This document shows, in pieces, positions 1 to 14,647 of a stretch of 14,647 nt of DNA; position 1 is the stretch's first letter; the number at the start of each line of letters is the position of its first letter. The position numbers and the translations under genes are program-made. The notes under the pieces were generated by a model that made no database searches, was not told the origin of the DNA, and saw only the letters and a list, made by a program, of their open reading frames with translations. Origin of the DNA: Candidatus Ratteibacteria bacterium (lineage in GTDB: Bacteria; Ratteibacteria; UBA8468; B48-G9; DTJG01). The DNA lies in the NCBI GenBank assembly GCA_049971295.1, contig JBMFLH010000051.1, positions 1 to 14,647 of the forward strand. The letters are read 5' to 3'.

Positions 1-32
1 CCAGAACATCTCGGGCATTCTACCTTTATCAT
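1..32 (-). CDS. 5' end of a gene running off the window; N-terminal CxxC zinc-ribbon-like start (MIKVECPRCS...)
   Basis: The reverse complement reads ATG ATA AAG GTA GAA TGC CCG AGA TGT TCT GG from position 32, directly after a strong sigma70-like promoter. Only 10 full codons are visible. Confidence 0.55.
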   Translation of the reverse strand, partial: MIKVECPRCS

Positions 33-38
33 AGCCAC

Positions 39-68
39 ATTATAGCACTTTTTAGCGACTATTTTCAA
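39..68 (-). promoter_or_regulatory. sigma70-type promoter with extended -10 (TTGAAA-18 bp-TATAAT, TGn present), probably leaderless
   Basis: Minus strand: TTGAAA (68-63), TGC (47-45), TATAAT (44-39), then gtggct and ATG at 32. Confidence 0.65.
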
Positions 69-94
69 ACATAACCCTAAAATTTGAAAAATGA

Positions 95-122
95 AACTAA
101 AAGTCCCACGGCAGGGGTGGCA
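95..122 (-). terminator. possible weak intrinsic terminator after the metal permease
   Basis: Minus strand CCAC-ccctgcc-GTGG followed by gacttttagttt, just downstream of the permease stop. The stem is short. Confidence 0.25.
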
Positions 123-129
123 TAATCTT

Positions 130-927
130 TCAGTACCTTATGTGGGATGGGGATTTTCGCAGTTTTATTCCAAGTATTATGAAAAATACCAGGCTTAAAA
201 ACGCAACAATCAATGATGATGTTGAAACATCAAATTTGTATGAAATAATCATACCAGCAACACTTGTCAGTATTCCGGTAATCCATCCCCTGATAAGAAT
301 ACCAGAAGTATTGCTACTTAACAGTTTTCCAATGAGCGCTGGAATAATCAAAAATGAGAAAACCTGAAGAATCCCTGCGATTTGAATGGAATTGACAAGC
401 ATCAGGGCAAAACTGAGAAAAAACAAGAATTCCCATAAGTAGGAATTATCTTCGCCTTTTGAAAGCGCAAAGAATTTTTTCCTGTAAGCAAACTGGAGCA
501 AGCCAATAATTGTGTACAGGATAAACATTGTAAACAAATCCTTGCCTGTAATCCACAGGATATTTCCATTTAAAATGTTTTTCAGTTCTTCAAGTCCATG
601 GGGAGTTCTGTCAAGAAGCAGAATACTTGCAGAAAACGAAAATATGTACAGTACGCCGATGAACGCTTCGATATAAACGACTTTTGATATTCTTCTGAAA
701 TACGCAAGTATTGAAGCGCCAATCACAGCAAATAGTACTCCATAGGTGGATTGTAATGCCTCTTTGCCTGTGTAAATAGCGAAGGCAGCGCCAACAGAAA
801 TCATTTGAGCGAGCGTCAGGTCAACGAAAATAATGCCCCTTTCAAGAACATGCACGCCAAAATATGTGTGAAGCAGTAGCAAAAGAATGCATCCGATAAA
901 CGGAATAAACAGCAGTGATATGTCCAT
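130..927 (-). CDS. metal (Zn/Mn/Fe) ABC transporter permease, ZnuB/MntB (ABC-3) family
   Basis: Multi-TM protein with HTYFGVHVLERGIIFVDLTLAQ, EAFIGVLY and GILQVFSFLIIPA motifs. The start is corrected to ATG at 927 (MDISLL, 265 aa), with SD GGAGGT upstream, 1 nt after the stop of the binding-protein gene. Confidence 0.9.
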   Translation of the reverse strand: MDISLLFIPFIGCILLLLLHTYFGVHVLERGIIFVDLTLAQMISVGAAFAIYTGKEALQSTYGVLFAVIGASILAYFRRISKVVYIEAFIGVLYIFSFSASILLLDRTPHGLEELKNILNGNILWITGKDLFTMFILYTIIGLLQFAYRKKFFALSKGEDNSYLWEFLFFLSFALMLVNSIQIAGILQVFSFLIIPALIGKLLSSNTSGILIRGWITGILTSVAGMIISYKFDVSTSSLIVAFLSLVFFIILGIKLRKSPSHIRY

Positions 928-928
928 G

Positions 929-1828
929 TTATACCTCCGAAAGAAGTGAAATGACTTTGTCCATAAAAGAAAACCAGTCGTCTGTGCCCGGCAAAGAACC
1001 AACATCGTGAGGCACAAGAATTACTTTAAGCCCTGTTTTTTCAGCGACAAAATCAACTGGCTTTTTGGGGCTATAAACATTTGCAAGAATCGCTGCTGGT
1101 TTTGTTTTATTAATGGTATCTATAATTTTCTGGATGTCTCCTGAAGAAGGTGGGATGCCTGGTTTTGCTTCAATGCAACCAACAATCTGGAAATTAAATT
1201 CTTTCGCAAGGTAGGAAAATAGAGTATGATAGGCAACGAATTTTTTTCCTGCAAGATTTGCTGACTTCCAGAGTTTGGTTTTTTCCTGCCACTTCGAATA
1301 AAAATCCTGGTAATTTTTTTTGTAGTATGCCTCGTTTGCAGGATCGATTTTTATCAGTATTTCAGTCATGCCCTGGGCAACTTTTAAAACATTTGAAGGA
1401 GAAAACTGGTAATGTGGATTACCGAGAGGATGGATATCGCCCATGCTTCTATCAACTGATGATGGTTTTTCGATTGGAGTAATAAACCGGGAGCAGTCAA
1501 AATTTCCGGTTTTGCCTGGCTGGATATTGGGATTTTTTGATGATTCTATGATGACTGGGAGATATCCAATTTCAAGGTCAAGTCCATTGTACATTAAGAT
1601 ATCTGCTTTTCTTGCTGCGATAATCAAACTTGGTTTTGCTTCCACATAATGAGGATCCTGGCTTGTTTTGACAAGCGTTGTAACTGAAACATGGTCTTTT
1701 CCAATCTGCTTTGCAAGGTCTGCAATCCAGGGCAGTGTTGCAACAACATTGATTTTTGCAAACAGGTTTGACGAAAACATCATCAGAAAATTTCCTGCCA
1801 GAAAAATTTTAAGAAAATTTTTTTTCAT
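929..1828 (-). CDS. metal ABC transporter substrate-binding protein, ZnuA/TroA (cluster A-I) family
   Basis: Signal peptide and VVATLP start. Metal-ligand motifs QDPHYVEAKPS, DIHPLGNPHY and YHTLFSY, plus EAKPGIPPS. No His-rich loop. SD-like AAGGGGG upstream. Confidence 0.93.
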   Translation of the reverse strand: MKKNFLKIFLAGNFLMMFSSNLFAKINVVATLPWIADLAKQIGKDHVSVTTLVKTSQDPHYVEAKPSLIIAARKADILMYNGLDLEIGYLPVIIESSKNPNIQPGKTGNFDCSRFITPIEKPSSVDRSMGDIHPLGNPHYQFSPSNVLKVAQGMTEILIKIDPANEAYYKKNYQDFYSKWQEKTKLWKSANLAGKKFVAYHTLFSYLAKEFNFQIVGCIEAKPGIPPSSGDIQKIIDTINKTKPAAILANVYSPKKPVDFVAEKTGLKVILVPHDVGSLPGTDDWFSFMDKVISLLSEV

Positions 1829-1840
1829 ATTAGCCCCCTT

Positions 1841-3193
1841 TCAGAAAGTGTGAGCAGCATGTGCTCCAACTCCGCCAATAAATTGTATGAACCATTCATT
1901 ATTTGTTCTTCTGTCTCTGTTGCTTTTATCGTAGTTATACTGAAGCCGTATTTTTGAAAATTCAGAAGGATTGAACTCAACCATTGCTGATGCTCTCCAG
2001 GGTTTGTCTCCAAAGGAAATGTTTGTGCCGTCAAGTTTGTACTGGTCTTTGGATGGTTCAAGAAGGTCGTATCTTGCGCCAAATCCCCATCTTCCAGTTT
2101 GATAAATTGACTGAAGATAAAGACCATCCTGAGCCCTTTTCAAATCCTGAATTGTTTGAGTGGTCGTGTCCAGCAGTTTGCCTTTTTGGTGTCTGAACAT
2201 GTATTCACTTTGAAGAATAAAACTTTTCCACCTTGACGGCTTCCATTTGTAAGTGAATTCAAATCCAATGAGCGTGGAATCTCCTGTGAAAATATGGTCT
2301 TCTTTAATTGAATCTGTCTTTGTTTTTCCTGAGATTACAGAAGGTCCAAAGAGAATCGTTCCGTAGTCGCCCACATCGATTGAAGATTTTATAAATGCGC
2401 TGAATGCGTGCAGTCCACCTGACGCGTCACTTCCAAAAAGAATTTCATTGTCTCCCTGCAGCGCCTCAACTCCAAATTGGGTGTAAATCGGAAGTTGTGG
2501 CAACCATGTTAATTGAATTCCCTTTTCATTGATGCCCTCGTGACCCACAAATGCCCTGTATATAAGAGGCGGGTCAACAAAATTCCAGATATGCGCATGC
2601 TGGCTATTTAATCGTCCGAAACCAGATTTAAATTTACCAATTTTCGCCTGAAGTCCTGCTGGAAGATTTGTCGTGACAAGGTATGCTTCTTCAAGTTCAA
2701 CCCCATCCTCTGTGACTGGAATTGTGGCATAAAGATTGAAAAATGGGTCAACCGGAGCAAAAAGATATAATTCTGCCGCGTGTATGTTGGCGCCTTCTTT
2801 GTGGTCAATGCCTTTTGAAATAAAGCCAGGAATGTTCCACTTTTCAAGTTCATCCCTTTTCAAACTGGAACTGTAACCAAAAGTATCAAGAATCAGTGAG
2901 ATATTGGGGTTGTAGGCGCTTGCTGCACCGAACAGTCCACCTGAAGTATAGGAAGGTTTTTCTTCTGGTTTTACAGGAATTTCTGCTGCCTGTTTTTTTA
3001 TCTGGTCTAATTCTTCCTGAAGTTGTTTGATAATCTCCTGCTGTTTTTGAATTGTCTCCTGCTGTACCTTCAGCATGTCTTCAAGAGATTTTATTCTTTC
3101 GTTGATGTCCTGGCACGTACCAGACGGTGCAAAAGCCAGCCATGATACAAGTAATAGTCCTGAAAATATCTGAGTACTTTTTTTAATTTTCAC
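1841..3193 (-). CDS. outer-membrane beta-barrel associated with metal uptake (family often annotated as zinc-regulated TonB-dependent receptor/porin)
   Basis: Signal peptide and N-terminal coiled coil, then NPNISLILD, VDPFF, LEEAY, GKFKSGFGRLNSQHAHIWNFVD and PSEFSKIRLQY motifs. C-terminus GAHAAHTF ends in Phe. GTG at 3193 is preferred over 3199 because the 3199 codon overlaps the SD AGGAGGT. Confidence 0.8.
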   Translation of the reverse strand: MKIKKSTQIFSGLLLVSWLAFAPSGTCQDINERIKSLEDMLKVQQETIQKQQEIIKQLQEELDQIKKQAAEIPVKPEEKPSYTSGGLFGAASAYNPNISLILDTFGYSSSLKRDELEKWNIPGFISKGIDHKEGANIHAAELYLFAPVDPFFNLYATIPVTEDGVELEEAYLVTTNLPAGLQAKIGKFKSGFGRLNSQHAHIWNFVDPPLIYRAFVGHEGINEKGIQLTWLPQLPIYTQFGVEALQGDNEILFGSDASGGLHAFSAFIKSSIDVGDYGTILFGPSVISGKTKTDSIKEDHIFTGDSTLIGFEFTYKWKPSRWKSFILQSEYMFRHQKGKLLDTTTQTIQDLKRAQDGLYLQSIYQTGRWGFGARYDLLEPSKDQYKLDGTNISFGDKPWRASAMVEFNPSEFSKIRLQYNYDKSNRDRRTNNEWFIQFIGGVGAHAAHTF

Positions 3194-3285
3194 GGTCACC
3201 TCCTGTTGGAATCACAATTAACAGGTGTTCTGCGATATTCAGATTAAAGAGATGTAAAACGATTTTTTAACAGGGTGGACCGCGA
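3190..3285 (-). promoter_or_regulatory. SD-sequestering RNA structure linking the RGPP codons of the leader to the RBS/start of the barrel gene
   Basis: mRNA arm UCGCGGUC-C-ACC-CUGUU (3285-3269) is complementary to AACAG-GA-GGU-GACCGUGA (3207-3190). A second local anti-SD, CACCUGUU (3228-3221), is also present. Confidence 0.6.
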
Positions 3286-3533
3286 GTAAAAGGGCTTTCA
3301 GGATAGGAGTTTTTGGTAAAAGTGGGTCTTATTGATGAAATCGTCCAGTAAACAAAGATGATGAAAAGTGATAAAAACAACTGGAACGAAAACGGCGCAA
3401 AGGCGCTCAAATTTGCGCAGGTTGAACAGTTTGCGTTAAAAGCGCTGACAAAGCAGGAGTGTGAATGGATAAGACTAATGCCTGATATTGCAAGCAGCCC
3501 CAGAAGAGAAAGTATGATAATAATTCTTCTCAT
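3267..3533 (-). CDS. 88-aa leader/arrest peptide, DUF2946-like (signal/TM, HSHSC, CSTC, C-terminal RGPP)
   Basis: Sequence MRRIIIILSLLGLLAISGISLI-HSHSC...CSTC...SPFTRGPPC*. It lies directly upstream of a metal-uptake outer-membrane protein gene. The start at 3533 is set by the promoter position. Confidence 0.75.
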   Translation of the reverse strand: MRRIIIILSLLGLLAISGISLIHSHSCFVSAFNANCSTCANLSAFAPFSFQLFLSLFIIFVYWTISSIRPTFTKNSYPESPFTRGPPC

Positions 3534-3564
3534 ATCAAAAAACATTTTACCTGTGATATGAGAA
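3527..3564. repeat. perfect 11-bp inverted repeat (candidate operator) flanking the -10 box
   Basis: TTCTCATATCA (3527-3537), a 16-nt spacer, then TGATATGAGAA (3554-3564). Confidence 0.6.
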
Positions 3565-3572
3565 TCTGTCAA
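3544..3572 (-). promoter_or_regulatory. near-consensus sigma70 promoter of the metal-uptake operon
   Basis: Minus strand TTGACA (3572-3567), 17 bp, TAAAAT (3549-3544). The ATG at 3533 follows after 10 nt with no SD. Confidence 0.75.
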
Positions 3573-3598
3573 TATGTGCAAAGAAAATATCAATGGTT

Positions 3599-4240
3599 TT
3601 ATTTCTTTGGGTACCCGACTGGTTGGGTCAGGATAATTTTTTGTTCATCTTTTAGATTAAGAATTTTTGCCAGATTATCTCTATCCACAATTCCAAGGAC
3701 GACAGTATTCAATCCTTCTGATGCGCAGAAAAGATAGACGTTCTGGCTGATGAAACCTGTGTCAACTGCTGAATAAAAATCTTTATCTGACTGGGAAGCT
3801 CTGCCCATTTTTGAATAGTCAGCAACATACGCAAGTACAAGAGGCGCTGTTTTTACAAACGCCTGTCTTCCAAAATTTACCCGAAAATCTCCTGATATCA
3901 CGGGCTTCAGGACATTCATTTTAGCGTCATAAACATATACGGCTTTTGGTGTTGCAACATAAATATCTATTTCCTGCCAGTTTGATGCTGATGGAGCGGT
4001 TCTTTTACCTGATTGTGATCTGTTGATGCCAGAAGCAGCCCACAGAAGATTTGAAATGGTCTGATTTGAAAGTTCATTGCTGCTGAATTCTCTCATTGAT
4101 TTTCTTGCACTCAATGCTTCCATCAATGGTTTTCCGCCTGTCATCTGCGGCTTTGGAAGATTGACCGGTTGAATTTCGTTTTCTCCTGCGAAAACAAAAA
4201 CTACAGCAATCAAGATAAACAAACCTAAATATTTTTTCAT
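3599..4240 (-). CDS. nitroreductase-family / SagB-ThcOx-type FMN oxidoreductase with N-terminal signal peptide
   Basis: ALSARKSMREF, LLWAASGINR, RTAPSASNWQEI, DTGFISQNVYLFCASEGL and QPVGYP motifs. Hydrophobic N-terminus MKKYLGLFILIAVVFVFA. SD-like AGGGG upstream. Confidence 0.9.
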   Translation of the reverse strand: MKKYLGLFILIAVVFVFAGENEIQPVNLPKPQMTGGKPLMEALSARKSMREFSSNELSNQTISNLLWAASGINRSQSGKRTAPSASNWQEIDIYVATPKAVYVYDAKMNVLKPVISGDFRVNFGRQAFVKTAPLVLAYVADYSKMGRASQSDKDFYSAVDTGFISQNVYLFCASEGLNTVVLGIVDRDNLAKILNLKDEQKIILTQPVGYPKK

Positions 4241-4323
4241 ATTGCCCCTGTTGAATTAATTGGTCTCATCAAAATACTTGTTGTGTGAACAATTTTGCTT
4301 TGTTTCAAATTTTAGCCAGTTTA

Positions 4324-4352
4324 ATTTTACCATTTTTCTTTTATTTTGTCAC
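4324..4352 (-). promoter_or_regulatory. putative sigma70 promoter for the nitroreductase gene
   Basis: Minus strand GTGACA (4352-4347), 17 bp ending in TGG (extended -10), TAAAAT (4329-4324). Confidence 0.5.
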
Positions 4353-4540
4353 TTTTTTCAATTTTACTGCTTTTTCAACCTTATCCATGTTTTCTTTTTC
4401 CCTTGTTTTTTGCGTAAGAGGATAAAGATGAAGGAGATTTTGACAAAACTTCAAACTCAAAACATAAGGTTTTGTTTCCGATTATACTGAATTTTGATAT
4501 GTCCTGTTCGTTTAATATTGTTTTAGTACTGTGAAAGGTT

Positions 4541-4569
4541 TTGACCTGATTGAAAAACAAAGATAAACT
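4541..4569 (+). promoter_or_regulatory. putative sigma70 promoter for the 4596 gene
   Basis: TTGACC (4541-4546), 17 bp, TAAACT (4564-4569). SD AGGAG at 4584-4588. Confidence 0.55.
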
Positions 4570-4595
4570 ATGTCTCTAAAAACAGGAGAAGAGTT

Positions 4596-5507
4596 ATGAA
4601 AGTAGGATTTTCAGCAATGAAAATAACTCCTGACTTTAGCACGCAAATTGGCGGCGCTGGAACAGGTGAGAAAAGATATTCAACAAGTATCCTTGACGAT
4701 ATTTTTGCAAGGGCAATAGTAATTGAGTCAGAGGGAAAAAAAATTTGTTTTCTGTCCCTGGATGTAACAATTGTTACAGAAGATTACACGAAAAAAATTA
4801 GAAAATTTGCAGAATCCCTTGGTTTTCTACCTGAATCTGTGATGGTTGCTGCTGTCCAGAATCATTCAGCACCATCTCTTGGAAATTTTATGCTTGACCC
4901 AGATTTTCCACAATTACCAGAAAAATTTGAATATGTACGGGGTGGTGAAACAAAAACCTTCCAGTTTATTTTTGAAAAGATCTGTCAGGCAATAAAATCG
5001 GCAAATGAAAGTCTTGTGCCTGTTTTGCCTTCTGCTGGTAGGGCAATTTTTGATGGACTTGCCTTTAACAGGCGCGCTGTAACAAAGGCCGGTAAGGTGA
5101 GAATGCCATGGTTTTATTCAAAAATACAACAGCCGCTTGGTCCTGAGGATATCAGATACATTGAAGGACCTATTGACCCTGAAATTGGAGTTCTCTGTTT
5201 TCAGTTAGAAAATACGAGGTTTCACAGCGGGATACTTCATTTTACCTGTCATCCCGTGAATGTTTTTGCGACAGATTATTATGCAATCTCCTCTGATTGG
5301 CCAGGAGCATGGGTTTATGAACTTGAGAAATTTTTTGAATCAGGATGCTTGATTGCCAATGGGTGTTGTGGAAATATTAACCCCTGGCCAGCATTTCAAC
5401 CAGATTTTTATTCTGATCACAGAAAAATGGGAAGGGAATTTATGGAGAACCAACACCTTGGTACAACTTCTATCTTCAGGGAATATTCTCCTGGTATGCC
5501 GATATGA
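4596..5507 (+). pseudogene. neutral/alkaline ceramidase-like (N-terminal domain) hydrolase, apparently C-terminally truncated near 5435
   Basis: MKVGFSAMKITP, DDIFARAIVIE, QNHSAP, FNRR, GPIDPEIGVL, HFTCHP, ISSDWPG and NGCCGNINP motifs. After DHRKMGR the last ~21 aa overlap another open frame, and the expected C-terminal part appears to be missing. Confidence 0.6.
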
Positions 5508-6406
5508 TGCGCAGTCAGATTCGGAATGGTCCTATTGGAGCATACATAACAACAGCAAGAGGTACATATCCATGTTTTCTGAACCATTTTGTGGTTTATG
5601 AACTTGCAGCAAGGGGTGTTGAACATTTTCACTGGTACAGTTACGGTGAGATGTGGGGCAATGAAAATTACGCTAATGAAATTGTAAGGGATCTATTAAG
5701 AGAATTTGCCATTGTTCATCGAGAATTTGCAGCAGCTGAAGAATCTCTTTATGGCTCTAAGCCAGAAAAAGCAGAAATTGCAATATTATGGACACCTTCT
5801 CAGGAAATTTGGGATACTTCACTTCATCAGGATCTTGTGGCTTTTTATCTGTTGCTTCTTCATTCAAACTATGATTTTGATATCATTTCAAGTTATGATG
5901 TTGATGGCGGGCTATTAAAAAACTATAAGGTTCTTTACATGCCATTCGCATATATTGAAAGAAAGACATTCGATAAAATCAAAGAGTGGGTGTTCAAGGG
6001 TGGAAAACTTATTGTTTATGATGGTTTTTTGAAGGATGAGTATAATAACTCTGGTCTTCTGGAAGATTTTTTGCAGGGCTATCACGCCACTGTTGAGAAA
6101 AAAATTAATATCGGAAGTTTGACACATTTGCGTAATCATACTCTTTTAGACCAGGCAACGAATTTTGATTCTTCAGTAACATTTCCTGTAATATGTCAGA
6201 AGGTAAATATGAAAATTCCTGAGAAGGCAAAAATTTTGCTTATATACAGAGATGGAAAATCAGCAGCATTTGAAATGGCCAAAGGTAAAGGTAAGATTCT
6301 GGTGAGCGGTTTTTTACTCGGGTCAGCATATCAGAGAGATGAGGAGGATAAAGACAATCCTGATTGGTCAAATCTTCCAGTTGGACCACCGGCATTGAAA
6401 AAATGA
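5417..6406 (+). pseudogene. internal fragment of a glycoside hydrolase with GH42-type (class I GATase-like) trimerisation domain
   Basis: LAARGVEHFHWYSYG, AEIAILW, LLHSNYDFDII, LKNYKVLYMP, IKEWVFKGGKLI and GKGKILVSGF motifs. The frame is open from 5417 (…GIYGEPTPWYNFYLQGIFSWYAD-MMRS). The ATG at 5504 has no SD and most of the catalytic barrel is absent. Confidence 0.55.
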
Positions 6407-6789
6407 AGGATACTGGAGACAATGTAGTAAGAATTTGTGCTTATAAGCCATCGTTTAAGACCATTGGCATAGATTTTGATGAAAAGAGATCTCTTTTATT
6501 TGCTGGTTCAAGAATGCCTGATGGATTTGTTTCTGTAATTTATGACGATGGAAAATCATTGAAAGAAATTGCAAGATTAGAGGACAAGGAACTGTGTGGT
6601 ATACACGCTGTAAGATTTTTCAATGACTTTCTTTATGTTGTTGAAGATGGGGTTTCTTATTCTGAATCCGGTTATTGCGTAGAAGAAACCAACACAAGAG
6701 CCATTACATCAAAAGGAAAAAATAGAATCAGCAGATATAAACTTCTGTTTGGTGGTGAAAAATTTTTGAAAACAGTTGAAGTACAATAA
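6364..6789 (+). CDS. hypothetical protein, probably the C-terminal fragment of a beta-propeller (NHL/SMP-30-like blades)
   Basis: Blade-like segments IGIDFDEKRSLLFAG, GIHAVRFFNDFLYVVED and NRISRYKL. It is too short for a full propeller. An alternative start is ATG 6403, overlapping the upstream TGA. Confidence 0.4.
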   Translation: MVKSSSWTTGIEKMKDTGDNVVRICAYKPSFKTIGIDFDEKRSLLFAGSRMPDGFVSVIYDDGKSLKEIARLEDKELCGIHAVRFFNDFLYVVEDGVSYSESGYCVEETNTRAITSKGKNRISRYKLLFGGEKFLKTVEVQ

Positions 6790-6822
6790 TGTCAGTTTCT
6801 AATAAAGAGGTTTTATTGTATA

Positions 6823-7430
6823 ATGAAAATGTTAGTGTACCTAACTATATCTGAGATAAGGGAAGAGACAAGAAGGCATGAAAACATCAGGTATTTTTTG
6901 CTGGAAGGACTGAAGGAACTTCTGAAATTGATAGCATCTACCCGTTCAGACAATTTTATCTGCGCAGCATAGAAAGGAGAATCAAGCGAACTGCTATCAG
7001 GACTTGAACTTGGAGAATGGAATCCAGAATGATTTACTATATCAATGAAAATCGTCAGAAATGTATGGAAAACAGGAGTACTTCTGTTTGCATGGCAAAG
7101 TGGCAAAGAAACTGCTTGGTGATAAGGATTAATTTTGGCGAGAAAAAGGACAATCTGAGAGTGGTTTCAAAATTTCTGAAGTGGAAGTCGAATATTTTTA
7201 TACACAGATTCATTGACGATGGAAATTTGCTGGCAAAAATTCGTTTGCCTTATCATCGCACAACTCATACGCCAGAGTTCATAGAAAAAATTCTTAAAGA
7301 GCAAGAATTTTCAGATAAAGATAATTTTGAGACATATTTTCATATTTTTCAGGACCTTGGAATTGCCCGTCGGACCAGGGAAAAAATTCCCAGAAAAAGA
7401 AGAATAAAAAAAGAAAAATCATGCTTGTGA
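6823..7430 (+). pseudogene. degraded gene remnant: 49-aa ORF (6823-6972) plus 137-aa ORF (7017-7430); possibly a decayed class I SAM methyltransferase
   Basis: Coding-like segments switch frame and contain stops. NFGEKKDNLRVVSKFLKWKSNIFI and EFIEKILKEQEF loosely resemble methyltransferase C-terminal motifs. TATAAT at 6819-6824. Confidence 0.25.
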
Positions 7431-7439
7431 CAACGCAAC

Positions 7440-8744
7440 ATGGCAAAGTCGGCAGTTTTCATTAATCCGCCTGTATACGATTTTTCTGCATTTGACCTAT
7501 GGAGCAAGCCCTATGGACTTCTTTTTATTGTTGACCTTTTTGTTAAAAACAACTGGGACATTTATTACTTTGACTTTATGGACAGAAATCACCCATTTTA
7601 TCAGGACAGGAAGAAAGATAAAAGGTTTGGCTGTGGGAATTATTTTTCTCAGATTGTTGAGAAACCTTCTATTTATGTCAACATTCCAAGGAAGTATAAA
7701 AGATTTGGTTTGCCACAGAATATTTTTCTTGAATTTCTTGAAGGAATCAAAGATGTTGATGTAATACTCATCAGTTGTGGGATGACATACTGGTATAAAG
7801 GGGTTCAGGAAATTGTCAATATCTGTAAGAAAATGAAAAAGGTGCCCGTGATTCTCGGAGGTGCGTATCCAACTTTTTGTTCTGAACATGCAAGGAATAT
7901 CGGTGCTGATATGGTTTTTGAAGGCGCAAATATCAGAGATTTTGTTTCAAAATTCAATAAATGTACAGGATTTCAATTGAGATATGTTGAAAAATGTACA
8001 CCATACTGGCAGGTGTACGAAAAACTTTCGTATCTTGTTGTTCGTACAGGTTTCGGTTGTCCGTTTTCATGTTATTATTGTGGAGTGCAAAAAATATATC
8101 AAGAATATTTACTCAGGGATATTGATGAAGTGGTTGAGGAAGTGAATGAAAATGTTTCCAGGTACAGCGTCAGACATATCGCCTTTTATGATGATGCGCT
8201 TTTCTGTCATTTTGAAACCCATCTAAAAAAAATTCTTGAAAAAATTATATCCGCTCATAAAGATTTAAATTTTCATACCCCAAACGGTATTCATCCAAAA
8301 TATATCACACCAGACCTCGGTTTTTTCTTAAAGGACGCAGGTTTTAAAACCTTACGACTATCAGTGGAGACCTTTGATGAAAAGCGGCAGAAAGAATCAA
8401 GTTTCAAGGTCTGTCTTTCGGAATTTGAAAATGCAATGAAAAATCTCGTTGACGCAAAATTTTCAAAACAGGAGATCGGCGTATATATTCTTGCAGGACT
8501 GCCCGATCAGAATATTGAAGATGTGGCTGGGACTATAAAATTTTTGAAACAGTTTCCATGTGAGATCAAAATTGCTGAATACAGCCCGATTCCAGGGACT
8601 ATTGATTTTGAACTTTCAAAAAGACTTTATCCAGCACTACCGCTTGATGAACCACTGTATCAGAATAACTCTATATTTCCACTCTGGAACTTTGAAGGAA
8701 AATGGGAGAAAATTAACTGGCTGAAGAATCTTGCGAAATCTTAA
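7440..8744 (+). CDS. B12-binding domain radical SAM protein
   Basis: N-terminal INPPVYDFSAFDLWSKPYGLL and VPVILGGAYPT (cobalamin-binding). CxxxCxxC motif GCPFSCYYC. FYDDAL, FHTPNG, YILAGLPDQ and EYSPIPGT motifs. Confidence 0.92.
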   Translation: MAKSAVFINPPVYDFSAFDLWSKPYGLLFIVDLFVKNNWDIYYFDFMDRNHPFYQDRKKDKRFGCGNYFSQIVEKPSIYVNIPRKYKRFGLPQNIFLEFLEGIKDVDVILISCGMTYWYKGVQEIVNICKKMKKVPVILGGAYPTFCSEHARNIGADMVFEGANIRDFVSKFNKCTGFQLRYVEKCTPYWQVYEKLSYLVVRTGFGCPFSCYYCGVQKIYQEYLLRDIDEVVEEVNENVSRYSVRHIAFYDDALFCHFETHLKKILEKIISAHKDLNFHTPNGIHPKYITPDLGFFLKDAGFKTLRLSVETFDEKRQKESSFKVCLSEFENAMKNLVDAKFSKQEIGVYILAGLPDQNIEDVAGTIKFLKQFPCEIKIAEYSPIPGTIDFELSKRLYPALPLDEPLYQNNSIFPLWNFEGKWEKINWLKNLAKS

Positions 8745-8805
8745 TTTTTAAGCATATACGATTTTTTAACGTAAAATAGTCAATGAATTAACAGGAGTCA
8801 AAACT

Positions 8806-10407
8806 ATGAGCAATAGAGAACAGATTTTTACAGATATTCCATCATATGTGGTTGGTGAATTCAAGGACGCAAAAGGAACAGGTGCTGGCTGGATTTCATT
8901 TGACTATCAGCTTGACAATTTTTCTGGAAAAGGCATTGCTACAGGAGCGATCTCTCCAGCACATGAAATCGTTCTGGACCTTAAACTGAATGGATGGCAC
9001 AAACTTTACATTGCATTTAATCCTGCTATCAGGGTGTGGCTTGATGGTGATAAGGGTTACTGGCAGATTTCTGGTTCTCCTTATAATGTCAGGGATTACT
9101 TTTGTTTTGAGGCGGATTTCACAGGCAGGAAACTTCACATTGCGCCTGTGCGGGGAGCATTTACTAATAAGGAAATGATTCTTTTCTACATCAGGGTTGT
9201 TCCGTGCATCAAGCATCAGTCCAGAAGAAATCTGATTGCAACAAATGATGGTCATGGTGTGTTCTGGGAAGGTCTTGATTCCTACAAAGATTTGTACAAA
9301 TATATCCTGCTTCTTAAAGACAGTGATTTTTTCAGAATTCTGTGGGGCGTTTATGGTGGTGGCCTTTTGAGTGTGAAAAAATCAAAAGTTGCAGATAAGA
9401 TTCCATGGCCTGACGAAGTATGTTTTTATGAGAATGCATGGGTGTTTAATCGATCTGTTGAAAATGTCGTTAGACAGGGAGTTGACCCACTTGCTCTGGT
9501 AAGAGAAATTACTGGAGAAACAGGATTGGAACTTCACTTTTATTTCAGAGTTGGCGCATTTTACTGGCCATTTCCACTGCATGGTTATACATCCAGCTTT
9601 TATCTGGAAAATCCACAGTGGCATTGTGTGGACGAATACGGAAGAAAAGTGAAAAGAATCAGTTATGCTTTTTCGCAGGTACAGGATAGGGTTATGGCTT
9701 ATTTTGAAGAACTTCTTGAGTACAATCCTGATGGAATATGCCTTGCATTTAACAGGGGATTACCACTGATGATTTGTGAGCAACCAGTACTTGATGAGTT
9801 TGAAAAAACATATGGAAGAAGACCGAAACTGCCTGAAGAGGTTGACAGTCCTGAGATGCTGACAGTAAGACACAAACTTCTTTCTGATTTCGTTGCTCGC
9901 GTTCACAATCTTGTTACCTTGCATGGAAAATCTCTTTCGTGCATTGTGCCTCGTGATTTTGAGAAAAATTTAATTTTTGGGCTTGACATAGAGATGCTGG
10001 TGAAAAAAGGATATTTTGAATCTGTGTGTGTGGGCGCAGGTCACAAGGACGACCCGGAACTGAACAGCGACCTTGAACCACTGAAAAAATTAAAGGTTTC
10101 TGGTACAAAAATTTATCCTGGCGGTTCTGGTGTTAATGCTCATGGTGGAGCATGGAAGCCACAGGACCTTGTTGCGAGGGCAAGATTTATGTCTCAGATT
10201 CTTGATCACGGGTTTGATGGCGCATATTTCTGGGACATAAACCAGATTGTTGAAAGTGGAACAGAATGGGAAATTATCAGACAATTCAGCGACAGGGATA
10301 TGTTGAGCAAGATTTTACAAGGAAAATTTCCTGTCATTAAGTACCACGATACAAAAAAAATCTATGATCTGGTTGTTGACAGATACAATCCCTGGAATGC
10401 CTATTGA
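8806..10407 (+). CDS. hypothetical protein with glycoside hydrolase-like TIM barrel (GHL10/DUF187-like)
   Basis: GLELHFYFR, SSFYLENPQW, ISYAFSQVQDRVMAYFEELLEYNPDGICLAFNR and GFDGAYFWD motifs. SD AGGAG upstream. No signal peptide. Confidence 0.6.
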   Translation: MSNREQIFTDIPSYVVGEFKDAKGTGAGWISFDYQLDNFSGKGIATGAISPAHEIVLDLKLNGWHKLYIAFNPAIRVWLDGDKGYWQISGSPYNVRDYFCFEADFTGRKLHIAPVRGAFTNKEMILFYIRVVPCIKHQSRRNLIATNDGHGVFWEGLDSYKDLYKYILLLKDSDFFRILWGVYGGGLLSVKKSKVADKIPWPDEVCFYENAWVFNRSVENVVRQGVDPLALVREITGETGLELHFYFRVGAFYWPFPLHGYTSSFYLENPQWHCVDEYGRKVKRISYAFSQVQDRVMAYFEELLEYNPDGICLAFNRGLPLMICEQPVLDEFEKTYGRRPKLPEEVDSPEMLTVRHKLLSDFVARVHNLVTLHGKSLSCIVPRDFEKNLIFGLDIEMLVKKGYFESVCVGAGHKDDPELNSDLEPLKKLKVSGTKIYPGGSGVNAHGGAWKPQDLVARARFMSQILDHGFDGAYFWDINQIVESGTEWEIIRQFSDRDMLSKILQGKFPVIKYHDTKKIYDLVVDRYNPWNAY

Positions 10408-10466
10408 ATGTGTTGCGTGGAAAGTGTTTTTGCTGTTTAATAATGTAGTACACAGAAAGGATACAT

Positions 10467-11897
10467 ATGAGTAAGGAGAAAGACCCGCTGGAAAATTGGG
10501 ACCTTTTTAACCAGGAACCAGAGAGTCATACAGGACAGGTTCAGCCGGTAGAGAAAAAACAGTATCTAACAGTGAATGAATTTCTCGATCTGGTGAATGA
10601 GAATCTTGTAAAAATCGATTGCAGGGTTCTTGGAGAGATGAGTGATATTAATGCGAGAGACAGATACTGTTTTTTTGTTCTGAAAGAATCTGACCCTGAT
10701 GCAGAATCTGCTGTGGTTGAGTGTTTCATTGGCTGGAGGAGTTATGAAACTTATAAGCATCTTCTTCAGGATGGAATGCAAGTTGTTGTGACCGGGTTTG
10801 CTGGTATTTATAAAAAGTCAGGCAGGTTCAGAATAGAAGTTACCAGGATTGAGCCATTTGGAGAAGGTGCATTAAAACAGGCATTTGAAGCGCTGAAAAA
10901 GAAATTGGAAGAAAAAGGTTATTTTGCACCAGAACACAAAAAGGTCCTGCCGGATATTATTCAAAAAATAGGGCTGGTTACTTCAGGAGCAGGCGCTGCT
11001 ATAAAGGACTTTTTGAAAAATCTTGGTCAGTATGGATTTCAAATTTATCATGTGAATGTATATGTTGAAGGTGAGTATGCAGAGGACTCAATTATCTCAG
11101 CCATCAGATATTTCAACAGGAATATGCCGTATCTTGATGTGATTGTTTTAATCAGGGGCGGTGGGTCTCTTGAAAGTTTGAAGGCGTTTAATTCAGAGGC
11201 AGTGGCTGATGCGATTTTTGATTCACGATTGCCGGTGATTACTGGCATTGGCCACGAAAGAGATGTCACAATTGCAGACTTTGTCGCTGACAGAAGTTTT
11301 TCAACACCCACTGCTGTTGCTGCCTTTATAAGAACTCAGAGGGAACAGTTGATTCAAAATCTTGATTTGATTGTGGATGGTTTTTTTTCCTCAATGGAAG
11401 GAAATTTTGAAACCTTGCAGCAAACCATTCAATTGTTTCAACAGGATATTTTGTCCTGTTTTGAAGACATTCTCGAGCGATACTCTTTTTCAATCCGGCA
11501 CTGCGCTGAACGGATGCACGGTCGGTTGAACATGGTTTTCGACTCATACAGAACCGTTGAAAAGAAATTTATCAGCGCACTTAATGAATGGCACCTTCGC
11601 ACAAACAATCTGCAGAGTTCTTTTCTTGAAATGAAACAGGGACTTCTTCATAGTTTTCAATCGTTGCTTGAAATGTTGAACAACCGGCTGAAAATTGCGG
11701 AAGCAAGGTTAACATCCTCAAATCCTGAAACGATTTTAAGCCGCGGCTACAGCATTGTGTACGATCATGAGAACAAACTGGTCAAGGATGCCAGTAAAAC
11801 AAAGCCAGGAGACAGTATTCGTATCAAACTTTACAAAGGAAAAATTATTTCAAGGATTGAGCAAACACATGATATTGAAAGGGGTGAAAAATGCTAA
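10467..11897 (+). CDS. xseA: exodeoxyribonuclease VII large subunit
   Basis: OB-fold N-terminus, then GEGALKQAFEALKKKLEEKGYF, IGLVTSGAGAA, RGGGSLESLKAFNSE, PVITGIGHERD, ADFVAD, TPTA and NPETILSRGYSIV motifs. Confidence 0.96.
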   Translation: MSKEKDPLENWDLFNQEPESHTGQVQPVEKKQYLTVNEFLDLVNENLVKIDCRVLGEMSDINARDRYCFFVLKESDPDAESAVVECFIGWRSYETYKHLLQDGMQVVVTGFAGIYKKSGRFRIEVTRIEPFGEGALKQAFEALKKKLEEKGYFAPEHKKVLPDIIQKIGLVTSGAGAAIKDFLKNLGQYGFQIYHVNVYVEGEYAEDSIISAIRYFNRNMPYLDVIVLIRGGGSLESLKAFNSEAVADAIFDSRLPVITGIGHERDVTIADFVADRSFSTPTAVAAFIRTQREQLIQNLDLIVDGFFSSMEGNFETLQQTIQLFQQDILSCFEDILERYSFSIRHCAERMHGRLNMVFDSYRTVEKKFISALNEWHLRTNNLQSSFLEMKQGLLHSFQSLLEMLNNRLKIAEARLTSSNPETILSRGYSIVYDHENKLVKDASKTKPGDSIRIKLYKGKIISRIEQTHDIERGEKC

Positions 11898-12133
11898 AGG
11901 ATAAGGAGAAATTGAAAAGTGCGCTTCAAAAACTCGAAAAGATTGTTGAAGAACTCGGGAAAAAGGATATAGATGTCGAACAGGGACTTGAAAAGTTTCG
12001 CGAAGGGGTGGAACTGATCAAGTTTTGCAGGACTCAACTTCAAAAGGCAGAAAACGAGTTTATTCAGTTGAAACAGGAACTTGAACAGGAATCAGGGAAA
12101 CAAGAAATTGAATCCGAAGAAGAAAATCTATGA
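11891..12133 (+). CDS. xseB: exodeoxyribonuclease VII small subunit
   Basis: ALQKLEKIVEEL...VEQGLEKFREGVELIKFCRTQLQKAE. Overlaps the xseA stop. Confidence 0.93.
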   Translation: MLKDKEKLKSALQKLEKIVEELGKKDIDVEQGLEKFREGVELIKFCRTQLQKAENEFIQLKQELEQESGKQEIESEEENL

Positions 12134-12846
12134 AAGAAAGAAAAAAAGTATGGACAGTTTCTGACCTACCTGCTGAGGAAAGACCAAGGGAACGACTTTT
12201 GAAACTCGGTCCTCAATCTGTTTCAACTCAAGAACTTCTGGCAATTATCATTGCCAGTGGAGTCAAAGATATGCCTGTGATGATGGCAGCGCAGTGCTTG
12301 CTTTCTTGCTTTGGTTCGCTTTCAAAAATTGCGGATGCCTCAGAACAAGAACTGAAGATGGCAATCAAGGGATTAGGACCTGCGAAAATTGCGAGATTGA
12401 AAGCATGTTTTGAGTTAGCAAGACGACTGGAAAACGAAGAACATAAAAATGAGTTGCACTATAAGGACGAAAAAATCACAAATCCAGCCCTGGCATATTC
12501 GTTGATAAAAAAACACATTCGCGCTTATAAAAAAGAACATTTTTTCGTGGTTTCTCTTGATTCAAGAAACAGGATTCTCGGTGTAGATGAAATATCCACT
12601 GGCACCCTTGAAGCCAGTATCGTTCATCCTCGCGAAACATTTGAATCAGCAATCAAGCGTCAGGCAGCAAAAATCATTATTGCTCACAATCATCCGTCTG
12701 ATGACCCTGCTCCCAGTGAAGATGATATTGGTATCACCGCCAGATTAAAGGAAGCAGGGCTAATTATGGGCATAGAACTGATTGACCACATTGTGATTTG
12801 TAAAAATTCTTTTTTCAGTTTTAAGGAAAAGGGTTTGATTTTCTAA
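12130..12846 (+). CDS. radC: RadC/UPF0758 family protein (JAB/JAMM domain)
   Basis: ERPRERLLKLG, HhH IKGLGPAK, KEHF, VHPRE, HNHPSDDPAPSEDD and LIDHIVI motifs. ATGA overlap with xseB. Confidence 0.95.
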   Translation: MKERKKVWTVSDLPAEERPRERLLKLGPQSVSTQELLAIIIASGVKDMPVMMAAQCLLSCFGSLSKIADASEQELKMAIKGLGPAKIARLKACFELARRLENEEHKNELHYKDEKITNPALAYSLIKKHIRAYKKEHFFVVSLDSRNRILGVDEISTGTLEASIVHPRETFESAIKRQAAKIIIAHNHPSDDPAPSEDDIGITARLKEAGLIMGIELIDHIVICKNSFFSFKEKGLIF

Positions 12847-12862
12847 ATCTATCATTTCACAG

Positions 12863-14185
12863 ATGCTTTCATCCCGTCAGAAAGTTTTTTTGATGTCTGG
12901 GTTGGTGGCAGGCACAATTTTTTTTACTGTGTCTCTGGGTCCTGTATTTACACTGTTTTTGTTGAAGATAGGAGTCAGGGAAAAAATCATTGGAATTCTG
13001 TCGATTCTGCCTTCAGTCGTTGGTATTTTTTCTCTGTGGATGATACGCACTGTCGCAAAAAATCCTGTGGCAAATTTCATTAATGCTGCATGGAAGTTGT
13101 TTGTTATTGAATGCTGTTTTCTCCCTGTTTTTATCTTGGCTAATATTTTACCATCATCCATAATCATTGCGACATTCAGTTTGTTGTTGTTTGCTTTTTA
13201 TTTTCCGAGCCAGCAATATGTTTATGCCTGGTTTCCAGTGATTGAGTCAATCATTCCTTCTTATGACAGAGGTCGCTTCCTTGGAACTTTAAGAATTATT
13301 CTTACTTTTGCTGGATATTGTTTGCTTTTTGTTTGTTCAAAAATACTTGGTCCAGACCCCGACTATTTAAAATTTTTTTTCGCACATCTTATGATAGTGA
13401 TGATTTCAATCTGTTTTCCTGTTTTCCTTTCCCGCTCCGGTATCCCTGAAATAAGAATGGAAGCGTCGGAAAAAATAGGATTTCTGGATGAATTCATAAG
13501 AATTTTGAATAATAAGGACCATGCTGCTTATTTTAGATTTCTGGCAATCTGGACGTTTATTACAGGTATTACGGGTCCATTTCTGATGCCATTTTATAAA
13601 ACAGAATTGGGGCTTTCAACATCATTCTGCGTGACCCTGGCATCAGTCAACACACTGGGTTATGGTCTTTCTGTCTTCGGGTGGGGCAGGGTCGTTGACA
13701 GGCATGGTAGCAGGTATGTATTGTTTGTTTCCTGTTGTTTTGCAGTGTTGTATTTATTATTGTTATCTCATGTTCATTTGTTTCCAGAGCCATTGAGGGG
13801 AAAATTTTTGCTTTTTATATCATTTTTTGGTGGATTTGTTTTTGCAGGTCAGTTGATGGGAGATACAACAAGAAGGATGGCTCTCTCTCCTGAACAGAAT
13901 AAGTCATCATACTTTGCATATATGCTTGTGTTTGGAGCGCAGTTGCCTTTGATTGTTGCTTCTCCCTTATCGGGTTTTATACTTCAGCGGTATAGGGACT
14001 TTCGGTCAGGATTTTACGGGATTTATCAGATTATTATGATTTTGACAGGGTTTCTTTACCTGCTTCTGCTTTATCAAATTCTTCAAATGAGACCATTGAA
14101 AGAAAAACCAGTTGTAGAACTTTTGAAATACGATATCACAGAAAGTTTAATGAAACTTAGAGATATTATCGCAAACCCGCCATGA
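12863..14185 (+). CDS. MFS transporter
   Basis: About 12 hydrophobic segments, with IIPSYDRGRFLG and MFS motif-A-like WGRVVDRHGSR. Confidence 0.88.
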   Translation: MLSSRQKVFLMSGLVAGTIFFTVSLGPVFTLFLLKIGVREKIIGILSILPSVVGIFSLWMIRTVAKNPVANFINAAWKLFVIECCFLPVFILANILPSSIIIATFSLLLFAFYFPSQQYVYAWFPVIESIIPSYDRGRFLGTLRIILTFAGYCLLFVCSKILGPDPDYLKFFFAHLMIVMISICFPVFLSRSGIPEIRMEASEKIGFLDEFIRILNNKDHAAYFRFLAIWTFITGITGPFLMPFYKTELGLSTSFCVTLASVNTLGYGLSVFGWGRVVDRHGSRYVLFVSCCFAVLYLLLLSHVHLFPEPLRGKFLLFISFFGGFVFAGQLMGDTTRRMALSPEQNKSSYFAYMLVFGAQLPLIVASPLSGFILQRYRDFRSGFYGIYQIIMILTGFLYLLLLYQILQMRPLKEKPVVELLKYDITESLMKLRDIIANPP

Positions 14186-14188
14186 GCA

Positions 14189-14217
14189 TTTATCGAATTT
14201 CTTTTACGGTGTATAAT
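14189..14217 (+). promoter_or_regulatory. possible promoter for the second MFS gene
   Basis: Perfect TATAAT at 14212-14217, with a weak -35 (TTTATC, 14189-14194) at 17-bp spacing. Confidence 0.35.
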
Positions 14218-14239
14218 CAAACTTAACCAGGAATGAGAT

Positions 14240-14647
14240 ATGCTATCGCAACAGGAAAAGAATATTCTTTTTATAGGCCAGGTTGCCGGGAATACTTATT
14301 ATACGGTTGCATTCAATGGTGTACTTACCCTTTTTCTTCTTAAAATTGGTGTAAAGGAGGCGCTTCTTGGCATTCTTTCAGTAATACCATTTATCGTTGG
14401 TATTGCTTCTTCTTTTTTCATTTCCTGGATAGGGAAAAATTATACAAGGCTTCTCAGGCCTGTTGCATGTTTACTCGCAGGTCTGGCATTTTTGCTTCTT
14501 CCGCTTTTTCTCGTCACTGAAAAAATTGGTTATTCTGCAAGTGTCATATATTATGCCATTTTTACTTTACTTTTCTGGGCAGGAACCCAGATTTCGTCTC
14601 TTGCCTGGTTTCCTGTTGTCCAGCTATGGGTTCCAGAAGAAGAAAGG
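14240..14647 (+). CDS. MFS transporter, 5' part (runs off the window); paralog of the upstream MFS
   Basis: Open frame from ATG 14240: MLSQQEKNILFIGQVAGNTYYTVAFNGVLTLFLLKIGVKEALLGILSVIP...AWFPVVQLWVPEEER. It is absent from the ORF track because it has no stop in the window. Confidence 0.85.
   Translation, partial: MLSQQEKNILFIGQVAGNTYYTVAFNGVLTLFLLKIGVKEALLGILSVIPFIVGIASSFFISWIGKNYTRLLRPVACLLAGLAFLLLPLFLVTEKIGYSASVIYYAIFTLLFWAGTQISSLAWFPVVQLWVPEEER

Follow-up and report, generated by a model that had tools for sequence, protein, structure and literature searches.

The window, that is, the whole stretch of 14,647 nucleotides of Candidatus Ratteibacteria DNA analysed here, carries on its minus strand a promoter-like site, an unannotated leader gene, a 73-nt spacer and the genes for a porin, a binding protein and a permease, in this order. 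The predicted sigma-70 promoter (3544..3572, TTGACA-17-TAAAAT) agrees with the consensus at 11 of 12 positions; the leader has no Shine-Dalgarno (SD) sequence, and because its ATG lies 10 nt past the -10 box, the transcript is probably near-leaderless. An ATG 5-10 nt past the -10 box without an SD (a strict pattern) was observed in 19 of 63 homologs, which suggests that leaders with a promoter-adjacent ATG may be translated from leaderless mRNA. The leader ORF (P0001, 3267..3533) encodes 88 aa, with an N-terminus that by inspection is basic and then hydrophobic, a putative metal-binding motif of the HxH...CxxC type (H23-S-H25...C36-S-T-C39, codons at 3417..3467) and a C-terminal RGPP followed by Cys and the stop codon. 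The first Cys is 48 residues from the Arg of RGPP, and 44 residues intervene between CxxC and RGPP. The RGPP codons CGC GGU CCA CCC (3273..3284) are a predicted arrest site by analogy with ApdA/ApdP, whose arrest geometry, as given in the accessible text (PMC7897499, PMC10951233), is the basis for assigning the P site to the Pro86 codon (3278-3276) and the A site to Pro87.

The first downstream gene (1841..3193) encodes a porin-like outer-membrane beta-barrel of 450 aa with an N-terminal coiled coil and a C-terminal HAAHTF, for which no curated Pfam or NCBIfam family was found. Its AlphaFold model has a mean pLDDT of 70, the top Foldseek matches are chitoporin and OprP/OprO (E 7e-12 to 3e-10), and the protein is a candidate metal-selective porin. 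The second gene (929..1828) encodes a ZnuA-family metal-binding protein (PF01297, E 8e-52) and the third (130..927) an ABC-3 (ZnuB-like) permease (PF00950, E 7e-27); their best NCBIfam matches are AztC and AztB, respectively, each under the cutoff of that family. In an alignment of the binding protein with YcdH, the third ligand position is His in both, which we take to indicate a Zn-type binding protein. From this gene content, the three genes likely constitute a zinc-uptake operon, and the substrate metal may be Mn, Co or Ni rather than Zn. Most of the 29 loci listed share the order of barrel, binding protein and permease, as judged by ORF length and N-terminus. The residues H199, H201, H262, H445 and H448 are invariant in the porin-fold barrel family. 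In the close family, there is no ATPase-sized gene between the barrel and the permease (the window ends 130 nt past the permease), and in two distant loci (L027 and L030), the binding-protein gene is followed by a cut ORF with an N-terminus of ATPase-like appearance.

We searched the locus for other regulatory elements. No intrinsic terminator-like site was found between the leader and the porin gene, and the one weak site within the leader equals expectation (1 found, 1.0 expected). Rfam gave no matches across the entire window at gathering thresholds, riboswitch and leader families included. A Fur-family gene is present in the genome, and inspection of the listed promoters by eye revealed no obvious shared operator.

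The leader resembles the proteins known as DUF2946. Its Atlas features assign it at 0.93 to a 'putative DUF2946' cluster; in profile searches, P0001 matched no Pfam or NCBIfam family, the PF11162 cutoff was not reached, and PF11162 had no match across the host genome. Among 61 homologs, 13 match PF11162 at E<=0.1 (best 5.7e-5), and 201 genomes of another phylum gave five weak matches, one of them with the CxxC-RxPP layout. The architecture is that of CruR and CutF: CruR-type DUF2946 proteins have about 45 residues between CxxC and a RAPP-like motif and are encoded by the first gene of a metal-homeostasis operon, as is the leader, and the filters published for CutF-like proteins (fewer than 150 aa, PP in the last 15 residues and a same-strand downstream gene at <=1000 nt, as worded in the text of PMC9973294) retain an 88-aa leader with PP at positions 86-87 and a same-strand gene 73 nt downstream. 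Thus, we call the leader DUF2946-like on these architectural criteria, although it falls short of the Pfam DUF2946 cutoff. It also has the form of the RAPP/RGPP (RQH) arrest peptides, which are small proteins, exported or in the membrane, with the motif a few residues from their C-terminal end; leaders that monitor Sec or YidC lie upstream of secA, secDF or yidC, whereas a porin and a metal ABC importer follow here. A genome-wide scan for other RxPP-type leaders yielded two further candidates, neither with CxxC or strong pairing.

A preliminary description of this DNA had proposed that the RGPP codons themselves form one arm of a 16-bp stem that masks the ribosome-binding site (RBS) of the barrel gene. 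Both arms indeed lie on the minus strand where they had been placed, the 5' arm UCGCGGUCCACCCUGUU at 3285-3269 and the 3' arm AACAGGAGGUGACCGUGA at 3207-3190. The 5' arm, identified by folding and duplex controls, extends beyond RGPP to a Thr wobble base and to the Cys codon plus the first nucleotide of the stop codon; the 3' arm comprises the SD, a spacer and the GUG start (3193-3191), and the SD AGGAGGUGA (3204-3196) is a 9-nt complement of the host 16S tail GGATCACCTCCTTTCT (contig C41). An upstream GUG at 3199 was considered as the start and rejected, its SD energy being -3.5 against -11.2 kcal/mol. The pairing is favoured in folding: RNAfold of 3310-3170 gave -28.8 kcal/mol (z = -2.99), a value reached by 1 of 200 shuffles, and both the 8-bp helix UCGCGGUC/GACCGUGA over the GUG and the helix CUGUU/AACAG formed in all five folding windows (106-501 nt). 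Thirteen of the 16 pairs were predicted at probabilities of 0.74-1.0, but the middle ACC/GGU helix did not stand, being absent from the minimum-energy fold, where C3274-G3202 and C3277-G3199 take its place; the proposed register is 2.8 kcal/mol worse (-17.2 versus -20.0). Three relatives from the genus that carry a CCA codon (L024, L033 and L036) are predicted to form duplexes in the ACC/GGU register. The strongest helix lies over the spacer and the start codon, not over the GGAGG core, and with the arm unoccupied, the stem is predicted to bury the start codon and most of the SD. An inner hairpin in the 73-nt spacer (3211..3236), which is a prediction only, would bring the two arms together.

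The specificity of this pairing was assessed by combining a 24-nt arm with each of the 1733 predicted start regions of the genome. The cognate duplex (-24.4 kcal/mol) ranked second, with one other equal or better, and among the 287 strong-SD start regions, its own included, no other matched it. TRGPPC has 3072 synonymous codings, of which five, counting the native one, reach or exceed the native pairing. In addition, this is the most occluded RBS of 281 strong-SD genes, costing 14.0 kcal/mol to open against a median of 4.2. When the footprint of a stalled ribosome (3290-3263) was masked, the cost fell to 7.6 kcal/mol, while decoy masks left it at 14.0-14.3; 7.6 kcal/mol is still at about the 90th percentile of the strong-SD genes of the genome, and thus the stall opens the SD only in part. 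A ribosome at the stop codon gave 8.4 kcal/mol, about equal to the stall in the model; regulation must therefore come from dwell time.

We then collected relatives of the barrel, 122 loci including duplicates. Ten with an unclear start were excluded and four had fewer than 130 upstream bases, leaving 108 usable loci, of which 104 have an R[AGSP]PP leader upstream of the barrel and four have none; removal of near-duplicates reduced the 104 to 67 non-redundant loci. Homolog starts were picked by SD energy, independently of folding, and at least one locus with a probably wrong start (L048) was kept. In the 61 aligned leaders, whose rows were chosen for the His/CxxC pattern, H23, H25, C36, C39, R84, P86 and P87 are invariant, and the distance from the first Cys to the Arg is 48-49 in 55 of the 61, in which 44-45 residues separate CxxC from the RAPP-like motif, and 48-52 in all of them. 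Within the phylum, 13 of 65 genomes have the barrel and the same 13 have the leader, with one broken match in addition. Pairing between the motif and the RBS was predicted at p>=0.5 in 38 of the 67 homologs, including 30 of the 48 loci with CCU at the first Pro, and in 37 of the 67 the stall mask cut the cost of opening the RBS by 2 kcal/mol or more, whereas two decoy masks did so in 7 and 8. A second set, obtained in two other phyla with the leader protein profile and PF11162, comprised 44 loci; eight without the CxxC-RxPP layout and one without a downstream gene were removed, leaving 35. One genome in our collection (G379, L163) has two leader matches about 2 kb apart on opposite strands.

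The codon of the first Pro carries a distinct signal. It is CCU in 48 of the 67 loci, against 17.4 expected from per-locus Pro usage (p 3e-15, kinship ignored), while the second Pro is CCU in 22 of the 67 (p 0.13). Since CCU before CC gives CCUCC, the first Pro codon thereby creates an anti-Shine-Dalgarno sequence. The excess also holds against stricter backgrounds: the other prolines of the leaders are CCU in 40% of cases (first-Pro excess p 1e-7, kinship ignored), leader Pro codons that precede a C are CCU in 24 of 53 (first-Pro excess by Fisher test p 0.003, kinship ignored), and the first Pro of PP in ordinary long ORFs is CCU in 24%. Of 41 positions scored, none exceeds the wobble base of Pro1 in its share of U (72%). 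A FastTree of the barrels shows CCU in each of the main clades and requires 16 changes for it, versus 24-31 at neighbouring wobble sites. The second set repeats the pattern, with CCU at the first Pro in 18 of 35 loci versus 6.4 expected, and so do the loci of that set with non-barrel downstream genes, mostly TonB-dependent receptors (12 of 25 versus 4.3). Stall chemistry as a cause of the CCU preference was set aside: arrest has been seen with CCA-CCC and CCC-CCA codon pairs, according to the accessible text of PMC7897499, so other Pro codons also arrest and CCU is unnecessary for stalling. Distal anti-SD sequences are described, in the part of PMC12697547 consulted, as repressing translation and as normally depleted from genes.

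The complementarity is also specific to each locus. In the 67-locus set, the arm pairs with its own start region better than with those of other loci (-15.4 versus -13.8, permutation p 1e-4), while three decoy arms gave p 0.15-0.51; it pairs better with its own start than with the start of the next gene of the same locus in 34 of 50 cases (p 5e-4), and swapping between nearest tree neighbours gave 20 better and 13 worse (p 0.032), decoys being null. For the second set, p was 0.002 with an upstream decoy arm too, and the own-versus-other result of that set is therefore confounded by GC content. With columns anchored on the SD, the flanks of CCUCC covary with those of GGAGG (p 0.005 and 0.024), and off-register columns score too. 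A pair count on a MAFFT alignment of 17 rows found nothing above shuffles; this count is uninformative because the SD is shifted by one column in six of the 17 rows, so that registers are mixed. Within the genus, 7 of 10 rows pair the wobble base of the Arg codon with the initial base of the start codon, C-G switching to U-A; where Arg is CGC in these seven rows, the start is GUG, and where it is CGU, the start is AUG or GUG. The close pair L095/L096 has CCU-CCC facing AGGGGG and CCU-CCU facing AGGAGG, an apparent compensatory SD change. Relatives thus retain the leader and the codon-level complementarity, and the covariation among these sequences is supportive but modest for arm-RBS pairing. 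Seen against the family, whose usual device would be CCU-CC with GGAGG, the stem at this locus is a shifted-register CCA-CC variant, in which the Arg and Gly codons would add the helix over the GUG.

That a stalled ribosome can open an SD stem is established for SecM. In our fold of E. coli secM-secA, the Pro166 codon marks the beginning of the helix that extends to the secA start region, and thus overlap between stall codons and a stem arm is not new in itself; the RAG codons of secM are unpaired with the secA RBS in this fold, and SecM senses translocation, not metal. The preliminary description had named secM-secA and mifM-yidC2 as models, and CutF and CruR are closer precedents. Stall-dependent opening of an SD stem is also established for CutF (PMC9973294) and for an RGPP secDF leader (PMC10987492, PMC12992588), according to the open text of these papers. 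CutF of Rhodobacter capsulatus, DUF2946-like as well, is described there and in a preprint (PMC9973294, bioRxiv 10.1101/2025.02.05.636593) as a small leader that is exported, contains a Cys motif and stalls at a Pro-rich C-terminus; the ribosome stalled there melts a stem hiding the SD of the next gene. Its motifs are CxxxC and PPP rather than CxxC and RGPP; its stem is described as intergenic and as repressing even without cutF, whereas the arm here consists of the RGPP codons; and copper prolongs its stall to induce a detoxifying oxidase, whereas the putative target here is a set of uptake genes. CruR (Bp2923 of Bordetella pertussis, DUF2946) is described in the main text of PMC9426467 as having an export signal, CxxC and a RAPP-like motif with 45 intervening residues (44 here) and 49 residues from the first Cys to the Arg (48 here), and its gene, like the leader gene here, comes first, before an outer-membrane metal importer. 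By analogy, the polarity is likely that of CruR, with metal relieving the stall. CruR itself senses copper and acts by Rho-dependent termination, and no passage on an SD stem was found in the text of that paper (PMC9426467); the present case has an additional HxH, a Zn-type ABC operon with a porin and a predicted RBS stem, and no PF11162 match.

The RAPP/RGPP motif further links the leader to the RQH-family arrest peptides ApdA/ApdP and to the RGPP leader of Alteromonas secDF2, and small ORFs with RAPP/RGPP are reported to be enriched before metal-homeostasis genes; no SD hairpin was predicted for apcA, apdA or apdP (text of PMC7897499, PMC10987492 and PMC12992588). For the secDF2 leader, stem mutants showed that arrest opens a stem masking the SD (text of PMC10987492); these peptides are described as monitoring protein export, unlike the putative metal sensing here. 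The stem of the secDF2 leader, compared here from the text of that paper, may include its RGPP codons. In the main text of open-access literature, we found neither Pro-Pro (RAPP/RGPP) codons named as an anti-SD nor a zinc case of such leaders; how new the arrangement is may also depend on Fig. 5a of PMC10987492 and on Fig. S2 of PMC9973294.

We propose that the locus encodes a zinc-linked arrest-peptide switch whose stall codons double as the anti-RBS, a reading to which we assign a probability of about 0.65. Since the RGPP codons are complementary to the RBS of the operon, a stalled ribosome would likely turn the operon on. By analogy with ApdA/ApdP and the RAPP/RGPP literature, a ribosome arrested with Pro86 in the P site would cover about 3290-3263, the entire arm, and as it would end more than 50 nt short of the SD, a 30S subunit could load there. 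At this point, the His/CxxC motif would be just out of the exit tunnel, and metal, likely Zn, would bind and fold it and so pull the nascent chain free; we infer this step from CruR, which shares the motif spacing. The freed ribosome would finish two codons later and depart, allowing the stem to refold. Low metal would thus give a long stall with uptake ON and sufficient metal the OFF state, the identity of the metal and the direction of the response being likewise drawn by analogy. The release of the RBS by a stalled ribosome, as put forward in the preliminary description, is supported in that folding, conservation and masking did not refute it.

A CruR-like reading holds that the stalled ribosome shields a pyrimidine-rich Rho-loading site, that its release leads to Rho termination and that the stem is secondary, the C/U-rich Pro codons reflecting the loading site. 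CruR itself acts in this way (text of PMC9426467), the genome has Rho, C is abundant and G scarce in the 3' half of the leader (22 C and 6 G at 3327-3268) and 63% of the leader wobble sites are pyrimidines; however, loading of Rho explains neither U specifically at Pro1, nor the locus-specific complementarity, nor the G-rich CGCGGUC helix over the start codon, and we consider it unlikely as the main mechanism. Rho termination and the RBS stem can act together, and given Rho and the C-rich half of the leader, termination may reinforce the switch; the OFF state could be strengthened in this way or by mRNA decay.

We regard it as quite unlikely that the stem and stall are real but respond to another signal, either export or membrane insertion as in SecM and MifM, or metal that stabilises the stall, as with CutF. 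The hydrophobic N-terminus and a second hydrophobic stretch in the genus would fit this, as would the need of CutF for a Sec signal and the longer stall with Cu, as described in the accessible text (PMC9973294, bioRxiv 10.1101/2025.02.05.636593), and one leader of the family (L154, genome G283) lies ahead of an outer-membrane efflux protein. The His/His/Cys/Cys set is nevertheless invariant at the CruR spacing, and the downstream genes here are for uptake, so that induction by metal would make little sense. Unregulated translational coupling, in which any passing or terminating ribosome opens the stem and RGPP merely lengthens dwell constitutively, would suit a stop codon two codons past PP and the similar effect of a stop-positioned ribosome on the SD (8.4 versus 8.3 kcal/mol), but we hold it to be very unlikely, as it leaves the invariant metal motif and its fixed spacing unaccounted for. 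Chance complementarity without function is hardly credible: CCN CCN resembles any anti-SD, its CC-CC pairing with GG-GG whatever the wobble base, and the stem is unpredicted in 29 of the 67 homologs, but the ranks among start regions and synonymous codings and the enrichment of CCU in two sets speak against it.

The locus carries a real, conserved feature. If the zinc-linked switch is correct, it is the counterpart of a switch already shown for copper genes, and CruR/CutF-type sensing would be extended from copper to zinc; the CruR paper of 2022 notes in its text that there is no riboswitch for zinc (PMC9426467). As the core logic is already published, this would be an extension and not a new class. 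It would offer a simple, testable answer for RAPP/RGPP leaders without a predicted local hairpin, namely that they act by distant pairing of stall codons with the SD, and CCU at the first Pro could be a codon signature that sorts predicted RAPP leaders into RBS-switch and Rho types. More broadly, and as a tentative generalization to which we would give not quite even odds, R-x-P-P metal-sensing leaders of several phyla may use a single six-nucleotide element twice, Pro-Pro stalling as peptide and CCU-CC serving as the anti-SD of the next gene across spacers of 30-260 nt, to form a nascent-peptide zinc sensor of uptake on a leader mRNA that is often leaderless.

Three observations concern the flanks of the operon. 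A gene for a SagB-like nitroreductase with an apparent signal peptide (3599-4240, minus strand) ends 6 nt before the longest possible start of the leader and 27 nt before the promoter-like site. On the plus strand at 4596-6406 of the window, a ceramidase-like ORF (303 aa) adjoins an ORF of 300 aa that encodes a beta-galactosidase trimerisation domain; the two appear incomplete, which points to a possible break or assembly join near 5500. Farther along the plus strand, a 533-aa ORF without a Pfam match at E<=0.1 (8806-10407) adjoins a gene for a B12-binding radical SAM protein.

Follow-up and report, generated by a model that had tools for sequence, protein, structure and literature searches.

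The locus described here raises the question of how a small open reading frame, placed at the head of what looks like a metal-uptake cassette, might control the genes that follow it. The DNA analysed, referred to throughout as the window, is a stretch of 14,647 nucleotides from a Candidatus Ratteibacteria bacterium (GenBank assembly GCA_049971295.1, contig JBMFLH010000051.1). On its minus strand an 88-residue frame, hereafter the leader, precedes genes for a barrel protein, a ZnuA-family metal-binding protein, and a ZnuB-type permease (Table 1). An original prediction had read this frame as a metal-sensing ribosome-arrest peptide that governs a Zn/Mn-type import system. We find that the leader is very probably an arrest leader. 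The complete reading, in which it forms a cis-acting, metal-released arrest switch for a predicted zinc-import cassette, has about an even chance of being right, its steps not being independent of one another.

Table 1. Positions in the window of the leader, its predicted control elements, and the genes downstream
Feature	Position	Strand	Basis
Leader ORF, CruR/CutF-like predicted arrest peptide, 88 aa + stop	3267..3533	-	translation, conservation in relatives
Signal or membrane anchor, aa 1-22	3468..3533	-	hydropathy: Kyte-Doolittle 17-residue mean (KD17) up to 2.6
HxH (H23, H25), predicted metal ligands	3459..3467	-	conserved columns
CxxC (C36, C39)	3417..3428	-	44 residues before Arg; conserved
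Second hydrophobic stretch, ~aa 46-68	3330..3398	-	KD17 1.9-2.2
RGPP arrest-type motif R84-P87; codons also in predicted anti-SD arm 3285-3269	3273..3284	-	
Sigma70-type promoter, -35 3572-3567, -10 3549-3544	3544..3572	-	11/12 consensus match
SD 3204-3199 and likely GTG start 3193-3191 of barrel gene	3190..3207	-	predicted pairing with arrest codons
Outer-membrane 'omr'-type barrel protein	1841..3193	-	porin-like Atlas neighbours; synteny with Vibrio campbellii
Cluster A-I metal-binding protein (ZnuA family)	929..1828	-	PF01297, E 7.9e-52
ABC-3 (ZnuB-type) permease	130..927	-	PF00950, E 1e-26

Translation of 3533-3267 confirms the 88-residue frame with every motif that had been ascribed to it: HSHSC at residues 23-27, CSTC at 36-39, and RGPP at 84-87, followed by Cys88, with 44 residues lying between C39 and R84 and the two Pro codons of RGPP at 3278-3273. 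The rule set for CruR/CutF-like leaders given in PMC9973294 specifies fewer than 150 residues, a PP within the last 15 residues, and a same-strand gene within 1000 nt; here there are 88 residues, a PP at 86-87, and a gap of 73 nt to the barrel gene. Such leaders also carry an export signal or anchor, which hydropathy alone indicates for this one, and a Cys/His motif that precedes the arrest motif by about 45 residues, here by 44. They head metal-homeostasis operons, and in the window a promoter-like site and the leader are followed by the barrel, ZnuA, and ABC-3 permease genes. In one respect the leader departs from the described class, in that the downstream genes are not copper genes but are of the zinc-uptake type. 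Within the 1.89-Mb source genome only four stop-to-stop frames of 50-259 residues end in R[AGSP]PP or RAGP, and the leader alone among them precedes a long same-strand ORF; the occurrence of the motif at this position is more than chance.

The conservation of the leader was surveyed by anchoring on homologues of the barrel gene and not on the leader itself. Seventeen genome loci were recovered, and a small upstream ORF ending in R[AGSP]PP is present in 15 of the 16 that have upstream DNA. These loci span Ca. Omnitrophota, Thermodesulfovibrionales, Syntrophaceae, Thermoanaerobaculum, and Aminicenantes, among others. The barrel is found in 13 of 61 own and related genomes, several of them overlapping with the 17 loci, and the leader accompanies it in all 13; a profile search of 65 own-phylum genomes returned the same 13 together with one partial match. 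The best 80 of 216 metagenome loci include 8 that are cut too close, and 69 of the other 72 have a leader within 350 nt by a pattern that required only [RH]xPP. In 65 of these 69 leaders a CxxC lies 44-47 residues before the Arg, and the other four have none in the part of the sequence covered. The spacing is likewise 44-47 in 61/61 loci of the de-duplicated barrel-anchored set, which had been pre-filtered for a CxxC 38-50 residues upstream of the RxPP Arg, and 57 of the 61 also have HxH. The collection of upstream frames ahead of barrel homologues, which the original prediction had proposed as a check, upholds its expectation that the motifs would recur at homologous loci. No leader was found at L016, L094, L105, or the V. 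campbellii cassette. At L072 it sits further upstream, separated from the barrel by about 450 additional nt (upstream of 2979), and at L105, which is without a leader (upstream of 593), the sequence next to the SD still resembles that of loci with a leader. In a Sulfurovum cassette (L035:2950-3306) the leader ends in HAPP and not RAPP, with a longer gap after CxxC.

Relatives of the leader came only from profile searches, a word-indexed search having returned 0 matches. A profile of 21 rows retrieved 920 clusters (50% identity) at E up to 0.001, and both motifs are present in 149 of the best 150 clusters plus the query, counts that are partly built into the profile. The motif among the 149 is RAPP in 117, RGPP in 18, RSPP in 11, and RPPP in 3, so that position 2 is limited to A, G, S, or P. 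This is the experimentally permissive set, as Gly, Ser, and Pro at this position keep arrest in ApdA and ApdP (PMC12992588). The Arg of RAPP/RGPP arrest peptides, in contrast, cannot be replaced. In a profile-selected set of 128 rows, CxxC and both Pro residues are found in all 128, the Arg of RxPP in 126, and a His at each HxH column in 125; the two matches that are without the Arg recall the HAPP ending of the Sulfurovum leader.

Membership of the DUF2946 family, which had been put forward as a check by HMM search, was not borne out for the leader protein itself. The PF11162 model gave 0 matches above its gathering cut-off for the leader and across the whole source genome, the leader matched nothing in Pfam, and NCBIfam gave one weak unrelated match. 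Among the relatives, 54 of 128 have a DUF2946 match with an E-value of 0.1 or lower (best 1.5e-6), and the Atlas neighbours of the leader are a 'putative DUF2946 family protein' (0.93), DUF2946 (0.89), and DUF2607 (0.88). Because the leader follows the published rule set and falls below the Pfam threshold, it appears to be a divergent CruR/CutF-like member of the DUF2946 superfamily that lies outside PF11162. The central proposal, that a CruR/CutF-like arrest-type leader heads a ZnuA/ZnuB-type cassette, is supported by comparison of sequences.

A leader with an export signal, metal ligands, and the first place in an operon could also be an ordinary small subunit of the transporter, secreted or membrane-bound, that binds metal and regulates nothing. 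This is highly improbable. Mean column identity across the family is only 20%, yet RxPP and the spacing between it and CxxC are held constant, and RxPP is generally avoided in proteomes. In addition, the related cassette of Vibrio does without a leader, and the codons of the leader are biased to pair with the next Shine-Dalgarno (SD) sequence, as described below.

Two features that had been read into the leader are not shared by the family. The proposed HSHSC ligand group stands as far as H23 and H25 are concerned, both of which are conserved, but C27 is not, and it was rejected as a metal ligand. The second hydrophobic stretch, which had been suggested to couple arrest release to membrane insertion, reaches a KD17 of at least 1.8 in 21/61 barrel-anchored loci and 65/149 profile matches; it was rejected as a family feature and is a lineage trait. 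At arrest it would lie mostly inside the ribosomal exit tunnel, ending about 20 residues from the P-site, which makes insertion coupling unlikely. It is similarly quite improbable that the leader serves to monitor secretion capacity or the periplasmic disulfide state, or the insertion of this segment. Such a role would be in keeping with the first discovery of RAPP/RGPP peptides as Sec/YidC monitors, with the disulfide-driven release invoked in the CutF model (bioRxiv 10.1101/2025.02.05.636593), and with how common the second stretch is in this lineage. However, the downstream genes encode metal transporters and not Sec or Dsb components, the His residues are conserved together with the Cys pair, DsbB was not found in the 92%-complete genome, and the second segment is missing from 40/61 loci.

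The arrangement of the DNA before the leader is a further characteristic, absent from the earlier reading. The -10 element of the leader promoter ends 10 nt 5' of the ATG and no SD precedes this codon, an arrangement also seen in relatives. As the promoter adjoins the ATG and there is no SD, the leader mRNA is predicted to be leaderless or near-leaderless, with its 5' end near 3537-3533. In a survey of 121 loci, 7 of 128 having been dropped for want of a usable CxxC or start codon, a sigma70-type site of at least 9/12 lies 4-12 nt before the candidate leader start in 38, of which 32 use the first ATG. The controls gave 0/121 for downstream starts and 0.75% of random positions, and an SD of -5 kcal/mol or better is found before 22/121 leaders. 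Near-leaderless starts also exist as a minority in the source genome, given that 29/1199 long ORFs score at least 10 for a promoter close to the start. There is no room for a riboswitch before the leader, and no match to a riboswitch or other RNA family was found with Rfam in window 1-5000. By its promoter-like site the leader is the head of its own operon, though co-transcription from the upstream nitroreductase-family gene may occur. This gene, at 3599-4240 just upstream of the leader, encodes a SagB-like protein with an apparent signal peptide, and the same neighbour is found in L001, L003, L004, and L005; distant loci lack it. Further upstream (4596-6789), a ceramidase-like ORF of 303 aa, which has a 463-aa counterpart in L001, abuts a fragment with a glycoside-hydrolase domain; its shorter length and this junction suggest that the ORF is truncated or rearranged in the window.

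The new element at this locus is a predicted pairing of the arrest codons with the SD and start codon of the barrel gene, a feature likewise absent from the earlier reading. Because of this predicted pairing, stalling would switch uptake on. The RNA that spans the arrest codons and the barrel start folds with a minimum free energy of -26.7 kcal/mol (z -3.31; 1/200 shuffles as good), and in the predicted helix 3285-3269 pairs with 3190-3207. The barrel start is most likely GTG 3193, favoured because the other candidate that was tried, GTG 3199, overlaps the barrel SD.

Cognate arrest-SD duplexes average -15.9 against -12.7 +/- 0.57 for swapped ones in 21 loci, -15.7 against -13.8 +/- 0.33 in 64 de-duplicated loci of 90 (0/10000 permutations), and -15.7 against -14.5 +/- 0.39 in the 46 loci outside the first set (19/10000 permutations). 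The permutation p-values overstate the effect, given the natural complementarity of Pro codons to SDs and the relatedness of the loci, and the barrel start of metagenome loci was picked partly by SD strength. Synonymous shuffles pair worse than the natural codons in 54/64 loci, and in the window the natural value is -21.6 compared with -12.6 +/- 3.0 for such shuffles, 3/200 of which are as good. The first Pro codon is CCU in 47/64 loci, compared with 309/1250 (25%) of barrel-gene Pro codons; this bias is weaker in the wider family (17/37 and 14/30) and could reflect decoding. In 51 short-gap loci, the SD becomes cheaper to open by an average of 2.49 kcal/mol when a ribosome-sized stretch at the arrest site is masked, compared with at most 0.45 kcal/mol at four other offsets, and in the window the reduction is 7.3 kcal/mol. 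Both arms of the helix are conserved in 10 close loci with a variable middle, and the pairing probability between the SD and the arrest region exceeds 0.3 in only 36/64 loci. On balance we consider it probable that the SD helix is the main output of the leader.

The output could instead be of the type reported for CruR, in which a rut site becomes exposed once the ribosome is released and transcription is ended by Rho, with the SD helix being secondary or incidental. Rho is encoded in the genome, C is enriched in the 3' part of the leader (35 C vs 14 G in the window), its C fraction exceeds 0.6 in 52/61 leaders vs 0/61 barrels, and four-fold sites across loci favour C over G (0.68 vs 0.55). 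CruR itself uses a comparable C>G bubble (PMC9426467). Nevertheless, a synonymous C excess is not seen in the window (3 C, 3 G), the gap to the next gene is 73 nt compared with 162 bp in CruR, and both the cognate pairing and the position-specific effect of masking favour the helix, so that Rho as the principal output is decidedly unlikely. Both outputs would act with the same sign and do not exclude each other, and a Rho route may coexist with the preferred SD helix.

The genes under this proposed control encode three transport components. The barrel protein, a frame of 452 aa with an N-terminal coiled coil and a His-containing C-terminus ending in Phe, matches no Pfam family above the cut-off (BBP2, E 0.0098). 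A TonB-dependent receptor would combine a Plug domain with a 22-strand barrel, and no Plug or TonB_dep_Rec match was obtained for this protein; its homologues are elsewhere annotated as 'zinc-regulated TonB-dependent receptor', but Pfam finds no Plug domain. A sequence search of solved structures in the PDB gave no relative, and a single-sequence structure model has a pLDDT of 36.6. The omr protein is widespread, with conserved His motifs in mid-chain and at the C-terminus, and its fold and mode of transport appear undefined. Omp85, like Rho, is encoded in the source genome. In the ZnuA-family protein the metal ligands are His60, His139, His201, and Asp275, conserved in 100/100, 92/93, 90/91, and 81/86 sequences, respectively. 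Its best NCBIfam match is AztC, below the cut-off, and its best PDB match is YcdH, with which it shares His as the third ligand, and not Glu as in YfeA. No ABC ATPase motif was found on the same strand within the fetched flanks of 57 loci with a binding protein and permease (0/57). A second set of binding protein, ATPase, and permease is located on contig C108, and the cassette may borrow an ATPase, for instance from C108, or work without one.

The same three-gene order is found in Vibrio campbellii, with identities of 27-33% (28% for the barrel). From gene order and names, and not from alignment, this cassette is presumed to be orthologous to VP_RS21430-21420, the omr-znuAII-znuBII genes of V. 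parahaemolyticus, which likewise have no ATPase. These genes are reported to belong to the Zur regulon and to be induced 283-1034-fold by zinc limitation (PMC9817125), and a ZnuA homologue, Vpa1307, which by order and names would belong to the same cassette, supports growth under zinc depletion (PMC3794297). In contrast to the window, the V. campbellii cassette has a perfect Zur-type box (0 mismatches) and no leader ORF, although Vibrio provides only a single comparison for such an alternation between Zur box and leader. The leader promoter of the window has no Vibrio-type Zur box (best pattern match, 3 mismatches), nor has any of 21 leader promoters a match better than 3 mismatches, and a different operator is still possible. 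The source genome has one Fur-family gene, which we count against the model.

The genes that follow leaders elsewhere also bear on the identity of the metal. The 128-row profile was run against genomes of the phyla to which three named relatives belong, and matched 30 of 301, 71 of 201, and 57 of 201. In 88 fetched loci the gene after the leader is a barrel homologue in 53, a TonB-dependent-type receptor in 21, ZnuA in 2, an efflux component in 3, a member of another family in 2, and unassigned in 6, with 1 having no downstream DNA; six of these 88 labels were carried over from near-identical neighbours and not scanned. The efflux components, HlyD and OEP, follow family leaders at L131, L191, and L197, where the opposite, CutF-like sign would be needed. 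Some genomes in the phylum of the Thermodesulfovibrionales relative (G440, G508, G526, and G540) hold 3-5 copies of the leader family. At L126:956-3243 a Fur-like gene, a leader, ZnuA, and an ABC ATPase stand in a row, the Fur-like gene and the ATPase being recognised by eye; the leader starts at the end of the regulator gene, and transcriptional and arrest control may coexist there.

The same arrest-release switch could respond to nickel, cobalt, manganese, iron, or copper and not to zinc. His3-Asp binding proteins such as TroA also carry Mn or Fe. Neighbouring genes at L007 and L008, recognised by eye, resemble nickel/cobalt and iron transport genes (CbiM-like and FeoB-like), and 21/88 profile-found loci precede TonB-dependent-type receptors of unknown substrate. 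Many of the leader carriers bear the names of anaerobes, which need much nickel and cobalt. CxxC is the copper ligand in CruR and CutF, and His-rich CutF-like leaders are reported before HupE/UreJ nickel/cobalt genes (PMC9973294). A metal other than zinc is nonetheless unlikely in view of the third His ligand, which is that of the ZnuA-type YcdH and not the Glu of YfeA, the control of the Vibrio cassette by Zur and zinc, and the count of copper chaperones or oxidases among the downstream proteins scanned (0/29). We thus lean towards zinc as the metal that is sensed and imported; for the Zn/Mn-type import originally proposed, the evidence favours zinc over manganese.

With zinc as the preferred metal, the following cycle can be envisaged. 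The leader has a strong promoter 10 nt before its ATG, with no SD and no Zur-type box, which would allow steady near-leaderless expression. The N-terminal anchor would enter SecYEG and, by analogy with ApdA, ApdP, and CruR, the ribosome would stall with Pro86 in the P-site. The stalled ribosome would cover the anti-SD arm, making the barrel SD about 7 kcal/mol cheaper to open by computation, and the barrel, ZnuA, and permease would be translated. In this arrested state HxH would have just cleared the membrane and CxxC, at a distance of 47 residues from the P-site, would have reached the periplasmic mouth of SecY; Zn2+ bridging the His2Cys2 site would pull the chain and free the stall. The ribosome would then terminate, the helix would re-form, and translation would be turned off, at which point Rho may end the untranslated message.

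There is an engineered precedent for such a release, since a His2Cys2 finger frees SecM from arrest in a zinc-dependent manner (PMC4571824). In the experiments reported there the exit tunnel holds about 30 residues, and a free finger exerted its pull only when it lay 20-30 residues from the P-site. At 47 residues a site should consequently pull only if it is tethered across the translocon, and this requirement makes the geometry favour periplasmic sensing, whereas the independence of CruR from its export signal argues the opposite. We tentatively suggest, as a possibility that falls short of an even chance, a natural force sensor that resembles a zinc finger: the His2Cys2 site of the nascent chain, held across the Sec channel, would read periplasmic Zn2+ and pull the chain from its RGPP stall, whereupon the Pro codons would refold onto the next ribosome-binding site. 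Such a sensor would replace Zur for one cassette across several little-studied phyla, and would have a relative in ZrgD of culturable bacteria.

The class of arrest leaders is itself already published, and in the literature that we found metal sensing by such leaders has been shown only for copper. We found no paper on a zinc-responsive arrest leader, on an anti-SD within the RAPP codons of this family, or on ZrgD as an arrest peptide, although published supplements may list the family. A zinc version, if true, would add a second metal to those sensed by nascent chains and represent the natural counterpart of the experiments in which engineered zinc fingers pull on the chain. With it one could also directly test a point left open for CruR and CutF, namely what keeps the spacing at 45 residues and from which side of the membrane the metal is read. 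The overlap of arrest codons with the anti-SD provides a clean and separable prediction that can be approached with synonymous mutations. Finally, as the leader family is large, with its 920 clusters, and mostly unannotated, it may explain metal control in lineages that have no visible operator.

The closest known system is CruR (bp2923, DUF2946) of Bordetella pertussis, in which a CxxC lies 45 residues before RAPP, copper releases the stall, and Rho terminates transcription (PMC9426467); its arrest has been demonstrated (PMC12992588). CruR resembles the leader described here in being the first gene of an uptake operon, in its export signal, in the placing of CxxC about 45 residues before the arrest motif, and in the predicted sign, whereby the stall means on and metal means release and off. 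According to PMC9426467 CruR is copper-specific, works without its export signal, and acts through Rho over a 162-bp gap. In contrast, the present leader has a conserved HxH, an omr-ZnuA-permease cassette, a near-leaderless promoter, and a predicted SD helix in which the arrest codons supply one arm, and gives no match to PF11162.

CutF of Rhodobacter capsulatus has the same 45-residue spacing, and here copper induces the stall, which opens an SD-shielding stem-loop (PMC9973294; bioRxiv 10.1101/2025.02.05.636593). It shares with the present leader the properties of a Sec-exported nascent sensor and an RNA output that shields an SD, which in our case is predicted. CutF is distinguished by its CxxxC, proline repeat, and intergenic stem-loop, and by its sign, as copper turns on a detoxifying oxidase; the genes studied here import metal, and the opposite sign is expected for that reason. 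For CutF-like members with His only, nickel or cobalt has already been suggested (PMC9973294). ApdA, ApdP, SecM, and related peptides (PMC12992588) have in common with the leader an RGPP-type motif near the C-terminus of a small exported protein and the same permissive position 2, but they monitor protein localisation, and no metal site is described for them.

A further parallel is ZrgD (DUF2607), which, like the leader, is a small exported His/Cys RAPP ORF ahead of zinc-uptake genes. Its sequence combines an export signal and a His/Cys cluster with a C-terminal RAPP, and its gene lies immediately ahead of zrgA (PMC12992588 source data; PMC9817125). The source data of PMC12992588 contain 137 RAPP compared with 2 AAPP frames before DUF2796 genes, and at least 9 RAPP upstream frames before genes with the omr-type annotation 'zinc-regulated TonB-dependent receptor'; the paper only lists such zinc-gene pairs, the word zinc being absent from its main text. 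ZrgD is called a protein of unknown function in PMC9817125, where its operon is also placed under Zur. By the features of its sequence, ZrgD is likely to be an arrest leader layered on Zur control.
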